Source: Escherichia phage HK6. From it: a DNA stretch of 64,000 nucleotides. The position numbers and the translations under genes are program-made. The first letter of the stretch is position 1. Each line of letters opens with the position of its first letter. The stretch lies in sequence record PP724615.1; one strand, written 5' to 3'. The notes below the pieces were generated by a model, which saw only the letters and a list, made by a program, of their open reading frames with translations, was not told the DNA's origin and searched no databases. Of this stretch, positions 1 through 64,000 are shown one piece after another.

Positions 1-47
1 CAAAATGGCTAGGATTCTGTCAAATCAAATCGTGCTGTTAATAAGTC

Positions 48-56
48 TGTGGATAA
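48..56 (+). promoter_or_regulatory. DnaA-box consensus match TGTGGATAA
   Basis: Exact 9-mer match to the DnaA box consensus; single copy. Confidence 0.3.
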
Positions 57-87
57 CTTAAATAATAGTGTTTCTCACTTCCATTCT

Positions 88-240
88 TAAATGAGAATCA
101 TTATCATTTGCATTCCACTATCTAAATGAGAATCGTTTCACTTCCTGAATAATTTTCATTCCACTTTTTAAATGAGAATCGTTTCACTTTCTAAATGCGA
201 ATTATTATCATTCTCATTCCGCTTTTTAAATGAGAATGAT
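88..240. repeat. Five degenerate direct repeats of TAAATGAGAAT(C/G)
   Basis: Copies near 88, 123, 170, 193 (variant) and 228, interleaved with CATTCCAC(T) motifs. Confidence 0.7.
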
Positions 241-255
241 TCTTATTATCATTCG

Positions 256-279
256 TATTTAGCGCAGGGCAATTGCCCT
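256..279. repeat. Perfect 24-bp palindrome AGCGCAGGGCAATTGCCCTGCGCT followed by TTTT
   Basis: Perfect inverted repeat, GC-rich arms, T-run downstream; hairpin/terminator-like or protein-binding site. Confidence 0.7.
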
Positions 280-286
280 GCGCTTT

Positions 287-511
287 TGTGCAAATCCGAC
301 ATTGCTCCACGGGTGTTACGTGCGGGCGTGTATGTGCAAATCCGACAATTTTTGGTAGTGTGCAAATCCGACCCCAAAATTTTTTATAGTGTGCAAATCC
401 GACAATGAATTTTTCCTAAAAACTCCAGCAATCACGAACTGCGTTCGAATCCTGTGGGGTATGTGCAAATCCGACATGGTTTTTCTAGGATTAAGATGTG
501 CGAATCCGACA
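287..511 (+). repeat. Cluster of six TGTGCAAATCCGAC(A/C) boxes (287, 333, 359, 390, 462, 497)
   Basis: Near-identical 15-mers in direct orientation at irregular spacing; the copy at 497 has one substitution (TGTGCGAATCCGACA). Confidence 0.85.
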
Positions 512-838
512 AGATTTTTGTGACTTCGATTAGATGGTGTGTGATTGTATGAGTTTGGGGAGAAGTTGAGAGATCGAGAGAAACTTGAGGGAACTGCGGG
601 AGGGGCGCATGTTTGGTGCGGGGCACCCGATTTGCGGGGATTTTGGGGAAGAGTTGAGAAGATTTGGGTTAATTTGAGATTAGTGGAGATAAAGTAAAAT
701 TTTATTAGCAAAATGGGGCAAAATAGCTTGACAAGTGAAAATTTCTGTGGCTCTAAAAACTCAGGCAATCATGGGCCTTCGGCCCGAAATAATGCTGCCA
801 TTTTCAGGAGATTATATGTTCCTAAAAACTTAGGCAAT

Positions 839-1037
839 TGTGCAAATCCGACCATAAATTTCTAGAAACACAATGTGCAAATCCGACAGTAATTTCTGAA
901 AAAGTGTTTTCAAAAAATGTCTTCTAGAAATAACCGCCCTCCCCATAACCGCCCTCCCCATAACCGCCCTGTATGGGAAAACCGGCCTAGGATATGTAGC
1001 GTTGGGAGAAACTGCCCTAGAACATGTGCAAATCCGA
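839..1037 (+). repeat. Three further TGTGCAAATCCGA boxes (839, 874, 1025)
   Basis: Same 15-mer family as the 287-511 cluster. Confidence 0.8.
930..971 (+). repeat. Tandem repeat ATAACCGCCCTCCCC x2 plus a partial third copy
   Basis: Head-to-tail 15-bp units at 930-944 and 945-959, partial at 960-971; followed by two GGGARAAACYGCCCTAG copies. Confidence 0.85.
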
Positions 1038-1321
1038 TTTAAAGTTTAGTGTAAACCCTAGAGTTAGTGTTCAACTATTCCTAAAAACTTAGGAGTCTAC
1101 TAGAAAGTGTTGTGCCATCCTAGGCAGAATGGCGGCAACCGGTGTATCATCTTGAATGTAAATTATGTGGTCAAAAGTTTTACCTTTAATTTAAGTATAA
1201 GATCCCCAAAGATTGGAAGAGATGCTCCACCCCTGGGATACGAATTGCGTGAGATGGTACAAAACTTCTTAAGATTTCCCTAGCCCTCCGACAAGCTACG
1301 GGGGAAATAGAAGTTTCCCAT

Positions 1322-1350
1322 CCACCATCCGTATCCGGGTGGATCTCTTT
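1322..1350 (+). terminator. Candidate hairpin plus T-rich tract
   Basis: ATCCACC...GGTGGAT inverted repeat followed by CTCTTTATTC. Confidence 0.3.
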
Positions 1351-1409
1351 ATTCTATGTTATTTCATAGAGTTATTATAACATGCAGAAATCATAACGTC
1401 AAGTAGAGT

Positions 1410-2300
1410 TTATTCATCGAACATGAGATTTCCTTTCATCCCCATCTCCGCATACTCCATGAGTTCTTTGATGGATCTCACAGGGTAATCTACTTTACTA
1501 AAGTTATCATATATCTTGCATGAACTCTCATACAACTCGTTAGGTATCTGCAATTTGTTATCCGTTAGCTTCTCATAACGTGCAGAAGAATTTGTACCGT
1601 CAAACAGAACTGCGATAACTGCGGCGATTTGTTTAGTAAGATCATCTGCTCCTAGAATTATTCTATTAATAGCACTCGTTACTTCATGCTTAGGTTTAGC
1701 AGGTGGAAGGATAGGTTCGAGATCCTTAGGTAAAGGTTCTGTTCCTAGGAATCCTTCTTTTGTGCGGAACCAATAATTATCTAGATCAGATATCGTTTTA
1801 GACTTATTCCAAATAGTGAAGCAGGGTTTATTTCCTTCACGATCTCTGTATTCACGAACTGGAAGGTAATGATCAGGGAATGAATTGAGTGCATCATGCA
1901 TCGGTGAGCCTGTCTTTTTGAAGGACAAACCATACAACTCATTATAATTCATAACTTCATCTTCGTAAACATGAAAATCTTTATATGCTGGAAGATTAAA
2001 CCATTCTTGAAGCGAATGAACTGCAAAACGTTGTGCCCAAGCATGCATCACTAGAACTCTGTATTCTTTTACTTCATCTTTTGGAGAAGTACCTTTAGCT
2101 GTTCTAGCTGAACGAATACAGAACATCTCAACAACACGTTTCTCATTTAAAGAGAGTTCAGAATAACAACGTTCATGGCAACCTTCTAGCATTTCTAGAA
2201 GTTCACGTAGTTTCTCTACATCGACCGGTGGAAAAGGTCTTTCTTCAACTGCGAATTTACCAGTTACACCTTTTGGTTTTCTATTACTATAAAATCCCAT
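1410..2300 (-). CDS. Hypothetical protein (296 aa)
   Basis: Long ORF, ATGA start/stop overlap with downstream gene; no motif recognised. Confidence 0.6.
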   Translation of the reverse strand: MGFYSNRKPKGVTGKFAVEERPFPPVDVEKLRELLEMLEGCHERCYSELSLNEKRVVEMFCIRSARTAKGTSPKDEVKEYRVLVMHAWAQRFAVHSLQEWFNLPAYKDFHVYEDEVMNYNELYGLSFKKTGSPMHDALNSFPDHYLPVREYRDREGNKPCFTIWNKSKTISDLDNYWFRTKEGFLGTEPLPKDLEPILPPAKPKHEVTSAINRIILGADDLTKQIAAVIAVLFDGTNSSARYEKLTDNKLQIPNELYESSCKIYDNFSKVDYPVRSIKELMEYAEMGMKGNLMFDE

Positions 2301-2914
2301 TAATTACCTCTCTTATCTTCATTAAGAGCAGCTCCCAACGCCTCCATAATAGCATCCTCTAAACTTCCATGTTTACCAGGATTATTAAAATGAATAGTAC
2401 AAACAGAACTCCTAGAAACTCCAGCATCCGCAGGTGCTACGCTTCGCATATCAGATTCAAAAGCTTCTTGAGTATGTTTCAACTGTACAGAAGGGCCGTA
2501 ATCTTCCGCAAACTTATATGACTGCGTACTACTTACTACACCCCCACAAGGAACATTGTGCAAATCCGACATTAATTTTTTATCGGAGTTATTCAGCATT
2601 GAGATTGTCCCTGACTGCCACGGATCTCTAATAGTCACTGGAGTACTAGGGCGGTTCACCTCGGTCTTCACGAGTTTGTACCCCGCATCGATTAATGTGT
2701 TAATTAGATTATCAGCTGGGATGCGAGCCTTGCCAAAAATCTTACGAGCATCTTCGAGCTTACCTTCAAGATCTTTACATGCTCTAAGGTCAGTGTGTGC
2801 AAATGTTAGCTTCATAGATTTGAATTGTACAGTAGCAGTTAAATCTTTAAGGCTATAATCCCACGTATTCAGTTCATGATCTGGCACTACTTGAATAGGT
2901 TGTTGTGTAAACAT
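2300..2914 (-). CDS. Hypothetical protein (204 aa)
   Basis: Long ORF in an overlapping gene string; carries an internal TGTGCAAATCCGACA box at 2557-2571. Confidence 0.6.
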   Translation of the reverse strand: MFTQQPIQVVPDHELNTWDYSLKDLTATVQFKSMKLTFAHTDLRACKDLEGKLEDARKIFGKARIPADNLINTLIDAGYKLVKTEVNRPSTPVTIRDPWQSGTISMLNNSDKKLMSDLHNVPCGGVVSSTQSYKFAEDYGPSVQLKHTQEAFESDMRSVAPADAGVSRSSVCTIHFNNPGKHGSLEDAIMEALGAALNEDKRGN

Positions 2915-3099
2915 TATTTATTCTCCAGTTTGTCTAACAGTTTATGGGCTGCTAGATTATATTGTTTAAGTTCACGATTAAGGATTTGGTTCTCACACTT
3001 TAGCTCTAGATTCTTATTATTAAGAATATTGCAGATTAGTAGAAGTGCTAGTATTAGTAACAGAGAACCTACGAGCATTAAAAGAAAAAGAGTTTCCAT
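2914..3099 (-). CDS. Small membrane protein (61 aa)
   Basis: Hydrophobic N-terminal segment; start/stop overlaps with neighbours. Confidence 0.45.
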   Translation of the reverse strand: METLFLLMLVGSLLLILALLLICNILNNKNLELKCENQILNRELKQYNLAAHKLLDKLENK

Positions 3100-3539
3100 T
3101 ATTTTATCTCCATTCTTAACTTTGAAAACTTATTATACCAAACTATATGATTATCGTCAATTACAAATTTATGATAACATGCCGGTACGGTATAAGTTCC
3201 ATAATCCGTGACACGCTGCACAACCTTGTGTGCACACAGTCGACAACCATGCCCTTCTAAATGAGATCTAGCAGTTTGCCAGTAATAACCATCATGGTCT
3301 GGACAGTAGATCTCTACTTGCTGTTGCATTGTTTTATAATTTACACGCTCATACCCAAAGAAAACTCCATGAACTGCAACAGCTTTCTTGATAAATATAA
3401 GGTTTAGTGCTTCTTGTTGAAAGTCGGGATGTAGCTGCTTAATCTTAGTTCTATTAATAGATCCATCCGATTTGATAAACCTATTTATTGGGAAGTTGTT
3501 AGCTTCCTCGATCAGTAATTCATTTACTTTTTCTCTCAT
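3099..3539 (-). CDS. Hypothetical Cys/His-containing protein
   Basis: ORF extends to 3641 in the track; start placed at the internal Met just after the upstream stop (uncertain). Confidence 0.5.
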   Translation of the reverse strand: MREKVNELLIEEANNFPINRFIKSDGSINRTKIKQLHPDFQQEALNLIFIKKAVAVHGVFFGYERVNYKTMQQQVEIYCPDHDGYYWQTARSHLEGHGCRLCAHKVVQRVTDYGTYTVPACYHKFVIDDNHIVWYNKFSKLRMEIK

Positions 3540-3540
3540 A

Positions 3541-3765
3541 TTAGATATTCTCACAGCTAAGGTAGAAACATTCGTAAGCATCACCAGTAAACTCTTTATC
3601 TTGTAGTATACACTTAGCCTGGTCTTCTGGTACTCCAGCATCTAATAATTGTTGTTTACTTGGCTTTTCAGCGAATACCTTTACAAAATATTCACCATCC
3701 TGATTATACTCATTTATATCTCTAGTAAGGACGTATACTTGCATCTGAAGTTCCTTGAAACACAA
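3541..3765 (-). CDS. Hypothetical protein (74 aa)
   Basis: ORF track; start uncertain. Confidence 0.4.
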   Translation of the reverse strand: MCFKELQMQVYVLTRDINEYNQDGEYFVKVFAEKPSKQQLLDAGVPEDQAKCILQDKEFTGDAYECFYLSCENI

Positions 3766-3798
3766 AAGGCCAGAACAATTAAGTCCTGGCCCCTAAAA

Positions 3799-4170
3799 TT
3801 AATGAAGTTGTTTACCACTTCTTAAAATAGTGGCCGTTTCCATAAGATTTAACGTTGTATCACGCTTTTTGATTTGTTTGTCGAGTTCATCGGTACGTTT
3901 GCCAATGTAAGCGTTAATAGCCATATTCATAGCTGAGGCGAGATCTTCTTTGGTTATCTCTTCATCATCTAAAGCTAATTTAGCCAAAGAATCGAAAGTA
4001 CTAGAAAGTCCTATAAGATCAGAAGCTTCCCCTGCCAAAATAGGATTTATATTATCTATTGTTACTTCTAGCATAGAGTTAACAATATCTTCTCCGTCTA
4101 CTAGACCAGATTCAATATTACTCTCCCATTCCTTCATCTGCTCCAGCAATGGATTTTTCTTTTCTGTCAT
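3799..4170 (-). CDS. Hypothetical acidic protein
   Basis: ORF extends to 4236; start moved to internal Met with AGGAAA-like RBS to reduce overlap with upstream gene (uncertain). Confidence 0.45.
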   Translation of the reverse strand: MTEKKNPLLEQMKEWESNIESGLVDGEDIVNSMLEVTIDNINPILAGEASDLIGLSSTFDSLAKLALDDEEITKEDLASAMNMAINAYIGKRTDELDKQIKKRDTTLNLMETATILRSGKQLH

Positions 4171-4579
4171 GGTAGAGGTTTCCTGTGTCAGTTGGTAAGA
4201 AGGACGATTGAGCTTTAGGTGGATGTTGTTTAGCAATCCAGTTAAGAATCAGCACACGACTAGGAACAATATCAGTGTTGTACCAGGAATCATGAACCCA
4301 TTGACGAGCATCCTCAAACTTACCAAATTTATACGCTTTCTTAAATAATTCAAACCCAAAACAATCTGGTGTGAAGTCTACTTCACGATACTGAATTACT
4401 TTAGAACCGGTTAGGTCTTGGATCGCTGCATTAATTTCTGTATGCGAGAATTTTGTTTCGTGAAACTTATTAAAGAATCGGTAGTTGAAGCGTCCGTTCG
4501 TTTCGACAAACAACTGGATGAAGAGATCGTTAAATTGATTATCAAACCAGTAATTCTGTAGTTGTTGTAGTGCTGTCAT
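4118..4579 (-). CDS. Hypothetical protein (153 aa)
   Basis: ORF track. Confidence 0.55.
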   Translation of the reverse strand: MTALQQLQNYWFDNQFNDLFIQLFVETNGRFNYRFFNKFHETKFSHTEINAAIQDLTGSKVIQYREVDFTPDCFGFELFKKAYKFGKFEDARQWVHDSWYNTDIVPSRVLILNWIAKQHPPKAQSSFLPTDTGNLYHDRKEKSIAGADEGMGE

Positions 4580-4776
4580 TTACGAACTCCGTTAATTGCC
4601 GCGATAATGCCTTCGTACATAAAAGGAAGTAGTTCAGAAGTGTAGAAGATATTTTCCGTTATTCCTAGATGTCGAAAAAGTATATTAAATAATGCTGTTA
4701 GAAATACAATCTGAGGCAGTAATACAAAATACTCAGTTACAATCTTTGGTGCCTGATAAACAAGACGTTTTATCAT
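4576..4776 (-). CDS. Small membrane protein (66 aa)
   Basis: Hydrophobic; ATGA overlap with downstream gene. Confidence 0.4.
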   Translation of the reverse strand: MIKRLVYQAPKIVTEYFVLLPQIVFLTALFNILFRHLGITENIFYTSELLPFMYEGIIAAINGVRK

Positions 4777-4875
4777 TGTTTTTATGTCTCCTTATTACTT
4801 TGGCCTGCTCCACAATAATAAAAACTGCGAGCACTAATAGTGCTAGTAGCCCCGCAGTAATTGGTACTAAATCAA

Positions 4876-5202
4876 TCATGGGAGACGCCATACGTAATTA
4901 GCTGTCTGTAGGATCTTAGGTGTGTCATCATGATACATTACTACAGACTTTGGTGAATAGCTATCAGCTAGTTCTTTACGAATCATTTCACACTCTTCAC
5001 CAGTATCAATATTTTTAACTATCACTTTCATATTAAGTGGTGTTAATACAGAAAGTGGTTTCCAGGAGTCCTCGATCTCAATTCCTACCTTTTTCTCGAT
5101 TAACATGAGAACTTCTAATGTATCGTCCGGAATACTAATATTATTATTCACAAACTGTAATATCTCATGTAAGGTATTTAATTCATTAAAATTAAGCTTC
5201 AT
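4876..5202 (-). CDS. Hypothetical protein (108 aa)
   Basis: ORF track. Confidence 0.5.
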   Translation of the reverse strand: MKLNFNELNTLHEILQFVNNNISIPDDTLEVLMLIEKKVGIEIEDSWKPLSVLTPLNMKVIVKNIDTGEECEMIRKELADSYSPKSVVMYHDDTPKILQTANYVWRLP

Positions 5203-5437
5203 CTTTAAGAATATCCTCTACCATATCACAAGACTGTTGCAATTCATCAGCAATACGTTTAATATCGGTTTTTGTTACTTTACCAACTAACATCACCAGT
5301 AACATAGAAAAGATAATAAGTGGAACTGGAATAACAAATAAGGCTACCTTAACAAGGTTCTTTGGCGTCCATGTGTGGTATTTAGTAACCAGTACACCAA
5401 CCACAATTAGATAAAACGCTAGAATAAACATCATCAT
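5192..5437 (-). CDS. Small membrane protein (81 aa)
   Basis: Two hydrophobic segments. Confidence 0.45.
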   Translation of the reverse strand: MMMFILAFYLIVVGVLVTKYHTWTPKNLVKVALFVIPVPLIIFSMLLVMLVGKVTKTDIKRIADELQQSCDMVEDILKDEA

Positions 5438-5715
5438 TTTTTAATCTCCGTAATTATCTGTGCACGCATTACTTTATTAGGTAATTTTGTATTCCCAGCT
5501 ATTGCTTCAATATTGTTTAATTTTTCTTTTAGAATATCCGAGCGTCTCTGTGCTAGTTCAATATCTTGTTCTTGTTCTATTAAGCGGCAGTGAAGTCCAC
5601 TATTAGTAATAAGCATACTCTCCATGTTTTTTCGTATGCTTACAATACCAATAACCCCACCAATCGCTGCTAGTGTCATAAGCACTAGCAATCCAATGAG
5701 AATTTCAATTAACAT
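5434..5715 (-). CDS. Membrane-anchored protein (93 aa)
   Basis: N-terminal transmembrane segment, charged C-terminus. Confidence 0.5.
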   Translation of the reverse strand: MLIEILIGLLVLMTLAAIGGVIGIVSIRKNMESMLITNSGLHCRLIEQEQDIELAQRRSDILKEKLNNIEAIAGNTKLPNKVMRAQIITEIKK

Positions 5716-5875
5716 TAAATACCCCTACATTTTTCGTTATCCGGGACTAATTTACACATTTCTACTTTCAGTTCTTTTGCTGAGTTTTCTAGTTTAGAAA
5801 CTTTATTGTGAATAAGTCCCAAAAATATCACTTGGAAAACTACCATTATTGCTACTAATGCTAGTTTACTCTCCA

Positions 5876-6145
5876 TTATTTCTTACCTTTCAGTTGCTTA
5901 ACTTCACGCTCAAAAGATGCTGCACGGCGTTCGGCAGTTGCTTGATGCTCTTTAGCAAAACGTGCTTCCTGTTTTGCTAGGTTGAACGCCATAGCATTCT
6001 TATTCAGGGAATCATACATCTTTTTCATTGCCGGAATAGACATCTTCATGAGCTGGCCTTCAAAACCCTGCATGTCGAGGAGAATTGCCAGAACGTTAGC
6101 CATTTCATTTTTAGTCATGTTTTCCATTAGAATTTCCTCTCTCAT
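5876..6145 (-). CDS. Hypothetical protein (89 aa)
   Basis: ORF track; promoter module upstream at about 6139-6190. Confidence 0.5.
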   Translation of the reverse strand: MREEILMENMTKNEMANVLAILLDMQGFEGQLMKMSIPAMKKMYDSLNKNAMAFNLAKQEARFAKEHQATAERRAASFEREVKQLKGKK

Positions 6146-6205
6146 TAATTTATGAACTTATTATACAGAATTTTAAGGCTTAAAGCAACTGAATTTTTTA
6201 ATTAC

Positions 6206-6637
6206 TTACCAATCGTTAACAACGCCGGAGAACTCAGAAGCAAAAACTTTTTCAAATTTCTCTGCAATTTCAGGATGATCTTTGCAGATCAGCTCAATAC
6301 AGGCTTCTGGAGTCATTCCTTCATCTTCAGGATCACCATAGTATTTATCCCAAAGATCATCAGGAATGATATGTTCCGCCAAATCTTGGAAAGAGATTAA
6401 CTGATAACGTTCTGCCTCCTCAGCGATAAGAATTTCGCACAGATCTTTATCTATATCACTACGATAATCCGCAATTAATAGGGCATTGCAAGCATGACAT
6501 TCCCAGACCATCAAACGTTCAGAGATAGGATTAGACTTATCTTGGACGTAAGACTGGAACAAGGTTCGGAAAGTTGCCTTAACTTGTTCAAACTTATCTG
6601 CTGCTGCGAAAACTAGAGCTTTATCAACTTTGTTCAT
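6206..6637 (-). CDS. Hypothetical protein (143 aa)
   Basis: ORF track; promoter module upstream at about 6646-6700. Confidence 0.55.
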   Translation of the reverse strand: MNKVDKALVFAAADKFEQVKATFRTLFQSYVQDKSNPISERLMVWECHACNALLIADYRSDIDKDLCEILIAEEAERYQLISFQDLAEHIIPDDLWDKYYGDPEDEGMTPEACIELICKDHPEIAEKFEKVFASEFSGVVNDW

Positions 6638-6804
6638 TTTGATTCCTTCTCATCAATTTATAAAATAATTATACAGAAACTTAAGCATTTTAGCAAATAA
6701 AACTTTTAATTAAAATGCCTAATCCCGTGCCAATAGCAATACAAAGGATTATAAGTATTGCTATCGCTTGTATGATTCGTTTAATAATAGCCTCAGCTAT
6801 ATAC

Positions 6805-7326
6805 TTAGACATCTAACATCCAACTAGTTTTATCATGAGATGTGTACTTACCACTCATGATGTCTTCCAGGCGTACTGGTGATTTTGCGTACTCAACACA
6901 AACGTTAATATAACGAGGATCTCCCATTAGCTCAAAGTGAGTATGCCCATGTAAGTTCTTTTTACCCCTCAGCTCCCCGGGGTGTATTGGGGCATGAGAA
7001 AGCCAGAAGTTTTTATACTTAACTAGTGACTGTATGTTATCTACAACTCCTATTAAGTCTTTGAAAGATAATCCTCCTCGTTCTAAGTCGTGGTTTCCCA
7101 AAACTAACGTAGTTCTAATATTGCTAAAGAGTTTTTCGAACTTCTCCAAACCATTTCTAGATACAAATGCATCTCCTAAAATATAGAATACTGTACGTTT
7201 ATCTTTCATGGATATAATAGTATCCATAATAAATTCGTCATGCTCTTCCATATTAGAGAAGATTGGTCTGAATTTAGTAATATTTGCATGTCCTAAGTGG
7301 AGATCACTCCAAAAACAAACTTTCAT
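6805..7326 (-). CDS. Calcineurin-like metallophosphoesterase (173 aa)
   Basis: Motifs SDLHLGH, GDAF, GNHD, GHTH. Confidence 0.8.
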   Translation of the reverse strand: MKVCFWSDLHLGHANITKFRPIFSNMEEHDEFIMDTIISMKDKRTVFYILGDAFVSRNGLEKFEKLFSNIRTTLVLGNHDLERGGLSFKDLIGVVDNIQSLVKYKNFWLSHAPIHPGELRGKKNLHGHTHFELMGDPRYINVCVEYAKSPVRLEDIMSGKYTSHDKTSWMLDV

Positions 7327-8201
7327 TAAAGAATCCTCTGTACACCGCAGCTATCTTCCCGGAGTGTAGTAAATGTGGTGATTTTGCCAGTTTCATCGTT
7401 AACTTGCGCAACCGTCAACTGCCCGTTGAAAACACCGCCAGTATCAAGATAAACACGGTTCTGGTATAAAATCGGGTAGGGTACTCCAGTATGCCCATGA
7501 AATACAAAGTCTACTCCATTAACTGGGGGTACTTCTACCATGTATTTTTCCTTAAATCCTGCATAACGCTGGAAATATGGGTGTTCCTCACCATTTTTGG
7601 ACAAGTAGAAGCCTATTTCTTGGATTACATCTCGATCCCATAAATATGGTTCAACATGGTACCCCGGATGGTCATGTGGGTCTTCCTTAGCTGCTTCTAC
7701 TTGCGCAATAAGATTATCCCATACTGGGGTTTCTACTTCATTACCACATTCTTTGTATGTAAAAGGTACACCACCATGAACAACACCAAATTTCTTACCA
7801 CGATGTCTAACAGTTAGGAATACTGGCATTTTTTCAGCCATATCTTCGGCAATATTTTTAATGGTGTCTGCATCTAGTTCATTCATAGCCCACATACCCC
7901 CATTATACATCCAATTAGCCCAATCTCCCACAATCATAAATTGGTCATGATTACCCCGGACACTGATAAAGCGTGGATTATATAGGAATTTGGCTAAAAC
8001 TTGTAAGTTTTGTGTGCCTCGATCAATTAAGTCACCAACACATACTACGCAATCTTTTTTGCTATTATACCCGGCTAATTTCAACGCATCTTCTAGCAAA
8101 TCATTGCATCCATGAATATCACCAACGAAAAACAAGTTGGCATCATCAGGCACTACTAGAGTTTTATGTACATTAAATTCTTTTTTCATAATTATTCCCA
8201 A
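7326..8201 (-). CDS. Ser/Thr protein phosphatase (PPP family, 291 aa)
   Basis: Motifs GDIHG, GDLIDRG, RGNHD; start may be the Met 4 codons downstream. Confidence 0.85.
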   Translation of the reverse strand: MGIIMKKEFNVHKTLVVPDDANLFFVGDIHGCNDLLEDALKLAGYNSKKDCVVCVGDLIDRGTQNLQVLAKFLYNPRFISVRGNHDQFMIVGDWANWMYNGGMWAMNELDADTIKNIAEDMAEKMPVFLTVRHRGKKFGVVHGGVPFTYKECGNEVETPVWDNLIAQVEAAKEDPHDHPGYHVEPYLWDRDVIQEIGFYLSKNGEEHPYFQRYAGFKEKYMVEVPPVNGVDFVFHGHTGVPYPILYQNRVYLDTGGVFNGQLTVAQVNDETGKITTFTTLREDSCGVQRIL

Positions 8202-8437
8202 ATAACAGTTAAAATAGTTGTGCCATAATCATTAGATAGTTGGAGAGTATAACCCTCTTTATAGAGGGCTTTTATAGCTTCATAACTAATCTCATCACGA
8301 TTAAACTGCACAAAAGAACCCCCAATCTCCACAGAAGAAACTATTCTCTTTTTAACATACTTATATGGTTTCTTCCTGTTATTAAGGAGTGCAGCTCTAT
8401 TTATCCTGGCTAAACGTTTTGCTTGTTCCGCTAACAT
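8192..8437 (-). CDS. Hypothetical protein (81 aa)
   Basis: ORF track. Confidence 0.45.
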   Translation of the reverse strand: MLAEQAKRLARINRAALLNNRKKPYKYVKKRIVSSVEIGGSFVQFNRDEISYEAIKALYKEGYTLQLSNDYGTTILTVIWE

Positions 8438-8503
8438 TTAATCCTCCAATCAATTTATATAAGTATTATATCAAAATTTTTAGCAAAAAGCAAGTAAAAT
8501 AAA

Positions 8504-8529
8504 AGCCTGATCAGCTAAGATCAGGCTTT
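8504..8529 (-). terminator. Hairpin plus T-run terminator downstream of thioredoxin-like gene
   Basis: AGCCTGATC..GATCAGGCT stem, T-rich tracts on both sides. Confidence 0.55.
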
Positions 8530-8534
8530 GTTTA

Positions 8535-8825
8535 TTAGTCCTCTGGATTATCATCCAGGAAATTTTTAATAGCTTCGTGCATAGTTTCTTTACGAAGCTG
8601 ACGTCCAATCAAAATATGATTAGCCTCTACTCGACCATTAGGTAAACGATCCGCCAGAACTACTACAGGAACTTGGCGCACACCAAATTTCTGCATTAAT
8701 TCTGTATTATCAGTCTCTTTATGGATTTCCAAATTATAGTCATTGACTACTTTATCAAATACTGGCTCAAACATTTTGCAAGGATTGCAAGTGGAACCTT
8801 TCAATAGATATACTAATTTACTCAT
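8535..8825 (-). CDS. Thioredoxin-like protein (96 aa)
   Basis: CxxC motif (CNPC) in a thioredoxin-sized protein. Confidence 0.7.
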   Translation of the reverse strand: MSKLVYLLKGSTCNPCKMFEPVFDKVVNDYNLEIHKETDNTELMQKFGVRQVPVVVLADRLPNGRVEANHILIGRQLRKETMHEAIKNFLDDNPED

Positions 8826-9249
8826 AGTTATTAATGGCCTCTAAGAAGTTTTTCATAGTTTTTACGGTTGCGGTGCTTAGATCAAGATTTACACCCAAAC
8901 ACTCGGTTAATGCTTCCTGATAAGGAGCCTTCAATCTGCCTTCTGGGACTTCTACCTTTTTATACTCTTTATTTTTGACCTTTTTAATCATAGTCTCTAG
9001 TACAAGAAGTGGTAATTTAGCACCCTCAATATCAGTACCCAAAAGTTCAGTTAAAATTTTATTAAGATCAAGACGAGTTAACTTTTTGCCCTTAGACATA
9101 GATGCACCTACCTTTGTATCAATAGATTTTTCCGCTTTCTTTTCGAGCTTTTTGTACTCAGGAGAGTCATGATCACGGAGTGCAATGTTTAGCTCGTAAT
9201 GTGGTATACGAAAATGTTCCGCCATTTGAGTATAGAAACGATCAGACAT
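8818..9249 (-). CDS. Hypothetical protein (143 aa)
   Basis: ORF track. Confidence 0.55.
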   Translation of the reverse strand: MSDRFYTQMAEHFRIPHYELNIALRDHDSPEYKKLEKKAEKSIDTKVGASMSKGKKLTRLDLNKILTELLGTDIEGAKLPLLVLETMIKKVKNKEYKKVEVPEGRLKAPYQEALTECLGVNLDLSTATVKTMKNFLEAINNYE

Positions 9250-9324
9250 AATATATACCTCTCTTAACTAATTTATGTATATATTATATAATAACTAGGG
9301 CTAAAAGTCAACTACTTTTTTATC

Positions 9325-9741
9325 TTAATCTACTGCATGTATAAATCTTTTCCTAACTAGATACATAGTTATTGGGTAAATTGAGTACATAAGTATCGGG
9401 GAGAAAAGGGTGAAATACGCTGTAACTCCCCCAGCTAACATCAAAGGTATTAATGCTAGAGTAAGGGCCATAAGAATCATGCCGAATGAAACAGCCAAAG
9501 CTATGGATATAGGATTCTCTAGTTCCATCCATAACCAACAATATTTCGTATCTCTATGGCAATTGCATTTACAAACGCCGAATGAACCCATAATTATATA
9601 CTCTAGTCCGTGAATAACCTTTATTAATAAGCTATTTCGGGTAGTTAATGCAAGGATAGTAAAGACTATCATTAAAACGAATACTACTAGACTTATTTTC
9701 CAGATACCTAGCAGCATCATAGTGAATAGTTCTGCAAACAT
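9325..9741 (-). CDS. Integral membrane protein (138 aa)
   Basis: Multiple hydrophobic segments. Confidence 0.55.
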   Translation of the reverse strand: MFAELFTMMLLGIWKISLVVFVLMIVFTILALTTRNSLLIKVIHGLEYIIMGSFGVCKCNCHRDTKYCWLWMELENPISIALAVSFGMILMALTLALIPLMLAGGVTAYFTLFSPILMYSIYPITMYLVRKRFIHAVD

Positions 9742-9818
9742 GGCTTTCTCCTATCTTCAAAAATTATTAAAGCCCCCTTTGCCTAAAAAGGCGGGAATAT
9801 TCCCGCCTAAGTTATTAA

Positions 9819-10232
9819 TTAAACTAGTTCGACATGACCGCCATCATAGGTACCACGTTTTATTTCATCGTGATAATCTCCCGAAGCATTCCAATCAGCA
9901 CCAAAACGAAGTTTAATGCCTAGTTCTTTACCAGCTTGTTCAAAAGCCTTTTTAACTGCCCAAAATGCTTCTAAATCATTCCAATCAATTTTGCCATTAA
10001 TGTATGGAGCAAAATCAAGGGCATCCCCAGTAATATGCTTGCTTTTACTAGGATCTTTTAAAAATGAAGTACCATTAGCAATATTCTGGGCACTTTGTGC
10101 TACTGTACGAATACCCTGTACGATCGTGAAATCATATGGAGATAATTCTAAAGCTCTACGAGCTACTTTTTGTAGCTCTGGCTTAACGGTAGCTAATTGT
10201 TTTTCGCTATTTTTACCAAATTTAAAACTCAT
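9819..10232 (-). CDS. lys: Endolysin, L-alanyl-D-glutamate peptidase type (137 aa)
   Basis: 137-aa protein matching my recollection of the T5 endolysin sequence; directly downstream of the holin gene. Confidence 0.85.
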   Translation of the reverse strand: MSFKFGKNSEKQLATVKPELQKVARRALELSPYDFTIVQGIRTVAQSAQNIANGTSFLKDPSKSKHITGDALDFAPYINGKIDWNDLEAFWAVKKAFEQAGKELGIKLRFGADWNASGDYHDEIKRGTYDGGHVELV

Positions 10233-10885
10233 ATTGATCTACCTAAAGATCTCTGTTGTGGAGAACAGAGCTTTGTTAAATACTCGTTAAATTTCTCAGA
10301 ATCGGCTGCATCTACAGGATTATCTTTCCAAGCAATACCAATATATCCAGCATAGATATTGTTTAGATTGAAATACGGACAAGTGTATATGTAATTAAAA
10401 GTAACGTTCTTAAACGCAGGTATATTTAACCCCATATATTTATTTACTTTTACACTTAAATCCGATGCGTAGTTAAAGCCGTCTAAGTGACGTCTATATA
10501 GCTCAGACGTCTTATTTACCGCTTTATCGGCCAAGTCAGCCCTATCTAATTGCGCATTGCTTTCCCATGCAATAATGTTAGAATAATCATTAATGGCATC
10601 GGGTTTATACTTGACTACAAAAACAGCATCCGCACCCGTTTGGGAAAAAAGCACCATGCTCTTTTCTCTAGCTACGTTAGGAAAATTACTTATCCTTTGA
10701 GTTTGAACATCCTGTAGAACCGCAGACGTGGAGAAAGTCTTTAAGAATGACATCACCTCACTAGTATTACTAACAAATAAGAAAATAATGACAGCAACTA
10801 AGATAGTTAGCAGACGTTTAAGAAGCGATGCTGGATCTTTCGCTTCTTGGAGCAGTACCGTTAATAATTGTAAGAACTTTTCCAA
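10229..10885 (-). CDS. Holin-like membrane protein (218 aa)
   Basis: N-terminal transmembrane segment; 4-bp overlap with the endolysin start. Confidence 0.65.
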   Translation of the reverse strand: MEKFLQLLTVLLQEAKDPASLLKRLLTILVAVIIFLFVSNTSEVMSFLKTFSTSAVLQDVQTQRISNFPNVAREKSMVLFSQTGADAVFVVKYKPDAINDYSNIIAWESNAQLDRADLADKAVNKTSELYRRHLDGFNYASDLSVKVNKYMGLNIPAFKNVTFNYIYTCPYFNLNNIYAGYIGIAWKDNPVDAADSEKFNEYLTKLCSPQQRSLGRSI

Positions 10886-11008
10886 TTGTAACCTCCTCTA
10901 ACCAGTACCATTATACTAATTTTGGAGGAAAATTACAATGTGTTTTTAAAGATCACTTCTGGAGCATAAAATTTTGTCGTTGTCAAGAAGAATTTTACAT
11001 AAAAGAAA

Positions 11009-11032
11009 AGCCAGGGTCGTTAAACCCTGGCT
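11009..11032 (-). terminator. Hairpin plus T-run terminator
   Basis: GCCAGGG..CCCTGGC stem followed on the minus strand by TTTTCTTTTATG. Confidence 0.6.
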
Positions 11033-11056
11033 TAAAACTACTTACTCTTCGTTATG

Positions 11057-11641
11057 CTACTCTGATTGAGGTAACTGGGCTTTATTATATTGCTCAGATC
11101 GATATTTTGCCAAGATTTCAATACGCTTATGGATTTCCTTGCTATCTAGATAGATATTTTTGTTGTCTTTTACCATCTCGTCGATTTCATCTATTGAGAA
11201 GAATGGATAGTAGACATCTAGCATCATATCTTCTACGAACTTGTTGTAAGATTCATAGGCTTTCTTGATTTCTTGACCCTTCTCACAGAATCCGCCAGAG
11301 AACGTGTGTCCCATTAGCGTAGCATGTGGATGTACTACCCATCCATGACAGGATAGGAAAATTGTGCAGTAAGCAGAAGCACTAGGACCAATCAGGTGTC
11401 CTATAACTGTTCCACGGCAATTAGCAATTAAGTTAGATAACTGTGCAGCAGTATCAACATAACCACCCGGGCCATTAATCATCAGATTAATTTCGTCGTC
11501 CTCATGTGCCTGCATAAGTACCATTGATAAATCACGGTATTCATCCGGCGGGCCTAGTTCTTCATCAAAGAAAAAGGTATACTCGTTAGATTGGCGAATG
11601 GAGTGAAACAGGTTAGTCTTTTCTTCTTTTTTATTAGTCAT
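11057..11641 (-). CDS. ClpP-like serine protease subunit (194 aa)
   Basis: ClpP-like motifs INGPGG, GPSASA, TLMGH. Confidence 0.6.
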   Translation of the reverse strand: MTNKKEEKTNLFHSIRQSNEYTFFFDEELGPPDEYRDLSMVLMQAHEDDEINLMINGPGGYVDTAAQLSNLIANCRGTVIGHLIGPSASAYCTIFLSCHGWVVHPHATLMGHTFSGGFCEKGQEIKKAYESYNKFVEDMMLDVYYPFFSIDEIDEMVKDNKNIYLDSKEIHKRIEILAKYRSEQYNKAQLPQSE

Positions 11642-11653
11642 AGCGATCCTTGA

Positions 11654-12406
11654 TTATCCAACTAGTGGTTCTAGCTCTAAGTCACAGAAGTTATAAACTT
11701 CTAGTTTAAGGTTATTGATACCATCGAATTTATTAACTAATTCGTGAGTAATATATTTTGCAGGAATACCACTTTCAGATGGATGATCTGATTTAATAGT
11801 GAACTTCTGCTCAGCGGGTACTACATTTACTATCAAAGAATCCATATCTAAATGGTTTGTTTCTCTGAGTAGCTCTCCTTCATTGGGGAATCTAACATCT
11901 GTTATTACGGCGACGTCTGGGTCGTCTTTAGCGATGGATTGCTCCAGAATTATGAGCCAAATGCGTTCATGCACCAGCTGCCTTCCTAGCTCTGTTCCTA
12001 CGAGCTGTAACATTTTTCTCGGAGAAATAAATAAACTATAAAGACCATCTTCTTTATTCTCTGAGATAAGTTGTTGAGGATTAAGGTATTTTTCCTCAAA
12101 AATAGGCCAAACGTACGAGAAGTCTTCAAACTTATCGATACCGTACTTAAACCATACATCTCTGGCTCGCTCCAATTGAGATTGTGTGACCGTAAACCAT
12201 TGGTCAATCTCTTTTCCCCTGCGCTCTCCTAGAAACTCTGGAGTTACACCGAGGATTACGGATGCAAGTTCATAAACGGGCTTAGCAAAACTATAACGAC
12301 GAGAAAAACACGTTGGATACGTGTCATTACACCAATCGATAATTAATTTTGCAACGGTATCTTTTCCCGAACCAGCTTCACCATGTAAACCGACTAATAC
12401 TGACAT
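11654..12406 (-). CDS. dnk: Deoxynucleoside monophosphate kinase (250 aa)
   Basis: P-loop GEAGSGKDT at the N-terminus; size fits phage dNMP kinase. Confidence 0.7.
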   Translation of the reverse strand: MSVLVGLHGEAGSGKDTVAKLIIDWCNDTYPTCFSRRYSFAKPVYELASVILGVTPEFLGERRGKEIDQWFTVTQSQLERARDVWFKYGIDKFEDFSYVWPIFEEKYLNPQQLISENKEDGLYSLFISPRKMLQLVGTELGRQLVHERIWLIILEQSIAKDDPDVAVITDVRFPNEGELLRETNHLDMDSLIVNVVPAEQKFTIKSDHPSESGIPAKYITHELVNKFDGINNLKLEVYNFCDLELEPLVG

Positions 12407-12759
12407 TAATCTTTCCTATTGTTAATTGGTGGATAATATACTAAACAACGTTTTTCTTGCAAATCTTGACGATAGAAGCAAACCATACTTGTCAGTCGTG
12501 AAATATATGAATATTCTGCCTCACGGCATTTTGCCAACATATTCCAATCTTTATATGGTACAACTACTACTACGCCATCTTCTCCATTTGTAGCTAATTT
12601 CTTTTCAAACTTAAAGTCAAAGCTACAAGGTTGAAGTCCTTTAGGCCAATCTACATGAGCTGTTGGTAACTCATGTGAGGGTTCTGGCTTTATTTCTTGC
12701 GCACAGCCTGTGATTGTGATTGCGGCTGCGAGCAGTATTCCAAGTTTCCAGTTAAACAC
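12406..12759 (-). CDS. Lipoprotein, candidate o-spanin (117 aa)
   Basis: Signal peptide with lipobox ITGC; overlaps the 3' end of the upstream coiled-coil gene. Confidence 0.45.
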   Translation of the reverse strand: MFNWKLGILLAAAITITGCAQEIKPEPSHELPTAHVDWPKGLQPCSFDFKFEKKLATNGEDGVVVVVPYKDWNMLAKCREAEYSYISRLTSMVCFYRQDLQEKRCLVYYPPINNRKD

Positions 12760-13139
12760 GCTAATCTTTCCTCGAACTCTTTATTCTGCTTTTTAGCAAT
12801 TAATGTTACCAACCCAGGCTTTGCAGCTATAATATCTTGGCGACTAAGTGCTTTATCTAACTGCTTGATCTTTTTGTCTAGATCTGCTTGCGAAATATTA
12901 TTCATTGTGAAATACTGATTCATTCTAGTCTCACGAAGTTCGCTTTCAGCTTTCACCTTATTAAGGGAAGTCTCTAGAGAAGAAATCTTTTTAGTAGCTA
13001 CCGCAAGATCTCCTGCTAAAGTCTCCACTTTATCTACTAAGTGATAAGCACCGAACCCGATGCCTATCGCTAGACCTGCTCCCAGAATATACCACTTACC
13101 GTGCCATATTCCTGAAAGAAGTTTTTGTATCAAATCCAT
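12690..13139 (-). CDS. Membrane-anchored coiled-coil protein, candidate i-spanin (149 aa)
   Basis: N-terminal TM then charged helical region; 70-bp overlap with the lipoprotein gene. Confidence 0.45.
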   Translation of the reverse strand: MDLIQKLLSGIWHGKWYILGAGLAIGIGFGAYHLVDKVETLAGDLAVATKKISSLETSLNKVKAESELRETRMNQYFTMNNISQADLDKKIKQLDKALSRQDIIAAKPGLVTLIAKKQNKEFEERLACLTGNLEYCSQPQSQSQAVRKK

Positions 13140-13794
13140 GCGCTGCTAACCTGTCTTTATCTGATACTTTAATCATATCAGGCTCACCAGTTCCTAGTAC
13201 ACCGAAGATATACTGTTCTAGAACTTGGTGTAAACGGTATAAATTACTTTCAATTTCCTGCCACGGAATACCTGACTGATGGAAACGAATGTTAGTCTGA
13301 ATCACGAAGTTACGAACATCATCGTTATCGTTCTTTTTAATACCTTTCACATATGCAATCGGTACGCGCAGTTCGGATAAGATACGTTCTGCTTTAGGTT
13401 TTGCTTCAGCTAGCAGATCACGCATTGTTTCACGAACATCTCCACGACTCTTATCCATTAAGTAAGAGCGAGCATGCAATCCCATCTCTTCCATTTTATC
13501 GAACATAGTGTCGAGATTAAACGTTTTGAAGCTAAATGCTGGATGCCAGCAGTACAGCTCGTGTAACCAGTAAACTTCACTTGCAACAAATAGTGGGTTT
13601 ACAAAGTATTCGAAATCGCCACGGAAAGATAGCGAACCATCACGAAATACCTGGCGAGTATGCACAATGTTCTTTTCTGCATCATCGGTTACTTTAACCA
13701 GTAACTCCTCAGTTTTACGTTCCCACACACGATCTGGGTCGAACAAACTGTTCTGCAAATCATACACATCGGCGAACTTAGAAATAATCCTCAT
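13096..13794 (-). CDS. Hypothetical protein (232 aa)
   Basis: Long ORF behind promoter module at about 13797-13860. Confidence 0.6.
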   Translation of the reverse strand: MRIISKFADVYDLQNSLFDPDRVWERKTEELLVKVTDDAEKNIVHTRQVFRDGSLSFRGDFEYFVNPLFVASEVYWLHELYCWHPAFSFKTFNLDTMFDKMEEMGLHARSYLMDKSRGDVRETMRDLLAEAKPKAERILSELRVPIAYVKGIKKNDNDDVRNFVIQTNIRFHQSGIPWQEIESNLYRLHQVLEQYIFGVLGTGEPDMIKVSDKDRLAAHGFDTKTSFRNMAR

Positions 13795-13861
13795 ATTTAA
13801 TCCTCTTGCCTCAATCTATAAACATATTATACAAAAGTTTGGGCATCTAAGCAACTAAAAT

Positions 13862-13903
13862 TTTATTATAAAAATAGCCCAGTCGCAAAAGTGCAGGCTG
13901 GGC
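13862..13903 (-). terminator. Hairpin plus T-run terminator
   Basis: AGCCCAG..CTGGGCT stem followed on the minus strand by ATTTTTATAAT. Confidence 0.5.
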
Positions 13904-13948
13904 TTTGTCATTATTTGCTTTTGCTAGTAAGTTGATTTAGTATCAATC

Positions 13949-14329
13949 TTATGTAATATTAGTTTCTCTAGCTTTGCGTAGTACCCCTGCATTTCTCCAC
14001 AATTTGATGTCAGCAACTGTTTCTTTATATGGAGCAATGGTAGAACCAATTGGGCCAGCAACTAATAGCCCAAAGAACCCTACAATACGCATATAGAACA
14101 AACATTCTTTGGCTGTCATACTACTTACTGCTTTTTTCTGTCTTTCATCTTTAAACTCATGTTCTTGATTATCAATGCGTAGATACTTAACAAACCATTC
14201 AGCAGAGTATTCGTCCAAATGTCTAATAATAGCTATAGCATATCCAGCACCGATTAAAAACCAAGCTGTAACAAGAATTAGTAATATAGTCATATTATCT
14301 CCAGTTATGGCTAGCAGCCACCTCACCAC
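13949..14329 (-). CDS. Membrane protein (126 aa)
   Basis: Hydrophobic segments. Confidence 0.5.
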   Translation of the reverse strand: MVRWLLAITGDNMTILLILVTAWFLIGAGYAIAIIRHLDEYSAEWFVKYLRIDNQEHEFKDERQKKAVSSMTAKECLFYMRIVGFFGLLVAGPIGSTIAPYKETVADIKLWRNAGVLRKARETNIT

Positions 14330-14403
14330 TTACCGCACTAAGGGGCACGACTCCCTTATCCGTAACAGTTGCAGGTGACGCAACTCGGTCCTACGCGAGT
14401 TCT

Positions 14404-14688
14404 TTAGGTATTCTGCATTTCAGCTTTAAATTTTTTCATATTACGAGTTTTTCTATAAAAGAAAAACACAGATGTTGGGCCTAGAAGAATATCCACAATA
14501 AATATCATAGATCTAGCACACCTGAGTAATGTTTTATCATCAAGAGGTGGCAGATCTAACGGTCGAGTTTTATGTATAACGTATAATATTACATCTTTAT
14601 TCTTAGAAATATACAGATCATCAACCAAGCTGTAAATAGCAACCACAGATCCAATGACGAACCAAAGAGCAAATGGAGAGATAATCAT
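14404..14688 (-). CDS. Membrane protein (94 aa)
   Basis: Hydrophobic segments. Confidence 0.45.
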   Translation of the reverse strand: MIISPFALWFVIGSVVAIYSLVDDLYISKNKDVILYVIHKTRPLDLPPLDDKTLLRCARSMIFIVDILLGPTSVFFFYRKTRNMKKFKAEMQNT

Positions 14689-14981
14689 TTCAGATCCTTT
14701 TCATTAATTAGAATATTAGTAAACAGTGGAGTAAATCCTAGACTCATAGTGGGTCCAAAGGTTTTCATAGCTATCCATAACTGCATGGTAATCATCCCAT
14801 CTTTAATCTCTGGATCTTTATATTCACCAATACGTTTTTTGGCAAAGGCAACTACATCTGGATTATTTTTATTTTCCTGAATATAGTCATGCCAAAACTG
14901 GGTATTCTCACTACGTAGGAATGTTAAAACATCCTTAGTTGCTGGAATCTGCACTGTGCTGTTGATGTTTAGTCTTTTCAC
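14685..14981 (-). CDS. Hypothetical protein (98 aa)
   Basis: ATGA overlap with downstream gene. Confidence 0.5.
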   Translation of the reverse strand: MKRLNINSTVQIPATKDVLTFLRSENTQFWHDYIQENKNNPDVVAFAKKRIGEYKDPEIKDGMITMQLWIAMKTFGPTMSLGFTPLFTNILINEKDLK

Positions 14982-15378
14982 GTTCTTCTCTCCGACGTTT
15001 ACTTTCTTTCATCATATGAGCTGCTACAACTTCATGGTAGTAGTCATTAATGTTACCTTCTGGCAAGAAATGCTTAATAGTCTCTAGCTGACAAATAACT
15101 CGATGAAGATGGTTATTTGGTAGACACAATTTTATACCTGCAACAAATCCAGAGAAGCCTGGAACACTGAACATGGGTTGGGCCTCTACTCTACCTTCAG
15201 AGTTGATATTAAGCTCAATTGAAATACCCATTTTCATGCTATAAAGCTGGCAATATTCTCCATTACCAGACCTTGACCAAACAGTGAAATCCTCATCAAT
15301 TTGATCTTGGATTTCTGTAATTGCAAATTTAATTCTAGGGTCTAAATTATTCATCTTCACCTTCAAAGTCGCAATCAT
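14935..15378 (-). CDS. Hypothetical protein (147 aa)
   Basis: ORF track. Confidence 0.5.
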   Translation of the reverse strand: MIATLKVKMNNLDPRIKFAITEIQDQIDEDFTVWSRSGNGEYCQLYSMKMGISIELNINSEGRVEAQPMFSVPGFSGFVAGIKLCLPNNHLHRVICQLETIKHFLPEGNINDYYHEVVAAHMMKESKRRREEREKTKHQQHSADSSN

Positions 15379-15652
15379 AACGACAAGTAAAAGAACTGGA
15401 GCTATTAGTACGTTGAGTGGTTATTTCACCGCGTTTGCTAATAGTAACGGCTGGAGTAGAGAAGTTTTTATTAGTATATATTTCTACTTTACCATTACGT
15501 TCCTTAACATCACGAACTTTACCATACTCGGTAATAATGCCGTTCTGTTGGACTTTAACATTACCATTTTTCATAGAAACTTTGGTAGATGCCAGAGAAC
15601 CGAAACTAACTGCGGAGATCACCAGTGCAATAATAAACTTATTCATCTTCAT
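15347..15652 (-). CDS. Secreted small protein with acidic C-terminus
   Basis: Signal-peptide-like MKMNKFIIALVISAVSFGSLAS at the internal Met; ends CRYDCDFEGEDE. Confidence 0.5.
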   Translation of the reverse strand: MKMNKFIIALVISAVSFGSLASTKVSMKNGNVKVQQNGIITEYGKVRDVKERNGKVEIYTNKNFSTPAVTISKRGEITTQRTNSSSSFTCRYDCDFEGEDE

Positions 15653-15920
15653 CCTCTCCACTACAATCACGACATACATCATAATCGTTGAAAGAACGTT
15701 CGTGAGCTTCACACCACCAAGAACAAGAATCGCAGAGAAACATTTCGGTTTTCTCCAGTGCTTGACCTAAAAGATCATCAGCTTCCTCAGCAGTAATCTT
15801 CAATCCGCACACATCTGCCACACGTTCTTTAATTAAACGACCTGCTTTGTGGTAAGACATGCAGGTTCCCGCAACATCATGTTCAAGAACATGAACAGCA
15901 CAGTCTAGACGAGTTTTCAT
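15639..15920 (-). CDS. Cys-rich small protein with acidic C-terminus (93 aa)
   Basis: Multiple Cys pairs; ends CRDCSGEDEDE. Confidence 0.5.
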   Translation of the reverse strand: MKTRLDCAVHVLEHDVAGTCMSYHKAGRLIKERVADVCGLKITAEEADDLLGQALEKTEMFLCDSCSWWCEAHERSFNDYDVCRDCSGEDEDE

Positions 15921-15950
15921 TTCAAACCTCTCTCATCAATTTATAAACAT

Positions 15951-15979
15951 ATTATAGCAAGAAAAGAGAGGTTTAGCAA
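15951..15979 (-). promoter_or_regulatory. Conserved early promoter (-35 TTGCTA, 17 bp, -10 TATAAT)
   Basis: Minus-sense TTGCTAaacctctcttttcttgcTATAAT; one of about 22 copies of this module. Confidence 0.65.
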
Positions 15980-15996
15980 ATGAATTATTTCAGAAT

Positions 15997-16344
15997 TTAG
16001 TCATAGCACCACCATAACCCACGTTTACGCATGTCATGATCGCGATTATAATCATAATTTTCTGGATCTTTCATCACGCGGTGGAGTTCTTGACGATTCC
16101 CTTGACGAACCATTTTATTAGAATGCCACTTAACATTCTTACTAATAGAATTCCAGTTATAACCATCCTTTTTCTCATTACGAATGGTTGCTTCCTTCAT
16201 TTCTTTTTTGATGTCGTCCCAGGATTTGGCATAAATAACACGAATCCAGTAGCCATTTTCTTTGAGGAAAGAATATTCTTGAGAGAATTGTTCTTTAGAC
16301 TTCCACCACTGATCACCAGATTGTCTACGATAAGTACGGCTCAT
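15997..16344 (-). CDS. Hypothetical Trp-rich protein (115 aa)
   Basis: ORF track. Confidence 0.5.
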   Translation of the reverse strand: MSRTYRRQSGDQWWKSKEQFSQEYSFLKENGYWIRVIYAKSWDDIKKEMKEATIRNEKKDGYNWNSISKNVKWHSNKMVRQGNRQELHRVMKDPENYDYNRDHDMRKRGLWWCYD

Positions 16345-16426
16345 ATTACCTCCATTAAGTCTTTTAAATTAACCTAATGTGGATGAATTTTATTATACAT
16401 ATATTATGTACCTTTATACAGAAAAA

Positions 16427-16454
16427 CCCCAGACTACTTATTCAATAGCTGGGG
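16427..16454 (-). terminator. Hairpin with T-runs on both sides
   Basis: CCCCAG..CTGGGG stem; TTTTTCTG follows on the minus strand. Confidence 0.55.
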
Positions 16455-16465
16455 TTTGTTATTAA

Positions 16466-16753
16466 TTACAGATCGGGGCGTTCATCTTCGAACGCTACAA
16501 AGCCATCAAATTCATCATTTGAGATGCCCATAATCATTGCTTCCATTTTCCTAATCTCCGAAATTTTCATGCCTGCTTTACTATTCTTATAATATTTGCG
16601 AGGGTTCCCGCACATCCAACAAGAACAGATGCAAGGAGTAGTAGTGATAATACCTAACCGCTTAGGGCTTTCTTCATGTGGAAAGACTGCCCAATACTTC
16701 TTGCGGTTGTTCTTCACACGTTGCCGGTGATGGCGTCTTAATGCTCGATCCAC
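16466..16753 (-). CDS. Hypothetical basic Cys-containing protein (95 aa)
   Basis: ORF track. Confidence 0.5.
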   Translation of the reverse strand: MDRALRRHHRQRVKNNRKKYWAVFPHEESPKRLGIITTTPCICSCWMCGNPRKYYKNSKAGMKISEIRKMEAMIMGISNDEFDGFVAFEDERPDL

Positions 16754-16834
16754 ACATTTCTCCTAAAACTTGGGAGATAAACGGAGTTTGCTCGACTACC
16801 TTGCGTAGCTGGGAGAAATCGTATCCAAACCCCA

Positions 16835-17203
16835 TTACATCGCCTGAGTAAATGTACGACTAATAACGTCGTTCTGCTGTTCACGAGTCAGTGCATTAAA
16901 ACGTACAGCGTACCCTGAAACACGGATAGTTAATTGAGGGTATTTTTCAGGATGTTTCTGTGCATCCAAAAGCTGATCACGGCTTAATACATTGACATTT
17001 AGGTGCTGACCACCTTCGATTTGAGGGGCGACTTCCACTTTGACTTCACGGAAGGCTTCGGGATCGAATTGTGGTGTGATACCTTCTAGATCTTCAACTA
17101 GAACTTTCTGTTTAAGTTCACCATTGTCGGAGTATAGCTGAATAATCTGATTTTCATGAACAAGGTTAATTACGCCAGATTTAAGATTTTGATATGCTTT
17201 CAT
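16835..17203 (-). CDS. grcA: Autonomous glycyl radical cofactor, GrcA/YfiD-like (122 aa)
   Basis: C-terminal [11 protein letters not shown]...[37 protein letters not shown] matches E. coli GrcA nearly residue-for-residue, including the RVSGY glycyl-radical motif. Confidence 0.85.
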
Positions 17204-17226
17204 TAGATCTCCCCGATGTTAGAATT

Positions 17227-17302
17227 TGGTAGTTAGTAGTGGATTTGAACCACTGTAGTCACTCCGTATGAAGGAGGTGCATAACCACTCTGCCAACTAA
17301 CT
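17227..17302 (-). tRNA. tRNA with CAT anticodon (Met-type)
   Basis: T-arm AGTGG-TTCAAAT-CCACT, 7-bp acceptor stem, encoded CCA; anticodon read by eye. Confidence 0.65.
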
Positions 17303-17398
17303 ATTATGTTTTACTAGACTAAGTAAGTATTCTTTATACTCTTTAGACCAATTAGCTTTTTTAAACTTTCCTGGACGCATAGTCTTAATTCCTAAATT

Positions 17399-17476
17399 TG
17401 GTACTCCGGGAGGGATTTAAACCCCCCGATCTCTCGGTTATCAGCCGAGTGCTTTAGATCGCTAAGCTACCGAAGC
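17399..17476 (-). tRNA. tRNA-Ile (GAT)
   Basis: Anticodon arm CTCGG-CTGATAA-CCGAG, acceptor GCTTCGG/CCGGAGT with G-U pairs. Confidence 0.65.
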
Positions 17477-17477
17477 A

Positions 17478-17705
17478 TTAACATTTAATTGCAGAACGTT
17501 TACCATTTCTAGGCGCACCTGGAAGTCGTGCACATTCCGCCATTTTTCTTTTTATTTTGTAGATATTTTCTTGTGTTTGTTCTTCAGGCTTAATACCTGA
17601 AACACTACACCACTGATTACCATCCCATGCAGTAATGATCATAACACCATTACTCATGATCTTTTCTGTGAAAGTAATCCTCATTATAGCAACTCGTCTA
17701 AGCAA
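17478..17705 (-). CDS. Hypothetical protein (75 aa)
   Basis: ORF track. Confidence 0.4.
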   Translation of the reverse strand: MLRRVAIMRITFTEKIMSNGVMIITAWDGNQWCSVSGIKPEEQTQENIYKIKRKMAECARLPGAPRNGKRSAIKC

Positions 17706-17977
17706 GAGGTATATTTAATTTTACCATCTTTATCTACTTTGATTTCGACTTCCGCTCGTGGTACTTGACGAACTACACCATGAATCATCTTATAGCGAAT
17801 GCCTTTAGCTGGTTCATGATCTTTTGGAAATACTTGCTTAACCGTTACTACCTTGAAACCCTCACGCGGTGTTAACACTACTACTTGATCACCTTCTTTG
17901 ATTTTCCAAGAGCTAGGAAATTCATAGGTATAGCGTTGACCACCAGTTTGGAACACAACAGAAAGATAACGTTTCAT
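17684..17977 (-). CDS. Hypothetical protein (97 aa)
   Basis: Promoter module upstream at about 17975-18040. Confidence 0.5.
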   Translation of the reverse strand: MKRYLSVVFQTGGQRYTYEFPSSWKIKEGDQVVVLTPREGFKVVTVKQVFPKDHEPAKGIRYKMIHGVVRQVPRAEVEIKVDKDGKIKYTSCLDELL

Positions 17978-18226
17978 TTGGTTTCCCTCTCATTAATTTA
18001 TATAAATATTATAACAAGAAATAAGAGAGAAAGCAAATGAATTTTTAATAAAGTTTAGTCACTTCATAAACTATACTACGAGATTCTTTATTACGTTCTA
18101 TTAAATTAGCATATGCTTTTTCAGCTTCATTTTTAGTATTAAAGTCTATAACGTGGGAGGTATTAGCTCTGTTTGATTGGCTATACCAGATAACTACTAG
18201 GAGTTTAAACATACTAGTCCTTAAAT

Positions 18227-18313
18227 TGGTGCTGGGCACAGGATTCGAACCTGCAATGGGATTACTCCTCCTGATTACAAATCAGGTGCATTCAACCATT
18301 CTGCCAACCCAGC
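18227..18313 (-). tRNA. tRNA, anticodon TGT by eye, with long variable arm (87 nt)
   Basis: Anticodon arm CCTGA-TTTGTAA-TCAGG; T-arm GCAGG-TTCGAAT-CCTGT; variable-arm hairpin; isotype uncertain. Confidence 0.6.
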
Positions 18314-18478
18314 AGAACCCGTTATTTCAACGGGATTTCTTTTTCAATAACAGGGGACTTATCAGTCATGACTGTCATTGCCATTTGTTGTAGAAATTCA
18401 AAGGTGAAGGCTACACGTTCTTCACCAATCTCTACTTCTACACGTTTCTTTTGTTTGTCGATCTTAACTTTTAGGTTA

Positions 18479-18730
18479 TCAGCCATTAGAGAGTACAGTA
18501 CTGGTAGTTGGCAATACTACAGATGAAGCAACAGTGTTTAAATGCTTTCTCCAGTCTAGGTTAAATTGTTTTCGAAACTCTTCATAAGGTTCTTCTGGAT
18601 AAAAGCTAAAACCTCCTTTCTCATCATTCAGGATAACAGAGCCGTCAGTTTGTTCGTATGCTCGGTATGTTTCTCCAATAACAATAACTCGTTTATCGGT
18701 ACTTTTATTACGAAACTCAAAAACGTGCAT
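18479..18730 (-). CDS. Hypothetical protein (83 aa)
   Basis: ORF track. Confidence 0.45.
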   Translation of the reverse strand: MHVFEFRNKSTDKRVIVIGETYRAYEQTDGSVILNDEKGGFSFYPEEPYEEFRKQFNLDWRKHLNTVASSVVLPTTSTVLSNG

Positions 18731-18746
18731 AATGTTTCCTTAAAGT

Positions 18747-18822
18747 TGGAGCGGCTAGAGGGAATCGAACCCTACTCAGCGAGGCTTGGAAGGCCTGCGA
18801 CACAACCCGTGTGCTTAACCGC
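18747..18822 (-). tRNA. tRNA-Gly (TCC)
   Basis: T-loop TTCGATT; anticodon loop CTTCCAA. Confidence 0.6.
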
Positions 18823-18830
18823 TTATTATT

Positions 18831-18906
18831 TGGCTGGAGAAGGAGGAATCGAACCTACCATTAACGGAGTCAAAGGCCGTTGTGCTAACCGTTACACTAC
18901 TCTCCA
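18831..18906 (-). tRNA. tRNA-Gln (TTG)
   Basis: Acceptor TGGAGAG/TTCTCCA; anticodon loop CTTTGAC; T-loop TTCGATT. Confidence 0.65.
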
Positions 18907-18912
18907 ATTATT

Positions 18913-18988
18913 TGGCTGGGATGCCACGGATCGAACGTGGAACCTTCGGAGTCAGAGGCCGACGATCTGCCAATTGATCTACATCCCA
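18913..18988 (-). tRNA. tRNA-Gln (CTG)
   Basis: Acceptor TGGGATG/CATCCCA; D-stem GATC/GATC; anticodon loop CTCTGAC; T-arm CCACG-TTCGATC-CGTGG. Confidence 0.7.
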
Positions 18989-18997
18989 AGAATGCTA

Positions 18998-19234
18998 TTA
19001 ACTAGATGCTGTTTCTACTGGCTGAGATACAGCCGGCTGTTCTAACGTATCTGGTGCTGATACGGAGAAAAGAGCTTGTAATGCTGCAATATCACGCTCG
19101 TAAGTATCAATACGAGTAGTAAGAGTATCTACCATTTGTTTATGGTAAGCTAAGTTATTCTGAGACTCATCTCGAAGAGTTTGCAGTTCTGCAAGACGTG
19201 TTAACATAATTTCACTAATTAAAGCATTACTCAT
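18998..19234 (-). CDS. Hypothetical coiled-coil protein (78 aa)
   Basis: ORF track. Confidence 0.4.
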   Translation of the reverse strand: MSNALISEIMLTRLAELQTLRDESQNNLAYHKQMVDTLTTRIDTYERDIAALQALFSVSAPDTLEQPAVSQPVETASS

Positions 19235-19424
19235 TTGTTTCTCCTAAGTTTTCCTGTTCTTCTAAACGTTTGCCTTCATGATCTACTCGAATAACTCCGC
19301 ATCCTTCGCAAATCACAACTGCACCATAACCTTCTTTGACCTCAGCTTCTGTAATCAAACCAGAAAGATCACCAGTATCTCTGCCCCACATATCAATGGA
19401 GCATTGTTTGCAGAAATCAGCCAT
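19227..19424 (-). CDS. Small zinc-ribbon-like protein (65 aa)
   Basis: CKQCS and CEGCG Cys pairs. Confidence 0.4.
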   Translation of the reverse strand: MADFCKQCSIDMWGRDTGDLSGLITEAEVKEGYGAVVICEGCGVIRVDHEGKRLEEQENLGETNE

Positions 19425-19451
19425 ATTTTATTTCCTATTTAAGTTAATTTG

Positions 19452-19528
19452 GGGTGGCTAGTGGAATTCGAATCCACATAGGCCTGATTCACAATCAGGA
19501 TCATTAACCAATTATGATATAGCCACAA
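19452..19528 (-). tRNA. tRNA-His (GTG)
   Basis: Anticodon arm CCTGA-TTGTGAA-TCAGG; T-arm GTGGA-TTCGAAT-TCCAC; acceptor GTGGCTA/TAGCCAC. Confidence 0.75.
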
Positions 19529-19892
19529 TTGAAAACTCGCAGGGTTAGCGAAACCTTCCTCAATTAGCATGTTCTAGAATACTAATCAAGTTATCTCCTA
19601 TTGCACGCAGCTCAAGACGAGTACGAATTTTCAATTGTGGCGGCTCTCAGAAACTCTTCTACTCTAGTCTTAGCAGCTTACTCCCGAACGCATGTCGGGG
19701 AAGTCTTACCAAGAGCATCAAATAGCACCGTTACACTTTGAGCCATAGGTGTATCAAGAAGCAGAAGGACTTGAACCTTCACGAGATAGACCATTTATCT
19801 CAGCCGCTTTATGAGGTATGTTGCTGGGAGTGGATGTTCCCCATAAACCTTTTAGGCAGCCCCGTCTACCGATTCCGGCATACTTCAAGATT

Positions 19893-19986
19893 TGGAGGTA
19901 GGTAAGGGGATCGAACCCTTACACCGTATCACTACGATCAACCGATTTCAAGTCGGAGTCCAGCGCCAGCCGTTGGATTGACCTAC
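19893..19986 (-). tRNA. tRNA-Ser (TGA), long variable arm
   Basis: T-arm AAGGG-TTCGATC-CCCTT; acceptor GGTAGGT/ACCTACC; anticodon loop CTTGAAA. Confidence 0.65.
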
Positions 19987-19998
19987 CGTATAAATTGT

Positions 19999-20093
19999 TT
20001 GGCGGAAAAGATGGGAGTTGAACCCATAAGGCGGTATTGCTACCACTCAACCGATTTCCAATCGGGTTTAGTCACCAGTCTATTTGCTTTTCC
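19999..20093 (-). tRNA. tRNA-Ser (GGA), long variable arm
   Basis: T-arm ATGGG-TTCAACT-CCCAT; acceptor GGAAAAG/CTTTTCC; anticodon loop TTGGAAA; 5' end overlaps the stop of the HNH gene by about 14 nt. Confidence 0.6.
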
Positions 20094-20664
20094 GTTGTTC
20101 TGTTAATACTTTTGGGCTTAATCCGGTTAGTTTAGTATATCGTCTACGTAAAGTGGACTCTGATACTTCTAGATCTTTAGCTGCCTTAACCCACCCCATT
20201 AATAAAACCTTTTCAGTTATGTCTTCTAAGGACAATTCTGGTTTTATTAACTTTCCTGTAGGTTTTGGCTTACAATTTGTACATGTTACTGATCTCTGAA
20301 GCATTAGATTTCCACATAAGGGGCAAGGTACTCTACTATCAGACCATCCATTATCTTTATTAGTTTTCTTCTGATGTTCTATTTTTGACAAAACTTGAAG
20401 ATTATCTTTAGATAGATTCAGCCTATCTCTATCCTTGTGATCTACTTCTAATTCAGGGTCAAATAGATTATATAAGTCCCCAAATACATGAGAAATAATT
20501 CGGTGTATAAGTACCGAAGTTTGCTTACCATTTATCTGTAATTTTACAGCAGGGTATCCATCAACTATATATCTTGATAAAATTTTATTAGTAAATGTAG
20601 ATAACACATCCCCTGTTTCATTTACTAAATACCCTGGTGCATCTTTTATTGGTACAAACTGCAT
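20080..20664 (-). CDS. HNH homing endonuclease (194 aa)
   Basis: N-terminal IKDAPGYLVNETGDV (NUMOD4-like), HNH core VDHKDRDRLNLSKDNLQVLSKIEHQKK, C-terminal HTH-like tail. Confidence 0.75.
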   Translation of the reverse strand: MQFVPIKDAPGYLVNETGDVLSTFTNKILSRYIVDGYPAVKLQINGKQTSVLIHRIISHVFGDLYNLFDPELEVDHKDRDRLNLSKDNLQVLSKIEHQKKTNKDNGWSDSRVPCPLCGNLMLQRSVTCTNCKPKPTGKLIKPELSLEDITEKVLLMGWVKAAKDLEVSESTLRRRYTKLTGLSPKVLTEQRKSK

Positions 20665-20680
20665 ACATTACCCTATAAGT

Positions 20681-20765
20681 TGGTGGGGCTAGGGAGACTC
20701 GAACTCCCACGCATTTAAGCTACGGAATCTAAGGCCGTATTGTCTACCAGTTCCAGCATAGCCCC
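20681..20765 (-). tRNA. tRNA-Leu (TAG), long variable arm
   Basis: T-arm GGGAG-TTCGAGT-CTCCC; acceptor GGGGCTA/TAGCCCC; anticodon loop CTTAGAT. Confidence 0.65.
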
Positions 20766-20770
20766 AAATT

Positions 20771-20844
20771 TGGTGGAGAAAGAGGGAGTTGAACCCTCGT
20801 CTTCTGCGTGCAAAGCAGATGTTCTACCATTAAACTATATCCCC
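20771..20844 (-). tRNA. tRNA-Ala (TGC)
   Basis: T-arm GAGGG-TTCAACT-CCCTC; anticodon arm TCTGC-TTTGCAC-GCAGA. Confidence 0.65.
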
Positions 20845-21129
20845 AAATTCTTTAGTTTACTAAGGCTATTAGCTCGGCGTAACTACAGCACCTTCGCTTC
20901 GAGCGGAAGGAACCGCGTCATCTCGCAAACCCGATACACTATTCAGTTGCCGCTGAATCTAGTGGACTAATCTAGAACTTCTCCCGAATCGTAGGGATCG
21001 TGCTTTTTGGCAGCCAGTCCTAGGTCGAGCTAATACCTTAGTGAACTATGATGAGGATTTCTCCTCATCAATTTATATTGATATTATAACAAGAAATTAA
21101 GCATCAAGCAACTGCATTTTTCTTGAAAT

Positions 21130-21209
21130 TGGTAGATCGCCTGGGACTCGAACCCAGAACCTTCCGATTAAAAGTCGGATGCTACTAAACCTATTGAGCT
21201 AGCGATCTA
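21130..21209 (-). tRNA. tRNA-Lys (TTT)
   Basis: Acceptor AGATCGC/GCGATCT; anticodon arm TCCGA-CTTTTAA-TCGGA; T-arm CTGGG-TTCGAGT-CCCAG. Confidence 0.7.
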
Positions 21210-21397
21210 TTAGTAACCATTATACACTTCTTTAATAGAGTGGACTTTTAAGTAAGGGTGATTAGTACTAAACTCTACCATTACTTCATCCCAATTTTTA
21301 CCGTAATGAGCAAGTAAGGATTTTGATGTATTCTTACCTGAACGTTTGTCACTTACTACTAATCGAAATACTTTCATTTCGAAATCCCCTATTAAAA

Positions 21398-21474
21398 TGG
21401 AAGCGGGTGCAGGAATCGAACCTACCTCTTTCTAGCTTATGAGACTAGTGATCTCTACCAGAGATCTAACCCGC
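21398..21474 (-). tRNA. tRNA with CAT anticodon (Met/fMet/Ile2-type)
   Basis: Anticodon arm CTAGT-CTCATAA-GCTAG; T-loop TTCGATT; acceptor pairing imperfect, ends approximate. Confidence 0.5.
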
Positions 21475-21481
21475 AATTGTT

Positions 21482-21557
21482 TGGTCAGTGCGGCAGGACT
21501 CGAACCTGCGACCCGAAGCATCCAAGGCTCCCACGCTACCAACTGCGCTACGCACTG
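21482..21557 (-). tRNA. tRNA-Pro (TGG)
   Basis: Acceptor CAGTGCG/CGCACTG; anticodon loop CTTGGAT; T-arm GCAGG-TTCGAGT-CCTGC. Confidence 0.75.
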
Positions 21558-21566
21558 TTAATTCTT

Positions 21567-21764
21567 TTATTGTGGAGGAATATTAATAATTCGTCCATCT
21601 ACACAATAAACGGTACTAGGAATCGTACTATATATGTAGAAATTCTTTATATTACTCTCTCCGCCACAGAAATTTTTAGCAAATTCATACTCTTTATTAA
21701 TGGTTGAGTCAAATTTAAAACAACCAGTAAGTAGGAATACAGATAGTAATAAAACTTTCTTCAT
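21567..21764 (-). CDS. Small lipoprotein (65 aa)
   Basis: Signal peptide with lipobox LLTGC; promoter module upstream. Confidence 0.5.
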   Translation of the reverse strand: MKKVLLLSVFLLTGCFKFDSTINKEYEFAKNFCGGESNIKNFYIYSTIPSTVYCVDGRIINIPPQ

Positions 21765-22217
21765 TTAGCTTTCCTTCTCTTCACTTTATAAGATATATTA
21801 TACAGAGAATTAAGCAGAATAGCAAATGAATTTTTAATAAATTTACTTATTGTGTAGGCCACCTGGAGGCTACCAACCCCACGGCTGACAAAGAAGTTTG
21901 CGAGACCTCTCTTAAATGCCAGAATAGACCCGCCGATCTATCGGAACCTACATAATAAGTAAACTTTATAGTGTCATTCTAGACAGGACTCGAACCTGTT
22001 ATCACTTGTGCGGACTTACGAGAACCATTCTTTCACTCGAATCGAACGAGCTTCTGCCCTCGCCAAGCTGGTTTCCCCATCAACCACGCTAGAATGTTTG
22101 ATTATTTTCAGTGCAAGAGTCCGAGTCTTGGACACGACCGCTTCGCAAGTACATAGGCTGCTTATCATGAGTCAGCACTTCCGAATTGCTAGCTCCGTGT
22201 TCTGCACTGAAATTTTG

Positions 22218-22565
22218 TTAATTTAACAGTAAAGTACGATCTACTTCACCATTAATTGTTCGGCATTCTTCTGGGATCTCTGGTGTAGCCTTATATTCCC
22301 ACCATTCAGAACCGTCGTATTCACCACGTTCTAACCAAGTTCCATCAGTAAACCACACGTTACCATAAAGCAATTGCCCACCATAACCAGAATCATATTT
22401 AAAGTCTAGATTATTTAGAAAATCTTCAATATCTTTTTCTGTATAACCTACGGGCAATACCCAAACTTCTTTGTCTCCATAATAACCGAATTCTATCTTA
22501 ATACACTTAACTTCAGAATTAGTATTCTTTAGGGCAAGTAACAACTCTTCTTTAGCATTAATCAT
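22218..22565 (-). CDS. Hypothetical protein (115 aa)
   Basis: ORF track. Confidence 0.5.
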   Translation of the reverse strand: MINAKEELLLALKNTNSEVKCIKIEFGYYGDKEVWVLPVGYTEKDIEDFLNNLDFKYDSGYGGQLLYGNVWFTDGTWLERGEYDGSEWWEYKATPEIPEECRTINGEVDRTLLLN

Positions 22566-22591
22566 AGCATATTTCTCGTGCTAGTTTAGTT

Positions 22592-22667
22592 TGGTACACC
22601 CACTAGGACTTGAACCTAGAACCCCCCGCTTAAGAGGCGGTAGCTCTAACCATTGAGCTATGGATGT
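22592..22667 (-). tRNA. tRNA-Lys (CTT) by eye
   Basis: Acceptor ACATCCA/TGGGTGT; anticodon loop CTCTTAA; T-arm CTAGG-TTCAAGT-CCTAG. Confidence 0.55.
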
Positions 22668-22843
22668 ATTAAATTACTTTTTCCAGTTCATCAGCTATGG
22701 CTTTGATTTTTTCAAAGTTTACATCACTTATAATGATACCTTCCAGTGACAGAGATATTCTAGCATTTTTTATAGCAGATTCTTTTATCTGCTCTATCTC
22801 TTCTGGAGTAAACTCCCTACGTTCCATAGCTAACCTACCTTAT

Positions 22844-22920
22844 TTGGCGCGACCGATGGGATTCGAACCCACATTCTCTCCCGTGACAGGGGAGTACCAT
22901 TACCAAACCAGCCCCGGTCG
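22844..22920 (-). tRNA. tRNA-Asp (GTC)
   Basis: Acceptor GCGACCG/CGGTCGC; anticodon arm CTCCC-CTGTCAC-GGGAG; T-loop TTCGAAT. Confidence 0.7.
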
Positions 22921-22930
22921 CATAATTCAT

Positions 22931-23116
22931 TTACTCAGCTTTGAGTTTTTCAATAGCTGCATTAAGTTCCTTAAGAAACTCTTTTCGTACATTAAGACGA
23001 TTAAGACTTACTAGTATATCATGTTTAAGTTCTTCGATGTATTTCTTCTCAACTTCAATATTGTTGATAGTGCTATCACGATGAACTTCTAGCTGTGCAA
23101 TTACATTCTTGGACAT
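22931..23116 (-). CDS. Hypothetical coiled-coil protein (61 aa)
   Basis: ORF track. Confidence 0.35.
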   Translation of the reverse strand: MSKNVIAQLEVHRDSTINNIEVEKKYIEELKHDILVSLNRLNVRKEFLKELNAAIEKLKAE

Positions 23117-23230
23117 GCTTGTTTCCTCAGTTATTAATGAAAATGGTATCTGTGGCTGAATTCGATGTCAGCAATGATAGCTGGTTGGCTACCGGTTTAC
23201 TTAACTCTACACAGAATTTGGCGGGCCGTG

Positions 23231-23313
23231 TAGGATTCGAACCTACGTTGTCTTTCGACACGGATTAACAATCCGCCGCCAAACCGCTTGGCTAACGACC
23301 CTAAATTTATATT
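23231..23313 (-). tRNA. tRNA, anticodon GTT (Asn-type) with unusually long variable arm (83 nt)
   Basis: Acceptor GGGTCGT/ACGGCCC; D-stem GCCA/TGGC; anticodon arm GCGGA-TTGTTAA-TCCGT; 13-nt variable arm; T-arm GTAGG-TTCGAAT-CCTAC. Confidence 0.6.
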
Positions 23314-23453
23314 GCTGACTAGGATTTTCACCTAGACGGAGTTAGCACCGTAGCGTGTAGCGGCATACCTCTCCAAACCGTGCCTCATCTTTCAATTACG
23401 GAGACAGTGTTCCTACGCGTGCCTGAATTGTTTTAACAATTCTTTCAGCAAAT

Positions 23454-23529
23454 TGGACGACCGCATGAGATTTGAACTCACATAAAAAGGATTTGCAATC
23501 CTTCGCCTAAGCCATTCAGCCAACGGTCG
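23454..23529 (-). tRNA. tRNA-Cys (GCA)
   Basis: Anticodon arm AAGGA-TTGCAAA-TCCTT; T-loop TTCAAAT; acceptor CGACCGT/GCGGTCG. Confidence 0.65.
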
Positions 23530-23598
23530 ATTTATCTTATTCTATCATGTTGCTTCTCCAGTTCAATTTATGTAATTATTATACAGAACTTTTGGAAA

Positions 23599-23886
23599 CT
23601 AAGCAACTACATTTTTTAAAAATTTGATGCCTTTCTTTTTCTTCTTATATTTCCACGTTAATGGATTCTGTCGATTATGAACGCTTGAGATCTTTGTCTC
23701 GTCAAAGTTCTTCAATATCATGTAATCACAAGATAATTGTTCTAGTGGAATGTGATCACCATCAAAAGCATATACATAAGGCTGTTGACTAGCACGATAA
23801 TGATAGACTTTGTTAATTCTACGTTTCAGCGACTTATCCGCGCAGTAAATAAAGAAGTTTTCAGGATGCATCAGCAGCTCCTTCAA
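23599..23886 (-). CDS. Hypothetical protein (95 aa)
   Basis: Promoter module upstream at about 23540-23620. Confidence 0.5.
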   Translation of the reverse strand: MKELLMHPENFFIYCADKSLKRRINKVYHYRASQQPYVYAFDGDHIPLEQLSCDYMILKNFDETKISSVHNRQNPLTWKYKKKKKGIKFLKNVVA

Positions 23887-23888
23887 AT

Positions 23889-23963
23889 TGGTGCACCCTG
23901 TTCGTATCGAACGAACCTCTCAAGCTCTTCAGGCAAGCGCTAATCCATCTCAGCTAAAGGTGC
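23889..23963 (-). tRNA. tRNA-like, possible Phe (GAA), weak anticodon stem
   Basis: Good acceptor (GCACCTT/AGGGTGC) and T-arm (GTTCG-TTCGATA-CGAAC) but the anticodon stem has two mismatches; may be degenerate. Confidence 0.4.
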
Positions 23964-23969
23964 AAATTT

Positions 23970-24040
23970 TGGCAGGGGTAAAGGTATTCGAAACCTTTTC
24001 ATGGGTTTTGGAGGCCCATTTGCAACCTATGCGTACCCCA
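23970..24040 (-). tRNA. tRNA-Trp (CCA) candidate, short D region
   Basis: T-arm AAGGT-TTCGAAT-ACCTT; anticodon loop CTCCAAA; only about 71 nt, 5' end approximate. Confidence 0.45.
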
Positions 24041-24049
24041 ATTATTAAT

Positions 24050-24124
24050 TGGCACACCCAACGAGGATCGAACTCGTGTTCCCACTGTGAAAGAGTAGTG
24101 TCCTAACCGCTAGACGATAGGTGC
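24050..24124 (-). tRNA. tRNA-Glu (TTC)
   Basis: D-stem GTCT/GGAC; anticodon arm CTACT-CTTTCAC-AGTGG; T-arm ACGAG-TTCGATC-CTCGT. Confidence 0.7.
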
Positions 24125-24131
24125 ATTAAAT

Positions 24132-24219
24132 TGGTGGGCGTTAATGGAGTCGAACCACTCGAGTCGCAATGACCAGGGATTTACAATCCCCTCCGCTACC
24201 ACTTACGGAATAAACGCCC
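24132..24219 (-). tRNA. tRNA-Tyr (GTA), long variable arm
   Basis: Anticodon arm GGGGA-TTGTAAA-TCCCT; D-arm TTCC..GG.AG resembles bacterial tRNA-Tyr; acceptor GGGCGTT/AACGCCC. Confidence 0.7.
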
Positions 24220-24417
24220 AAATTCTCTTTAAGGTAGCCAGTGTTACCGCACTGACTAGGAGTTATCGGTAAAATGGTGGGGGCCATCTGCCAAAAATTT
24301 ACTCTGCTAAAGTAAGAACTACCTTAAAAAGAACTTTCCAAATTAGATAAATATTATACCAAGTTTTATAGTATTGGGCAAGTCAAATTTTAAAGAACTT
24401 GCCCAATGCTGTATTAG

Positions 24418-24693
24418 TTAGTCGAACTTAGGAGTGACAGTTAAGGAGAATGGAAGTTCGAAAACTTCTTCCCCCTCATTACTAACGGTAACTACACGAC
24501 CTTTAAGTTCAGACATTGAAATATCAATATCAGCTTTTGCATCCGGAGCCATGCCAGCTTCAACACATTTAGCTTTAATTTCCGGCAGAAGTTCTACATC
24601 GTAGAAATAAAGCCATTCAATCTCACCTTCCCAGCCTTCCCAGGATTTACAGATTGCACTTTCAATACCAGCTGCTATAACACGATTTTGCAT
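24418..24693 (-). CDS. Hypothetical protein (91 aa)
   Basis: Promoter module upstream at about 24700-24770. Confidence 0.5.
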   Translation of the reverse strand: MQNRVIAAGIESAICKSWEGWEGEIEWLYFYDVELLPEIKAKCVEAGMAPDAKADIDISMSELKGRVVTVSNEGEEVFELPFSLTVTPKFD

Positions 24694-24783
24694 TCATTAA
24701 CTCCTTCATCAATTTATATAACTATTATATCAGAAATTTAAAGCAAAAGGCAAGTACATTTTTAAAAATTCTGTTTGGAGGAG

Positions 24784-24990
24784 CTAAACTCCAGATTCTT
24801 CAGCCAAGTCTAGACTAATAAGAGATATAGCCATAATTGCCGCTCCATGTTCTTTTTCTCCAGTTTCTTTAGCTAGAGTTATAATATCAAGAAATTGCTT
24901 ATGAAAATCTGCAACCTCTTGAGTTAAACCCGCCTCAGCAATCATACCTTTAAGCATGAAACGTTGTGCGGTAATTTCAGGATTAGCCAT
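24784..24990 (-). CDS. Hypothetical protein (68 aa)
   Basis: ORF track. Confidence 0.4.
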   Translation of the reverse strand: MANPEITAQRFMLKGMIAEAGLTQEVADFHKQFLDIITLAKETGEKEHGAAIMAISLISLDLAEESGV

Positions 24991-25164
24991 GTTGTTTCTC
25001 CAGTTTCATCTTTAATAGTCTACAAATAAAATCAATGTCTTCATCCGTGCCTAGATCTCTATCTTCAAGAGTTGCCTTGAAGTTTTTAGTCAACTCCATG
25101 AGAATAACTTCTCTAGAACGACGTGTTGGCGGAGGTGGATGTCTATACATCTTATTTCCTTAAT

Positions 25165-25241
25165 TTGGTAGGGGTGGTGGGATTCGAACCCACAAAACCT
25201 GAATTTTAAGTCCAGTACCTATGCCAATTCGATTACACCCC
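25165..25241 (-). tRNA. tRNA with TAA anticodon (Leu-type) but short variable arm
   Basis: Acceptor GGGGGTG/CACCCCT; anticodon arm CTGGA-CTTAAAA-TTCAG; T-arm GTGGG-TTCGAAT-CCCAC; 77 nt. Confidence 0.55.
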
Positions 25242-25343
25242 CATGTAATCAGTTTATTAGTTGATACATATTATAGCCTAGTGAAAATCCTACTACTAGT
25301 CCCACAAACCAACCAATATAGTAATCTTTTAGTTTCACAGGTA

Positions 25344-25529
25344 TTATCCTCGTTCAATATCTAGGGAAATACCACAGTTAGGATTAATACCTGTACCATT
25401 GCAATTTGGGCAAACCCAGATATTGCAAAAAGTATCTCCTGCTTCTGCATCAGAACTTTCACCAATTCCCCTACACTCAGGGCAGGCACATTCTTCTAGC
25501 TCTTGCTTGAGTTCTTGAAACTTGGACAT
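25344..25529 (-). CDS. Small zinc-ribbon protein (61 aa)
   Basis: CPECRG...CPNCNG Cys pairs. Confidence 0.45.
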   Translation of the reverse strand: MSKFQELKQELEECACPECRGIGESSDAEAGDTFCNIWVCPNCNGTGINPNCGISLDIERG

Positions 25530-25538
25530 ATAGTCTCC

Positions 25539-25727
25539 TTAGTCAATTACTTTTGAGGCTTCTAAAGCATTGACGTAGTAAACATCTTCTACATTATACA
25601 TATAGTCTACTACTTTGTCCATAGCATGGAGTTCGGATGTAGCCTTTACTAGTCTGTACCCTTGTTTAAACTCGTCCGAACGTTCTCTATCTTGTGCAAA
25701 TTTAACAGAAACTATGAATAATTCCAT
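25539..25727 (-). CDS. Hypothetical protein (62 aa)
   Basis: ORF track. Confidence 0.4.
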   Translation of the reverse strand: MELFIVSVKFAQDRERSDEFKQGYRLVKATSELHAMDKVVDYMYNVEDVYYVNALEASKVID

Positions 25728-25745
25728 TAATTGTCCTTATTTAAT

Positions 25746-25823
25746 TTGGTGGCTCCCCGAGGATTCGAACCTACGTACCTACCGGTTATGAGCCGGGTGC
25801 TCATACCATATGAGCTTGAGAAC
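25746..25823 (-). tRNA. tRNA with CAT anticodon (Met/fMet/Ile2-type)
   Basis: Acceptor GGTTCTC/GGGAGCC; D-arm GCTCA-TATGGTA-TGAGC; anticodon loop CTCATAA; T-loop TTCGAAT. Confidence 0.6.
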
Positions 25824-25829
25824 CAAAAT

Positions 25830-25918
25830 CTGGCGGAAGAAGTGGGAATCGAACCCACAAGGCTATATTTCAAACCGACAGATTAGCAATCTGCTGCAAT
25901 ACCGTTATGCTATTCTTC
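25830..25918 (-). tRNA. tRNA-Ser (GCT), long variable arm
   Basis: Acceptor GGAAGAA/TTCTTCC; anticodon arm GCAGA-TTGCTAA-TCTGT; T-arm GTGGG-TTCGATT-CCCAC. Confidence 0.7.
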
Positions 25919-25940
25919 CGAATTTATAAGATATATTATA

Positions 25941-26510
25941 TTAGAAATTTAGCTTCATAGCAAGAAAATTTTTCAAGTTTTCGGTAGACATCTCATCCAC
26001 ATCTACAGGAGAAACAAATCCATTTAATTTTCTAGCAAATTTTTCACCAGCAGGATCGTTGTCCCCGACAGCTACTAATTTAAAAGGTAATAATTTCAAT
26101 TGCTTTAATAACGCTTTTCCTGGAGAAGAACCCAACATTGCCAGGGCTGGGTAACCAGCATTATGTAACGCAACTGCCTTAAATACAGATTCAGCGATCA
26201 ATACTACTTTTTCATCTCCATTGAGAGTTTCTAGTCCCCATACACACTGGGTAGTAGAATAAGTAAAGTATTTAGCTTCAAAGGGGCACTTACCATGACC
26301 TTTTGGAGCAGAAGGATTGTAAGTTTGATAGCCCCTCAACATCCCAGAGAAGTCATACAACGGGACAGTTAGCCATCCTTCCGGACTTAACCAGCAATGA
26401 TATTTATCTGTATCAAATCCTCTAGATAAGAGGTGCTGTGTTAGCTCATCAACATTCATATTTGGTTCCTCTCTCAAATTTATAGATATATTATACAGAG
26501 AATTTAGCAT
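25941..26510 (-). CDS. Toprim-domain protein (189 aa)
   Basis: VAVGDNDPAGEKFARKL resembles the Toprim DxD acidic motif; no zinc-binding primase domain. Confidence 0.5.
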   Translation of the reverse strand: MLNSLYNISINLREEPNMNVDELTQHLLSRGFDTDKYHCWLSPEGWLTVPLYDFSGMLRGYQTYNPSAPKGHGKCPFEAKYFTYSTTQCVWGLETLNGDEKVVLIAESVFKAVALHNAGYPALAMLGSSPGKALLKQLKLLPFKLVAVGDNDPAGEKFARKLNGFVSPVDVDEMSTENLKNFLAMKLNF

Positions 26511-26634
26511 TCAAGCAATCAAATTTTTTAACTTTTTAGAGGAGAATCATAGGGCACTTAAGGGTAGCAGATAAGTGGTGAGGACCAAAATTTGTGACCC
26601 CACTAAAAATCCGGGGGCAATTTTTAAAGATCCC

Positions 26635-26663
26635 TTGACATTTTCGCTGGGGTAGTGTAAAGT
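26635..26663 (+). promoter_or_regulatory. sigma70-like promoter (TTGACA, 17 bp, TAAAGT) for the plus-strand operon
   Basis: Perfect -35 hexamer, weaker -10; shares the 13-mer TTGACATTTTCGC with the promoter at 55633. Confidence 0.5.
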
Positions 26664-26725
26664 ATATGTTATGGATGAGTGATCAAAGAGACACACATTT
26701 TCTATATACTAGGAGGTGTCAAAAA

Positions 26726-27718
26726 ATGACAGAAGAAGTAGCTAAGAGTCCTGAGACCGTCGCTAGCGTTGCAGCAGAACTGCACCGTCACGAGGAATCA
26801 GATAAGAAAAAGTGGGAGAAGGTCAGAGCCTACGAAGAAAAACATCGTGAACACGATGAAGATGATAAAGAAGATGACGATGATGAGCATTGTCATAAAT
26901 ATGGAAAACATAAAATGCAAGAACCAGTAAACGTATTTACTAGTGGCTTCCCTGGCCTACTGGGTGGTTACCCAGCAAACGCAGGTGCTTTCGGTGGTGA
27001 AGGTATGGGACTATTCGGAGCTATCCTAATCGGTGCTCTATTAACAGGCGGATTCGGTGGATTCGGTGGATTCGGTGGACGTGGTATAGTTGGTGATGGT
27101 ACCGCAGTTGATGCAGTACTTCAGAACCAAGATACCGCTAGTATTCTAGCAGCTATTAACACTACTCGTACAGAAGCTAATCAGGGTACTGGAGCTGTTT
27201 TAAGCGCAGTTAACAATGGTTTTAGCCAGACATCCCAAAACCAGAGCCGTGATACTCAGTCTGTACTAACTACGATCTATGGTACGGGTGCTAATCTGTC
27301 TAATCAAATCTGCCAGGAAACTCGCAACGTTATTCAGGGTCAGTTCGATCTTTCTCGCCAGATTGATCAATCTTTCGCAGCTAACCAGATAGCTCGTGCA
27401 CAAGATAAGTTTGATTCTGCACAGATCGCTTTCCAGCAGACTTTACAAACTAATAACCAGTTTGCCGCTGTTCAGGCTCAGATGTGTGCTAACCAGAACT
27501 CTCTGGAACGTCAGATTGCTGAATGTTGCTGTGAACTTCAGACTGCGATCGCTGGTGTAACTACTGCGCGTATCCAGGATGAGTTAGATGCGTGTCGCCT
27601 ACGTGAAGCAATCGCTGCGGGTAGCGGTGCTAACGGTCAGGTAATTAATCAAATCGCTTTAAGTCTTGGTACTATCACTCAGACTCTGGCTGGTCTGCAG
27701 GCTAAACTGCCGGCTTAA
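26726..27718 (+). CDS. Low-complexity membrane protein, acidic N-terminus, GGFGGFGGFGG segment, Q/T/N-rich C-terminus (330 aa)
   Basis: Start at the ATG 8 nt after AGGAGG (track ORF begins 26666); hydrophobic glycine-zipper GMGLFGAILIGALLTGGFGGFGGFGGRG; no family recognised. Confidence 0.65.
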   Translation: MTEEVAKSPETVASVAAELHRHEESDKKKWEKVRAYEEKHREHDEDDKEDDDDEHCHKYGKHKMQEPVNVFTSGFPGLLGGYPANAGAFGGEGMGLFGAILIGALLTGGFGGFGGFGGRGIVGDGTAVDAVLQNQDTASILAAINTTRTEANQGTGAVLSAVNNGFSQTSQNQSRDTQSVLTTIYGTGANLSNQICQETRNVIQGQFDLSRQIDQSFAANQIARAQDKFDSAQIAFQQTLQTNNQFAAVQAQMCANQNSLERQIAECCCELQTAIAGVTTARIQDELDACRLREAIAAGSGANGQVINQIALSLGTITQTLAGLQAKLPA

Positions 27719-27739
27719 TATTAAGGGGAGGAGCCCATT

Positions 27740-28156
27740 ATGAGTAAATATGGTTTTGTAAATAACGGACTTAATCAAAGTATGGGCTCCCAGCAGCCCA
27801 TTCCGGGTCTGGATAACCCCTACTTACAACAGTTGCAACAGCGTTTAGCAGAAGCGCAACAGATGCAGCAACAACTCCAGCAAAACCCTGGAAGTGTAAG
27901 TCCTATGCAAATGATGCAGCAAATGAGCGGGCAGTCGCAAATGCCTCAACAAATGCAGCAACAGATTCCGCAGCAGCAAGTTCAGCAACAAACCCAACAA
28001 CCGCAGGTTTCTGCGGAAGGACAGGCAGTACTAGCCCTTTTCGAAGACTTCGCAAAGACAGAGGATGGAAAACAGCTTGTATCACTTATGGGTAAGTTTA
28101 ATAGCTTCTGCCAAAGCCAAGTTGCAAAAGCTCAAAATGGTGGTAATAACTCCTAA
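27740..28156 (+). CDS. Gln-rich low-complexity protein (138 aa)
   Basis: RBS GGGGAGGAG; about 40 percent Q in the central region. Confidence 0.6.
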   Translation: MSKYGFVNNGLNQSMGSQQPIPGLDNPYLQQLQQRLAEAQQMQQQLQQNPGSVSPMQMMQQMSGQSQMPQQMQQQIPQQQVQQQTQQPQVSAEGQAVLALFEDFAKTEDGKQLVSLMGKFNSFCQSQVAKAQNGGNNS

Positions 28157-28165
28157 GGAGGAATT

Positions 28166-28360
28166 ATGTGTTGCAGAAAATCTGTTTCGTGCTGCCCAAT
28201 GCCTGTAGCACGTTGTTGCTCTCCAGCAATGTTTACGCAAATACCGGCGTTCAATCCGTTTGCCTTTAAGCCTACTCTTATCCTGCCCCCTAGAGTAGAT
28301 TTTCAGTCAAGATTGGCCTCCCGTATGGGTGGTTGCTGTAACAAGAGTATATGGTTCTAA
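28166..28360 (+). CDS. Small Cys-doublet protein (64 aa, four CC pairs)
   Basis: RBS AAGGAGG; MCCRKSVSCCPMPVARCC...GGCCNKSIWF. Confidence 0.55.
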   Translation: MCCRKSVSCCPMPVARCCSPAMFTQIPAFNPFAFKPTLILPPRVDFQSRLASRMGGCCNKSIWF

Positions 28361-28375
28361 GGAACCAAACAATAA

Positions 28376-28406
28376 AGCCCCTAAGTCTTTCGACTAGGGG
28401 CTTTTC
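28376..28406 (+). terminator. Rho-independent terminator ending the plus-strand operon
   Basis: GCCCCTAG..CTAGGGGC stem followed by TTTTCTTTT. Confidence 0.75.
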
Positions 28407-28426
28407 TTTTATCTTAAATACAGAAA

Positions 28427-28455
28427 AGCCCGCGCTTTCGGAGAAAACGCGGGCT
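28427..28455 (-). terminator. Rho-independent terminator downstream of SPFH gene
   Basis: AGCCCGCG..CGCGGGCT stem followed on the minus strand by TTTTCTGTATTT. Confidence 0.7.
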
Positions 28456-28479
28456 TGGTTCGAAGATTACGTGTAACTA

Positions 28480-29427
28480 TTACTTGTTACGCATATCCAT
28501 AATCATTTGACCATCATAGCCAGTGCCAACTACAGTCTGAGGTACACCACCTTGATACTTCTGAGCACGAATCATTTCAACTTCCAGTTGCTTCCAGCGA
28601 ATCATCTCAGGAGTAATGGTACGTTGCAATGCGGCGTTAGCTTCAGCTTCTTTCTTAGCTGCGTACAGTTTAGCATCTGCGTCACGTTCATTAGCAATAG
28701 CTTGGTTGTTGCGAGCCTCACGATCTGCTTCTGCTTGTTTAACTTTTTGCTGTGCTTCCTGTTCAACGCGAGCGAGTTCAGCTTTCGCAGCATTAACTTG
28801 TTCTTCACGAACTTTGGTATTCTGTACCTGTTCCATGATTACCGGTGGCAAAGTAATATCCTGAAGAAACACCTGCTTAACTGTGTAACCATATGGGCGT
28901 GCATACTCTTCAACTTCCTGTTGAATTGCAGTTTGCAATTGAGCCTGAATTTTAGCATCAAATAAATCTTGTGCTTTAGGTACAGACTTACCAAACTCAC
29001 GAATAGTAGACAGTAATTTTTCAGTTACATATTTGTCTAACGCTTGATCCTGAGTACCTGCGTTAATACGGTTAATCGGTGCCTTAGAACCATCAAACTG
29101 CAACATAACAGTCAAGTCAACAGTGGATTTAAACTTGTCCTGGCTAGGAACCTGAAGTTTATCTAATTTTACAGCAATATCTTTTGTACTAAAAGTATCA
29201 AAAGATGCAAACGGGTTTACAAGATGGAAACCAGGCAATACTGGATTAGGGTCTACTTTACCCAGGAATGTTTGGGTTTTAACCGTACCATCAGAAACAA
29301 TAGTATATGAATTAAAAGCTAGGATTAAACCTGCTAAACCAACTACAGCACCAATACCCCAACGTTTAATAGTACGAATTACTTTCTGCTCAGAAGTCAG
29401 TTCTTTCATATTTTTAGTATTAAACAT
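28480..29427 (-). CDS. SPFH/band-7 (stomatin/prohibitin-like) membrane protein (315 aa)
   Basis: N-terminal TM, SPFH-like core, long Ala/Gln/Glu-rich coiled coil. Confidence 0.7.
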   Translation of the reverse strand: MFNTKNMKELTSEQKVIRTIKRWGIGAVVGLAGLILAFNSYTIVSDGTVKTQTFLGKVDPNPVLPGFHLVNPFASFDTFSTKDIAVKLDKLQVPSQDKFKSTVDLTVMLQFDGSKAPINRINAGTQDQALDKYVTEKLLSTIREFGKSVPKAQDLFDAKIQAQLQTAIQQEVEEYARPYGYTVKQVFLQDITLPPVIMEQVQNTKVREEQVNAAKAELARVEQEAQQKVKQAEADREARNNQAIANERDADAKLYAAKKEAEANAALQRTITPEMIRWKQLEVEMIRAQKYQGGVPQTVVGTGYDGQMIMDMRNK

Positions 29428-29461
29428 ATATTTCCTTTGTTTTAGTTACAGTTAATAAAAT

Positions 29462-29536
29462 TGGCCGAGGTGACAGGATTCGAACCTGCATAAAGGAATT
29501 TAGAAGACTCCTGCCTCTCCCTTAGACTACACCCCG
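29462..29536 (-). tRNA. tRNA-Arg (TCT)
   Basis: Acceptor CGGGGTG/CACCTCG; anticodon arm GGAGT-CTTCTAA-ATTCC; T-arm GCAGG-TTCGAAT-CCTGT. Confidence 0.65.
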
Positions 29537-30040
29537 TTTAAGTATTTTTAAGAACTCTCGTAAAAACTCTTAAAAATACAGACGATACCGGGAGAGTCAT
29601 AAGTCTCACTCATTAAGTATTTCAAGACAAAATACGGTAACGTCTATTATTTTCCAGTTTAAGTCAGGGTGACTTAGTGGTTATGTCCTGCGGTATATTG
29701 AGGACTCGGTTAGGCTTGGGGTCATGACTTCCCGCCTTTTGCTGCTACTCAACAGGAATTATCGCGAATTACCTGTGCTATTGTGCACCATTAGTGACAT
29801 CTCTCATGTCAGCATTTCCCACTTTGTGGATAGCTTGAAAAACTACTCCGATATGGAGAAAGAACTTCACTATCCTAGAATACCTTCTAAAGTTCTTCTT
29901 TAGCCTGGACATAGTTAAATCGTAATAAAACTATTCAGCAGACTGGTTGGTTAGTCTGGAACCAACTACCGCGTGGTTTAGGCAGTGCGCAACTAACCTC
30001 GGAAGCTTTTACGTTAAAAGCACCAGTTATCCAGTTCTTA

Positions 30041-30112
30041 CCGACCGTAGGATTCGAACCTACATCTTCCACCAGTTACGGCTTGATAATACCAATTATA
30101 ATAGGACGGCAG
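30041..30112 (-). ncRNA. tRNA-like element without a clean anticodon stem
   Basis: Canonical T-arm GTAGG-TTCGAAT-CCTAC and partial acceptor pairing; no 5+7+5 anticodon arm found. Confidence 0.3.
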
Positions 30113-30370
30113 TGTTACTACATAAGTGATTTCCATACCCCACTATTTATAAATTAGAGAAGAGTTTAGGGGAGAGGTTTCAGACGCCTCATTTTACACG
30201 TTCTAGCCACTAACCGGGATTGCCGCCCCCTGTGTACTAGTTTTACAACTAACCCACCGACTCTATTCAATGCGCTCCGGTTGGGATTCTGCATTCAGCG
30301 TAATCGGCTCGCTGTTCCCTAATTTATGAATATATTATACATAATTTATAAGCATTTAGCAAATGAATTT

Positions 30371-30805
30371 TTAGAAAAATTCACTAGCAATCAAAGCAGT
30401 TGTTTTACCGTCATAACGTCCAGGAAACTCTGCCTTAATAGTTTTCATTAATAGAGCTTTGGTAATACCTGGGTTTAATTTAACCAGTTCTGCAAAATAC
30501 TCACGAATTTCAGTTTCAGTCAGTTGACTTGGCTGATACTCTTGCAGCATGGAATAAAGCAGTTGCTCATAGTCTACATCAGTAGGAACTTTCGTACCAA
30601 CTTTAATAGCGCGCTGTTTTGCATTTTCTAGAGCCTTAATCTGAGCTTTCAGATAGGCTACGAACTCGGTTCGAGTAACAATGTCTTTATCAATACGTTG
30701 CAGATCACCAATCATGGTCTGAAGATTAAGTGCCCGCTCTTTATCACCGTGAGTACGTGCTAGACTAAGCAGTCCACGAAGGGTCATTAGGATATTTTCA
30801 CCCAT
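30371..30805 (-). CDS. Hypothetical protein (144 aa)
   Basis: ORF track. Confidence 0.55.
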   Translation of the reverse strand: MGENILMTLRGLLSLARTHGDKERALNLQTMIGDLQRIDKDIVTRTEFVAYLKAQIKALENAKQRAIKVGTKVPTDVDYEQLLYSMLQEYQPSQLTETEIREYFAELVKLNPGITKALLMKTIKAEFPGRYDGKTTALIASEFF

Positions 30806-30808
30806 TAT

Positions 30809-30976
30809 TTCATCCCCAATGCTTGGTTAAAAGATTGTTCTGTCATAACTGCTGAGACTTTGGCGAAATCAAACTTTTTAGGGTTCGTAGTGATTTCAGC
30901 AACGTTAGAAGTTTTAACAGTTTTCGTAGTACGAAAACCGCGAGTGTTAACACCAATAATTACAACTGATTTCATA
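30809..30976 (-). CDS. Small hypothetical protein (55 aa, below track threshold)
   Basis: ATG behind a GAGAGGAAG RBS and a promoter module; read by eye. Confidence 0.35.
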
Positions 30977-31043
30977 TTTCGCTTCCTCTCATTAATTTAT
31001 GAAAGTATTATACAGAAATTTAAGTAATTAAGCAAGTAAATTT

Positions 31044-31511
31044 TTAAGTTTTAGTGACAACAGGTTTATAGAATGTATGTCCCTTAATCTTAGTTGTTTT
31101 CTTAAATTTCTTTGTCCAGTAAGGTTTATCTTTACCACTATGGAAGTATAGTGCTCCATGTGTAGGATCTTGTGGTAAATCAACGTAGTATATCACTCTA
31201 GCTAAATTCTTAGCGGTTTGCCAAGCCTCATCAGTTTTATCAACTTTTGGTCTCTTAGATACCCAAGAGAACTGGTTAGACTGATATACTACTTTACAGT
31301 AGGAATCTGGGAATTTACCGGAGTTTACACGGTTTTTAGTAACATGTGCAATCGCCGTCATTCCCTTTATGCCCTCACCACGACTTTCGAAATAGATATT
31401 TTTAGCAATGCAATCTATTTCTTTTGCATCGTGCGATGCCTGACTACTAAAGCTGAAGGTAAGGGCAGCTACTAAAAGCAAAGCTGCCTTCATTCTTCTT
31501 ACTCCTGCCAA
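31044..31511 (-). CDS. Secreted SleB-like cell wall hydrolase (155 aa)
   Basis: Signal peptide; IAKNIYFESRGEG...TAIAHVTKNRV resembles the SleB/hydrolase_2 family. Confidence 0.7.
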   Translation of the reverse strand: MAGVRRMKAALLLVAALTFSFSSQASHDAKEIDCIAKNIYFESRGEGIKGMTAIAHVTKNRVNSGKFPDSYCKVVYQSNQFSWVSKRPKVDKTDEAWQTAKNLARVIYYVDLPQDPTHGALYFHSGKDKPYWTKKFKKTTKIKGHTFYKPVVTKT

Positions 31512-31816
31512 TCATATTCAACACGATTGGGATTTTCTTTATACCCTAAGTCAAGCAAATCATTACGCATATTTTGCTTAGCTACTGGGTTCGAGGTTAC
31601 TAGTACCACTTTCTTTGGTCTCTGCCCAAATTCTAAGAGTAAACGAAGAATTTGATAACCTTCCATACCATCTACAGCCAAGTCATTATCCATATAAACG
31701 AAATGGCCTGTGGTATCAGTTTTATTCAGAAACTCTACAGCGGCTTCTGGGGTTCGAATGATAATGTCCATTCCGTGAAGATTACGCACATCATCAATCA
31801 AAATATGAAAAGTCAT
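31499..31816 (-). CDS. CheY-like receiver-domain candidate (105 aa)
   Basis: ILIDDV, VYMDNDL and LVTSNP spaced like receiver-domain acidic pocket, phospho-Asp and conserved Thr/Ser; weak. Confidence 0.4.
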   Translation of the reverse strand: MTFHILIDDVRNLHGMDIIIRTPEAAVEFLNKTDTTGHFVYMDNDLAVDGMEGYQILRLLLEFGQRPKKVVLVTSNPVAKQNMRNDLLDLGYKENPNRVEYDWQE

Positions 31817-32258
31817 AATAGCCTCGTTTCATCAATTTAAAAATATATTATACAGATAACTTAGTAAATTAGCAAATACATTTTTAAATTGTGAAACTAG
31901 TAAACCGATAAACAGCCTAGAGGCGCCACAGGCCATATCTTATGAGCCATGTACCTTTGATCTAGGGTTTGAATCATCAACGAATACTTTGCATCTTTTA
32001 GCTTTAAAAGTTTAGAAGTTTGAGTTCTTTAAACTTTTTAGCTTTCATACTTAAATGTTGATCTTTGAAGTTGTGTCGGTAATATCAACGACGCTTTGTT
32101 TTTACGTGTCAGATTAAATGTCTGATGTAATAAACATAATCTCCAATAGATTATACTTTATAGTATGGTCAGCGGTCTTATTTAACCTCGTATTTCAACC
32201 GCTGCTGCGAGGTAAGATGCTTGGGCTTTCGTCTACCGATTTACTAGCTTTTAAATTA

Positions 32259-32897
32259 TTACTCTACTTCAATGAAGGTAGAGGCGTTAGACTCGGACAG
32301 AACAAAGTCAACATTTGTTGCAAAGTCCTGGTATTCCTCGTCATGCTGCTTAATCAGCTTTTCCAGTTCCAGCGGGTCAATCAAGAATGGAGTATTCTTG
32401 AGTTCCAGCAGGTTGAGCTGCATTTTAACTTCATCTTCGGAAGTTTTCTTATCGCGGGTAGCCATGCTATCCTGCAAACGCTCATATTTAGCATCAAACT
32501 GTGCTTTCTGCGTATTAAACTTAACCGTAGCGGCATGGAACTGCTTACGCATGTTAGCCAGCAGTTGAGCTTTAAGTTCCATAGAACGCTTAGCTTCAAT
32601 TGCTTCCGCAACAGTCATCTTACGAGAGCCAATCTCAACGACTGTTTCCGCATTGCTTTTAATCAGAGCAGCTTTGATACGATCACGCTGGGACATCATA
32701 TCCAGGAGAGATTGGAAATCTGCCTTAATACGAGCAGACAGATCGTCTACTTCGATTGCAGCGCCAACTACAACCTTATTTTTATCCTTACCTTCACCAA
32801 CAGCGATCAGAAGCTGTTGTTCAGTAGCTTTACGAATTTTAGCTTCCAGAGATTTGATAGTTGCCAGAGCGCGAGTTTTAGAGATACGAGTAGTCAT
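32259..32897 (-). CDS. Hypothetical helical protein (212 aa)
   Basis: Chosen over the antisense 270-aa ORF by codon style and strand context. Confidence 0.55.
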   Translation of the reverse strand: MTTRISKTRALATIKSLEAKIRKATEQQLLIAVGEGKDKNKVVVGAAIEVDDLSARIKADFQSLLDMMSQRDRIKAALIKSNAETVVEIGSRKMTVAEAIEAKRSMELKAQLLANMRKQFHAATVKFNTQKAQFDAKYERLQDSMATRDKKTSEDEVKMQLNLLELKNTPFLIDPLELEKLIKQHDEEYQDFATNVDFVLSESNASTFIEVE

Positions 32898-32950
32898 TAT
32901 TTGCTTCCTTATATGAAGTTTGAGATTTGAATTTGTTTAAATTTGGTCTA

Positions 32951-33133
32951 TTACAGACCAATTGCCAGCAGAGTGCGCAGAACAGTATCATTACTGTTAT
33001 CAATTTTAGGATTAGCACGATTTAGCAGATCAAAGATTTTCTGGATACCTGATTGACGTTCAGCCATACGACGGATACCCAGATTACGAGTAGCTTTCTT
33101 ACCATTTTTACGAACATTTTTAGATACTGGCAT
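32951..33133 (-). CDS. Small basic protein (60 aa)
   Basis: ORF track; promoter module upstream. Confidence 0.4.
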   Translation of the reverse strand: MPVSKNVRKNGKKATRNLGIRRMAERQSGIQKIFDLLNRANPKIDNSNDTVLRTLLAIGL

Positions 33134-33203
33134 ATTTGTTTTCCTTTTATTGTTTTCTCAAATTTATGAATATATTATACAGAATTTTGGAGCCGGAAGC
33201 AAA

Positions 33204-33905
33204 TCAAATTTTCATTTTTTCGATCATAGCTGCAACACAATAGCTCTCAACTAAGGCATCGAATGCTGGATCATGTTTAACCGGATAGATCCCATAACGA
33301 ATAGTGTCCATTTTCTCCATTTTAGCGGTTGCCCAGCTAATACCTTCAGCCTCTAGCTCTTTGTAACTATATCCAGCTTGCATCCAGAGATTACGAAGAG
33401 ATCGAACATTGCCCAAATTCCAGAATTTCCACGGAACTACCTCTTCATTGGTTCCAGCATGGAAAGTGTTTGCAGAGTAGATAGTCATATCAAACTCTGG
33501 GCCATTGCCATAATACAAAGCATTATCGCCTAGAGCCAACTCCATAATATTTTGAGCCATAGAGTAGGCAGCATAGTTAGAGCCGAGTTTATTAGTACAA
33601 TGATGTTTACCGTTTTGGAATGCAATCAGCTTTGGATTACGCTCGTTCATAGCTTGCATAATGTGGATAGCAGACGGACTGTCTTTAGCTTGATCCATCC
33701 AGAATGCTAGAGTAGATGCTGTAACTTTGGCACCAGAATTAAGCTGATCCTGCACATCCAAAGTAACAAATACTAGATCAGGGTCTTTATCAATTCCATG
33801 CATAGCCACAAAAGCGAATGAAGGCATTGCGATATGAGTAGTACCACAATCTCCCGGAGTTCCCAGAGATTCAATATCTAGCATACCAAATGGTTTTACT
33901 TTCAT
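33204..33905 (-). CDS. DEDD-type 3'-5' exonuclease (233 aa)
   Basis: Exo I-like MLDIESLG near the N-terminus and H..D..AFDA near the C-terminus. Confidence 0.6.
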   Translation of the reverse strand: MKVKPFGMLDIESLGTPGDCGTTHIAMPSFAFVAMHGIDKDPDLVFVTLDVQDQLNSGAKVTASTLAFWMDQAKDSPSAIHIMQAMNERNPKLIAFQNGKHHCTNKLGSNYAAYSMAQNIMELALGDNALYYGNGPEFDMTIYSANTFHAGTNEEVVPWKFWNLGNVRSLRNLWMQAGYSYKELEAEGISWATAKMEKMDTIRYGIYPVKHDPAFDALVESYCVAAMIEKMKI

Positions 33906-33933
33906 AACTTATCCTTTATTGTGTAGAAAACTA

Positions 33934-34170
33934 TTAAAGAGCTGTCTCTTTAATAGACTCCCACTTCTTGGGGTCTTTAAAACCAGGAAGCATATCCTCA
34001 CTGACATCCCAGTTCTCTTCCATAGAGAAGTCGGGCCATTCATTCCAGCTACCTTCCAGCTCTTCATAACAGGTGTCCATTACCTCATGACTAGAAAGTC
34101 GTGTATAATCTCTAGCGGACTTATGAGTGCTAGCACGGTTAAAATCATTCTTTACTACAAAATTACGCAT
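33934..34170 (-). CDS. Hypothetical acidic protein (78 aa)
   Basis: ORF track. Confidence 0.45.
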   Translation of the reverse strand: MRNFVVKNDFNRASTHKSARDYTRLSSHEVMDTCYEELEGSWNEWPDFSMEENWDVSEDMLPGFKDPKKWESIKETAL

Positions 34171-34211
34171 AGTTTCTCCAAATAAGAGGGGCTTTCGCCC
34201 CCTGATTTAAA

Positions 34212-34427
34212 TTACTTGCCCAGCAGTTTAAGGATATTTTCCATAATAGTTTGGGCAGATTTTTCACTCTTGTTGGTTTCAGCCAACTTTAAAGCTAGTT
34301 CTTCCTGCTGTTTCTGAATATCCGCAGCAATTTTTTGATCAGCCTCAATACGAGCTTGAAGCTCATCAGTGATAGTGGTAAAGGAAGCAACGATTTCAGT
34401 AACGGAACGTGGTTTCTTAGAGAACAT
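34212..34427 (-). CDS. Hypothetical coiled-coil protein (71 aa)
   Basis: ORF track. Confidence 0.45.
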   Translation of the reverse strand: MFSKKPRSVTEIVASFTTITDELQARIEADQKIAADIQKQQEELALKLAETNKSEKSAQTIMENILKLLGK

Positions 34428-34491
34428 AAAAAATATCCTTGATTAGTTAGAGAATTAGTAGATTGTAGGGGCTTCTGCCCCTATTTATCTA

Positions 34492-35007
34492 TTACTTCGC
34501 TTTACGCTTGCGAGCTGGTTTAGCAGATTTACGGGCAGAATCACCCGTGAACTTAATGCCTACACCGTAACACAGAGCGCGAACGTTATCTTTACTATAC
34601 TCTACGCCAAAGATATTTGGCTTAACAGAACCAAACTGTCCACGAGCATCACGTAGTACGTCTGCCGTTGGTTTACGCTTCTGGTTAACTGCTTTCTCAT
34701 AGTCTTTCATAGCCATGCCATTACGAGAGAACAATTCAGCCCCAGCGTTGAAGCTCAGGGAAACTGGGACAGATTTGTGGCCGTAATTTTCTACATACAT
34801 AACCATTTTGTAGGATTTACGGGTGGCATTTTTAGCTTTAGGCTTCTGACGAATCGGAGCCGGATTATTCAGTGCTTGTGCAGCCTGAGCATCGGTAGGA
34901 TGCTTACGCAGGTGGCGTTCCAGACGAGCTTTGCGATTAGCCTCGGTCTGCGGGAAAGTTTTAACTGCCGGAGCTGCTTGAGTTTTTGCGTTTTTCTGCT
35001 TAGCCAT
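34492..35007 (-). CDS. Basic protein with Lys/Arg-rich termini (171 aa)
   Basis: Basic N- and C-termini, optimal-looking codons. Confidence 0.55.
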   Translation of the reverse strand: MAKQKNAKTQAAPAVKTFPQTEANRKARLERHLRKHPTDAQAAQALNNPAPIRQKPKAKNATRKSYKMVMYVENYGHKSVPVSLSFNAGAELFSRNGMAMKDYEKAVNQKRKPTADVLRDARGQFGSVKPNIFGVEYSKDNVRALCYGVGIKFTGDSARKSAKPARKRKAK

Positions 35008-35082
35008 TATTTGTTTTCCTTTTTGTTTATCAATTTATGAAGTATATTATACGAGAATTTGAAGCGTTTAGCAAATGAATTT

Positions 35083-35532
35083 TTAATTTATTAACTGTAA
35101 GCTTCTTTTAATTTCAGACCTTACCTGCATCAAAAGAACTCCTAAAGTATTATCCCCGATGCCTCGGCAAACACCCCAATATGTATCTCCCCAGGTATTT
35201 CCTTCGATCAAAGTTGCATTTTTTGTTGCTAACAGTTTGTCCCTCAAATCAGGGATTGCAAACTTTAACCGTAAAAGCTCTAGCATTACATCATCTTTTA
35301 CCTTATCCCAGTCAGAGCGCAGAGTTAATTTACGTCCTCTACGTTTGGCAACACCTGCATTTAGGGAGCGCAGTACATGAGCTACATCATCTTTTTGGTC
35401 GGATTTCATAGCCTGAAAAGCATGTTCTACAGTATCAGCATGCCATATTTCATTCAGATATTCAAAAGTAATTGGTGATAAATAAAAGTTTGATAAGAAA
35501 CTATAAGCACCTTTAAATTCAGTAATCTTCAT
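35083..35532 (-). CDS. NADAR / YbiA-like (DUF1768) protein (149 aa)
   Basis: Motifs FLSNFY, HAFQAMK, GNTWGDTYWGV typical of the YbiA/NADAR family. Confidence 0.7.
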   Translation of the reverse strand: MKITEFKGAYSFLSNFYLSPITFEYLNEIWHADTVEHAFQAMKSDQKDDVAHVLRSLNAGVAKRRGRKLTLRSDWDKVKDDVMLELLRLKFAIPDLRDKLLATKNATLIEGNTWGDTYWGVCRGIGDNTLGVLLMQVRSEIKRSLQLIN

Positions 35533-35813
35533 TTTTTACGCCCCGCATCTTTAGCCTCTTCGGCTGTATAGATATACTGATAAGCCCCTTTGGAGTATGC
35601 TGGAGCAGTACACATTTTCTTACGCTCAATCTCTTCTTGAGCTTTTCTTTCGCGTTCAGCTAATTCTTCGTCCAGATAAACTAAACGTTGTTCTGGAGGG
35701 GGTGGAAGACGTGTTTCTGGCTCACCAATATTAGCCTTTCTTATTTGACGAGGTGATTGTGCGCGTTTTCTCAATGGTTTAAATCCTAATGAATTTGAGT
35801 TATAAATCCGCAT
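35529..35813 (-). CDS. Hypothetical basic protein (94 aa)
   Basis: ORF track. Confidence 0.45.
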   Translation of the reverse strand: MRIYNSNSLGFKPLRKRAQSPRQIRKANIGEPETRLPPPPEQRLVYLDEELAERERKAQEEIERKKMCTAPAYSKGAYQYIYTAEEAKDAGRKK

Positions 35814-35890
35814 AAAGCCCTCCTCACTTTCAATACGAATATTATACTAAATTAGAGGGCTTTAAGCAAGAGAATTTTTCAATTTATTTA

Positions 35891-36379
35891 TCACATCTCA
35901 GCCATTTCAGCTTCAGTAATAACTGTATTACATAAGGCATCTACAGCTTCATTACCACTAATACCAGAATGTCCTTTAACCTTAATAAAGGTAGGGTTAG
36001 TATTATGAAAGTTGATATACTGCTGTGTTAATTTAAATGCTTCCTGCCAAAGTTCTAGATTAAGAGGAACTTCACCATCTGCTTTCTTCCAGCCTTTCCT
36101 TTGCCAAGAAAACATCCAACTTTCCATGCCATTTTTGCAATAAGCAGAGTCAGTATAGATAGCAATTGGTCTATTATCTTTTTTAACAGACCAACGTAGA
36201 GCTTCTACGATAGCTGTGAGTTCCATCTCATTATTTGTAGTTTTAGGATTATAACCAGATTTAGAACCTAAACGATCGTAGTTATCATCATAGACAATAA
36301 AACCCCAAGCACCTGGACCTGGGTTAGACTTACAAGCACCATCTGTGTAAATGTGGAAAACCGACATTATACCTCCCAA
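35891..36379 (-). CDS. rnhA: Ribonuclease HI (162 aa)
   Basis: TDGACKSNPGPGAWG, TNNEMEL and KGHSG motifs align with E. coli RNase HI. Confidence 0.85.
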   Translation of the reverse strand: MGGIMSVFHIYTDGACKSNPGPGAWGFIVYDDNYDRLGSKSGYNPKTTNNEMELTAIVEALRWSVKKDNRPIAIYTDSAYCKNGMESWMFSWQRKGWKKADGEVPLNLELWQEAFKLTQQYINFHNTNPTFIKVKGHSGISGNEAVDALCNTVITEAEMAEM

Positions 36380-36648
36380 CTAATTTTAAGACCCATGTCT
36401 ACAAAGGCGGCTTCTCGGTAGTATTGTGAGAGATGATACCCCTTATCCGATAAGGTTTTTAGTACCGATTTAGCTGCTCCTGGCATTTCTCTAGGATTAT
36501 ATAGCCACCTAGCGTAAGGATTATCTCGAATAATTACTTCTGTATTTCCAGACTTAGCAGCTTCTACAATCTTTTCTTCTATAAACTTTAGAAATGCAGG
36601 TACTTCTGTTAACCCTGCAAGTTCTTGAGCTTCTTTGGCTGAAATCAT
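36367..36648 (-). CDS. Hypothetical protein (93 aa)
   Basis: ORF track. Confidence 0.5.
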   Translation of the reverse strand: MISAKEAQELAGLTEVPAFLKFIEEKIVEAAKSGNTEVIIRDNPYARWLYNPREMPGAAKSVLKTLSDKGYHLSQYYREAAFVDMGLKISWEV

Positions 36649-36741
36649 TATATACCTCCAATTTATAAAATATATTATATTTAAATTTCACTAAATAAGC
36701 AAATGAAATTTAAATATAATAGCCCCGAAGGGCTACTTAAG

Positions 36742-37581
36742 TTAAGAGGACATTTTAGCTTTAAGAGCTGGATGTGGATCATATCCTTCAAGTTGGAAGG
36801 ACCAAGCCGCAGTATTATTCTCTAATAAATCATAGAGATCTACAAATTCTGGCATTACTAGAGTTGGCAAAGGACGTGGTTTGCGTTTCATTTGCTCCTC
36901 TACTTGCTCTATATGATCACTGTAAATATGTGTATCTCCACCACTAAAGATGAGATAACGAGGTTTTAATCCAGTCAGTTTTGCCAGGATATGTGTTAAT
37001 AAAGCATAGCTAGCAATATTGAAAGGCAGACCTAGAAAACAGTCTACAGAACGTTGTGTCCATTTAAGGTCTAAGTATCCATCATTACTTACGTAACATT
37101 GAAAACCATAGTGACATGGTGGTAATGCCATCTTATCCAGTTCAGCTACGTTCCATGCGGATACTAGGTGTCTACGACCGTGTGGATTATTCTTGAGACC
37201 CTCAATGAGTTCTAGGATCTGATCTCGTCCACCAAAGTTACGCCATTGTTTACCATATACTGGCCCTAGATTACCATTGTCATATCCCATACTTATGGCT
37301 TGGTCTTCATAATTTGGAGTCCAGATGGTCCACTGTCCTTCGTCACGCCCAAATGTGAATACTCGCAGATCATGGAGATTTGTAGATCCAGATAAAAACC
37401 ATAAGAGTTCTCCAACTACCGACTTCCAAGCTAGACGTTTTGTAGTTACAGCTGGAAATCCCTCACGTAAATCGAACTTAGCATAGGAATCAAAAATTGA
37501 AACTGTGCCTGTTCCTGTACGGTCGTTACGTGGTTCACCTAGTAGAATTACATCTGTTAGAATTTTTAAATATTGTTGCAT
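36742..37581 (-). CDS. thyA: Thymidylate synthase (279 aa)
   Basis: Active-site region PPCHYGFQ and other ThyA-conserved blocks. Confidence 0.9.
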   Translation of the reverse strand: MQQYLKILTDVILLGEPRNDRTGTGTVSIFDSYAKFDLREGFPAVTTKRLAWKSVVGELLWFLSGSTNLHDLRVFTFGRDEGQWTIWTPNYEDQAISMGYDNGNLGPVYGKQWRNFGGRDQILELIEGLKNNPHGRRHLVSAWNVAELDKMALPPCHYGFQCYVSNDGYLDLKWTQRSVDCFLGLPFNIASYALLTHILAKLTGLKPRYLIFSGGDTHIYSDHIEQVEEQMKRKPRPLPTLVMPEFVDLYDLLENNTAAWSFQLEGYDPHPALKAKMSS

Positions 37582-38114
37582 TAATAAGTAACCAATTCCT
37601 GTACAAATCGCAGGCTGTTATCACTGTTTGCGCCAGTTGCGTAAACTAAACGAGTAGATTCATAGTTGTAATCTAGAATCGTATTATCCAGATGTACATC
37701 TGCCTCTAGTTTTTGATTACTAAAGATTGTTGATACAAAAGCACTTTCAATATGTCCATGAATATACATTTCGTACAGTAATGTTGCACCGCCTAAAACC
37801 ACTGTCTGTTGATCTTTTAAGAATGTGGGTAATGTATCTCCAATCTTTGAAATTGGGGTATAGATACCATGTTTAATATCATCAGGCAGAGGACGATCCG
37901 CACGAATAAAGAGATCAGATTCTCCAATCATACGTTGCCGAACAACTTCTGGAAGTGCTAAATAAGTACCCGCACCAATGATGATGTTATCTGGATTCAA
38001 CACGTCCAGTTGAGAATAGAAAGCATCTAGTTCTTCTTTGAAGGAACCCCAGGGGAGTTTACCTCGGAGGCCGAACTCTCCATTCGGCCCAACTGCATAT
38101 ATTGCTGTAATCAT
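37581..38114 (-). CDS. frd: Dihydrofolate reductase (177 aa)
   Basis: DHFR-like N-terminus IYAVGPNGEFGLRGKLPW; directly upstream of thyA. Confidence 0.75.
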   Translation of the reverse strand: MITAIYAVGPNGEFGLRGKLPWGSFKEELDAFYSQLDVLNPDNIIIGAGTYLALPEVVRQRMIGESDLFIRADRPLPDDIKHGIYTPISKIGDTLPTFLKDQQTVVLGGATLLYEMYIHGHIESAFVSTIFSNQKLEADVHLDNTILDYNYESTRLVYATGANSDNSLRFVQELVTY

Positions 38115-39256
38115 AAGAAATCTCCAAATTCATTACCCAGATCTTTCAGAGTATCCGTAGAGGTCTCAGTTACCTGACCTACACGGTAGGCTGCACCAAT
38201 CTGGATTTCTTGTGGAGCAGGCTGTAAAGAAGTAGTATCCAACCAGTTCATGATCCACGGAATAGGGTTTTTGGTGATTACTGGTAAATGACTAGGCCAT
38301 TCTACACCAATGTGCATGAACGCATTACGCCCTACAAAATATAGGTACTCTTCTAGAAGTTCTGCGTTCAAACCAATCAGACTACGACCTTTGAAAATGA
38401 AATGACCCCATTCAATTTCAGTTTTCAGAGTTTTCAGGAGCTGTGCTGGTGCTTTAGCCACTGCTTCATCTACCAGATCTTTGTCAAACTGCTGGAACAT
38501 AATCTGGATGATTGCTTTAGACATCTGAGTGTGTAGAGCTTCATCTTTAGCGATTAATTGCAGATTTTTAGCAATACCTTGCAGAATATCGTTCTCTGCT
38601 AATGCAAAGGTACATGCAAAGGATGCGTAAAACTGCATTGCTTCCAGACCGTAGATCGCAAAGTAAGCATCTAATAGCTTAGCCTGAGTTTCACGTTTAA
38701 CTTCAGGGAACTCAGTTTCTGGATATGTATTGTCTCCACGATGATCGCGTACTGCGATGAAATACTGACCTAACTGGTACAGTTCATCGAATAGTTCAAC
38801 AGAATCAGCGATGCGTGCGAATGCTTCTTGGTTTTTGGTTACAGAATCAATAAATTCTGCTGGATCAGTCAGCACATTACGAATAATATTGCTATAAGCA
38901 CGACTATGCAGGTCTTCAAAATAGCTCCACTGTTTGAGCATACCTTCCAATTCTGGACGACTTACAAGGGGCATAATAGCTGCTTCAGGAGCACGACTAA
39001 TAAAGGAGTCTGTTTGAGTCTGCCATGCTAAGTTCAGGAGTGTAATTTCCTGAATTTCCCGTGGGAGATTAGGCCATTGTTTCTTATCTGCTTCCAGACT
39101 GATTTCAGTTTCAGTCCAAAATTGAGAGCGTTGCAGGAGTGCCAGACGTTCTAGTTCTGGATGTGCTACACGTACATAATCTGCGATACCGAGAGAATCT
39201 CCCAGGAAAAGGTCAGCGTTAGTATGATCCCAATTCAGGTTTAGTAAAGTAGTCAT
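38111..39256 (-). CDS. nrdB: Ribonucleotide reductase class Ia small subunit (381 aa)
   Basis: Strong similarity to E. coli NrdB blocks (HSRAYSNIIRNV, FACTFALAEND, IAKDEALH). Confidence 0.9.
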   Translation of the reverse strand: MTTLLNLNWDHTNADLFLGDSLGIADYVRVAHPELERLALLQRSQFWTETEISLEADKKQWPNLPREIQEITLLNLAWQTQTDSFISRAPEAAIMPLVSRPELEGMLKQWSYFEDLHSRAYSNIIRNVLTDPAEFIDSVTKNQEAFARIADSVELFDELYQLGQYFIAVRDHRGDNTYPETEFPEVKRETQAKLLDAYFAIYGLEAMQFYASFACTFALAENDILQGIAKNLQLIAKDEALHTQMSKAIIQIMFQQFDKDLVDEAVAKAPAQLLKTLKTEIEWGHFIFKGRSLIGLNAELLEEYLYFVGRNAFMHIGVEWPSHLPVITKNPIPWIMNWLDTTSLQPAPQEIQIGAAYRVGQVTETSTDTLKDLGNEFGDFL

Positions 39257-39333
39257 TGATTTTCCTCTTTCTCACTATTTCAGGAATATTATAGCAAATC
39301 TGATAGCGATTAGCAAGTAAAATTTCAAAGAAA

Positions 39334-39355
39334 AAGGAGACCCGAAGATCTCCTT
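39334..39355 (-). terminator. Hairpin plus T-run terminator between nrdA and nrdB
   Basis: AAGGAGA..TCTCCTT stem followed on the minus strand by TTTCTTTGA. Confidence 0.55.
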
Positions 39356-39362
39356 GTTTTTA

Positions 39363-41693
39363 TTAAATAGTACAACCACCGGATGCACAACCGGCTGCTT
39401 CTTCTCCAGCACCTCCACCATTTGCGGTATTGAAGTTAGCATAATACCAAGTTTTCCACCCATACTTAACAGCAGTCATGAAATCACGAACCACTACTGG
39501 GCCAGGAATGATTTCATTCTCAAACTTGGTGTAGTCATAGTACATATTCGTACTGATAGACTGACTGAAGAATTTCTGCATAGTTGCTACCCACTTGATC
39601 CACTCGATACGATCTACATCATAAGCCAGTTTATAGCTCATTAACGTTTCCCAATCGGTTGCACCCGGAGCAATTGCAATTACTTTATTCACTGCACTAC
39701 CCTTGATAGATACAATCTTACGAGGCGGTTCAATAGAGTTAGTAACACCTAACAGAACAGAAGAACTTTCTCCCGGCATCTGAGCAGTCAGAACAGAGTT
39801 ACGCATACCATATTTCAGAATATCTGCACGCAGAGACTCCCAGTCCATTTCTAGACCTACGGATACCAGTTCATCAACAGTTTTCTTGTACGTGTCGATT
39901 ACCAGAATTCCTTTAGATGGTTTAGTACGATCAAACCACTCACATGCACCCTGTTCTTTAGCTAGTCGTACAGAGGCTTTATGCAGGAAGTAAGACAGTT
40001 TTTCAGCCTCACGGTGAATCCAGTTACGGGCTTCAATACCTTCATAAGCCAGACCTTCTGCTGCCATTGCACCTGCTGCGTTCATTAGTCCAATACCAAC
40101 ATTACGACGTTTCTTAGCCGTATATTCCATAGTTGGGAACGGATAATCCTGAATTTCAATAATTGTATCAACGAATTTCAGAAGGATGTAGCAAGTTTTT
40201 TCCCACTCAGCTAGTGATTCCATACGTCCAAGTACAACACCACCTAAGTTACACAAAGATACTTCACCAATATCCTCCGGTTTCATTTGATCAAGCTGCT
40301 CTTTTGTCTTATACAGCTCTGTGATATGATGGAACGGGCGTGTAGGCTGAGTAATTTCAACACAAAGGTTTGTCATACGGATCGGATCAAGGAAATTACC
40401 GTGACGATTAGATTCCCCGATGTGATGAGCATACATACGTCCTGTTTCCATTCGGATACGTAGCCAAGTATCTAGGATTTCTTTTGCAGAGACTTTAGGA
40501 GCTGCAGGAACTGTTTTTCCTTCGTGGTCGATCTTTGTAAGAGATGCCACACGTTTCTCCGCTGCCACGTAGATTTCTTCAAATTTAGCCTCGTCATCAC
40601 TATAAAACGCTTCATGAACTTCTGGAGCATAGAAGTATGACATTAGCGTAATATCTTCGTTTTTAAGATAACGTTTTAACAAAAGATTGTTAAAGCTCAG
40701 AGAATAATCCATCTTATCGATTTTATTCTCATCTGTAGCACGTTGTTGCTTAACCTGCATCAATTGAATGATTTCAGGGTCGAAGTATGGATAAGACACT
40801 GTAGCAGAACCACCACGAGTTTGCTGAGTATTGGCCTTTACTGAGCGGTCAATGTGTCGATAATATGGCAGTTTTCCGGAATGCGGGAATGCCCCATTTC
40901 GCACCGGATCAGCAATTGATCGGCTTTCAAGATGATACCCGATTCCCGCTCTGGCTGCGACCATTTTGAAGACGATGTGCTCGGCGGTGTCGATTGAATC
41001 CAACGTGTCAGTGGAATCCACGAGGCAGCAACTAGCAAATCCACGGTCACTAGAGCGCAGACCAACCAGTGGCGGCGTAGGAACGTTGATTTTGTGGAGT
41101 GACATTGCGTTGTAGAGATCGATTGCATCTAGAATTGTCCAGTTAGGTTGAGATAGCATCGCCATTGCCATACCCATGTAGGCAAACTGCGGAGTTTCGT
41201 AAATTTCACCAGTGGCTATGTTACGACGGGAATACTTATCAAAGAACTGCTTCAGTCCACCACTAGTAAAAAGACGGTCACGATCATGGTCGATAACCTG
41301 ATTCAGAGCTTCAAATTGCTCATCGGTAATCCATGCACTCATGTCTTCCCATGCACCTACGCTAACCATATGGTCATGGAAGAAGCGTAGAGAAGGTGGT
41401 TCGAAAGAATCATAAAGGCGTTTACGCATTTGCGCAAGACGTAATTCCTTTGCTGGCACATCATATGCTGGATTATCTTTAATAAGACTTTCAGCAGCTT
41501 TAATTAATGCATCCATCAGAGTGTCGGAATCTACAACCCCTTTAGGCAGAGTTTTTTGAGCAGCCATAGTAATGGCTGACCAACTTACATCAACTGTTTT
41601 GCAACCATACTCTGCCCAACCATTGATTTTTTCAGGAGCAAAGTCTTCTACAGTACCGTCACGTTTAATTACTTTTTCAATGCGATGGCTCAT
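39363..41693 (-). CDS. nrdA: Ribonucleotide reductase class Ia large subunit (776 aa)
   Basis: ATP-cone N-terminus, catalytic core blocks, C-terminal Cys pair; start set at MSHRIEK behind an AGGAAA RBS, not the longer track ORF. Confidence 0.9.
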   Translation of the reverse strand: MSHRIEKVIKRDGTVEDFAPEKINGWAEYGCKTVDVSWSAITMAAQKTLPKGVVDSDTLMDALIKAAESLIKDNPAYDVPAKELRLAQMRKRLYDSFEPPSLRFFHDHMVSVGAWEDMSAWITDEQFEALNQVIDHDRDRLFTSGGLKQFFDKYSRRNIATGEIYETPQFAYMGMAMAMLSQPNWTILDAIDLYNAMSLHKINVPTPPLVGLRSSDRGFASCCLVDSTDTLDSIDTAEHIVFKMVAARAGIGYHLESRSIADPVRNGAFPHSGKLPYYRHIDRSVKANTQQTRGGSATVSYPYFDPEIIQLMQVKQQRATDENKIDKMDYSLSFNNLLLKRYLKNEDITLMSYFYAPEVHEAFYSDDEAKFEEIYVAAEKRVASLTKIDHEGKTVPAAPKVSAKEILDTWLRIRMETGRMYAHHIGESNRHGNFLDPIRMTNLCVEITQPTRPFHHITELYKTKEQLDQMKPEDIGEVSLCNLGGVVLGRMESLAEWEKTCYILLKFVDTIIEIQDYPFPTMEYTAKKRRNVGIGLMNAAGAMAAEGLAYEGIEARNWIHREAEKLSYFLHKASVRLAKEQGACEWFDRTKPSKGILVIDTYKKTVDELVSVGLEMDWESLRADILKYGMRNSVLTAQMPGESSSVLLGVTNSIEPPRKIVSIKGSAVNKVIAIAPGATDWETLMSYKLAYDVDRIEWIKWVATMQKFFSQSISTNMYYDYTKFENEIIPGPVVVRDFMTAVKYGWKTWYYANFNTANGGGAGEEAAGCASGGCTI

Positions 41694-42058
41694 TTGGCTT
41701 TCCTTTTTATAGTTATCAGGATTTAAGGAATATTCTACTTTATTATCGGTCATTAGGCAAATAAAATTTTCTGATAGAAAAGGCCCGAGTATTTTCATAC
41801 CCAGGCCCTGTATATTACCAGTCTAGCTTTTTAGCTTATTCAATTACTTTAGCTCTAGCTACTTCTTTTAATAGAATATCTATGGAGGTGCTCAGCTCGT
41901 TATAATTGAATGGTTTATTTGGATTTGAGGTTACAATTTTCCACGCTAGGGTTGTCTTAGGACTTTCTTCCCCTTCCTTACGTGTAATCATATTAGCAGC
42001 ACTCAGTGAAGTACGATGTATTTTAGTTTTACGGCTCAGATGAACGACGTTTCCCATA

Positions 42059-42820
42059 TTACACCTTCCCCATGTCTTTAAAAATATCATAGAATGCTTT
42101 AGACTCAACAGAACGAACGTTATCAATCAATTCGATCATTGAGAATGGGGCATTTTCGTATTTCTCATAGACTTCCATAAGGAGTGCTAGACCTGAGTCA
42201 CCTTTAATGTCTTTCTGAGCTATATCTCCGCAGATAATTAAACGGCAGTCTTGTCCTACACGAGTTAGGAGACAAATCATTGCCTCAACGGAAATATTCT
42301 GAGCTTCATCGACAATTACATAGGAGTTGTTGAAAGTTCTGCCACGAGCATGTTCGATAGCCAAAAATTTAATTTTCTGACGTTCGACATATCCTTTATA
42401 TGCATGATCGCCGATGGCCCATTTCATACCATCAGCTATTGGCTCCAACCAAGGTTCTAGCTTTTCCGCTAGATCACCAGGAAGCATACCAAGAGACTTG
42501 CCTAGAGGTTCATTAGGACGTACGAGAATCACTTGCTCAATATCTGAGTGAATGTCTACGAGTTCCTGAGCTGCAAGAACGGACGGAATAAAGGTTTTAC
42601 CAGTACCCGGCTCACCGATACCCACAGTCACTGTGTTGTTCTTGATCATATTGATATATGATTTTTGCTCGCGGTTTTTACCTACTAGGGATTTAGCAAC
42701 TGGATTAGCGTAATCATTAGAAAAATCAGCCTGAATTACGTTGTTCTCATATTTGTTGCCACGCTTTCTTGAACCATTGCGGTTCTCTCTTTTTTGACGT
42801 GCTTTTCCCATAAATAACAC
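42059..42820 (-). CDS. phoH: PhoH-like ATPase (253 aa)
   Basis: Walker A GEPGTGKT and VIVDEAQN Walker B; RBS AGGAG. Confidence 0.85.
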   Translation of the reverse strand: MLFMGKARQKRENRNGSRKRGNKYENNVIQADFSNDYANPVAKSLVGKNREQKSYINMIKNNTVTVGIGEPGTGKTFIPSVLAAQELVDIHSDIEQVILVRPNEPLGKSLGMLPGDLAEKLEPWLEPIADGMKWAIGDHAYKGYVERQKIKFLAIEHARGRTFNNSYVIVDEAQNISVEAMICLLTRVGQDCRLIICGDIAQKDIKGDSGLALLMEVYEKYENAPFSMIELIDNVRSVESKAFYDIFKDMGKV

Positions 42821-43105
42821 TCCTATAGTGTACTTCGCTAACAGAGGATCAACAAAAAGATCTTGTTTATCAACTTACAAATATATTATACCAATATATA
42901 CAGTAAAAAGCAACTACAATTTTAAATAAGCCTATGATATTGCATTTAAATAAAAAATTTGCTTGCTTTTAACGTGAGATGTGTGATACTAGATAATCAT
43001 TTTATATCGCGTGCACGAGTGCGTGATTATACAATTTTTAATAGAGATTGGCAAATAAAATTTTTTGACTCAGATCATGTTACAGAACTTTATAGTAAAA
43101 TATTG

Positions 43106-43134
43106 TTGACATCCGCCCTCGAATGAGTTATAAT
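43106..43134 (+). promoter_or_regulatory. Consensus sigma70 promoter (TTGACA, 17 bp, TATAAT) upstream of nrdD
   Basis: Perfect -35 and -10 hexamers with 17-bp spacer; about 30 bp before the nrdD RBS. Confidence 0.75.
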
Positions 43135-43163
43135 AGTAGTCTTAGTTAGAGAAGGAGAGTATA

Positions 43164-45038
43164 ATGAATCGCAATGAAGAACTAAAGTATAAAGAAATGC
43201 AGGCGTTAATTAGAAACTGCAAAGAGATTATCGAAGGGTCAGCAGATGAAGAGCTGCTGTTTAATAATGCTAATAAACCCTCAGAACGTTTCCCTACACA
43301 AAGGGATATGCTTGCAGGTGAGTTGAGTAAGTATCTGATTCTAGAAGAAATGCCAATTCAGATTCGAAATGCTCATATGATTGGGGATATTCATTTCCAT
43401 GATGCTGATTATGCTGCATTAGGCATGACTAATTGTTGTCTGGTAGCTCTGGAAGATATGTTAAAGAATGGTATGAAGGTTGGTAATGCTGAAATTAGCA
43501 CTCCAAACTCTATTACCACTGCGGCGGCTATTACTGCTCAAATTATCACTCAGGTTAGCTCCCATCAGTATGGTGGTACTTCTGTAGATCGCCTTGATGA
43601 AGTATTAGCCCCTTATGTTCGTAAATCCTATGACAAAAATCATGCGTTTGCAAAACGTTGGACTAAGGATGAAGCCAAAGCATCCGTAATGGCTACGGAG
43701 ATGACTGAAAAAGAAGTCTATGACGCTTGTCAGGGTTTAGAATATGAAATCAATACCATGTTCAACTCTAATGGTCAGAGTCCATTTATTACCTTTGGTT
43801 TTGGTCTAGGAACTTCTTGGGAAGCACGTCTAGTACAGAAAGCAATACTGAAAGTACGCATGGATGGTTTAGGTATCAATAAACGTACAGCTATCTTCCC
43901 AAAACTGGTATTTGTACTTCGTGATGGTGTTAACATGAAACCAGGAGATGTTAATTATGACATCAAGAAGTTAGCTATGAAATGTACTGCTGAACGTATG
44001 TATCCAGATTATATCAGCTATGACAAGGTTGTAGAAGTTACTGGAGACTACAAAGTTTCTATGGGCTGCCGTTCATTCCTAGCTGCTACAGAAGATGGTG
44101 AAACTGCCGGTCGTAATAACTTAGGTGTTGTTTCTGTAAACTTGCCTAGAATTGCTATCGAAGCTGAAGGAAATATTGACCTATTCTTTGATTTGCTTGA
44201 GCTACGTGTGGATACAGCGTTAAAAGCATTGGAGTGGAGAGTTGATCGCTTAAAATACATTCAAGCTAAAGCTGCACCTATCCTCTATATGTCCGGAGCC
44301 TTTGGGTTACGCTTGGGGCCTGATGAGTATGTGTTCGATCATTTCTATAACCGTGCTTCTGTATCTCTAGGGTATATTGGTTGCCATGAAATGCTACAGT
44401 TCATGTTTGGCAAAGATGTAGACACAATGTCCGAGACCTGCATCAAGTTTGTTCAGCGTGTATTGCAGTACATGCGGGATAGAGTCGATCAGAAGAAGGA
44501 AGAGACTAAGTTAGGTTATAGCTTGTATGCTACACCGTCAGAGTCCCTATGCGATAGGTTTTGCCGTTTAGATCGTGAATATTTCCCAGAGCATGAAGAT
44601 ATTCTGTCTAAAGGATACTACACTAACTCGCACCACCTTGATGTAGAACGTAAAGTTGCTCCCAATGTGAAATTTGATTATGAATCTAACTTTACTCCTA
44701 TTGCTTCTGGTGGGTGCATTTCCTATGTAGAACTACCAGATATGAAACGATTCCCAGATGCACTGGAATGGGTTATTAATTATGCTGCTAGTAAAGTTCA
44801 TTACTTCGGTATTAATACTCCAGTGGATTCTTGTGGTAAATGTGGATTCTTAGGTGAAACAGTAGCATCCGAAGATGGGTTTAAGTGCCCTATCTGTGGT
44901 AATCATGACCCCGAAACTCTTGAAGTAACTCGTCGAGTTTGTGGGTATCTTGGAAATCCAGGTGCTCGTCCATTTAACCCCGGCAAACAGCACGAGGTAA
45001 TGGGCAGAGTGAAGCATCAAGATATTCGAGCTAAGTAA
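43164..45038 (+). CDS. nrdD: Anaerobic ribonucleoside-triphosphate reductase (624 aa)
   Basis: C-terminal zinc ribbon CGKCGF...CPICG and glycyl-radical motif RVCGYLG. Confidence 0.9.
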   Translation: MNRNEELKYKEMQALIRNCKEIIEGSADEELLFNNANKPSERFPTQRDMLAGELSKYLILEEMPIQIRNAHMIGDIHFHDADYAALGMTNCCLVALEDMLKNGMKVGNAEISTPNSITTAAAITAQIITQVSSHQYGGTSVDRLDEVLAPYVRKSYDKNHAFAKRWTKDEAKASVMATEMTEKEVYDACQGLEYEINTMFNSNGQSPFITFGFGLGTSWEARLVQKAILKVRMDGLGINKRTAIFPKLVFVLRDGVNMKPGDVNYDIKKLAMKCTAERMYPDYISYDKVVEVTGDYKVSMGCRSFLAATEDGETAGRNNLGVVSVNLPRIAIEAEGNIDLFFDLLELRVDTALKALEWRVDRLKYIQAKAAPILYMSGAFGLRLGPDEYVFDHFYNRASVSLGYIGCHEMLQFMFGKDVDTMSETCIKFVQRVLQYMRDRVDQKKEETKLGYSLYATPSESLCDRFCRLDREYFPEHEDILSKGYYTNSHHLDVERKVAPNVKFDYESNFTPIASGGCISYVELPDMKRFPDALEWVINYAASKVHYFGINTPVDSCGKCGFLGETVASEDGFKCPICGNHDPETLEVTRRVCGYLGNPGARPFNPGKQHEVMGRVKHQDIRAK

Positions 45039-45045
45039 GCTAATC

Positions 45046-45080
45046 AGCCGGGTTGCTAGTCGACCTGGCTTTTATTTTAT
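45046..45080 (+). terminator. Rho-independent terminator after nrdD
   Basis: GC-rich imperfect hairpin followed by TTTATTTTATTT. Confidence 0.55.
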
Positions 45081-45109
45081 TTGCTTTCATCCAAAAATTT
45101 ATATATAAT
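45081..45109 (+). promoter_or_regulatory. Conserved early promoter (TTGCTT, 17 bp, TATAAT)
   Basis: Same module as the other early promoters, followed by AGAGGAG RBS. Confidence 0.65.
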
Positions 45110-45137
45110 AGATTTATAAATTTGAGAGGAGAAAGAT

Positions 45138-45518
45138 ATGGAATTAAAGCCCTATATAGTTGAATCTACATGTGGTAGTTTCCATCTGGGTGTGGATGAT
45201 ATTGCTGAGGCTGTCTTTGCTGCTACAGGTGATTACTCGCATATAGAGGGTGTTGCATACCCTACCATTATTGGCGATTGGGTGGAAACAAATCTAGATG
45301 TATCGCCTTATAACCCATATTGCTTGTTTGATGAAGACAGAGATGAAGTAAAATGTAATCTTGAATTTGTGTATAATAGAGTGTTAAAAGTATACCAACG
45401 TAGCCCCAATGGGTACGAAGATATTACTTGGAGTATTAAACAGTATCTTAAAGATATATACTCTAGTTTTTCTGACGAAGACCTAGAAATAGTTGCAGTG
45501 GAGTTTAATAATGACTAA
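45138..45518 (+). CDS. Hypothetical acidic protein (126 aa)
   Basis: ORF with strong RBS behind promoter. Confidence 0.6.
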   Translation: MELKPYIVESTCGSFHLGVDDIAEAVFAATGDYSHIEGVAYPTIIGDWVETNLDVSPYNPYCLFDEDRDEVKCNLEFVYNRVLKVYQRSPNGYEDITWSIKQYLKDIYSSFSDEDLEIVAVEFNND

Positions 45519-45717
45519 GAATGTGAAACACCTTAAATATCGCTTAATTTACAACGGACGTATGGAAACAGAAGATCTGGCCCAGTTAGCTATTAATTCT
45601 AAGGAGGTTACAGTGCGTGCGCTGGCAATTGAAAAGTTGCGTGCCTCTTATGAAAATCGTGTTATGGAATTAGAGGAGAAACTTTATGGCATTCTCGAAG
45701 CCGATGCTACCAGATAA
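45493..45717 (+). CDS. Hypothetical protein (74 aa)
   Basis: ORF track. Confidence 0.4.
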   Translation: MQWSLIMTKNVKHLKYRLIYNGRMETEDLAQLAINSKEVTVRALAIEKLRASYENRVMELEEKLYGILEADATR

Positions 45718-45907
45718 GGGTTTAAACGCCGCTTTGGAAAACGCATTAATGCAGCACTGGGAAACTGGCTATAAGGATGGTGTTGAATCCTGCGCTACTA
45801 TGCTAGAAGTTATTGCTAATACCTTAATGGAGAAAGGCAATAAAGAATTAGCTGAGCTATTAGATAGTATTGGGCAAAACTTCAGAGAACAGGTGAAAAA
45901 TGCGTAG
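45686..45907 (+). CDS. Hypothetical protein (73 aa)
   Basis: ORF track. Confidence 0.4.
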   Translation: MAFSKPMLPDKGLNAALENALMQHWETGYKDGVESCATMLEVIANTLMEKGNKELAELLDSIGQNFREQVKNA

Positions 45908-46736
45908 ATTAATTATTATTAGTGGTGCAGGTTTGAGTGTTGAAAGTGGTGTACGAGCTTTTCGTACTAATACTGCTAGCGGTAAAGCATTGTGGGATGA
46001 TTATGATCTAGAAGAAGTATGTAATATTCATGCCTTTCGTGGTAATTTTTATCATAAAACCCATATGTTTTACAACAAGCGTCGTGAAGAGCTAAAAACT
46101 GTTGAACCCAATCTTGCGCATTTGCGTATTGGTGAATGGTATAAACAATATCCAGGTCAAGTAGTAAACTTGACTACCAACGTTGATGACCTTATTGAGC
46201 GTGCTGGCGTTTCACATAGTGACATTCTGCACATTCACGGATATTTAAAAGAGGTTGTTGTAGCTGATAGCTACAATAGTAGCAATAAACGGATTATTGA
46301 TGTAGGATACAGTTCTATCGATCCGGATGATTATAAATGGGTTAAACCTAATGTAATCTTCTTTGGAGAGCATGCTCCAGCATATGCAGAAATGTACAAT
46401 GTTTTTGATGGTATTACCAGTCAAGATATGATTGTTGTGGTTGGTTGTTCTAACCAAGTAATTAACTTCTACTGGGAATTATTTCCTGTTCTTAATTTGA
46501 CTGCTGCGAAACTTATGGTTGTTAACTACCATGATAGTGCCCTCGCAGCGGAACCGGGCTATCAAGGTATGACTCGTAGTGAGATGTACCAGCTGGAGGA
46601 ACGCGGTATCCCTTACTGGAGTAAAGGTGCGGTAGATGCTTTCAGTGACCCTGATTTTATTGCTCGTGTAGAAGCTCATTTAGAGGGTAGACCTTATGTG
46701 TTGAGAAGCAAGGGAAACAGATATGTCCATAGTTAA
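45900..46736 (+). CDS. Sir2-like (sirtuin family) protein (278 aa)
   Basis: N-terminal Rossmann motif IIISGAGLSVESGVRAFR resembles the sirtuin GAGxS...FR signature. Confidence 0.6.
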   Translation: MRRLIIISGAGLSVESGVRAFRTNTASGKALWDDYDLEEVCNIHAFRGNFYHKTHMFYNKRREELKTVEPNLAHLRIGEWYKQYPGQVVNLTTNVDDLIERAGVSHSDILHIHGYLKEVVVADSYNSSNKRIIDVGYSSIDPDDYKWVKPNVIFFGEHAPAYAEMYNVFDGITSQDMIVVVGCSNQVINFYWELFPVLNLTAAKLMVVNYHDSALAAEPGYQGMTRSEMYQLEERGIPYWSKGAVDAFSDPDFIARVEAHLEGRPYVLRSKGNRYVHS

Positions 46737-46905
46737 ATCTGTATATACACATCCCGATGACATATTTGTATGGGCAGATGGTAGTTGGTGCTATCGATGT
46801 GAGTTATGGGAAATGGACTATAAATCCGATGACTATGGCGTCATATATGTTGATACGGTTGAGTATGATACGTTCTTAGAAAGGAACAAAAATGGAAATA
46901 AGTAA
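46723..46905 (+). CDS. Hypothetical protein (60 aa)
   Basis: ORF track. Confidence 0.35.
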   Translation: MSIVKSVYTHPDDIFVWADGSWCYRCELWEMDYKSDDYGVIYVDTVEYDTFLERNKNGNK

Positions 46906-47398
46906 TACTCCAATTATTTTTCTAGATATTGATGGGGTGCTCAATTCGAGCATCTCCCACCATCATGCACCTGATAATGAAAAGATTTTCTTTGGAAGTG
47001 ACTGGGTTTTCAAACCGCTTCTCAAGGCTTTTCAGGATTTTATTCGTCCTTCTCCGATAATGATTGTTGGAGTATCCTCATGGTTCTCTGTCAGGAATGA
47101 GATGGAAAACGTTCAGATTATGACCGGATTAGGTCTTATCGATCGTTTTCTTGGTACAACGGATTTTACTGGGGGTGGATTATCTAGGGGTAATTCTGTT
47201 CTTCGCTTCGTTGAAAAGCATAAGCTCAAACATTGGTGTGTGCTTGATGATGCTGGTGCTATGATGTATCAGTATCCAACGGTTATAGTCAACGGTAGGA
47301 CTGGGATAAATCTTCAAGATTTAAAAGCTGTTAGCTATATGCTAGAATTTAGCCCAGATCTTGAAATGTGTAAATCCTTACAACAATTTAAGGTGTAA
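46892..47398 (+). CDS. HAD-superfamily phosphatase (168 aa)
   Basis: Motif I FLDIDGVLN near the N-terminus; later acidic VLDDAG. Confidence 0.6.
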   Translation: MEISNTPIIFLDIDGVLNSSISHHHAPDNEKIFFGSDWVFKPLLKAFQDFIRPSPIMIVGVSSWFSVRNEMENVQIMTGLGLIDRFLGTTDFTGGGLSRGNSVLRFVEKHKLKHWCVLDDAGAMMYQYPTVIVNGRTGINLQDLKAVSYMLEFSPDLEMCKSLQQFKV

Positions 47399-47400
47399 AT

Positions 47401-47829
47401 ATGTTCAATAATGTATTCTCTAAAGAAGCTAACCCAATTTTGGTTAACTTTTGGCGTACTCTCCCAGCTAGCCTGTATAATGAGGCTATTAACTCCTTGA
47501 AAATATGGTGTGAGAATAATGAAATCTCCTTTGCTTTTAAAGATGATATTGATGAGGCCCCCTGTATTGGTTTAATTGTTCAGGTAGAGGAGGGTCTTGA
47601 GGAGATTGTCGGCTGGAAAGAGTTAGATGAAATAGGCTTAGTTTTTGCGTTAAACTATAAGCTGTTTATGCCTGCTAAGCATCGCCTCGTTGTTAACTAT
47701 AAAACTAGTGAATCTCCTGGTTTTCAAGTTAATGAACGTTACGGTTGGTCTTACTTACCGGAAGAAGTAAATGATGGTATCCAAAAACTTCGCCGTTTTG
47801 GTTATCAAATTCCGGGTTTAACTGCTTAA
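47401..47829 (+). CDS. Hypothetical protein, paralog A (142 aa)
   Basis: Shares blocks with the next ORF (PCIG, LNY/LNF, shared C-terminal PGL). Confidence 0.55.
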   Translation: MFNNVFSKEANPILVNFWRTLPASLYNEAINSLKIWCENNEISFAFKDDIDEAPCIGLIVQVEEGLEEIVGWKELDEIGLVFALNYKLFMPAKHRLVVNYKTSESPGFQVNERYGWSYLPEEVNDGIQKLRRFGYQIPGLTA

Positions 47830-47838
47830 GGAGGAAGA

Positions 47839-48231
47839 ATGGAACAAGTATATTGGCGTCAGATTGACCCTAGTTTGGTGAAGCGTGCGGAAAAGCTGCT
47901 ACAACGTTGGTTAGGGGTAAGGCAAGCCTCCTTCACTTTTCCGGAGCAGCAAACGGATGATCCCTGCATTGGCGTTTTCCTGTCTGGATATGCCGGGGAA
48001 TGGGAGATGGACTGGAATGAATTGTCAGCTATGGGTTTAATTGTTGCCCTAAACTTCTCTATATTCCATCCACGTGGTTTGGCCATATGTCGCGTGCCTG
48101 ATGACGGTTGTTCGCCCCATCTTTTACAGGTGGAAAATGATATTTGGGAGTACACTCCAGATATTCTCGCAGAAGCTAAAGAACAATTAAATCGTGTTGG
48201 GATTTATGTTCCGGGATTAAATGATGAATAA
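47839..48231 (+). CDS. Hypothetical protein, paralog B (130 aa)
   Basis: Tandem paralog of 47401-47829. Confidence 0.55.
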   Translation: MEQVYWRQIDPSLVKRAEKLLQRWLGVRQASFTFPEQQTDDPCIGVFLSGYAGEWEMDWNELSAMGLIVALNFSIFHPRGLAICRVPDDGCSPHLLQVENDIWEYTPDILAEAKEQLNRVGIYVPGLNDE

Positions 48232-48418
48232 GGAATTTTGGAAAATAAAAGGGAAGATTTCTAAGTGGAATACTACAGGGAAAATTAGTAAGTCTCTAGA
48301 GATAGAGATAGCTAGAATGTTTACTGATCCTAATTTTGATATAGAAAAACTAAGCAAAGTAGATGCTAAAAAAGTAGATAAGTATATAGAAGAGATTAGA
48401 AGTATTTTAAGTGTCTAA
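48221..48418 (+). CDS. Hypothetical protein (65 aa)
   Basis: ORF track. Confidence 0.35.
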   Translation: MMNKEFWKIKGKISKWNTTGKISKSLEIEIARMFTDPNFDIEKLSKVDAKKVDKYIEEIRSILSV

Positions 48419-48494
48419 TCCACGTAACCGAGTCATTTTGGCTCGGTTTTATCCGTACTCAAGACCAATGATAGCACCATCCGGAAAATTTTAC

Positions 48495-48523
48495 TTGCAG
48501 GATGCCCAAAATCTTGATATAAT
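48495..48523 (+). promoter_or_regulatory. Early-type promoter (TTGCAG, 17 bp, TATAAT) at the start of a long leader
   Basis: TTGCAGgatgcccaaaatcttgaTATAAT; about 500 nt before the next start codon. Confidence 0.5.
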
Positions 48524-49021
48524 ATTTATATTGAATTGAGAGACATTAGTAAAAATTGATTTTGCTAATTTTTCTTGTTTACAATCCGCGATACGGAACA
48601 GTTAGGCTGCCCCATTAAGGGTTGTTTTAACTGTTACGTGTTAGTTTTTAAACAAATAGTTAATAGAATACTTAGCGATCTACATCCCGTAGGAACCCTG
48701 GTAAGGCCTCGAAGCAACCTAGTGTGAGGTGGTTGTGAAGTGAGACGGGAAGAGTGAAAAACTCTGAGAAGTGATGACGTAAGGTATACTGCATCTAGTA
48801 TGAGCTAGTACATGAAGCATTAGGTGAGCAAATCTGGCTTAGCGGCCATCCTCAAGGATTTGTGCGGTATAGTGAAGCGGCAGTGTAGCGTGAAAGGGGA
48901 AGTTGCCACCCCCCTTCAGTATTTGCGATTAATTGTTGAGAAATTGACAGTAACAGTTGTTCTATTCTTTCTGAATAGTCCTAAAGAAAACTTATTTCAT
49001 TTCCAACACAGGAGTATTGTT

Positions 49022-51811
49022 GTGTTCTCAATCCTACAAGGTCATGCAGGATTTCATCGCGACTTAGCCACAGGCATTTGGCGAGAAGTTAAAGCAGAAG
49101 ACTATCTTTTTGCTAAAAGATTTTCCTCAAAGCATCCTGAAGGTAAACCAGCTTCAATGCCCTTCAAGTTTGATGTAATTGATGAAGTTGATCCTCAAAC
49201 CCTAGTAGAAATGCTCCCTCTTATGAGACGTTTAACGTCTGACCCTCATATCGTTGCGGTACGAGGTCGATGTCTTGCACCCAAAAATAACGTGCGGCGT
49301 AAGAAGGGCAACTTTAATGTATCTAACCCAAGTCATATAATTGCATTGGACGTGGATGGTATTGTAGATACAGGTGGTTGTAACAAGTTTGATCTTGTTG
49401 GCATGGCTCGACATATTATTAGGATGTTAAATAGTATTAGTGAGGATATGTTTCCTCTTGATGCAGGGTTTATTGCTCATGCATCGTCTTCGGCTGGGCT
49501 AAAACCAGGTATCCGAATGCACTTAATACTAGAATCTAATGTTAAAGTAACTCAGGGTCAAATCAAATTCTTATTTACATCTATCAACGAAAGTAGTAGA
49601 CAAAAGTATGGCTTTGATATTGCCGACTTAGCTTATTACTCTTCCGTACAGCTCCATTATTTTGCAGATCCGTTATTTACCGATGGTATAGTAGATCCGT
49701 TTAAAGCGGAGGGTGCCTCACGTCTGGTATTTGTTAAGGGTTCTAAAGTAAATTTACCTAATAATCTGGTTGACTATGAAACAACTAGAGGTGAGTTTAA
49801 AGAGGAGTTCTACTCTTTACTCGACCAAATTAAGGGTAAAAAAGCTGCCTCTGATAAAGTAGAGGAAACTATCAGCGAACTAGAAGAAGCTGAGGATGGA
49901 GTGTACCTACGTATTATACCTAAACTCTATCATAGAGCTTTGGAGGATGGTGTTGATTTTGCATGGCTAGAAAAAGAAATCCGTCCAGCCTTATCAGAAT
50001 ATATTGCAACTAAAGATAATAGTCGCAATATTCAAGATTACTTTAATAACGGTCGTAAGCAGGCTCTAAAAGCATTTGTTAATAATTCTAAACGTGATAT
50101 ACCTGATGTTTTAAAAGGTATTCCACTTAAAAAGCTAGAAACTAACTCTCTAGAAACTGATAACTTCTTGAAATTAAATACTGTACCACCAGAAGGTTAT
50201 ATGACTTTTGTAAAAGCAAGTCTAGGTACAGGTAAAACTACGGCGGTTGTGCGTTGGTTAGATTCAGGAGTTATTAAAGGTAATTTCTTAGCAATTACCA
50301 ATACTCGAGCACTGGTATCTTCAAATGCTAAGAAATTTAGTGCAGGACAATATGATAAGTCTGTAGATATGCTTAATTTTAAGCGTGGCGCTATTGACCG
50401 TATGTCCACAACTATACATTCTTTGCATAAGTTCAAGAGTTTTATTGGTCAAATTGATGCAATCTTTATCGATGAATGTGATGCTGTAATGAATGACCTA
50501 TTATTCGCCCCGGTTGTTAAACAACGTCGTGAATGTATTCAGGTTCTTCGGGATATTCTTGCAACTGCAAAAATCATTATATTATCTGATGGGGATATTA
50601 GTGCAGAAACAATTGAAGCATACGGTTCTTTGATTGAGTTTGATAAACCAGTAGCATTTTATAATCATCACCGTAAGATGCTGTCAAAAGCTCATGCTTA
50701 TGAGTTCCCTGACGAATCCAGTATTTGGGTTGCACTTCAGACTTCTCTAGAGATGGGTGAGAAATCTATCCTAGTATCTGACTGTGGTCCAGATGAACTG
50801 AATGAGAAGGGCATGGCGTTGCGTCGTAATACGGGTGCGTTAGTTAAGGAAATCCACTCAAACTCTACGTCTGATGTAGATATTCGACGTATTCTGGATT
50901 ACACAACTAATGAGTTAATTGACCAACAAATTGATTGCTTATTATGTAGCCCATCCGTAACGAGCGGTGTTGACTTTAACTATTTTGATAACGTATTCGT
51001 TATTACTAGGACCAGTAACCAAGCGCCAAACATGCGTTTTCAAGCAATCAGGCGCGACCGTGGCGCTCAGAACATTTATTATTTTATTGATAAATCTACG
51101 AGTGGATTCTCCGCAGGTTCTGAGCAATATAACATTGACGAGGGTTGGCTGGAGTTAGCACAGCAATTATACGCACGTCGCAGAGAGCTGGAATCTAGGA
51201 ACTATACTAGTACTTTACGTTACTATTTGCTTGATCAGGGTGCAACTATTGATATTTTCAGTGAAAGCTGGGGAACTATCGAAGGTGCGGGGAAAGAATA
51301 TACAGAAGAGCGAATCAAAGCCATTTTGTATTCAACCCCTGATTATTGTGCTCCACGCCATGCAGATGCGTATGAAGCTAAACTACTTCTTGTACGCTAT
51401 TATCATCTTGAGTCTATTAAAGATGTAACAGTTGAGCATGTTGAACAATATATCAAGGATAAACCGAATGATCGAGCTGCATTCTTCCATAAGATGCACG
51501 AGATGTTCTGGGAAGATATTAAGAAGTGTTCAAATGTCACTATCAAACCATTCATAGAAGCTCTGAAAGGTAAGAAGAAAGATTTCTTCCTTAAAACAGG
51601 TCAGAGTGCTAACCCAAAATATGCAAGAATGTATCTTGGTATGATGGGTATTGGTAAGGATATGAACACGGAGAATATTGTAGACTGGTACAGAACCTAT
51701 TGTAAAATCGAGTGTATGCCAATCCCATATAAGTTTATGACTGATGAGGAGAAACATATGCATGATGAAGCAATGGCAGAGCTAGGTGCTAGAAATGACA
51801 GTGAAGAATAA
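49022..51811 (+). CDS. SF2 helicase-like ATPase, putative replication origin-binding protein (929 aa)
   Basis: Walker A SLGTGKTT and DExD-like IFIDECD; start set at GTG 49022, 7 nt after AGGAG, not the track start 48824. Confidence 0.75.
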   Translation: MFSILQGHAGFHRDLATGIWREVKAEDYLFAKRFSSKHPEGKPASMPFKFDVIDEVDPQTLVEMLPLMRRLTSDPHIVAVRGRCLAPKNNVRRKKGNFNVSNPSHIIALDVDGIVDTGGCNKFDLVGMARHIIRMLNSISEDMFPLDAGFIAHASSSAGLKPGIRMHLILESNVKVTQGQIKFLFTSINESSRQKYGFDIADLAYYSSVQLHYFADPLFTDGIVDPFKAEGASRLVFVKGSKVNLPNNLVDYETTRGEFKEEFYSLLDQIKGKKAASDKVEETISELEEAEDGVYLRIIPKLYHRALEDGVDFAWLEKEIRPALSEYIATKDNSRNIQDYFNNGRKQALKAFVNNSKRDIPDVLKGIPLKKLETNSLETDNFLKLNTVPPEGYMTFVKASLGTGKTTAVVRWLDSGVIKGNFLAITNTRALVSSNAKKFSAGQYDKSVDMLNFKRGAIDRMSTTIHSLHKFKSFIGQIDAIFIDECDAVMNDLLFAPVVKQRRECIQVLRDILATAKIIILSDGDISAETIEAYGSLIEFDKPVAFYNHHRKMLSKAHAYEFPDESSIWVALQTSLEMGEKSILVSDCGPDELNEKGMALRRNTGALVKEIHSNSTSDVDIRRILDYTTNELIDQQIDCLLCSPSVTSGVDFNYFDNVFVITRTSNQAPNMRFQAIRRDRGAQNIYYFIDKSTSGFSAGSEQYNIDEGWLELAQQLYARRRELESRNYTSTLRYYLLDQGATIDIFSESWGTIEGAGKEYTEERIKAILYSTPDYCAPRHADAYEAKLLLVRYYHLESIKDVTVEHVEQYIKDKPNDRAAFFHKMHEMFWEDIKKCSNVTIKPFIEALKGKKKDFFLKTGQSANPKYARMYLGMMGIGKDMNTENIVDWYRTYCKIECMPIPYKFMTDEEKHMHDEAMAELGARNDSEE

Positions 51812-52028
51812 AAAATGGGAAACAAGGAAGTTCCCAGTAAAAGAACGTAAAGTTCCTGTTTACGACACTTCGGAAAAGCTATGTAGGGTAGTACCGCATA
51901 GATTAGCTGGCATCCCTAACATATCCGAGTGGTTACTTAAACAACGGAAAACAAACGTGTCTCTTCGTATCGGCTTTGAGTTAGATAAAGTCTACGCTGA
52001 ACTTGCTTCTTTGCTCAAGGAATCGTAA
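51786..52028 (+). CDS. Hypothetical protein (80 aa)
   Basis: ORF track. Confidence 0.4.
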   Translation: MLEMTVKNKKWETRKFPVKERKVPVYDTSEKLCRVVPHRLAGIPNISEWLLKQRKTNVSLRIGFELDKVYAELASLLKES

Positions 52029-52036
52029 AAATTTAT

Positions 52037-52065
52037 TTGCTTTCAGGAAAATTTTTCTGTATAAT
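52037..52065 (+). promoter_or_regulatory. Conserved early promoter (TTGCTT, 17 bp, TATAAT)
   Basis: Followed by AGAGGAG RBS and the ATG at 52097. Confidence 0.65.
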
Positions 52066-52096
52066 AGATTCATAAATTTGAGAGAGGAGTTTAAAT

Positions 52097-52801
52097 ATGG
52101 CTGGTTCTCGCAGAAAGAAACATATCCATGAAATCCCGGATGAAGTCTTTAAAAAGGTTATAGAGCATCTGGAGAACGGTGGTACTAAGAAAGCAGCATG
52201 TGAAATGCTCGGCGTATCATCCAATCCAACTATGGAAAGGATGATTGAAGAATGGCAAGACCGCCAGATTCAAGTTGCCGAAATGAAGAAAAAGAAACGT
52301 GGTACACTCATTGAAGGCATTGAGTTAGCTAACGTTATTGAGCAGTATTTATCTGGTGATTCTTTTGAAGAAATTGCCGATCGTAATTATCGCTCTGTAG
52401 CAATGGTCAAATCAGTTTTGGAACGCTATGGTGCTTTACTTCGTTTGAACGATATTGTAGACCCATTGAATCCTCCAATTATTCCTGATGATGCTGTAGC
52501 AGAAGAATTTGCAGTTGGTGAGCTTGTTTGGGTTCCTGGATACCAGTGTATAGGCGAAATCAAAAAGGCAATGGATAATCCTGTAGGTTGCTACCGTGTA
52601 TGGCTTCTATCGGAAGGCAAACAACAGAACGTCCATTATATGAATTACGAGCTGGCCTCTGTTAAACATCTGGAAAAATTAGGGGTTGACGTAAAATCTC
52701 TAGGGTACAAGTGGACTCGTGAAGAAGTAATTTCATTAATTAATGAAGCTGTTAAGGCTGCCTTGAAACTTGATAAAGAAAAAGGAAAACGCCGTGAGTA
52801 G
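52097..52801 (+). CDS. Hypothetical protein with HTH-like segment (234 aa)
   Basis: Segment TKKAACEMLGVSSNPTMERMIEEW looks HTH-like. Confidence 0.6.
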   Translation: MAGSRRKKHIHEIPDEVFKKVIEHLENGGTKKAACEMLGVSSNPTMERMIEEWQDRQIQVAEMKKKKRGTLIEGIELANVIEQYLSGDSFEEIADRNYRSVAMVKSVLERYGALLRLNDIVDPLNPPIIPDDAVAEEFAVGELVWVPGYQCIGEIKKAMDNPVGCYRVWLLSEGKQQNVHYMNYELASVKHLEKLGVDVKSLGYKWTREEVISLINEAVKAALKLDKEKGKRRE

Positions 52802-53045
52802 GCTAACTGATTTGCTTAAAGATGGGGAAGTAAAAACTCTCTATCGTAGAAGCTGGGATAATGATAATAATGGCTTAGTATTACTAACTCTAGATGCTGA
52901 CTCAGATGTAGTTACCCAACATACCTGGGTAGCTGGTAATTATCCCTATAGTGAGGTTGTTACGTTAACAGTATGCGAAGCTATTGCCGACGATTGGGAG
53001 GTTGCCAGCATCGATGATATGCTCGCTGTTGGCCTGGTGGAGTAA
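52770..53045 (+). CDS. Hypothetical protein (91 aa)
   Basis: ORF track; start uncertain. Confidence 0.45.
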   Translation: MIKKKENAVSRLTDLLKDGEVKTLYRRSWDNDNNGLVLLTLDADSDVVTQHTWVAGNYPYSEVVTLTVCEAIADDWEVASIDDMLAVGLVE

Positions 53046-53148
53046 CTACAGAAAAATTTCAGTTGCTTAATCCTATAATTCTTGATATAATATTCTCATA
53101 GTTTGAAAGAACTATTCTGTTTAATTCTTAATTAAGGAAATATAAAAT

Positions 53149-53559
53149 ATGACTACTCCAACTCAGTGGACTGATGAACTGTTCGAAAAAATGTCTTCCG
53201 AATACGTTGCTCGCATGGAGCAATTTCCAGAGGATGAACGTCCGGGTGTTAGCATGGAAATTGTTAGCGAAATTGCCCAGGAAAATGGTGTAACTCCGAA
53301 TGGTTTTCGTATGAAGCTAACTAAAGCAGGTGTGTATATCAAGAAAGCTGCTGGCTCCGCTTCTAAATCTAGCGCATCTACTGGAGAAAAAGCTTCTGGT
53401 GGTTCTCGTACTTCTAAAGCCCAAGCTCATGCCGACCTTCGTTCAGCATTCTCTGATGCTGGCCTAGCACCAGATTTTCTGGATGATGCAATTATCGACA
53501 AACTGACCGGTAAAGCGGCTGCTCATCTGGCAGAAGCAATCCGAGCTATCACTAAGTAA
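53149..53559 (+). CDS. Hypothetical protein with optimal-looking codons (136 aa)
   Basis: Promoter-like TTGCTT...TATAAT upstream; Ser/Ala-rich central segment. Confidence 0.6.
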   Translation: MTTPTQWTDELFEKMSSEYVARMEQFPEDERPGVSMEIVSEIAQENGVTPNGFRMKLTKAGVYIKKAAGSASKSSASTGEKASGGSRTSKAQAHADLRSAFSDAGLAPDFLDDAIIDKLTGKAAAHLAEAIRAITK

Positions 53560-53595
53560 TTTTTAGATAAATCCACCAACAAAAGGAACACAGTT

Positions 53596-53892
53596 ATGAC
53601 CAAAGCTGAAATTATCGCACAATGTGAAAAATTTGGTGAGTTTTATCTTCATTACGAAAAACTTCGTCAGAAAGGAACCACGTACCTTCAGGGTACGATG
53701 GAATTTGATCCAGCTCAAGATAAATATCTGGCTGAGCGTATTAAACGTGAACGTATTCGTAAAGCGAAAGATGATGAGATCCTTGTCTTCTCTCGTACTA
53801 ATGATAGCTTCCGTTTTATTCCTGTCGAGAAAGTCCGTCGTGTGACTAGCCTCCAATCAGAGTTAGATCGTGCTTCTCCAGTAGGCCGATAA
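53596..53892 (+). CDS. Hypothetical protein (98 aa)
   Basis: ORF with RBS. Confidence 0.55.
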   Translation: MTKAEIIAQCEKFGEFYLHYEKLRQKGTTYLQGTMEFDPAQDKYLAERIKRERIRKAKDDEILVFSRTNDSFRFIPVEKVRRVTSLQSELDRASPVGR

Positions 53893-53902
53893 GAAACCAA
53901 TT

Positions 53903-53925
53903 AGCCCCTATATGGGGCTTTTTGT
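53903..53925 (+). terminator. Rho-independent terminator
   Basis: AGCCCCTATATGGGGCT hairpin followed by TTTTTGTG. Confidence 0.7.
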
Positions 53926-53942
53926 GTATTTGGGATATGTAA

Positions 53943-54251
53943 ATGAGCGAACAGGTAAATCAAAACTATGAAGGACACGTTGATGACCAGTCCATCATAC
54001 TCTGGGAGAAGGAGGGAGAACAAGTAAGATTAACAGTATCTGAATTTCGTGGGAATCTATACATGGGTATTCGTTACTGGCTTCTTGATATTAATGATGA
54101 ATGGTTTCCAACGAAATCTGGCTTCTCTTTTCCTTACACCCTAGAAACAACATCACAGCTTTTCTATGCGTTTACACAGATTCTTAGCGAATCTGAGGTT
54201 TTACATGAGGTACAGAAACGAGCTGAAGAACTCAAAGCCAAGAATGCCTAG
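53943..54251 (+). CDS. Hypothetical protein (102 aa)
   Basis: ORF track. Confidence 0.5.
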   Translation: MSEQVNQNYEGHVDDQSIILWEKEGEQVRLTVSEFRGNLYMGIRYWLLDINDEWFPTKSGFSFPYTLETTSQLFYAFTQILSESEVLHEVQKRAEELKAKNA

Positions 54252-54278
54252 TTCTTGGCTTTTTCTTTATAAATGTAT

Positions 54279-54307
54279 TTGCTTTCAACTCAGTTTTGTT
54301 ATATAAT
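54279..54307 (+). promoter_or_regulatory. Conserved early promoter (TTGCTT, 17 bp, TATAAT)
   Basis: Same module; precedes the GTG-start ORF at 54338. Confidence 0.65.
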
Positions 54308-54337
54308 ATTTATATAAATTAATGAGAGGGTTGCAAA

Positions 54338-54610
54338 GTGAAAAAGATAAATATAAGTACACTTAAACCTTTCCCATATATCGGACAGCCTCTTATACTT
54401 ATGTGGGAGGAGAAGATTAATGGAGAAAAGTATACTAAAATTAGAAGTGGGTATAAGCTGATTTCACTTCATTACGAAAAAGAAGTATTAACAGCTGAAA
54501 TATACTCTCCATTATCAGATAGGCTAGTAAAAACCACGTATTTGCATCTCTGCAAAAATTTTACATGGCACGGATCCACTAGACAGCCCACGTACTATGA
54601 GGCAGAATAA
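54338..54610 (+). CDS. Hypothetical protein, GTG start (90 aa)
   Basis: GAGAGGG RBS then GTG. Confidence 0.5.
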   Translation: MKKINISTLKPFPYIGQPLILMWEEKINGEKYTKIRSGYKLISLHYEKEVLTAEIYSPLSDRLVKTTYLHLCKNFTWHGSTRQPTYYEAE

Positions 54611-55582
54611 ATGACTAATGTAAAAGACTTTATTAAACGTTGCCAAGAAGCGTATTACCAGGGAATGTCTTTAATCTCTGACGAAGAATATGATCGTCTG
54701 ATTAAAAGATTTCCGTTAGAAGAAGAGATCGGGCCTAAGGGCGATATTCCACATCTGTATCGTATGTATTCTTTACAGAAAGTTTATTATAATCGTGGAG
54801 ATAAACCTCCATTTAACCCATTAGGTCAGGTAGAAACTGATAAGTTAGATGGTTGTGCGATTTCTCTGTTATATATTAATGGAGAATTTGTTCAAGCACT
54901 AACTCGTGGTAATGGTATTCTAGGGAATGATGTCACAAGCAACGTAAGATTGCTGAACATCCCTAAAAAGATTTCCCAAAAAGTACCTACTCAAATCACT
55001 GGTGAAGTTCTAATTACAAAAGAAGTAGAAAATAAACGTAACTTTGCCTCTGGTGCTATTAACCTCAAAGATAGTGATGATTTCGTACAACGTATCGGAG
55101 AAGGTGGTTTAATCTTCGTTGCATACGGTATCCAGTGTTCTGCTGAATCTGTAGGTATTACAGAAGCATATTTAAAAGATATGCTTTGGCTAGAGAATGA
55201 GGACTTCTTAACAGTTGTTAATGTGCGTTCCTTCTTTAAATGGATTCCGACGGACGGTAAAGTTGTTCGTATTAATGATAACAACAAATTCTTTCGTGAA
55301 GGCTGGACTAATAAATTTCCTCGTGGCGCATTCGCTATTAAAGAAGATGAAGAAGGCGAAATTACAACTCTTACTAAAGTTGAATGGCAGGTAGGGGCTT
55401 CTGGTAAAGTAACTCCAGTTGGTTATTTCGAACCGGTAATTATTGATGATGCTACAATTGTTAAGGCGACTCTTAATAACGTTGATTATATTAACTCTCT
55501 TGATCTAGAGATCGGTTGCCAGATTCGAGTAATTCGTGCTGGTGGTGTGATCCCGTGCATAGTAGAGCGAGTATACGATTAA
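54611..55582 (+). CDS. NAD-type DNA ligase, N-terminal part (adenylation and OB, 323 aa)
   Basis: LigA-like N-terminus YYQGMSLISDEEYDRL; adenylation lysine motif KLDG. Confidence 0.75.
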   Translation: MTNVKDFIKRCQEAYYQGMSLISDEEYDRLIKRFPLEEEIGPKGDIPHLYRMYSLQKVYYNRGDKPPFNPLGQVETDKLDGCAISLLYINGEFVQALTRGNGILGNDVTSNVRLLNIPKKISQKVPTQITGEVLITKEVENKRNFASGAINLKDSDDFVQRIGEGGLIFVAYGIQCSAESVGITEAYLKDMLWLENEDFLTVVNVRSFFKWIPTDGKVVRINDNNKFFREGWTNKFPRGAFAIKEDEEGEITTLTKVEWQVGASGKVTPVGYFEPVIIDDATIVKATLNNVDYINSLDLEIGCQIRVIRAGGVIPCIVERVYD

Positions 55583-55632
55583 TACATAACCCTTTGCTAC
55601 CCATCTACCATATCGGAATTATAAAGTGGTTA

Positions 55633-55661
55633 TTGACATTTTCGCCGCTTAGGTATATACT
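55633..55661 (+). promoter_or_regulatory. sigma70-like promoter (TTGACA, 17 bp, TATACT) inside the ligase split
   Basis: Perfect -35; shares TTGACATTTTCGC with the promoter at 26635. Confidence 0.55.
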
Positions 55662-55725
55662 ATTATCATTCAGTTGAGGGATAGAAAGTTATGGCGAGGG
55701 TAAGCAAAGTTAGTTAAAATTGTAG

Positions 55726-55754
55726 TTGCTAAATGCTTAAATACTTGCTATAAT
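55726..55754 (+). promoter_or_regulatory. Conserved early promoter (TTGCTA, 17 bp, TATAAT)
   Basis: Directly upstream of the second ligase ORF. Confidence 0.6.
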
Positions 55755-55784
55755 ATTTATATAAATTGATAAGGAAGAAATTTG

Positions 55785-56564
55785 ATGAAAATCGAAATTC
55801 CAACACAATGTCCCTCTTGTGGTTCTAAGCTAGATCTTGTCAACGGACAATTATTCTGTAGGAATAAGTCCAACTGTCCAGCGCAATCAAGTAAGTTAAT
55901 TGAGAACTTCTGTTCAAAAATGAAGTTAAAGGGCTTTGGCCCAAAAACTATTGAGAAGCTGGAGCTGACGAAGATTTCAGAACTATTTTACCTAACCGAA
56001 GAAGATTTGGTTAGAGCCGTGGGTAGCAAGGTTGCCGCTAAGTTAATTAGCGAATTAAATACTAAAGTTCGCGGAGGCATTGACTTTGGTTCAGTTCTCG
56101 GTTCTTTAGGAATCCCTCTAATTGGAGAGGTTGCAGCAAAGAAATTATCCCAAAATTGCACTAGCTTCCACGATGTGAAGGCTGACGGCAAGGCTGGAGA
56201 AAACTATAAAGCCTGGCTAAATTCCCCACAAGGCAAGGATGTTATCGAACTACCGTGGAAATTCTCAACTGGTATTAAGGGCACTAAAGCCGACATCATC
56301 ATTACAGATGAGTTAGTTGCCCAGCCAAATGGAATCGCGGTATGTATTACCGGATCTTTGCAAGATTTTGCAAATCGAACGGATGCAACAAACTATTTAG
56401 AGAGTCTAGGATATACGGTTAAGAAATCCGTTACCAAAGACGTCAAATACCTAATCTGTGAGGATGAATCAAAACGTTCTTCCTCATCTTATAAGAAAGC
56501 CGAAACGAATGGGATAGAAATCCTGTCGATTAAAGAACTATTGGAGAAAAATAATAATGTCTAA
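55785..56564 (+). CDS. NAD-type DNA ligase, C-terminal part (Zn finger, HhH, BRCT, 260 aa)
   Basis: Four-Cys zinc finger CPSCGSKL...CRNKSNCPAQ, HhH-like segments, BRCT-like C-terminus; ATG 8 nt after AAGGAAG. Confidence 0.75.
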   Translation: MKIEIPTQCPSCGSKLDLVNGQLFCRNKSNCPAQSSKLIENFCSKMKLKGFGPKTIEKLELTKISELFYLTEEDLVRAVGSKVAAKLISELNTKVRGGIDFGSVLGSLGIPLIGEVAAKKLSQNCTSFHDVKADGKAGENYKAWLNSPQGKDVIELPWKFSTGIKGTKADIIITDELVAQPNGIAVCITGSLQDFANRTDATNYLESLGYTVKKSVTKDVKYLICEDESKRSSSSYKKAETNGIEILSIKELLEKNNNV

Positions 56565-57324
56565 ACTGAACTGGAACGTAGAAGGTGTAACCGAGTCTCT
56601 GAAAGCAAAAGCCACTGCTCTGGGTGTTGCTGTAATCTCTCAAGAACAAGTAGCTGCTATCGCTGCTGAACTGGCTGCTGAAACTGGCAAAGATGTTACT
56701 GCTCGCTCTGTTGGCTCTAAACTGCGTAAAGAAGGTTTTGAAGTACAGAAAGCTAACGAAGTGCAGAAATCTCCGTGGACTCCTGAGCAGGAAGCTGAAC
56801 TGGTTGATTTCCTGAACGCTCATGCTGGTCAGTATACCTATGCTGAAATCGCTGCTGCTGTAGCTGGTGGTCAGTTCGGTGCTAAACAGGTACAGGGTAA
56901 GATCCTGAGTCTGGAAATGACCGCTTCTGTTAAACCAACTGAAAAAGCTGCTGCTGTTCGTTCCTTCACTCCGGATGAAGAAACTGATTTTGTTAATCAG
57001 GTTGTTGCTGGTGCTACTATTGAAGCTATCGCTGCTCACTTCGGTCGCAATATTAAGCAGATCCGTGGTAAAGCTCTGAGCCTGCTTCGTGAAGGTCGTA
57101 TTGCTGCTATGCCGGTACAGGAAACTTCAAGTGCTAAAACTCGTGAAGATCTGTTAGAAGGTCTAGATCTGGTTAACATGACTGTTGCTGAGATCGCTGA
57201 GAAAACCGGTAAGTCTGAGCGTGGTGTTAAATCTATGCTGTCTCGTCGTGGTCTGGTTGCTAAGGACTATGATGGTGCCGCTAAGCGTGCTAAACTGGAT
57301 GCAAAAGCTGCGGCTGCTGAATAA
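56557..57324 (+). CDS. Ala-rich protein with three internal HTH-like repeats (255 aa)
   Basis: Three related segments (TYAEIAAAVAGGQFGAKQVQGKILSL / TIEAIAAHFGRNIKQIRGKALSL / TVAEIAEKTGKSERGVKSMLSR); codon usage looks tuned for high expression. Confidence 0.65.
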   Translation: MSKLNWNVEGVTESLKAKATALGVAVISQEQVAAIAAELAAETGKDVTARSVGSKLRKEGFEVQKANEVQKSPWTPEQEAELVDFLNAHAGQYTYAEIAAAVAGGQFGAKQVQGKILSLEMTASVKPTEKAAAVRSFTPDEETDFVNQVVAGATIEAIAAHFGRNIKQIRGKALSLLREGRIAAMPVQETSSAKTREDLLEGLDLVNMTVAEIAEKTGKSERGVKSMLSRRGLVAKDYDGAAKRAKLDAKAAAAE

Positions 57325-57342
57325 TCTGGTAAATTAAACCTA

Positions 57343-57374
57343 AGGGGAGGGGGCTATGCTCCTTCCCCTTTTTG
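57343..57374 (+). terminator. Rho-independent terminator
   Basis: AGGGGAGGGGG..CTCCTTCCCCT hairpin followed by TTTTTGCATTT. Confidence 0.7.
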
Positions 57375-57406
57375 CATTTAGAAGGCACGAAAGCGTGCAA
57401 AGGAGA

Positions 57407-58879
57407 ATGACCTTGTTTAACGTGCAAGCTGTAGTGTTGAAGATGCTTCTCGCTTCCGAACAGAAGCAAATAGCATTGGAAACATTCTCAAAACTGCATA
57501 AAGATCATTTTAATGACGCTTTCTCCTCAATTTACCAAGCCGTCCAGAATTATTATAAAAAATATAACACAATGCCGTCCATTGACGCACTTATGCTTGA
57601 AGCTAATAGGAACGCCCGCCTTTCTCAAGCTCTAGTCGTCTTAGCTAACACTCAAATTCCAGAAGTGAGCATGGAACAGGCACTTGAAGTCCTAGAGGCC
57701 GAATATACACAGGATTTATTCCTGAAGCTTCTAGAAACAGACGTGCTTCAAGATTTAACAATGCTGGATCAGGGAGAAATTCTCAACCGAGTTGCCTCCC
57801 TTCACTTAAAATTAGAAGAGAAAGTAACGAATACTGGAAAAGTATTCAACGCAGATAACATGCGTATTTTCCAGAGAGAAGAAGATACCAAACTGAACTT
57901 AATCGCTCTTGGTATTTGTAATGAGTTCGACGCTCAAATTGGTTTAGCTCGCACAGAAACGTTACTGCTTGGTGGTTGGCGTGGTACTGGTAAATCCATT
58001 ATCTGTTCAAACATACAGGTTCAGCAATATTTGAATGGGGATATTGCTCCATACTTCTCAATTGAGATGAAAGAACATGAAGTATTTAGACGTAATCTAG
58101 CCATGTTAGCTGGTGTATCAGCATTAGCAATGCGTAATAATACTCTAGAAGGTGCAGCTCTATTAAGATTAGCCAGAACTAGAGCTAGAATGTTTAATGG
58201 TGGTGAAGAGCTTTTCGATAACTTCGTTAAACAGTACACAATGGCTAAGATGAGTGATTTCTACGATATGGAGAGTAAACTAATAGAAGGGTATGAGCTA
58301 CATACTCCTATGATTATTGTTTATGACCCTGAGCTGTCTATTACAACAGTTGACGTAGAATTAAATAAATTAGTTGCTAGATATGGAGATAAAGTTACAG
58401 TAGCTTTACTGGACTATATTAACCAAACCCGACTTCCAGATTCTAAAACCATTGATATGTATGACTGGAAAGAACAGATGGTTGTTAGCTCGTCTTTCAA
58501 ATCTATCTGCCAGAAACATAACGTGGCTGGTGTAGCTCCTTACCAGATCGATCAAGATGGTAGAACACGTATGTCAAAGGGGATTCTTGATTCCGCAGAC
58601 ATGGCTGCTAATCTTAATGCTGCAAAAGCTGATAATGGTCAAGGTGCTATTATGTTTGACTTCGTTAAGACTCGTTCTTCTGATAGCGTGAAGTTTATGC
58701 CTAAAATGAACTGGGAAACTCTGCGAATGGATAACACTACCAACCTAGCAATGGAAGATATATCTCAAATGGAAGCTGAGTTCGTTATCCCTATTGAGAA
58801 GGATAAGCCGGCTCAACCTAAACGTGCTAAGAAAGACAAAACTGAAAATTCAACAGGTGAACAGGCCAGCGATATATGA
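57407..58879 (+). CDS. DnaB/RecA-like replicative helicase candidate (490 aa)
   Basis: Walker A GGWRGTGKS; start set at the ATG after AAAGGAGA (track start 57356 lies inside the terminator hairpin). Confidence 0.65.
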   Translation: MTLFNVQAVVLKMLLASEQKQIALETFSKLHKDHFNDAFSSIYQAVQNYYKKYNTMPSIDALMLEANRNARLSQALVVLANTQIPEVSMEQALEVLEAEYTQDLFLKLLETDVLQDLTMLDQGEILNRVASLHLKLEEKVTNTGKVFNADNMRIFQREEDTKLNLIALGICNEFDAQIGLARTETLLLGGWRGTGKSIICSNIQVQQYLNGDIAPYFSIEMKEHEVFRRNLAMLAGVSALAMRNNTLEGAALLRLARTRARMFNGGEELFDNFVKQYTMAKMSDFYDMESKLIEGYELHTPMIIVYDPELSITTVDVELNKLVARYGDKVTVALLDYINQTRLPDSKTIDMYDWKEQMVVSSSFKSICQKHNVAGVAPYQIDQDGRTRMSKGILDSADMAANLNAAKADNGQGAIMFDFVKTRSSDSVKFMPKMNWETLRMDNTTNLAMEDISQMEAEFVIPIEKDKPAQPKRAKKDKTENSTGEQASDI

Positions 58880-59766
58880 GTAGAATAACAGAACTACTTG
58901 ATCTGAAAGGCATTGAATATAAAGACACAGGTGGGGACATCCTCATCTGTTGTCTCAATCCAGATCATGACGATAAACACCCAAGTTTGCGTATTGATCC
59001 TGAAACAGGTATTATGCACTGCTTGAGTTGTGGCTTCGGTAAAGGTATACCGAGCATTTACCATTATTTTAATGAGACTCAGTACAGACAGTCCCCAAGG
59101 CTATCGCAAGTACGCAAAAAGATTTCAGAGATTAGGAATGGATCAACGAATCTTGCAATTCCTGAATCTGCTTACCTTTTCGAAGGTGATTTCCGAGGTA
59201 TAAGTTCTAAGACCTTGAAGAAATATTTTGCTTTCCAACACCAAGCAGACTGGGAAGGCAGAATTGTATTCCCAATCACAGATGCTGTTGGACGCAATAT
59301 CCTATTTTTGGGTCGTTCTATAAACAGTTCTGCCCCTCCTAAATACTTAGTAAAACCAAAACAAGTTTCACCGCCGATTTTCCCTGTACGATATAATACT
59401 CCAGTGCTTATTCTAGTTGAAGGTATCTTTGATATGCTGAACCTAGAGGATAATGGTATAGACTATGCTTCTTGCTGCTTTGGTACACATCAGTTCACTT
59501 CAGATAACATTGCAGATAAGTTCAGTCCTTATATTATTGCTGGTGTAAAAGTTGTTGTTATCTTACTAGATAATGATGCTTCTGGTAATAAAGCTGCACA
59601 AGCGTTGGCCAAGCTAATTCGTACAAAAACGCGTTTAACACCTGTAGTTGCTAACTTTCTCCTACCTGAAGGCAAAGATCCAGGTGAGTTAAACAAAGAT
59701 GAAATTGATATGTTAGCAAAACGTATTGAAATTTTAGTTGCTGAATCGCTTAAAGATTTGGTATAA
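58876..59766 (+). CDS. DNA primase, zinc-binding plus Toprim (296 aa)
   Basis: Zinc-binding CC...H...C..C region and Toprim motifs LVEGIFDMLN and LLDNDASGNKAAQ. Confidence 0.8.
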   Translation: MSRITELLDLKGIEYKDTGGDILICCLNPDHDDKHPSLRIDPETGIMHCLSCGFGKGIPSIYHYFNETQYRQSPRLSQVRKKISEIRNGSTNLAIPESAYLFEGDFRGISSKTLKKYFAFQHQADWEGRIVFPITDAVGRNILFLGRSINSSAPPKYLVKPKQVSPPIFPVRYNTPVLILVEGIFDMLNLEDNGIDYASCCFGTHQFTSDNIADKFSPYIIAGVKVVVILLDNDASGNKAAQALAKLIRTKTRLTPVVANFLLPEGKDPGELNKDEIDMLAKRIEILVAESLKDLV

Positions 59767-59828
59767 TATATTGGTAAGTTAGAGAAGAAACACTGAAGTT
59801 ATACTTACTTACCAAGAGGAGATTAAAT

Positions 59829-62396
59829 TTGAAAATCGCAGTAGTTGATAAAGCTCTAAATAACACTCGTTATGATAAACATTTCCAGCTATACGGCGAG
59901 GAAGTTGATGTATTCCATATGTGTAACGAGAAGTTATCTGGTCGTTTGCTTAAAAAGCACATTACTATTGGAACACCAGAAAACCCATTTGATCCGAATG
60001 ATTATGATTTTGTTATACTAGTAGGTGCTGAACCTTTCCTGTATTTCGCAGGTAAGAAAGGCATTGGTGACTATACTGGTAAACGTGTAGAGTATAATGG
60101 ATATGCTAACTGGATTGCGAGTATCAGCCCAGCCCAGTTACACTTTAAACCTGAAATGAAACCAGTTTTTGATGCAACAGTAGAGAATATCCACGATATT
60201 ATCAATGGTCGTGAGAAGATTGCAAAAGCTGGTGATTACCGTCCTATTACTGACCCTGACGAGGCGGAAGAATATATCAAGATGGTGTATAATATGGTTA
60301 TCGGACCTGTAGCATTCGACTCCGAAACCTCAGCACTATACTGTCGAGATGGTTATCTGCTTGGTGTTTCTATGTCTCACCAAGAGTATCAGGGTGTGTA
60401 TATCGATTCTGATTGCCTCACAGAGGTTGCAGTATATTATCTCCAGAAAATTCTGGATAGTGAAAATCACACTATTGTTTTTCACAACCTGAAGTTTGAT
60501 ATGCACTTTTATAAGTACCATCTGGGACTTACTTTTGACAAAGCACATAAAGAACGCAGGCTCCATGATACCATGTTGCAGCATTATGTTCTGGATGAGC
60601 GTCGTGGTACTCATGGCTTGAAATCTCTAGCAATGAAGTATACCGATATGGGTGACTATGACTTTGAACTAGATAAGTTCAAGGAGGATTACTGCAAAGC
60701 ACATAAAATCAAGAAAGAAGATTTCACTTATGATTTAATTCCGTTTGATATTATGTGGCCTTACGCTGCAAAAGATACCGATGCCACCATACGTTTGCAC
60801 AATTTCTTCTTACCAAAAATTGAGAAGAATGAAAAACTTTGCAGTCTGTATTATGATGTTCTAATGCCTGGTTGTGTATTTCTCCAGCGTGTTGAGGATC
60901 GTGGTGTACCAATTTCTATTGATCGCTTGAAAGAAGCTCAGTATCAGTTAACTCATAATCTGAATAAAGCTCGTGAGAAGCTGTATACTTATCCAGAAGT
61001 CGTTCAGCTAGAGAAAGATCAGAACGAAGCGTTTAACCCAAACTCTGTTAAACAACTCCGTGTTCTTCTGTTTGATTATGTTGGCTTAACTCCAACAGGT
61101 AAATTGACGGATACTGGAGCAGACTCTACAGATGCAGAGGCTTTGAACGAATTGTCTACGCAGCATCCAATTGCTAAGACTCTACTAGAAATTCGTAAGC
61201 TGACTAAGCTGATCTCTACTTATGTTGAGAAGATTCTTCTGAGTATTGATGCAGATGGTTGCATTCGTACTGGCTTCCATGAACACATGACTACTTCTGG
61301 TCGTCTGAGTTCTTCTGGTAAACTGAACCTGCAACAGTTACCTCGTGATGAATCTATTATCAAGGGTTGTGTAGTAGCTCCTCCCGGGTATCGTGTAATC
61401 GCATGGGACTTAACAACTGCGGAAGTTTATTATGCTGCTGTTCTATCTGGTGATAGAAATATGCAACAGGTATTTATCAACATGAGAAATGAACCTGATA
61501 AATACCCTGACTTCCACTCTAACATCGCACACATGGTATTTAAGCTCCAATGCGAACCTCGTGATGTTAAAAAGTTGTTCCCAGCTCTGCGTCAGGCTGC
61601 TAAGGCAATTACCTTTGGTATTTTGTATGGTTCTGGCCCGGCTAAAGTAGCTCATTCTGTTAATGAAGCTCTTCTGGAACAAGCTGCTAAGACAGGCGAA
61701 CCGTTTGTAGAATGTACTGTTGCAGATGCTAAAGAGTACATTGAAACTTATTTCGGTCAGTTCCCGCAGCTTAAGCGTTGGATTGATAAGTGCCACGATC
61801 AAATCAAGAATCATGGGTTTATCTATAGTCACTTTGGGCGTAAACGTCGTCTGCATAATATCCACTCCGAAGACCGTGGTGTTCAGGGTGAAGAAATTCG
61901 TTCTGGATTTAACGCAATCATTCAGTCTGCTTCCTCTGATAGCCTCCTTTTAGGTGCTGTAGATGCAGATAATGAGATCATTTCTCTTGGCCTAGAACAA
62001 GAGATGAAGATTGTTATGCTGGTTCATGACTCCGTAGTTGCTATTGTTCGTGAGGATTTGATTGATCAATACAATGAAATCCTGATTCGTAATATCCAAA
62101 AAGACCGTGGTATCAGTATTCCTGGCTGTCCGATTGGTATTGATTCTGATTCTGAAGCTGGAGGTTCTCGTGACTACTCTTGTGGTAAGATGAAGAAGCA
62201 GCATCCATCAATCGCTTGTATTGATGATGATGAATATACTCGTTATGTCAAGGGTGTATTACTTGACGCAGAATTCGAGTATAAGAAACTAGCTGCAATG
62301 GATAAAGAGCATCCAGATCATAGCAAATACAAGGATGATAAGTTTATTGCTGTATGTAAAGATTTGGATAACGTGAGAAGGATTCTCGGTGCTTGA
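59829..62396 (+). CDS. DNA polymerase, family A with 3'-5' exonuclease (855 aa)
   Basis: Exo motifs near the N-terminal third, Pol A motifs RQAAKAITFGILYG and VHDS; TTG start after AAGAGGAG RBS; 855 aa matches T5 polymerase length. Confidence 0.9.
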   Translation: MKIAVVDKALNNTRYDKHFQLYGEEVDVFHMCNEKLSGRLLKKHITIGTPENPFDPNDYDFVILVGAEPFLYFAGKKGIGDYTGKRVEYNGYANWIASISPAQLHFKPEMKPVFDATVENIHDIINGREKIAKAGDYRPITDPDEAEEYIKMVYNMVIGPVAFDSETSALYCRDGYLLGVSMSHQEYQGVYIDSDCLTEVAVYYLQKILDSENHTIVFHNLKFDMHFYKYHLGLTFDKAHKERRLHDTMLQHYVLDERRGTHGLKSLAMKYTDMGDYDFELDKFKEDYCKAHKIKKEDFTYDLIPFDIMWPYAAKDTDATIRLHNFFLPKIEKNEKLCSLYYDVLMPGCVFLQRVEDRGVPISIDRLKEAQYQLTHNLNKAREKLYTYPEVVQLEKDQNEAFNPNSVKQLRVLLFDYVGLTPTGKLTDTGADSTDAEALNELSTQHPIAKTLLEIRKLTKLISTYVEKILLSIDADGCIRTGFHEHMTTSGRLSSSGKLNLQQLPRDESIIKGCVVAPPGYRVIAWDLTTAEVYYAAVLSGDRNMQQVFINMRNEPDKYPDFHSNIAHMVFKLQCEPRDVKKLFPALRQAAKAITFGILYGSGPAKVAHSVNEALLEQAAKTGEPFVECTVADAKEYIETYFGQFPQLKRWIDKCHDQIKNHGFIYSHFGRKRRLHNIHSEDRGVQGEEIRSGFNAIIQSASSDSLLLGAVDADNEIISLGLEQEMKIVMLVHDSVVAIVREDLIDQYNEILIRNIQKDRGISIPGCPIGIDSDSEAGGSRDYSCGKMKKQHPSIACIDDDEYTRYVKGVLLDAEFEYKKLAAMDKEHPDHSKYKDDKFIAVCKDLDNVRRILGA

Positions 62397-62886
62397 TTTC
62401 AAATTGCCCGTATATGCTTTACGGGCGTTTGTATCAATTGAGCAAGAAGGTGATTATTCCGTAATTACAACAAGGTATAATAAATACGTGCTAGATAACA
62501 GGAAGTTGCCTGGCACTTTTTCTCAACGTAGGCTTATTCTATTTGAGAAACGGAAAGAATTACCATACAAGCTCTATCCTATTAGAGGTAGAATATCAAT
62601 GTTGTCTCAATTAGTTGGGTCAAAGCGTAGCCAATTTATAGATTCTGATGGAAATCTTATTAACTGGAAGAAAACTACGTTCTATGATGTTGTCACCTCT
62701 AAAGTTTTGCATTCAGCTAGAATTTATAACGGAAAATACCAATGCTATGTAGCTAAAGTTCCATACCCATTTGTATTATCCTATGTTCCAGCTTATATAA
62801 GCTATATTCTGGTAAATAATAGCCCTGTTATTTATCAAGTCCATCAAGAGGAGCCTGAAATTCCTAGACTTAGAATAAAATTATGA
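62389..62886 (+). CDS. Hypothetical protein (165 aa)
   Basis: Overlaps the polymerase stop by 8 nt. Confidence 0.5.
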   Translation: MLDFKLPVYALRAFVSIEQEGDYSVITTRYNKYVLDNRKLPGTFSQRRLILFEKRKELPYKLYPIRGRISMLSQLVGSKRSQFIDSDGNLINWKKTTFYDVVTSKVLHSARIYNGKYQCYVAKVPYPFVLSYVPAYISYILVNNSPVIYQVHQEEPEIPRLRIKL

Positions 62887-64000
62887 AGGTTGTCATATCT
62901 AATAAAGCATATTTCAAGCCCGATGATGAACTTTGGGATTATTGTAGTAAGCAAACCACTTATCACATTGAGACAATGACTAGTAAATACCCTATTATGT
63001 ATAAGAATAGTGGTGTTGTTGCCAAAGAGATTAAGTGGATTCCTATTACGCGTCTGGACTTACTAGACGCTAAAGGAGTAAAATACGAATTAGTCGATAA
63101 ACGTACATTAGCTCCGGTAGATATACCAAAACCTAAGTTCAAACTGCGTGAAGAAGACCAGCTCCCAATATATGAAGAGTGTGATGATACCTGTATTATT
63201 AATGGTAAGCCCGGATTCGGTAAAACTATCCTAGCCCTTGCACTTGCGTATAAATTTGGCCAAAAAACTCTGGTAATATGTACGAATACATCCATTCGTG
63301 AGATGTGGGCAGCAGAAGTTCGTAAATGGTTTGGGTTTGAGCCTGGTATCATAGGTTCTGGGAAATATAACATTGATCCACCAATTGTGGTCAGTAATAT
63401 TCAAACAGTGAATAAACATGCGAATAATCTTTCTAAAGTATTCGGTACTGTTATAGTTGATGAGGTTCACCATTGTGTGGCTACAACTTTCACTAACTTC
63501 CTAGAAATATCATGTGCTCGCTATAAGATTGGGCTATCTGGAACATTAAAACGTAAAGACGGTCTACAAGTTATGTTCAAAGATTTCTTTGGATATAAGA
63601 TCTTTAGCCCACCGGTTAATAATACTGTTGCACCTACAATCCATAGATACTCCGTACCTGTTGAGTTATCAGGGAACCAAAACGTACCATGGGCATTACG
63701 TGCTAACGATGTATATAATCATCCTGAATATCGAGAGACTATTATAAATCTAGCACATCTATACGTGAATATGGGGCATAAAGTACTCATTGTAAGCGAT
63801 AGAACAGAGTTAATCCAAACAGTACTAGAAGCTCTTGCACAGCGTGGTGTTACAACATATGAAATTATAGGGGCAACCCACTTAGATGATCGATTAAAAA
63901 TTCAGGAAGATATAGCAAAAGGTGGACCTTGTGTACTTGCAGCAGCTCAAAGTATCTTCTCTGAAGGTATTTCTCTTAATGAGTTGTCCTGTTTAATAAT
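62883..64000 (+). CDS. SF2 helicase, 3'-truncated at window edge
   Basis: Not in the track because it runs off the window; ATGA overlap with the upstream stop; Walker A GKPGFGKT and DEVHH box. Confidence 0.75.
   Translation, partial: MKVVISNKAYFKPDDELWDYCSKQTTYHIETMTSKYPIMYKNSGVVAKEIKWIPITRLDLLDAKGVKYELVDKRTLAPVDIPKPKFKLREEDQLPIYEECDDTCIINGKPGFGKTILALALAYKFGQKTLVICTNTSIREMWAAEVRKWFGFEPGIIGSGKYNIDPPIVVSNIQTVNKHANNLSKVFGTVIVDEVHHCVATTFTNFLEISCARYKIGLSGTLKRKDGLQVMFKDFFGYKIFSPPVNNTVAPTIHRYSVPVELSGNQNVPWALRANDVYNHPEYRETIINLAHLYVNMGHKVLIVSDRTELIQTVLEALAQRGVTTYEIIGATHLDDRLKIQEDIAKGGPCVLAAAQSIFSEGISLNELSCLI

What the first reader, a model, noticed from the sequence alone, without database searches (positions are those of the whole stretch)
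28480..29427. SPFH/band-7 family membrane protein in a phage early region
N-terminal anchor, SPFH-like core and a long charged coiled coil. SPFH proteins organise membrane microdomains and regulate membrane proteases; a phage copy could modulate host envelope proteolysis or take part in exclusion.
Basis: partly seen in the sequence, partly recalled or inferred. Interest (0 to 1): 0.45.

Follow-up and report, generated by a model that had tools for sequence, protein, structure and literature searches.

The report
Phage T5 SPFH (band-7) membrane protein
This is a real gene for a membrane-anchored SPFH/band-7 scaffold protein (gene T5.080 of T5-like phages). It has been annotated as band 7 since 2005, is strongly conserved in nature and is dispensable in the laboratory; its function is still unknown.

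Summary
Window 28480-29427 (- strand) is an intact 315-aa ORF, 99.4% identical to T5.080 of phage T5. It hits Pfam Band_7 at E=2e-17 (64 bits, cut-off 23.6). The structure model shows an N-terminal TM helix, an SPFH core, a 76-residue helix, a hinge, a second helix and a conserved tail. Foldseek matches it over its full length to the erlin, prohibitin, HflK/C, stomatin and QmcA cage proteins.

It is not new: GenBank AY587007 already labels it "band 7 protein". It is not an HflK/HflC orthologue, has no NfeD partner, and is not a lipoprotein, since it has no Cys. It belongs to a clade found so far only in phage contexts: T5-like, T4-like, N4-like, T7-like phages and Grimontviridae.

About 98% of T5-like genomes keep it, and dN/dS is 0.01-0.15. 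Yet a CRISPRi-ART screen of T5 scored it "Not Fit".

Most likely it forms a ring or cage on the periplasmic face of the inner membrane. It tends to lie near periplasmic lysis genes: a SleB-like hydrolase in T5-like phages, and the rI antiholin in T4-like phages. This hints at envelope or lysis control, but that is inference only. Interest is low to moderate.

The parts
28480..29427 (-). SPFH/band-7 protein gene, 315 aa plus stop; orthologue of T5.080
   Evidence: ORF list. Band_7 E=2e-17. 99.4% identical to AY543070 T5.080. dN/dS 0.013-0.15.
29362..29427 (-). Codons 1-22: basic N-terminal tail, 6 K/R, net charge +4; predicted cytoplasmic
   Evidence: Charge count. The N-flank is net positive in 36 of 37 homologues. 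Topology is inferred from the positive-inside rule.
29299..29361 (-). Codons 23-43: single hydrophobic TM helix / uncleaved signal anchor. No lipobox; the protein has no Cys
   Evidence: Hydropathy maximum at residues 25-43. Model helix 12-38. No lipobox in any of 37 homologues.
28753..29274 (-). Codons 52-225: SPFH (Band_7) domain, containing the invariant VPSQDK motif (residues 93-98)
   Evidence: Pfam match covers residues 52-225. Invariant columns in alignment A1. Beta strands and helices in the model.
28558..28845 (-). Codons 195-290: long Ala/Glu/Gln/Lys-rich helix (195-270), hinge with invariant T270/T272 in TITPE, then second helix (273-290). These would be the wall and roof helices of an SPFH cage
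   Evidence: DSSP on the model, pLDDT 75-91 in this stretch. Full-length Foldseek alignments to erlin, prohibitin and HflK/C chains. Invariant T270/T272.
28483..28557 (-). Codons 291-315: conserved C-terminal tail (GGVPQTVVG...MIMDMRNK), disordered in the monomer model; candidate apex beta-strand of the oligomer
   Evidence: pLDDT below 50 for 291-315, yet G293, V295, P296, T298, G301, D311 and R313 are at least 90% conserved. The role is inferred by analogy with solved cages.
29433..29437 (-). Shine-Dalgarno AAGGA, 5 nt upstream of the ATG
   Evidence: Read directly from the sequence.
29462..29536 (-). tRNA-Arg(TCT), 34 nt upstream of the ORF on the same strand; probably co-transcribed
   Evidence: ARAGORN. 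Rfam tRNA 49.3 bits. T5 annotation.
29537..30322 (-). Equivalent of T5 'RNAX', a stable RNA of unknown function; holds a degenerate tRNA-like element at about 30039-30111
   Evidence: T5 annotation: misc_RNA rnaX and a pseudo-tRNA. Weak tRNA-clan hit of 23 bits, below the gathering score.
30334..30362 (-). Sigma-70 promoter-like site TTGCTA-17-TATAAT, corresponding to T5 promoter P16-17; probable start of the RNAX / tRNA-Arg / SPFH transcription unit
   Evidence: Promoter scan, 10 of 12 matches. Position matches the T5 'promoter P 16-17' annotation.
28426..28456 (-). Intrinsic terminator hairpin (14 bp, 8 G-C) plus T-run, 24 nt after the stop codon. Its 3' arm carries the T5 nick consensus AA^GCGCG (nick between 28436 and 28435)
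   Evidence: Terminator scan. Sequence. T5 annotation 'major DNA single-chain interruption' / 'nick 3, 32.6%'.
28374..28405 (.). Second hairpin, AAAAGCCCCTAGTC-GAAA-GACTTAGGGGCTTT; a bidirectional terminator shared with the convergent + strand genes
   Evidence: Sequence. T5 annotation 'efficient bidirectional rho-independent transcription terminator' maps to window 28367-28409.
31044..31511 (-). Context gene T5.083: SleB-like cell-wall hydrolase (Hydrolase_2) with a Sec signal peptide, 1.6 kb upstream on the same strand
   Evidence: Pfam Hydrolase_2 E=2.4e-25. N-terminus MAGVRRMKAALLLVAALTFSFSSQA|SH. Linked to the SPFH gene in several phage lineages.

Best explanation
**Shown.**
- The gene encodes a genuine SPFH/band-7 protein and is the orthologue of T5.080.
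- It sits last in a - strand unit: promoter, stable RNA 'RNAX', tRNA-Arg, then the ORF, closed by a strong terminator.
- It is under strong purifying selection and is kept by about 98% of T5-like phages.
- It belongs to a clade seen here only in phage contexts, spread across unrelated virulent phages of Gram-negative hosts.
- It is dispensable for T5 growth on a laboratory E. coli strain.

**Inferred with fair confidence.**
- The basic N-terminal tail stays in the cytoplasm and the single TM helix spans the inner membrane. The SPFH core, the roughly 11-nm helix, the hinge and the conserved tail then lie in the periplasm. This is the HflK/HflC, prohibitin and erlin type of topology.
- Like every solved full-length SPFH protein, it probably assembles into a homo-oligomeric ring or cage that fences off a patch of membrane. 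The helices would form the wall and roof, and the C-terminal strands would close the apex.

**Inferred weakly (the mechanism I commit to).**
- The cage acts as an accessory envelope-control device during infection. It would enclose or shield particular inner-membrane or periplasm-tethered proteins and so change their stability or timing, much as HflK/C does for FtsH substrates and prohibitin does for m-AAA substrates.
- The gene recurs next to periplasm-acting lysis genes: a secreted SleB-like peptidoglycan hydrolase in T5-like and other phages, and the rI antiholin / rI.-1 pair in T4-like phages. The clients are therefore more likely lysis or cell-wall factors, or the host proteases that degrade them, than a lambda-CII type of lysogeny control. 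These phages are virulent.
For: **Identity**
- Band_7 E=2e-17.
- AlphaFold2 model with mean pLDDT 77: TM helix, SPFH core, helix 195-270, helix 273-290.
- Foldseek full-length matches to erlin1/2 (4e-15), prohibitin (9e-14), HflK/C (1e-12), stomatin and QmcA cages.
- Profile search against the PDB: QmcA 2.6e-17, prohibitin-2 3.9e-17, HflC 7e-13.

**Transcription unit:**

**Selection and retention**
- dN/dS 0.013-0.15.
- 438 phage records carry the protein at 80% identity or more, against 443 carrying the T5-type DNA polymerase at 80% or more.

**Seen only in phage contexts:** the nearest 'bacterial' entries, P0122 and P0129, lie among T7-like phage genes. Other contexts are T4-like, N4-like and Grimontviridae.

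**Dispensable:** T5.080 is scored 'Not Fit' with 7 guides in the CRISPRi-ART T5 screen (PMC11879866, supplementary file 16).

**Topology**
- N-flank net +4 against 0 for the C-flank.
- The N-flank is positive in 36 of 37 homologues.

**Oligomer elements:** the TITPE hinge and the C-terminal tail are conserved although the tail is disordered in the monomer model.

**Linkage to lysis genes**
- A Hydrolase_2 gene lies within 2.5 kb on the same strand in T5-like phages, in L041/L042, in Privateer-type phages and in L013.
- Hydrolase_2 relatives occur in only 1393 of 50,697 phage records.
- In these lineages the SPFH proteins are 75-77% identical to T5's, while the neighbouring hydrolases are only 31-36% identical.
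- In all 15 T4-like loci the SPFH gene is 56 bp to 3.5 kb from the antiholin rI + DUF5856 pair, in two different arrangements.
Against: - No experiment bears on localisation, oligomer state or clients.
- Topology rests only on charge bias. The same simple count is not decisive for E. coli HflK or HflC, which give +2 on both sides.
- The model is a monomer with pTM 0.45; no multimer prediction was possible.
- The linkage evidence is positional. The T4-like rI region is a variable accessory region, so its linkage may reflect one ancestral insertion.
- In T5 and Privateer the hydrolase is also paired with a cREC_REC gene, so part of the synteny may be inherited.
- Several lineages have neither a hydrolase nor rI nearby: N4-like, two T7-like, and L060-L063.
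- Knock-down gives no phenotype in the laboratory.
- T5's own holin/endolysin cassette is not adjacent.
Confidence: 0.45

Rival explanations
1. HflK/C mimic. The phage cage captures host FtsH hexamers, or replaces or poisons the host HflK/C cage. This would change FtsH proteolysis of membrane or regulatory proteins to the phage's benefit. It is the first reader's proteolysis idea.
For: - Same predicted membrane topology and overall architecture as HflC.
- The profile hits HflC at 7e-13.
- Foldseek matches the HflK/C-FtsH complexes 7wi3, 7vhq and 9cz2 at E 1e-12 to 1e-10.
- From established knowledge, SPFH cages of this topology (HflK/C, prohibitin) partner AAA+ membrane proteases.
Against: - No NCBIfam HflK/HflC model matches.
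- BLASTP against E. coli HflK and HflC is insignificant.
- QmcA and the prohibitins are at least as close as HflC, and HflK is far (2e-4).
- There is a single gene rather than a K/C pair.
- The phages are virulent, so there is no CII-type decision to control.
- No contact residues could be tested.
Confidence: 0.2
2. Membrane-integrity scaffold. Like bacterial flotillins and PspA-linked SPFH proteins, it would stabilise or reseal the inner membrane after DNA injection. That would keep the infected cell energised until programmed lysis, without specific clients.
For: - Early-region expression.
- Spread across many virulent phage families.
- No dedicated partner gene is conserved across all lineages.
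- SPFH proteins link to membrane-stress responses in the literature (PMC8581546, listed).
Against: - No phenotype on knock-down in the laboratory.
- PspA-linked SPFH proteins are cytoplasmic, whereas this one is predicted periplasmic.
- This reading does not explain the recurrent placement beside rI or Hydrolase_2.
Confidence: 0.15
3. Superinfection exclusion. The periplasmic cage would block DNA entry or envelope penetration by secondary phages, analogous in outcome to T4 Imm/Sp or T5 Llp. It is the first reader's exclusion idea.
For: - Early, membrane-located, accessory and dispensable in single-phage laboratory culture, which is typical of exclusion genes.
- In T4-like phages it sits next to rI, the sensor of superinfection.
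Against: - No similarity to any known exclusion protein and no PADLOC hit.
- 75-77% identity across phages that use different receptors and injection machineries argues against a receptor- or phage-specific block.
- No experimental hint.
Confidence: 0.1
4. Lipoprotein, as labelled by PHROG_200 and by RefSeq for T5 YP_006908.
For: Best PHROG is phrog_200 'lipoprotein' at 1.7e-86. RefSeq NC_005859 names the product 'lipoprotein'.
Against: The protein has no cysteine. None of 37 homologues has a lipobox, and most lack Cys altogether. The label is a propagated annotation, not a tested property.
Confidence: 0.01

Closest known systems
T5.080 of phage T5 (AAS77126 / YP_006908 / AAX12012) and its orthologues in T5-like phages
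   Same: 99.4% identical over all 315 residues. Same neighbours: tRNA-Arg, RNAX, the 32.6% nick and the bidirectional terminator. It is already annotated 'IPR001107: band 7 protein' and 'SPFH domain-containing protein'.
   Different: Nothing of substance; two amino-acid differences.
E. coli QmcA (stomatin-like SPFH; PDB 8z5g, QmcA-YbbJ cage)
   Same: Best sequence match among solved structures: phmmer 1.8e-6, profile 2.6e-17, BLASTP 5e-9 at 23% identity. Same order of parts: N-terminal TM helix, SPFH core, long helix, C-terminal tail.
   Different: QmcA has no basic residues before its TM helix and is known from the literature to face the cytoplasm. It is encoded next to the NfeD protein YbbJ. 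The phage protein has a basic N-tail, so the opposite orientation is predicted, and has no NfeD neighbour.
Prohibitin-1/2 and erlin-1/2 (eukaryotic organellar SPFH cages)
   Same: Best structural matches: erlin 4e-15, PHB 9e-14, aligned over about 270-317 columns. Profile E-values 4e-17 to 1e-15 for prohibitins. They share the N-terminal TM anchor with the SPFH domain on the non-cytoplasmic side.
   Different: Only 16-19% identity. They form hetero-oligomers of two paralogues in eukaryotic organelle membranes. The phage has a single gene.
E. coli HflK/HflC (modulators of FtsH; PDB 7vhp, 7wi3, 9cz2)
   Same: Predicted periplasmic orientation. Architecture and fold match at Foldseek 1e-12. The profile hits HflC at 7e-13.
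   Different: Not orthologous: no NCBIfam hit, and pairwise BLASTP E=0.11 and 0.042. There is no K/C gene pair. It lacks HflK's long N-terminal extension and the HflC insertion.
SPFH genes of T4-like phages (RB43 ORF139c, RB16, GAP161_127, Aeh1 ORF064c, 44RR ORF098c)
   Same: Same clade, 60-80% identity over more than 90% of the length. Same length and domain order. Function likewise unknown.
   Different: Different genomic setting: beside the rI antiholin / rI.-1 pair rather than beside tRNA genes and a SleB-like hydrolase.

Membership tests
SPFH / Band 7 superfamily (Pfam PF01145) | Significant match to the Band_7 profile above the curated cut-off | tested here: met
   E=2e-17, 64.2 bits against cut-off 23.6, residues 52-225 on profile positions 13-176 of 176.
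SPFH / Band 7 superfamily (Pfam PF01145) | SPFH alpha/beta fold followed by long coiled-coil helices | tested here: met
   AF2 model with mean pLDDT 77. 63 PDB matches at E<=1e-3, the top ones all full-length SPFH cage subunits.
SPFH / Band 7 superfamily (Pfam PF01145) | Membrane attachment through an N-terminal hydrophobic segment | tested here: met
   Single hydrophobic stretch at residues 23-43, present in all 37 aligned homologues.
SPFH / Band 7 superfamily (Pfam PF01145) | Assembly into a large homo- or hetero-oligomeric ring or cage | not testable with these tools
   Only monomer prediction was available. The conserved hinge and C-terminal tail are compatible with a cage but prove nothing.
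HflK/HflC, regulators of FtsH | Orthology to HflK or HflC (NCBIfam equivalog models; significant pairwise similarity) | tested here: not met
   No NCBIfam family at E<=1. BLASTP E=0.11 against HflK and 0.042 against HflC. The profile hits HflC at 7e-13 but QmcA and prohibitins score better.
HflK/HflC, regulators of FtsH | Two adjacent paralogous genes (K and C) forming a hetero-oligomer | tested here: not met
   Only one SPFH gene lies in the +/-10 kb around it in the window and in all 57 related loci examined.
HflK/HflC, regulators of FtsH | SPFH domain exposed to the periplasm | tested here: inconclusive
   The positive-inside count favours N-in/C-out: +4 against 0, and a positive N-flank in 36 of 37 homologues. 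The same crude count is not decisive on HflK/HflC themselves.
HflK/HflC, regulators of FtsH | Physical and functional interaction with FtsH | not testable with these tools
   Needs pull-down, co-structure or substrate half-life assays.
Stomatin/QmcA-NfeD operon partners | Adjacent gene for an NfeD-family protein | tested here: not met
   No NfeD among the window neighbours (Pfam), in the annotated T5, GAP161, Aeromonas or Vibrio contexts, or in the Pfam-annotated contigs. E. coli qmcA, by contrast, abuts ybbJ (NfeD).
Bacterial/phage lipoprotein (label of PHROG_200 and RefSeq) | Signal peptide ending in a lipobox with an invariant Cys | tested here: not met
   The protein has zero Cys. No lipobox in any of 37 homologues.
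Known anti-phage defence proteins (PADLOC-DB) | Match to a defence-system protein model | tested here: not met
   No family at E<=0.1.

The most novel reading that the evidence does not exclude
The phage SPFH clade would be a new kind of lysis or envelope-timing factor. A periplasm-facing cage would enclose or shield membrane-tethered periplasmic lysis proteins, or the host proteases that destroy them. Candidate clients are the unstable antiholin RI in T4-like phages and the secreted SleB-like hydrolase in T5-like and Privateer-like phages. The cage would tune when the envelope is breached, which would explain why it is conserved in nature yet silent in laboratory single-cycle growth.
Probability: 0.12. 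Interest if true: 0.65.

Novelty: already known. Interest (0 to 1): 0.27.

Why it matters
As a classification it adds nothing: the gene has carried a band-7 label since the T5 genome was published. What remains open is its function.

- SPFH proteins are a universal but poorly understood class of membrane organisers.
- Here a compact single-gene version is kept by about 98% of T5-like phages under strong purifying selection.
- It has been exchanged at 75-77% identity between unrelated virulent phage families.
- It is dispensable in a laboratory screen.

That pattern is typical of a function that matters only in natural hosts or conditions. Suppose the positional links to periplasmic lysis genes reflect function. 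Then the protein would give a tractable model for how an SPFH cage selects clients, and would add a new layer of phage lysis control.

Tried and rejected
**Searches that returned nothing**
- NCBIfam gave no hit and PADLOC gave no hit.
- Full-text searches for T5.080, and for SPFH together with phage T5, HflK or defence terms, found no functional study. The only relevant statements are that the role of SPFH proteins in phages is 'poorly understood' (PMC7760394) and a speculative HflC/lysogeny remark for a temperate Burkholderia phage (PMC10269572).
- Searches for T5 temporal expression data on this gene were uninformative. The HIDEN-SEQ preprint does not cover T5-like phages.
- An Rfam scan of 28000-30500 found only tRNA-Arg above threshold.

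**Technical dead ends**
- The search for related loci with the diverse alignments A2 and A3 failed because no conserved 7-10 column stretch exists.
- Single distant queries P0138 and P0129 found no viral contigs.

**Ideas rejected**
- Lipoprotein: rejected, no Cys.
- HflK/HflC orthologue: rejected, see the membership test.
- Bacterial origin of the nearest non-phage database entries: rejected. P0122, on a 4-Mb contig labelled Bacterioplanoides, and P0129, from a Cetobacterium MAG, are both embedded in T7-like phage gene sets.
- Universal presence in Demerecviridae: rejected. The syntenic 35 kb of the Sugarlandvirus vB_Kpn_B01 has no homologue.
- Co-transfer of SPFH and Hydrolase_2 as one recent block: rejected, because SPFH is 75-77% identical while the hydrolase is only 31-36% identical.
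Full report
**What the window is.** The 3 kb around the finding is 97-98% identical to T5-like phages of Salmonella and E. coli: Tequintavirus, Demerecviridae. The window carries 22 tRNA genes on the - strand and the T5-type DNA polymerase. It is therefore the tRNA/early region of a T5-like genome.

**The observation**
- The ORF at 28480..29427 (- strand) is intact: ATG start, 315 aa. An AAGGA ribosome-binding site lies 5 nt upstream.
- The protein is 99.4% identical to T5.080 of phage T5, AY543070.
  - A basic N-terminal tail with net charge +4, followed by a single hydrophobic stretch at residues 23-43.
  - A Pfam Band_7 match over residues 52-225: E=2e-17, 64.2 bits, cut-off 23.6.
  - An Ala/Glu/Gln/Lys/Arg-rich helical region from about residue 195 to 290.
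The observation and the classification stand.

**Structure**
- I built an AlphaFold2 model from 37 phage homologues (alignment A1). It has mean pLDDT 77 and pTM 0.45.
- The model shows, in order:
  - a TM helix at residues 12-38;
  - a beta-rich SPFH core with helices;
  - one continuous helix at 195-270;
  - a break at the sequence TITPE, where T270 and T272 are invariant;
  - a second helix at 273-290;
  - a low-confidence tail at 291-315. This tail is nonetheless well conserved (GGVPQTVVG...D.R.K).
- Foldseek against the PDB returns full-length alignments to subunits of the solved SPFH cages: erlin1/2 at 4e-15, prohibitin at 9e-14, HflK/C at 1e-12, then stomatin, QmcA and flotillin.
- In those structures the long helix forms the cage wall, the second helix forms the roof, and the C-terminal strands close the apex. 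This is established knowledge from the entries listed.
- The phage protein has every one of these elements in the same order. That is the basis for inferring a ring or cage. Oligomerisation itself could not be tested.

**Which SPFH family?**
- By single-sequence search against the PDB, the nearest solved protein is E. coli QmcA at 1.8e-6, followed by prohibitin-2.
- With a profile of 46 diverse relatives, the ranking is QmcA 2.6e-17, prohibitin-2 3.9e-17, prohibitin-1 about 1e-15, HflC 7e-13, stomatin about 1e-8, erlin about 1e-7 and HflK 2e-4.
- Pairwise BLASTP against the host proteins gives QmcA 5e-9 at 23% identity, HflC 0.042 and HflK 0.11. No NCBIfam model matches.
- The protein is thus about equally far from QmcA, the prohibitins and HflC. 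It is not an orthologue of any of them.
- No NfeD gene, the usual stomatin/QmcA partner, lies nearby in any context examined. No second SPFH paralogue is present either.
- The 'lipoprotein' label carried by PHROG_200 and by RefSeq is wrong for this family. The protein has no cysteine, and none of 37 homologues has a lipobox.

**Topology**
- The N-flank is net positive in 36 of 37 homologues, while the flank after the TM segment is near neutral. No signal-peptidase motif is obvious.
- By the positive-inside rule this predicts N-in/C-out. The SPFH domain would then lie in the periplasm, as in HflK/HflC and unlike QmcA, which has no basic residue before its TM helix.
- The crude count is not decisive on HflK/HflC themselves. 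I treat this as a fair inference, not a result.

**Transcription unit and neighbours**
- The T5 annotation transfers directly to the window. A sigma-70 promoter-like site at 30362..30334 corresponds to T5 P16-17. It is followed by the equivalent of the 719-nt stable 'RNAX', then tRNA-Arg(TCT) at 29536..29462, then the ORF.
- A 14-bp terminator hairpin at 28456..28426 comes next. A second hairpin at 28405..28374 is annotated in T5 as an efficient bidirectional terminator.
- The first hairpin contains the consensus of the T5 '32.6% major nick', AA^GCGCG at 28436/28435.
- Upstream on the same strand lie a YqeY-like protein, a DUF7616 protein, a SleB-like Hydrolase_2 cell-wall hydrolase with a Sec signal peptide, and a cREC_REC protein.
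- Downstream, three + strand genes with no Pfam match converge on the SPFH gene.

**Is it already known?** Yes.
- AY587007, the 2005 T5 record, annotates the product as 'putative transmembrane protein; IPR001107: band 7 protein'.
- Many later records say 'SPFH domain-containing protein'.
- I found no functional study. One paper states that the role of SPFH proteins in phages is poorly understood (PMC7760394).

**Conservation, spread and dispensability**
- Relatives at 80% identity or more occur in 438 phage records. The T5-type DNA polymerase at 80% or more occurs in 443. About 98% of T5-like genomes therefore keep the gene.
- One natural variant, phage NG_S8, retains only the last 42 codons.
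- dN/dS against T5-like orthologues is 0.013-0.15.
- The family is not universal in Demerecviridae. A Sugarlandvirus lacks it in the syntenic 35 kb.
- Outside Demerecviridae it occurs in:
  - T4-like phages of Klebsiella, Enterobacter, Cronobacter, E. coli and Aeromonas, at 60-80% identity;
  - Grimontviridae such as Proteus phage Privateer, at 76%;
  - uncultured 85-153 kb phages;
  - N4-like Vibrio phages, at about 31-35%;
  - T7-like elements.
- The exhaustive representative search found 955 clusters at E<=1e-3 but only 36 at E<=1e-30. The two named 'bacterial' members I checked are inside T7-like phage gene sets.
- In the CRISPRi-ART transcriptome-wide screen of T5, T5.080 is 'Not Fit': 7 guides, mean about -4.28 (PMC11879866, supplementary file 16). 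It is therefore dispensable on a laboratory E. coli strain.

**Genomic linkage**
- I called ORFs in 58 stretches (57 related loci plus the window) and searched them with an HMM built from the Hydrolase_2 genes found next to the SPFH gene.
- A Hydrolase_2 gene lies on the same strand at these distances:
  - 1.5-2.2 kb upstream in all T5-like loci that extend that far;
  - 0.4 kb downstream in L041/L042;
  - 0.7-1.0 kb downstream in Privateer-type phages;
  - 68 bp upstream in L013;
  - 5.5-6.4 kb away in L012 and L055.
- Hydrolase_2 relatives occur in only 1393 of 50,697 phage records, about 440 of which are T5-like.
- Across these families the SPFH proteins are 75-77% identical, but the hydrolases are only 31-36% identical. 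This is not a recently transferred block.
- The T5-like, L041/L042 and L013 hydrolases carry signal peptides. The Privateer, L055 and L012 ones do not.
- In all 15 T4-like loci the SPFH gene lies near the rI antiholin (PF24205) and rI.-1 (DUF5856) pair. It is 56-220 bp downstream in the enterobacterial type and in two metagenomic lineages, and 2.4-3.5 kb upstream in the Aeromonas type.
- Both kinds of neighbour act in the periplasm on lysis. This is suggestive, but there are caveats.
  - The lineages are not independent samples.
  - The T4-like region is an accessory region (my assessment).
  - T5 and Privateer share a cREC_REC-Hydrolase_2 pair, which may be inherited synteny.
  - Several lineages show neither neighbour.

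**Best explanation**
- Shown: an SPFH-family, single-pass membrane protein from an early-region transcription unit. It is strongly conserved, has moved horizontally among virulent phages of Gram-negative bacteria, and is dispensable in the laboratory.
- Inferred with fair confidence: N-in/C-out topology, and homo-oligomeric ring or cage formation on the periplasmic face of the inner membrane.
- Inferred weakly: the cage encloses or shields envelope proteins and alters their stability or timing. Lysis or cell-wall factors, or the proteases acting on them, are the most likely clients.
- Rivals: an HflK/C-like modulator of FtsH (0.2), a client-independent membrane-integrity scaffold (0.15) and superinfection exclusion (0.1). 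The lipoprotein label is refuted.

**Verdict.** The finding is real and correctly classified, but it is an already annotated gene. Its interest lies only in the unanswered question of function, to which this analysis adds positional clues and a topology prediction but no decisive evidence.

Noticed in passing
window 28426-28456 (nick between 28436 and 28435, - strand): The terminator hairpin just after the SPFH stop codon contains AA^GCGCG. This matches the consensus of the T5 'major single-chain interruption' annotated at 32.6% of the T5 genome. One of T5's site-specific nicks therefore sits inside an intrinsic terminator stem.
   Followed up: partly
window 29537-30322 (- strand): About 790 nt without a convincing ORF lie between a strong promoter-like site (30362..30334) and tRNA-Arg. 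This corresponds to T5 'RNAX', a stable RNA of unknown function. It holds a degenerate tRNA-like element at about 30039-30111 (Rfam tRNA clan, 23 bits, below threshold), annotated as a pseudo-tRNA in AY587007. The SPFH mRNA appears to be made as the tail of this RNA/tRNA transcript.
   Followed up: partly
window 26666-28360 (+ strand): An island of three + strand genes (T5.077, T5.078, T5.079) sits inside a - strand block and converges on the SPFH gene. The first is a 350-aa protein with a GGFGGFGGFGG glycine run, a Q/A-rich helical part and a CCCE motif. The second is a 138-aa glutamine-rich protein. The third is a 64-aa cysteine-rich peptide with three CC pairs. None has a Pfam match, and all are 'Not Fit' in the CRISPRi-ART table.
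   Followed up: partly
window 31044-31816 (- strand); L064 5195-6016: A cREC_REC gene is directly followed by a SleB-like Hydrolase_2 gene, both in this T5-like window and in Proteus phage Privateer (Grimontviridae), each time close to the SPFH gene. In T5-like phages the hydrolase has a cleavable Sec signal peptide. It would then be exported early in infection, which is odd for a lytic enzyme. It is separate from the known T5 endolysin.
   Followed up: partly
L007, L014, L046-L054, L056-L058: In all 15 T4-like loci the SPFH gene lies within 56 bp to 3.5 kb of the rI antiholin and rI.-1 (DUF5856) pair, on the same strand. Two different arrangements occur.
   Followed up: yes
L041-L044 compared with the window: The SPFH protein is 75-77% identical between T5-like phages, Privateer-type phages and a 153-kb uncultured phage, while the adjacent hydrolases are only 31-36% identical. 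This points to recent horizontal exchange of the SPFH gene, or unusually slow evolution, across phage families.
   Followed up: partly
window 28480-29427; RefSeq NC_005859 T5.080; PHROG_200: The product name 'lipoprotein' (even 'lipopritein' in one record) is spreading through phage annotations via PHROG_200 and RefSeq, although the family has no lipobox and mostly no cysteine.
   Followed up: yes
phage record LC788711.1 (E. coli phage NG_S8), 28690-28815: A T5-like phage keeps only the last 42 codons of the SPFH gene. This is a natural deletion and is consistent with dispensability.
   Followed up: no
L011 (contig labelled Bacterioplanoides sp., 4.0 Mb) and L012 (Cetobacterium MAG contig, 41.7 kb): Database entries named as bacterial SPFH proteins lie inside complete-looking T7-like phage gene sets (T7-type helicase-primase, DNA polymerase A; plus T7 RNA polymerase in L012 and T7-type capsid, connector and tube in L011). 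They are phage or prophage genes rather than host genes.
   Followed up: partly
window 25941-26510 (- strand): A Toprim-domain protein (T5.076) lies just beyond the + strand island. The CRISPRi-ART supplementary table lists it as 'anti-defense, Known, Semi-Fit'.
   Followed up: no

Follow-up and report, generated by a model that had tools for sequence, protein, structure and literature searches.

The question raised by this locus is whether a small gene in the early region of a T5-like phage encodes an enzyme that removes ADP-ribose from DNA and thereby counters a host toxin, and which toxins such an enzyme would counter. The window, that is, the whole stretch of 64,000 nucleotides from Escherichia phage HK6 (PP724615.1) that was analysed, carries an ATG-started open reading frame of 149 amino acids at 35083..35532 on the minus strand, exactly where the initial annotation had placed a NADAR/YbiA-like gene. 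The motifs on which that annotation was based are present in the translation, with FLSNFY at residues 12-17, HAFQAMK at 37-43 and GNTWGDTYWGV at 111-121, and such a set is far beyond chance level. The search with the NADAR profile that had been suggested as a check gave a match to Pfam NADAR (PF08719) with an E-value of 6.9e-22 and 78.9 bits, above the gathering cut-off of 35.1, spanning residues 9-142 of the protein and positions 9-163 of the 163-position profile. The product is clearly a NADAR-domain protein, and the gene is described here as adfN-type from the open reading frame list, the Pfam match and its identity to bas32_0066, as discussed below.

A sequence search of the PDB with the 149-residue protein placed E. 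coli YbiA (2B3W, E=3.5e-15) before 8BAU (E=6.7e-7), the NADAR of Phytophthora nicotianae solved with ADP-ribose. A 40-sequence profile of the family kept the same order, scoring 130 bits for YbiA and 73 bits for the P. nicotianae NADAR, and no DarT1-associated (DarG1-type) NADAR chain occurred among its PDB matches at E<=0.01. PHROGs assigns the protein to phrog_1017, which is labelled 'unknown function'. Membership of two NCBIfam families was considered and rejected. The protein scores 66.5 bits with TIGR02464 ('riboflavin biosynthesis intermediates N-glycosidase'), under the curated cut-off of 73.7, and 44.9 bits with NF053876 (DS-32 NADAR anti-phage protein), for which the curated cut-off is 240, the likeness to this DS-32 defence family being at the domain level only.

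The AlphaFold2 model of the protein, computed on the 40-sequence alignment, has a mean pLDDT of 97.7 and a pTM of 0.91, and displays the YbiA-like alpha-helical core fold. When the model was compared with the PDB by Foldseek, 2B3W (E=1.6e-9, TMq 0.82) and 8BAU (E=2e-6, TMq 0.76) were recovered, and no other PDB entry gave a significant match. Before the NADAR core, which is reached within ~10 residues of the N-terminus, the model shows no more than a two-residue strand and a helix at residues 8-13.

Mutagenesis of the E. coli C7 NADAR has revealed that E88, K95 and D171 are needed for guanine de-ADP-ribosylation, their counterparts in the P. nicotianae enzyme being E43, K50 and D130 (Schuller et al., Mol Cell 2023; PMC11543638). 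Profile alignment to 8BAU and YbiA maps E36, K43 and D116 of the HK6 protein onto these P. nicotianae residues. A pairwise phmmer alignment, which paired P. nicotianae E43/K50 with D33/F39, was discarded as a local misalignment; the placement at E36/K43 given by the 40-sequence profile agrees with the alignment to YbiA. Along with W119, the residues E36, K43 and D116 are invariant in the 40-sequence family alignment, in which the homologues are 46-59% identical, and the predicted catalytic Glu/Lys/Asp set of the protein is therefore intact. A further lysine of the E. coli C7 NADAR, K115 (K75 in P. nicotianae), is reported to be dispensable in vitro and required against DarT1 in cells (PMC11543638). 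The profile alignment brings K63 of the HK6 protein to this position, which is kept as lysine in at least 90% of the same 40 homologues and is occupied by alanine in YbiA. Profile search, predicted fold and catalytic residues all uphold the assignment of the protein to the NADAR/YbiA-like family.

The family assignment by itself does not allow activity in vivo to be deduced, because the protein is nearer to YbiA than to any DarT1-associated NADAR in both sequence and fold, and YbiA fails to rescue cells from DarT1. The claim of in vivo activity is made here because the protein is nearly identical to one that has been tested. It shares 148 of its 149 residues with bas32_0066 (QXV80247.1) of phage IrisVonRoten (BASEL phage Bas32), the sole difference being K104 in HK6 and E104 in bas32_0066 (K104E). 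The substitution is conservative and lies on the surface, at a position which varies across the family in the 40-sequence alignment, and it is presumably neutral. The copy in phage HildyBeyeler, which is taken to be Bas33, is 99.3% identical to the HK6 protein, and tblastn located a single NADAR place in the HildyBeyeler record. Johannesman et al. (Nat Commun 2025; PMC11825919) describe AdfN^Bas32 as one identical NADAR of Bas32 and Bas33. We take bas32_0066 to be this published protein, since our searches of Bas32/Bas33 gave no other NADAR match. At the nucleotide level, the HK6 gene and the Bas32 allele differ at 11 positions, of which 10 are synonymous and one is non-synonymous, a ratio that indicates purifying selection on the gene.

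According to the text of Johannesman et al., AdfN^Bas32 neutralises the toxicity of DarT1 in uninfected E. coli, and its ectopic expression brings RB69, T5 and Bas25 back to full titre on DarTG1 hosts, while the thymidine-specific DarTG2 is not affected by it (PMC11825919). The same source reports T5 to be strongly restricted by DarTG1 (PMC11825919). The support for AdfN^Bas32 in that text comes from ectopic expression, and no deletion in a T5-like phage was found there (PMC11825919); a search of the later literature on AdfN in T5-like phages turned up only this paper and a transposon study of T4 (HIDEN-SEQ). The counter-defence role proposed in the initial annotation has thus been published as an experimental result for a protein with a single residue changed (PMC11825919). 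The proposal that DarT-type toxins in general would be countered was too broad: it stands for the guanine-specific DarT1 of DarTG1, by the published results on AdfN^Bas32, and fails for the thymidine-modifying DarT2 of DarTG2. The protein encoded at 35083..35532 is already known, being a further copy of a counter-defence protein that has been published and characterised by experiment.

The genomic setting of the gene is that of a T5-like phage: over stretches of 5 kb and 24 kb around it, the identity to Escherichia phage slur09 and to further Tequintavirus/Epseptimavirus phages is 97-98%. The genes of RNase H, thymidylate synthase, DHFR and NrdB/NrdA are found close by, upstream of it and on its own strand. 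The description of the locus as an early operon near nucleic-acid enzymes is fair, because in T5-like phages the genes of nucleic-acid metabolism, and the tRNAs as well, are counted among the early genes (PMC10644984). The tRNA genes of the window number 22, all on the minus strand and clustered at 17227-29536 in the T5-type arrangement typical of such phages. Between the genes of RNase H and thymidylate synthase, there is also a frame of 93 amino acids (36367-36648, minus strand) without a Pfam match; at the equivalent place, no CDS is annotated in Bas32. On the other side of the NADAR gene, a 233-residue frame at 33204-33905 (minus strand) matches the Pfam Rv2179c-like 3'-5' exoribonuclease with 34.3 bits, above the cut-off; it is labelled 'metallopeptidase' in many T5-like records, and the public annotations are thus inconsistent.

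The gene immediately upstream, ORF94 (35529..35813, minus strand, 94 amino acids), is a T5p088 homologue, 91% identical to T5p088 and without a Pfam match. Its stop codon overlaps the ATG of the NADAR gene (ATGA; overlap sequence AAAAATGAAG), and the two genes are therefore probably co-transcribed and translationally coupled. The last ~12 amino acids of ORF94 differ from those of T5p088 (…YQYIYTAEEAKDAGRKK as compared to …YQYVSDEEQAKMVGR in T5p088), and it appears that the NADAR cassette has remodelled the 3' end of ORF94. A promoter-like site (TTGCTT-17 nt-TATAAT) occurs upstream of ORF94 at 35841..35869 on the minus strand, at the place between rnhA and T5p088 where T5 annotates a 'putative promoter'. 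It was found by reading the sequence together with the T5 annotation; with matches at only 3 of 6 positions in its -35 hexamer, it escaped the consensus promoter scan. This site is likely to be the promoter of the ORF94-NADAR pair, and we infer that the NADAR gene is expressed early from it.

A comparison with T5, which lacks the gene, elucidates how the cassette is placed. In T5, the annotated promoter P-H207 comes straight after T5p088 (92 amino acids) and precedes T5p087. The equivalent of P-H207 in the window (TTGCTA-17 nt-TATAAT, 35046..35074, minus strand; 10/12 in the consensus scan) lies directly 3' of the NADAR stop codon, where the insertion ends on its 3' side, at the place homologous to that which T5 annotates as 'promoter P-H 207', and drives the next gene, that of a DUF7022 protein (34492..35007). 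The window and T5 are identical over 105 nucleotides from 34980 to 35084, a position inside the NADAR stop codon, beyond which they diverge, and homology is back inside the T5p088 homologue. As the identity to T5 breaks in the NADAR stop codon and resumes in the T5p088 homologue, the gene is a clean insertion of ~450 bp between that homologue and the P-H207 equivalent. No ART/DarT domain was detected in the open reading frames neighbouring the NADAR gene, which is therefore an orphan. That T5, which is sensitive to DarTG1, has no NADAR gene at this locus is consistent with a role of the gene in counter-defence against DarTG1.

The NADAR stretch is fully covered by ~92 of the 441 T5-like records, and in 95 phage records a protein at least 95% identical is encoded; roughly one fifth of the sequenced T5-like phages carry the gene, and the cassette is a presence/absence polymorphism among phages that are otherwise collinear. 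Two records in which T5-like DNA has also been deposited, 'Listeria phage LM 4-14-1' and 'Campylobacter phage C13', are probably mislabelled. More distant homologues, 35-60% identical, occur in 469 phage records, including those of Streptomyces, Vibrio, Stenotrophomonas and Bacillus phages, and further ones in many metagenomic contigs. In Salmonella phage vB_SenS_UTK0009 (Epseptimavirus; locus L003, 2489-2938), a NADAR gene whose product is only 60% identical lies between rnhA and the T5p088 homologue, in a slot that corresponds to the gap between 35813 and 35891 of the window, the next intergenic slot to that which holds the insertion in HK6. The low identity of this allele and its position one slot over suggest that a NADAR gene was acquired a second time, independently, at what would be a small hot spot. 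The precise cassette with its presence/absence polymorphism and the 60% allele in the adjoining slot of an Epseptimavirus go beyond the text of Johannesman et al. as consulted.

Among species-representative bacterial and archaeal genomes, no close cellular donor was found, the best cellular match being 54% identical. The matches belong to scattered groups, namely Bryobacterales, Planctomycetota, Clostridia, Pseudomonadales and one Pacearchaeota MAG; archaea account for 1 of the best 80 cellular loci, and the published placement is 'archaeal-like'. At least four homologues (47-50% identical) are located on one Bryobacterales MAG chromosome (OZ241991.1; loci L005, L006, L011 and L022), and at least four in the same range of identity on one Azotimanducaceae MAG chromosome (OZ241908.1; loci L023, L032, L053 and L082). 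These multi-copy NADARs may be cargo of mobile elements or defence islands.

The protein was compared with the known classes of NADAR, and the closest counterpart is AdfN^Bas32, which, besides the 148 identical residues, shares with it the same locus and flanking genes in Tequintavirus and the status of an orphan without an adjoining toxin gene; the two differ in residue 104 and in the 10 synonymous nucleotide changes. Like AdfN^T4 (T4 gp30.3), which is also an orphan phage NADAR that reverses guanine ADP-ribosylation by DarT1, it has no DarG1 N-terminal extension. However, AdfN^T4 belongs to a separate clade, BLAST and PSI-BLAST started from AdfN^T4 fail to reach the Bas32 protein, and the T4-type NADARs have His in place of the conserved Glu and need the T-even context for full activity, as stated in the text of PMC11825919. 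The HK6 protein keeps the Glu (E36), and the nearly identical AdfN^Bas32 works without any phage factor. Membership of the gp30.3 cluster was therefore rejected on the retention of E36 and on the placement of AdfN^Bas32 outside the T4 cluster in that paper, the T4 type being set apart here by the published description of gp30.3.

The DarG1 proteins, such as those of E. coli C7 and G. lovleyi, have the same E/K/D catalytic residues and carry out the same reaction, and K115 of the C7 enzyme corresponds to K63. DarG1 possesses an N-terminal beta1-beta2-alpha1 extension before the YbiA-like core, which is thought to form a DNA-binding groove (PMC11543638), whereas the HK6 protein has neither this extension nor an adjacent darT1; its gene is flanked by those of the T5p088 homologue and the DUF7022 protein, with no ART, and membership of DarG1 was rejected on these grounds. 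Among solved structures, E. coli YbiA (2B3W) is the nearest (TMq 0.82, 37% identity), and it is likewise a minimal NADAR core without the extension. Whereas the HK6 gene sits in the phage early region, ybiA belongs to the chromosome, as a housekeeping gene of the LexA-controlled dinG-ybiB operon. YbiA removes G-ADPr in vitro, yet it gives cells no protection from DarT1. The HK6 protein differs from it in K63, where YbiA has Ala, and in a TIGR02464 score that stays under the cut-off.

Taken together with the published work, it is very probable that the gene encodes a counter-defence enzyme of the orphan-antitoxin type, of the AdfN class and the Bas32 type, which reverses the ADP-ribosylation of guanine in phage DNA by DarT1, and none of the results speaks against it. 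The HK6 sequence contributes to this reading a complete NADAR, folded as expected in the model and with its predicted active site intact, that is one residue away from AdfN^Bas32 and is encoded on an accessory insertion with no adjoining toxin gene; the literature contributes the neutralisation of DarT1, the rescue of phages and the specificity for guanine over thymidine, all of them for AdfN^Bas32. On infection of a DarTG1 host, the DarT1 toxin would ADP-ribosylate the N2 of guanine in the phage DNA and block its replication. The early-expressed NADAR would then hydrolyse the N-glycosidic linkage of ADP-ribose to guanine, and with the unmodified DNA regained, the phage would be able to replicate. 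Hydrolysis of guanine-N2-ADP-ribose by the HK6 protein is expected from the in vivo neutralisation of DarT1 by the 99%-identical AdfN^Bas32, and the gene presumably protects its own phage in the native context.

Three other explanations of the gene were weighed against this one. It may be asked whether the protein is a housekeeping N-glycosidase of the YbiA type, destroying reactive intermediates of the riboflavin pathway as the product of an auxiliary metabolic gene unrelated to defence. E. coli YbiA is indeed its top PDB match by sequence and by fold, it scores 66.5 bits with TIGR02464, and several homologues bear the name 'ribA/ribD-fused uncharacterized protein' in their sources. That score, however, stays below the curated 73.7, no riboflavin gene or ribA/ribD fusion lies near the NADAR gene, and the patchy occurrence in collinear T5-like phages fits an accessory anti-defence gene. 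The nearly identical AdfN^Bas32, moreover, neutralises DarT1 in vivo and YbiA does not, so that a purely metabolic role has a very small chance of being correct. A decayed or inactive remnant without current function is scarcely credible at all. The absence of the gene from ~80% of T5-like genomes, which could be taken in its favour and from which it follows that the gene is dispensable for basic growth, is outweighed by a full-length frame with all catalytic residues in place, by the predominance of synonymous changes (10 to 1) relative to the Bas32 allele, and by the retention of the protein at an identity of at least 95% in 95 phage records.

The third explanation concerns the natural target, which may mainly be another ADP-ribosylation, i.e. 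guanosine-ADPr in RNA, cytidine-ADPr or the product of some other ART defence or toxin, the reversal of DarT1 modification being only one activity of the enzyme and possibly a secondary one. Every NADAR class tested removes G-ADPr from RNA as well; cytidine-ADPr is removed by the NADAR-type and YbiA-type enzymes and not by DarG1s or the T4 NADAR, and the HK6 protein is nearer to the YbiA type. Johannesman et al. also raise the possibility that certain AdfNs act against further ART defences (PMC11825919). No such defence acting on T5-like phages has been shown, though, and the complete recovery of three phages on DarTG1 hosts suffices as a function. We therefore consider it improbable that the main target lies elsewhere, and this explanation would in any case extend the reversal of DarT1 modification rather than replace it. 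A related and tentative suggestion, which we regard as possible but doubtful, is that the T5-type AdfN has a wider substrate range (cytidine-ADPr, and RNA as well as DNA), since it is closer to the YbiA-type than to the DarG1-type and T4-type NADARs; it might thus guard T5-like phages against ART defences other than DarTG1, and Lys63 might be what lets a NADAR without the extension act on DarT1-modified DNA in vivo.

With the protein identified as a copy of AdfN^Bas32, little biology is gained beyond Johannesman et al. 2025, and a genuine anti-defence gene could be recognised by a reader working from the sequence alone. The practical gain is the correct annotation of ~95 T5-like phage genomes, because the public records still carry other labels for the gene; those given to it in GenBank phage records are 'swarming motility protein YbiA', 'GTP cyclohydrolase II', 'N-glycosidase' and 'hypothetical protein'. 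For the phages themselves, the counter-defence reading predicts that phage HK6, unlike T5, should plate on DarTG1 hosts, a prediction which bears on the choice of T5-like phages for therapy or biocontrol.

What the first reader, a model, noticed from the sequence alone, without database searches (positions are those of the whole stretch)
45900..46736. Sir2-like protein encoded beside NAD-using enzymes
The N-terminus has a sirtuin-like GAGLSVESGVRAFR Rossmann signature. Together with the NAD-type ligase (54611-56564) and the NADAR protein this makes three NAD-linked functions in the window. Sir2 domains in phage-host conflict often act as NADases or ADP-ribosyltransferases.
Basis: partly seen in the sequence, partly recalled or inferred. 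Interest (0 to 1): 0.55.

Follow-up and report, generated by a model that had tools for sequence, protein, structure and literature searches.

The report
Zinc-less sirtuin gene of T5-like phage
This is the well-known Sir2-like (sirtuin) early gene of T5-like phages. It looks catalytically intact but has lost its zinc ribbon, and it sits next to an RNA-repair-type phosphatase, so the gene is ordinary and already annotated although its real substrate (protein lysines or damaged RNA) has never been tested.

Summary
ORF 45900..46736 (+, 278 aa) is a Sir2-family protein (Pfam PF02146, E=9e-25). It has the GAGLSVESGVRAFR NAD loop, a T-T-N-V-D motif, the catalytic His113-Gly114, FGE, GxS and Asn209. 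An AlphaFold model (pLDDT 90) superposes best on E. coli CobB.

The zinc-ribbon cysteines are absent and the TQNID Gln is replaced by Thr. All NCBIfam CobB models score below their cut-offs, and no PADLOC defence model matches.

The window is a Tequintavirus, 97% identical to phage fp01. The gene is T5.102, annotated Sir2 since 2005, and relatives occur in 997 of 50,697 phage records.

The "three NAD functions" are not clustered. The split NAD ligase lies 8 kb downstream. The NADAR gene lies 10 kb upstream on the other strand and is an accessory insertion.

The real partner is the HAD_SAK_2 phosphatase two genes downstream. Orthologues in rV5-like phages follow Rnl1–cREC–kinase, and those in jumbo phages sit between 2H and Nudix/cREC genes. 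This reproduces the in-silico prediction of Iyer et al. 2022 of a KptA-like role in RNA repair.

A CobB-like protein deacylase role remains about equally likely. A defence-type NADase is not supported. The finding is already known and of low interest.

The parts
45900..46736 (+). Sir2-family sirtuin, 278 aa, orthologue of T5.102. It is a zinc-less, phage-specific clade derived from class III (CobB/SIRT5-like) sirtuins.
   Evidence: ORF. Pfam SIR2 E=9e-25. PHROG 2162 E=1e-119. CobB is the best PDB sequence match and best fold match, TM 0.84 normalised to CobB. AF2 model pLDDT 90.4. Invariant catalytic residues.
46892..47398 (+). HAD-superfamily phosphatase of the 'Swiss-army-knife RNA repair' type (T5.105 orthologue). 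It is the conserved partner of the sirtuin in T5-like phages.
   Evidence: Pfam HAD_SAK_2 PF18143 E=7e-20. The catalytic DxD (D12, D14), S62-S63, R99 and D119-D120 are invariant in 15 homologues. Linked to Sir2 in fp01, T5, gmork and, in inverted order, Erwinia phage KEY, and in 4 of 5 T5-like Sir2 clusters from IMG/VR. The capless HAD fold has only weak PDB matches, including MDP-1 and T4/mammalian PNKP.
45081..45109 (+). Promoter-like site TTGCTT-17 nt-TATAAT heading the operon that contains the sirtuin.
   Evidence: Read directly from the sequence. It lies at the position of the promoter annotated upstream of T5.100 in phage T5. It falls below the threshold of the consensus scan.
45046..45070 (+). 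Terminator-like hairpin plus T-run that ends the nrdD transcript and marks the 5' boundary of the sirtuin operon.
   Evidence: It corresponds to the terminator annotated after nrdD in T5.
45138..45907 (+). Three small upstream ORFs of unknown function in the same operon (45138..45518, 45493..45717, 45686..45907). The last one overlaps the sirtuin start by 8 nt.
   Evidence: They match only PHROGs of unknown function and have no Pfam match.
46723..46905 (+). Small ORF (T5.104 orthologue, 60 aa) bridging the sirtuin and HAD genes. It overlaps each by 14 nt.
47401..48231 (+). Two tandem paralogous DUF7415 genes (47401..47829 and 47839..48231) that close the operon. Their function is unknown.
   Evidence: Pfam DUF7415 E=2e-34 and 7e-32. 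They follow the Sir2/HAD genes in all T5-like loci examined.
31499..31816 (-). cREC ('cyclic-phosphate processing receiver') gene. It is a possible dispersed partner; in rV5-like and jumbo phages the homologue lies next to the sirtuin.
   Evidence: Pfam cREC_REC PF20274 E=4e-15, above cut-off. Also found with a profile built from sirtuin-adjacent cREC genes, E=3e-10. Its link to the sirtuin in this phage is an inference only.
6805..7326 (-). Calcineurin-like phosphoesterase (T5.034 orthologue) related to the one in rV5-type sirtuin/RNA-ligase clusters. It is a possible dispersed partner.
   Evidence: A profile built from the cluster Metallophos genes scores E=2e-23. Pfam Metallophos E=3e-6. 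The link is an inference only.

Best explanation
The gene encodes a catalytically competent, NAD+-consuming sirtuin of the phage-specific, zinc-less clade. It is made early in infection from one operon together with a capless HAD phosphatase.

The most likely job is a step in healing broken RNA, probably tRNA cut by host anticodon nucleases. The enzyme would bind NAD+ in the canonical sirtuin pocket and expel nicotinamide. It would then let a substrate oxygen attack C1'' of the ribose. Here that oxygen is proposed to be an RNA 2'-phosphate instead of an acyl-lysine carbonyl. His113 would then activate the ribose 2''-OH to resolve the adduct. The phosphate would leave as ADP-ribose 1'',2''-cyclic phosphate, as in KptA/Tpt1. 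The HAD phosphatase, and perhaps the dispersed cREC and calcineurin-like esterases, would clear the remaining RNA-end or ADP-ribose phosphates.

Shown here: family membership, an intact catalytic core, loss of the zinc site, operon structure, and conserved linkage to RNA-end-processing genes in three unrelated phage backbones.

Inferred only: the substrate (RNA 2'-phosphate) and every chemical step.
For: 1. Active enzyme.
- All NAD-binding and catalytic residues are invariant across phage homologues down to 36% identity: G9 A10 G11, S16 G17, F21 R22, T92, N94, H113 G114, E157, G182, N209.
- They are near-universal in 150 family representatives.
- The AF2 model is confident, and CobB is the top fold match.

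2. Conserved gene context, independently reproduced here.
- Raoultella phage Ro1 (60% identical protein) and a 133-kb Logan contig: the gene directly follows T4-type RNA ligase Rnl1, cREC and, in Ro1, a P-loop AAA_33 kinase (encoded just upstream on the other strand in the Logan contig), with a Metallophos gene nearby.
- Erwinia phage KEY and Salmonella phage gmork: it is linked to HAD_SAK_2 in both gene orders.
- Jumbo phage GAP32: it sits between a 2H-like 'RNA ligase' and a Nudix gene.
- Across 80 IMG/VR loci grouped into 38 clusters at 80% identity: 4 clusters have HAD_SAK2, 6 (+2 partial) have Rnl1/cREC/kinase/Metallophos, and 9 have 2H + Nudix/cREC. Most of these genes are co-directional and within 0-2.5 kb.
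- Rnl1 + kinase + cyclic-phosphate esterase + an NAD-using enzyme is the enzyme set of the fungal/plant Trl1 + Tpt1 pathway (established knowledge).

3. Clade-specific changes in the active-site pocket fit an altered substrate.
- The TQNID Gln becomes Thr/Ala/Ser.
- Loss of the zinc cysteines goes together with this change: 42 of 54 zinc-less representatives are non-Gln against 14 of 95 zinc-containing ones. These counts are not corrected for phylogeny.
- A Cys is invariant at the CobB A76 pocket position.

4. All NCBIfam CobB equivalog models score far below cut-off, for example 91 bits against 320.

5. The Sir2 catalytic half and most of the HAD gene were lost in a single deletion in the viable phage DT57C.

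6. The same prediction was made in silico for this clade. It names the Tequintavirus SP15 Sir2 + SAK-HAD pair (PMC9503650; taxonomy).
Against: - No sirtuin has ever been shown to act on RNA, and no experiment on any phage sirtuin was found.
- The protein keeps the features of a protein deacylase: closest sequence and fold are CobB/SIRT5, the FGE loop is kept, and the Tyr58/Arg61 pair equals CobB Y92/R95.
- This window contains no RNA ligase, polynucleotide kinase, 2H or Nudix gene, so in T5-like phages the pathway would be incomplete without host enzymes.
- About 11 of the 38 Sir2 clusters have no recognisable RNA-repair neighbour (ECO340P2).
- Linkage could simply reflect a shared 'early auxiliary nucleotide/NAD metabolism' module. 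NrdD, NAMPT and ligases are also neighbours.
- The HAD model does not specifically resemble PNKP phosphatases.
Confidence: 0.38

Rival explanations
1. It is a CobB-like NAD+-dependent protein lysine deacylase (deacetylase/desuccinylase). It would strip acyl groups from host or phage proteins early in infection, for example to reactivate acetylation-silenced enzymes of nucleotide, RNA or DNA metabolism. The products would be nicotinamide and O-acyl-ADP-ribose.
For: - The best sequence matches are CobB and other deacylases, and all 50 top fold matches are deacylase sirtuins.
- The acyl-lysine tunnel motifs are kept: F21, V95 (= CobB I131), H113, FFGE, and VNP in most clade members.
- Tyr58/Arg61 align with CobB Y92/R95. 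That pair recognises succinyl/malonyl groups in class III sirtuins (alignment; the role of the residues is established knowledge).
- Every biochemically characterised PF02146 member with this motif set is a deacylase or protein ADP-ribosyltransferase.
- This is the standing annotation and the view of PMC5107563.
Against: - It fails every curated CobB equivalog cut-off.
- The zinc module that shapes the peptide cleft has lost its ligands, and the conserved Gln is replaced.
- Arg61 is not kept in the jumbo-phage members.
- A deacylase role does not explain the tight, recurrent linkage to three different sets of RNA-end-processing genes.
Confidence: 0.35
2. It works on small ADP-ribose/NAD-derived molecules rather than macromolecules. 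For example, it could make or destroy an ADP-ribose derivative together with the HAD, cREC, 2H and Nudix esterases. This might counter NAD-based host immunity or form part of a phage NAD cycle.
For: - NAD-salvage genes (NAMPT/NAPRTase, NMNAT, PRPP synthetase) lie within a few kb of the sirtuin in Ro1, GAP32 and 14 or more IMG/VR clusters.
- An Acb2/Tad1-like sponge gene is nearby in ECO340P2.
- 2H, Nudix and HAD enzymes are all known to process ADP-ribose phosphates (established knowledge; discussed in PMC9503650).
Against: - T5-like phages, including this window, carry no NAD-salvage genes.
- No sirtuin is known to use a small-molecule acceptor physiologically.
- Rnl1 and polynucleotide-kinase neighbours point to RNA, not metabolites.
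Confidence: 0.1
3. It is a conflict-type Sir2 effector. It would act as an NADase or a protein/DNA ADP-ribosyltransferase used for host shut-off or to exclude competing phages.
For: - The sirtuin core can in principle hydrolyse NAD+ or transfer ADP-ribose.
- Some phage sirtuins (HerA-linked or Macro-linked) are predicted to act this way (PMC9503650).
Against: - No PADLOC defence model matches.
- No HerA, SLOG, TIR, pAgo or Macro partner is found in the operon.
- The fold is closest to deacylases, not to ThsA/DSR2-type structures.
- The phage depends on NAD+ for its own DNA ligase, which makes bulk NAD+ depletion self-harming.
Confidence: 0.07
4. It is a decaying or catalytically dead remnant with no enzymatic role.
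For: - The zinc site is lost.
- The gene is dispensable in at least one viable relative, DT57C.
Against: - The catalytic residues are strictly conserved across about 1000 phage records and down to 36% identity.
- The ORF is full length and the model is confident.
Confidence: 0.02

Closest known systems
T5.102 'Sir2-like protein' of phage T5 and its orthologues in Tequintavirus and other Demerecviridae
   Same: Same gene. It is 94% identical to T5.102 and 97% to fp01 gp056, with the same position between nrdD and the replication-origin-binding gene and the same operon.
   Different: Only strain-level differences: a 6-aa longer, disordered C-terminus, and T5 has one extra small ORF (T5.103).
Phage 'RNA-repair' sirtuin clade of Iyer, Burroughs, Anantharaman & Aravind 2022 (PMC9503650), neighbourhood type 3 (Escherichia phage SP15: sirtuin + SAK-HAD)
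   Same: Same genus and the same Sir2 + HAD_SAK_2 pairing. Orthologues 50-66% identical sit in their type 2 (Rnl1-cREC-kinase) contexts and 36-43% identical ones in their type 1 (2H-Nudix-cREC) contexts.
   Different: Nothing structural differs. What this analysis adds is the correlated loss of zinc ligands and the Gln-to-Thr change, the invariant pocket Cys, the dispersed cREC and Metallophos genes in T5-like genomes, and the co-deletion in DT57C.
E. coli CobB / human SIRT5 (class III sirtuin deacylases)
   Same: Same fold (TM 0.84 on CobB). The GAGxSxxSGxxxFR, NxD, HG, FGE and GxS motifs are shared, as are the Tyr/Arg pair (Y58/R61 = CobB Y92/R95) and the small pocket residue position (C41 = CobB A76).
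   Different: About 24% identity. No zinc-binding cysteines. Gln of TQNID is replaced by Thr. Scores are far below all NCBIfam CobB cut-offs. It has an extra C-terminal helix and a T5-clade insertion after Asn209. It is encoded by phages and linked to RNA-end-processing genes.
KptA/Tpt1 RNA 2'-phosphotransferase
   Same: This is a proposed functional analogy only. Both consume NAD+, release nicotinamide, form a C1'' adduct and resolve it through the ribose 2''-OH. Both associate with RNA ligase, kinase and cyclic-phosphodiesterase genes.
   Different: The fold is unrelated (ART superfamily versus a Rossmann sirtuin). The phage KptA loci examined gave no informative, shared neighbourhood. The activity is untested.
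Defence-associated SIR2 NADases (ThsA, DSR1/2, SIR2-HerA, SPARSA) and Macro-linked SirTM ADP-ribosyltransferases
   Same: Same superfamily and the same NAD-binding Rossmann core.
   Different: No profile match. No sensor or partner domains and no Macro gene. The fold is closer to deacylases. It is encoded by a lytic phage as an early gene.

Membership tests
Sir2 family (Pfam PF02146) | Profile score above the curated gathering threshold over the whole domain | tested here: met
   88.1 bits against a cut-off of 24, covering profile positions 1-178 of 180.
Sir2 family (Pfam PF02146) | NAD-binding loop GAGxSxxSGIxxFR, Asn/Asp of the TQNID motif, catalytic His in the HG motif | tested here: met
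   G9-R22, N94, D96 and H113-G114 are present. G9, A10, G11, S16, G17, F21, R22, N94, H113 and G114 are invariant; D96 is invariant but Ser in Vibrio phage nt-1. H113 aligns with CobB H147 by residue counting.
Sir2 family (Pfam PF02146) | Four-cysteine zinc ribbon in the small domain | tested here: not met
   There is no Cys between residues 113 and 149. The nearest zinc-containing relatives have CxxC...CxxC at the aligned positions. The model keeps a beta-hairpin there.
Sir2 family (Pfam PF02146) | Conserved Gln of the TQNID motif | tested here: not met
   The position is Thr93. It is Thr/Ala/Ser throughout the zinc-less clade and Gln in 93 of 150 representatives.
Class III sirtuin / CobB equivalog | Tyr-x-x-Arg pair that recognises acidic acyl groups (CobB Y92/R95, SIRT5 Y102/R105) | tested here: met
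   Y58 and R61 align with CobB Y92 and R95. The anchors are the A76G and I131C variant positions visible. Y58 is invariant, while R61 is lost in the jumbo-phage members.
Class III sirtuin / CobB equivalog | Score above the NCBIfam curated cut-off for the CobB/deacylase models | tested here: not met
   The best scores are 101 bits against a cut-off of 243 and 91 against 320. All seven models are below cut-off.
Class III sirtuin / CobB equivalog | NAD-dependent lysine deacylase activity | not testable with these tools
   This needs an enzyme assay. No published assay of a phage member was found.
Phage RNA-repair-associated sirtuin clade (Iyer et al. 2022) | Sirtuin gene in a conserved neighbourhood with SAK-type HAD, or with Rnl1/cREC/kinase, or with 2H/Nudix/cREC | tested here: met
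   HAD_SAK_2 lies two genes downstream. The other architectures were confirmed for orthologues.
Phage RNA-repair-associated sirtuin clade (Iyer et al. 2022) | Sequence clade distinct from cellular sirtuins and restricted to phages | tested here: met
   All named top hits are phage proteins, and those on long contigs lie on contigs of phage-genome size. 997 phage records carry a relative. The clade shares zinc loss and the Gln-to-Thr change. One cellular MAG-derived relative was seen.
Phage RNA-repair-associated sirtuin clade (Iyer et al. 2022) | KptA-like removal of RNA 2'-phosphate | not testable with these tools
   This exists as a prediction only.
Defence-associated SIR2 NADases | Match to a defence-system SIR2 profile, and a fused or adjacent sensor/partner (SLOG, HerA, TIR, pAgo, DSR extensions) | tested here: not met
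   No PADLOC hit at E<=0.01. The protein is single-domain and its neighbours have no such domains.
Macro-linked SirTM ADP-ribosyltransferases | Operonic Macro-domain partner | tested here: not met
   No Macro domain occurs in the operon or the flanking genes.

The most novel reading that the evidence does not exclude
The zinc-less phage sirtuins would be the first sirtuins that act on nucleic acid. They would be NAD+-dependent RNA 2'-phosphotransferases that independently re-invented the KptA/Tpt1 reaction on a Rossmann scaffold. With the HAD, cREC and 2H esterases, and Rnl1 where present, they would form a phage pathway that repairs tRNAs cut by host anticodon nucleases. The hypothesis is already in print (PMC9503650), so only its demonstration would be new.
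Probability: 0.3. Interest if true: 0.7.

Novelty: already known. Interest (0 to 1): 0.28.

Why it matters
For the scan it matters little, because this is a correctly recognisable and long-annotated gene of a textbook phage.

More broadly, about 2% of sequenced phage genomes carry this sirtuin, and nobody has measured what it does. If it is a deacylase, lytic phages rewrite host lysine acylation. If it removes RNA 2'-phosphates, the sirtuin superfamily gains a new class of substrate, and phage RNA repair gains a missing enzyme.

The analysis also exposes an annotation error that is spreading through databases: the neighbouring HAD phosphatase is being labelled 'Sir2'.

Tried and rejected
- Defence-type SIR2: the PADLOC scan gave no hit. 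Rejected.
- Literature on experiments: searches for T5/Sir2, Tequintavirus/sirtuin, phage-encoded CobB, 'T5.102', sirtuin/Tpt1/phage and phage T5/deacetylase found only annotations, one homology-modelling paper (PMC5107563) and the in-silico survey PMC9503650. No biochemistry or genetics was found. The Burroughs & Aravind 2016 RNA-repair paper is not held.
- Non-orthologous displacement test: I asked whether KptA occupies the sirtuin's place in phage RNA-repair clusters. KptA occurs in 98 phage records, but the three loci inspected are surrounded by unannotated genes with no Pfam matches except a radical SAM protein. Inconclusive.
- HAD partner against solved structures: there was no sequence hit. 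The fold search gave only weak capless-HAD matches (best E=0.008), with MDP-1, KdsC and T4/mammalian PNKP among them. This fits a macromolecule-directed HAD but is not specific.
- Naming the nearest zinc-containing relatives: the cluster look-up returned almost no names.
- Consensus promoter scan: the number of sites was no greater than in shuffled sequence, and the scan missed the real-looking TTGCTT/TATAAT site, which I then read by eye.
- Search of the window for Rnl1, polynucleotide kinase, 2H, Nudix, NAMPT and ATP ligase, using profiles built from sirtuin-adjacent genes: none found.
Full report
**What is there.**
It has an AGGTGA Shine-Dalgarno sequence just upstream and overlaps the preceding small ORF by 8 nt. 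The quoted motif GAGLSVESGVRAFR is residues 9-22.

The protein matches Pfam SIR2 (PF02146) over the whole domain, at E=9e-25 and 88 bits against a cut-off of 24. It matches PHROG 2162 'Sir2' at E=1e-119. This is not a chance resemblance.

**Where the window comes from.**
The 2.5 kb around the gene is 97% identical to Escherichia phage fp01. It matches 444 phage records, nearly all of them T5-like phages of Escherichia and Salmonella. In the reference T5 genome the gene is T5.102. It is annotated 'Sir2 (NAD-dependent deacetylase)' by InterPro match and lies between nrdD and the replication-origin-binding gene. The protein is 94% identical to T5.102.

By tblastn, 997 of 50,697 phage records carry a relative. 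These include T5-like phages, rV5-like and phi92-like phages, KVP40-like Vibrio phages, jumbo phages and others. Most are already labelled Sir2. The finding is therefore an already annotated gene of a classical phage.

The closest solved protein is E. coli CobB (1s5p, E=2e-17). PDB entry 6rxm carries the engineered substitutions A76G and I131C, which are visible in the printed alignments. Using them as anchors, the window protein aligns as follows:
- C41 = CobB A76
- Y58 = Y92
- R61 = R95
- V95 = I131
- H113 = H147

In an alignment of 40 homologues (50-86% identity), these residues are invariant: G9 A10 G11 S13 S16 G17 F21 R22, F57 Y58 R61 R62, T93 N94 V95 D96, H113 G114, F154 F155 E157, G182 S184 and N209. 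Most remain invariant when jumbo-phage and Vibrio-phage members at 36-38% identity are added.

An AlphaFold2 model is confident (mean pLDDT 90.4, pTM 0.88). Its 50 best Foldseek matches in the PDB are all bona fide deacylase sirtuins. CobB comes first (TM 0.84 on the CobB length), followed by Sir2Af, Sir2Tm, SIRT5 and SIRT2. So the sirtuin catalytic core is present.

The zinc ribbon is not present. The protein has two cysteines, and neither lies in the 113-149 segment. In that segment the nearest zinc-containing relatives have CxxC...CxxC aligned to V-A-D-S and P-D-D-Y here. The model keeps a beta-hairpin at this place.

**What distinguishes the clade.**
A profile search of 1.84 billion representatives found 157 proteins at E<=1e-30. 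Among the 149 of the best 150 that could be scored at both positions:
- Loss of the zinc cysteines goes together with replacement of the otherwise universal Gln of TQNID by Thr/Ala/Ser: 42 of 54 zinc-less against 14 of 95 zinc-containing. The Fisher p of 2e-14 is not corrected for shared ancestry.
- A Cys occupies the CobB A76 pocket position in 123 of the 150.

The protein scores far below the curated cut-offs of all seven NCBIfam CobB/deacylase models, for example 101 against 243 bits. It matches no PADLOC defence model. It is therefore a sirtuin derived from the class III type. It is not a CobB equivalog and not a defence-type SIR2.

**Surroundings.**
A terminator-like hairpin follows nrdD at 45046-45070. 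A TTGCTT-17-TATAAT promoter-like site follows at 45081-45109, at the place where T5 has an annotated promoter.

A tightly packed, co-directional gene set then follows, with overlaps of 8-14 nt:
- three small ORFs of unknown function
- the sirtuin
- a 60-aa ORF
- a 168-aa HAD phosphatase of Pfam family HAD_SAK_2, 'HAD domain in Swiss Army Knife RNA repair proteins' (E=7e-20)
- two paralogous DUF7415 genes

The HAD protein keeps the DxD nucleophile motif and the other HAD motifs in all 15 homologues aligned. It models confidently as a capless HAD (pLDDT 94). Its PDB matches are only weak, and they include MDP-1 and the T4 and mammalian PNKP phosphatase domains.

- The NAD-dependent DNA ligase is split into 54611..55582 and 55782..56564, within the replication module.
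- The NADAR gene is at 35083..35532 on the other strand. It is missing at that position in T5 and fp01 and present in only 95 phage records.

**Context in relatives.**
- Raoultella phage Ro1 (protein 60% identical): the gene order is Metallophos ... Rnl1 (T4-type RNA ligase) - cREC - AAA_33 kinase - SIR2 - ATP ligase, with NAD-salvage genes upstream and NADAR downstream.
- A 133-kb Logan contig: Rnl1 - cREC - SIR2, with kinase and Metallophos alongside.
- Erwinia phage KEY: HAD_SAK_2 - x - SIR2, so the pair is kept although the order is inverted.
- Salmonella phage gmork: the same order as this window.
- Phage ECO340P2: no recognisable partner.
- Jumbo phage GAP32: NMNAT, NAMPT, a small 2H-like 'RNA ligase', Sir2, Nudix, PhoH.

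I fetched 80 sirtuin loci from IMG/VR and scanned their flanks with profiles built from these neighbours. At 80% identity the sirtuins form 38 clusters:
- 4 have HAD_SAK2
- 6 (plus 2 partial) have Rnl1/cREC/kinase/Metallophos
- 9 have 2H + Nudix/cREC + PhoH + NAMPT
- 5 have only NAMPT nearby
- about 11 have none of these

The same profiles found a cREC gene in this window at 31499..31816 (minus strand), confirmed by Pfam at E=4e-15. They also found a related calcineurin-like esterase at 6805..7326. They found no Rnl1, polynucleotide kinase, 2H, Nudix or NAMPT.

In the viable T5-like phage DT57C, one deletion removed the N-terminal 168 residues of the sirtuin and most of the HAD gene. A 90-aa chimeric ORF was left behind.

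**What the literature says.**
Iyer, Burroughs, Anantharaman and Aravind (Viruses 2022, PMC9503650) state that most viral sirtuins form a distinct clade predicted to work in RNA repair 'in a manner analogous to KptA'. They describe exactly these three neighbourhoods. Their third type is exemplified by Escherichia phage SP15, a Tequintavirus.

Skliros et al. 2016 (PMC5107563) modelled the zinc-less Vibrio-phage homologue as a CobB-like deacetylase and listed T5 among the carriers. I found no experimental study of any member.

**How it most likely works.**
Shown here: an intact sirtuin active site under strong conservation, zinc-site loss, pocket changes, early-operon organisation, and recurrent linkage to RNA-end-processing enzymes on three unrelated phage backbones.

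Inferred: the substrate.

I rate two readings as nearly equal.

The reading I rank first (0.38) is the KptA-like one:
- NAD+ binds as in all sirtuins and nicotinamide leaves.
- An RNA 2'-phosphate oxygen, instead of an acyl-lysine carbonyl oxygen, attacks C1''.
- His113 activates the 2''-OH to release ADP-ribose 1'',2''-cyclic phosphate and 2'-OH RNA.
- The HAD, cREC and Metallophos esterases handle the other phosphates.

Its strength is that Rnl1 + kinase + cyclic-phosphate esterase + an NAD-using enzyme reproduces the fungal/plant Trl1 + Tpt1 enzyme set. Its weaknesses are that no sirtuin is known to act on RNA, that T5-like phages lack a ligase and kinase in this window, and that a third of the clusters show no such context.

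The rival (0.35) is a CobB-like protein deacylase. It is favoured by all sequence and fold similarity and by the retained Tyr58/Arg61 acidic-acyl pocket. It does not explain the gene linkage or the failure of the CobB equivalog thresholds.

A small-molecule ADP-ribose/NAD-cycle role (0.10), a conflict-type NADase or ADP-ribosyltransferase (0.07) and a dead remnant (0.02) are less likely, for the reasons given in the rival entries.

**Verdict.**
The gene, its family and its context-based functional hypothesis are all already in databases and in print, so novelty is 'already known' and interest is low (0.28). The open and testable question is biochemical: does this widespread phage sirtuin act on acyl-lysines or on RNA phosphates?

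Noticed in passing
window 46892..47398; L008 (DT57C) 2980..3252: The HAD_SAK_2 phosphatase gene is labelled 'Sir2 (NAD-dependent deacetylase)' in T5 (T5.105), fp01 and many pharokka-annotated genomes (the 'Sir2 x2' entries). The cause appears to be PHROG 18062, a 92-position family. The HAD C-terminus matches it at E=6e-58 and the sirtuin matches it weakly at E=2e-5. It seems to be seeded by the chimeric 90-aa 'defective Sir2' ORF of DT57C, which joins sirtuin residues ~169-233 to HAD residues 128-168 after a deletion.
   Followed up: yes
window 35083..35532 (-): The NADAR-domain gene (PF08719, E=7e-22; annotated YbiA or GTP cyclohydrolase II elsewhere) is an accessory insertion between the DUF7022 gene (34492..35007) and the T5.090 homologue (35529..35813). 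It is absent from T5 and fp01 and present, nearly identical, in 95 phage records. It weakly matches a NADAR 'anti-phage' NCBIfam model and PADLOC PDC-M42C. A NADAR gene also lies about 6 kb from the sirtuin in Raoultella phage Ro1.
   Followed up: partly
window 31499..31816 (-): This 105-aa gene (T5.084 orthologue, 'hypothetical' in T5) is a cREC 'cyclic-phosphate processing receiver' domain protein (PF20274, E=4e-15). It lies at the edge of the tRNA gene region. In rV5-like and jumbo phages its homologue is adjacent to the sirtuin.
   Followed up: partly
window 42059..42820 (-); L005, L007, L009, L011: A PhoH-like ATPase is a recurrent neighbour of the phage sirtuin. In every T5-like locus examined it is divergent, 2.3-2.9 kb upstream. 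In 9 jumbo-phage clusters, where it is a longer ~480-aa form, it is co-directional, 1.2-1.6 kb downstream. The meaning of this is unknown.
   Followed up: partly
window 54611..55582 and 55782..56564 (+): The NAD-dependent DNA ligase is split into two ORFs about 200 nt apart: adenylation + OB, and HhH + BRCT. The same split is annotated in fp01. I did not examine whether the gap hides an intron, a mobile element or a frameshift.
   Followed up: no
window 47401..47829 and 47839..48231 (+): Two tandem paralogues (about 30% identical) each carry two DUF7415 repeats. They always follow the Sir2/HAD genes in T5-like phages, and they survive in DT57C even though Sir2 and HAD are deleted there.
   Followed up: no
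Family-wide (P0121-P0270): Among the nearest 149 family representatives, loss of the four zinc cysteines is strongly associated with replacement of the TQNID Gln by Thr/Ala/Ser. The closest zinc-containing relatives already share the 'VCN' pocket Cys and the 'IGY' hairpin motif, which suggests stepwise degeneration of the zinc ribbon.
   Followed up: partly
L004 (Escherichia phage ECO340P2) 1940..2215: An Acb2/Tad1-hairpin family gene (an anti-CBASS/anti-Thoeris sponge fold) lies about 4 kb upstream of the sirtuin in this phi92-like phage. No RNA-repair neighbour is recognisable there.
   Followed up: no
window ~42000-44000: GC skew flips from negative to positive at about 42-44 kb. This coincides with the switch from minus-strand to plus-strand genes at the divergent phoH/nrdD promoter region.
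   Followed up: no
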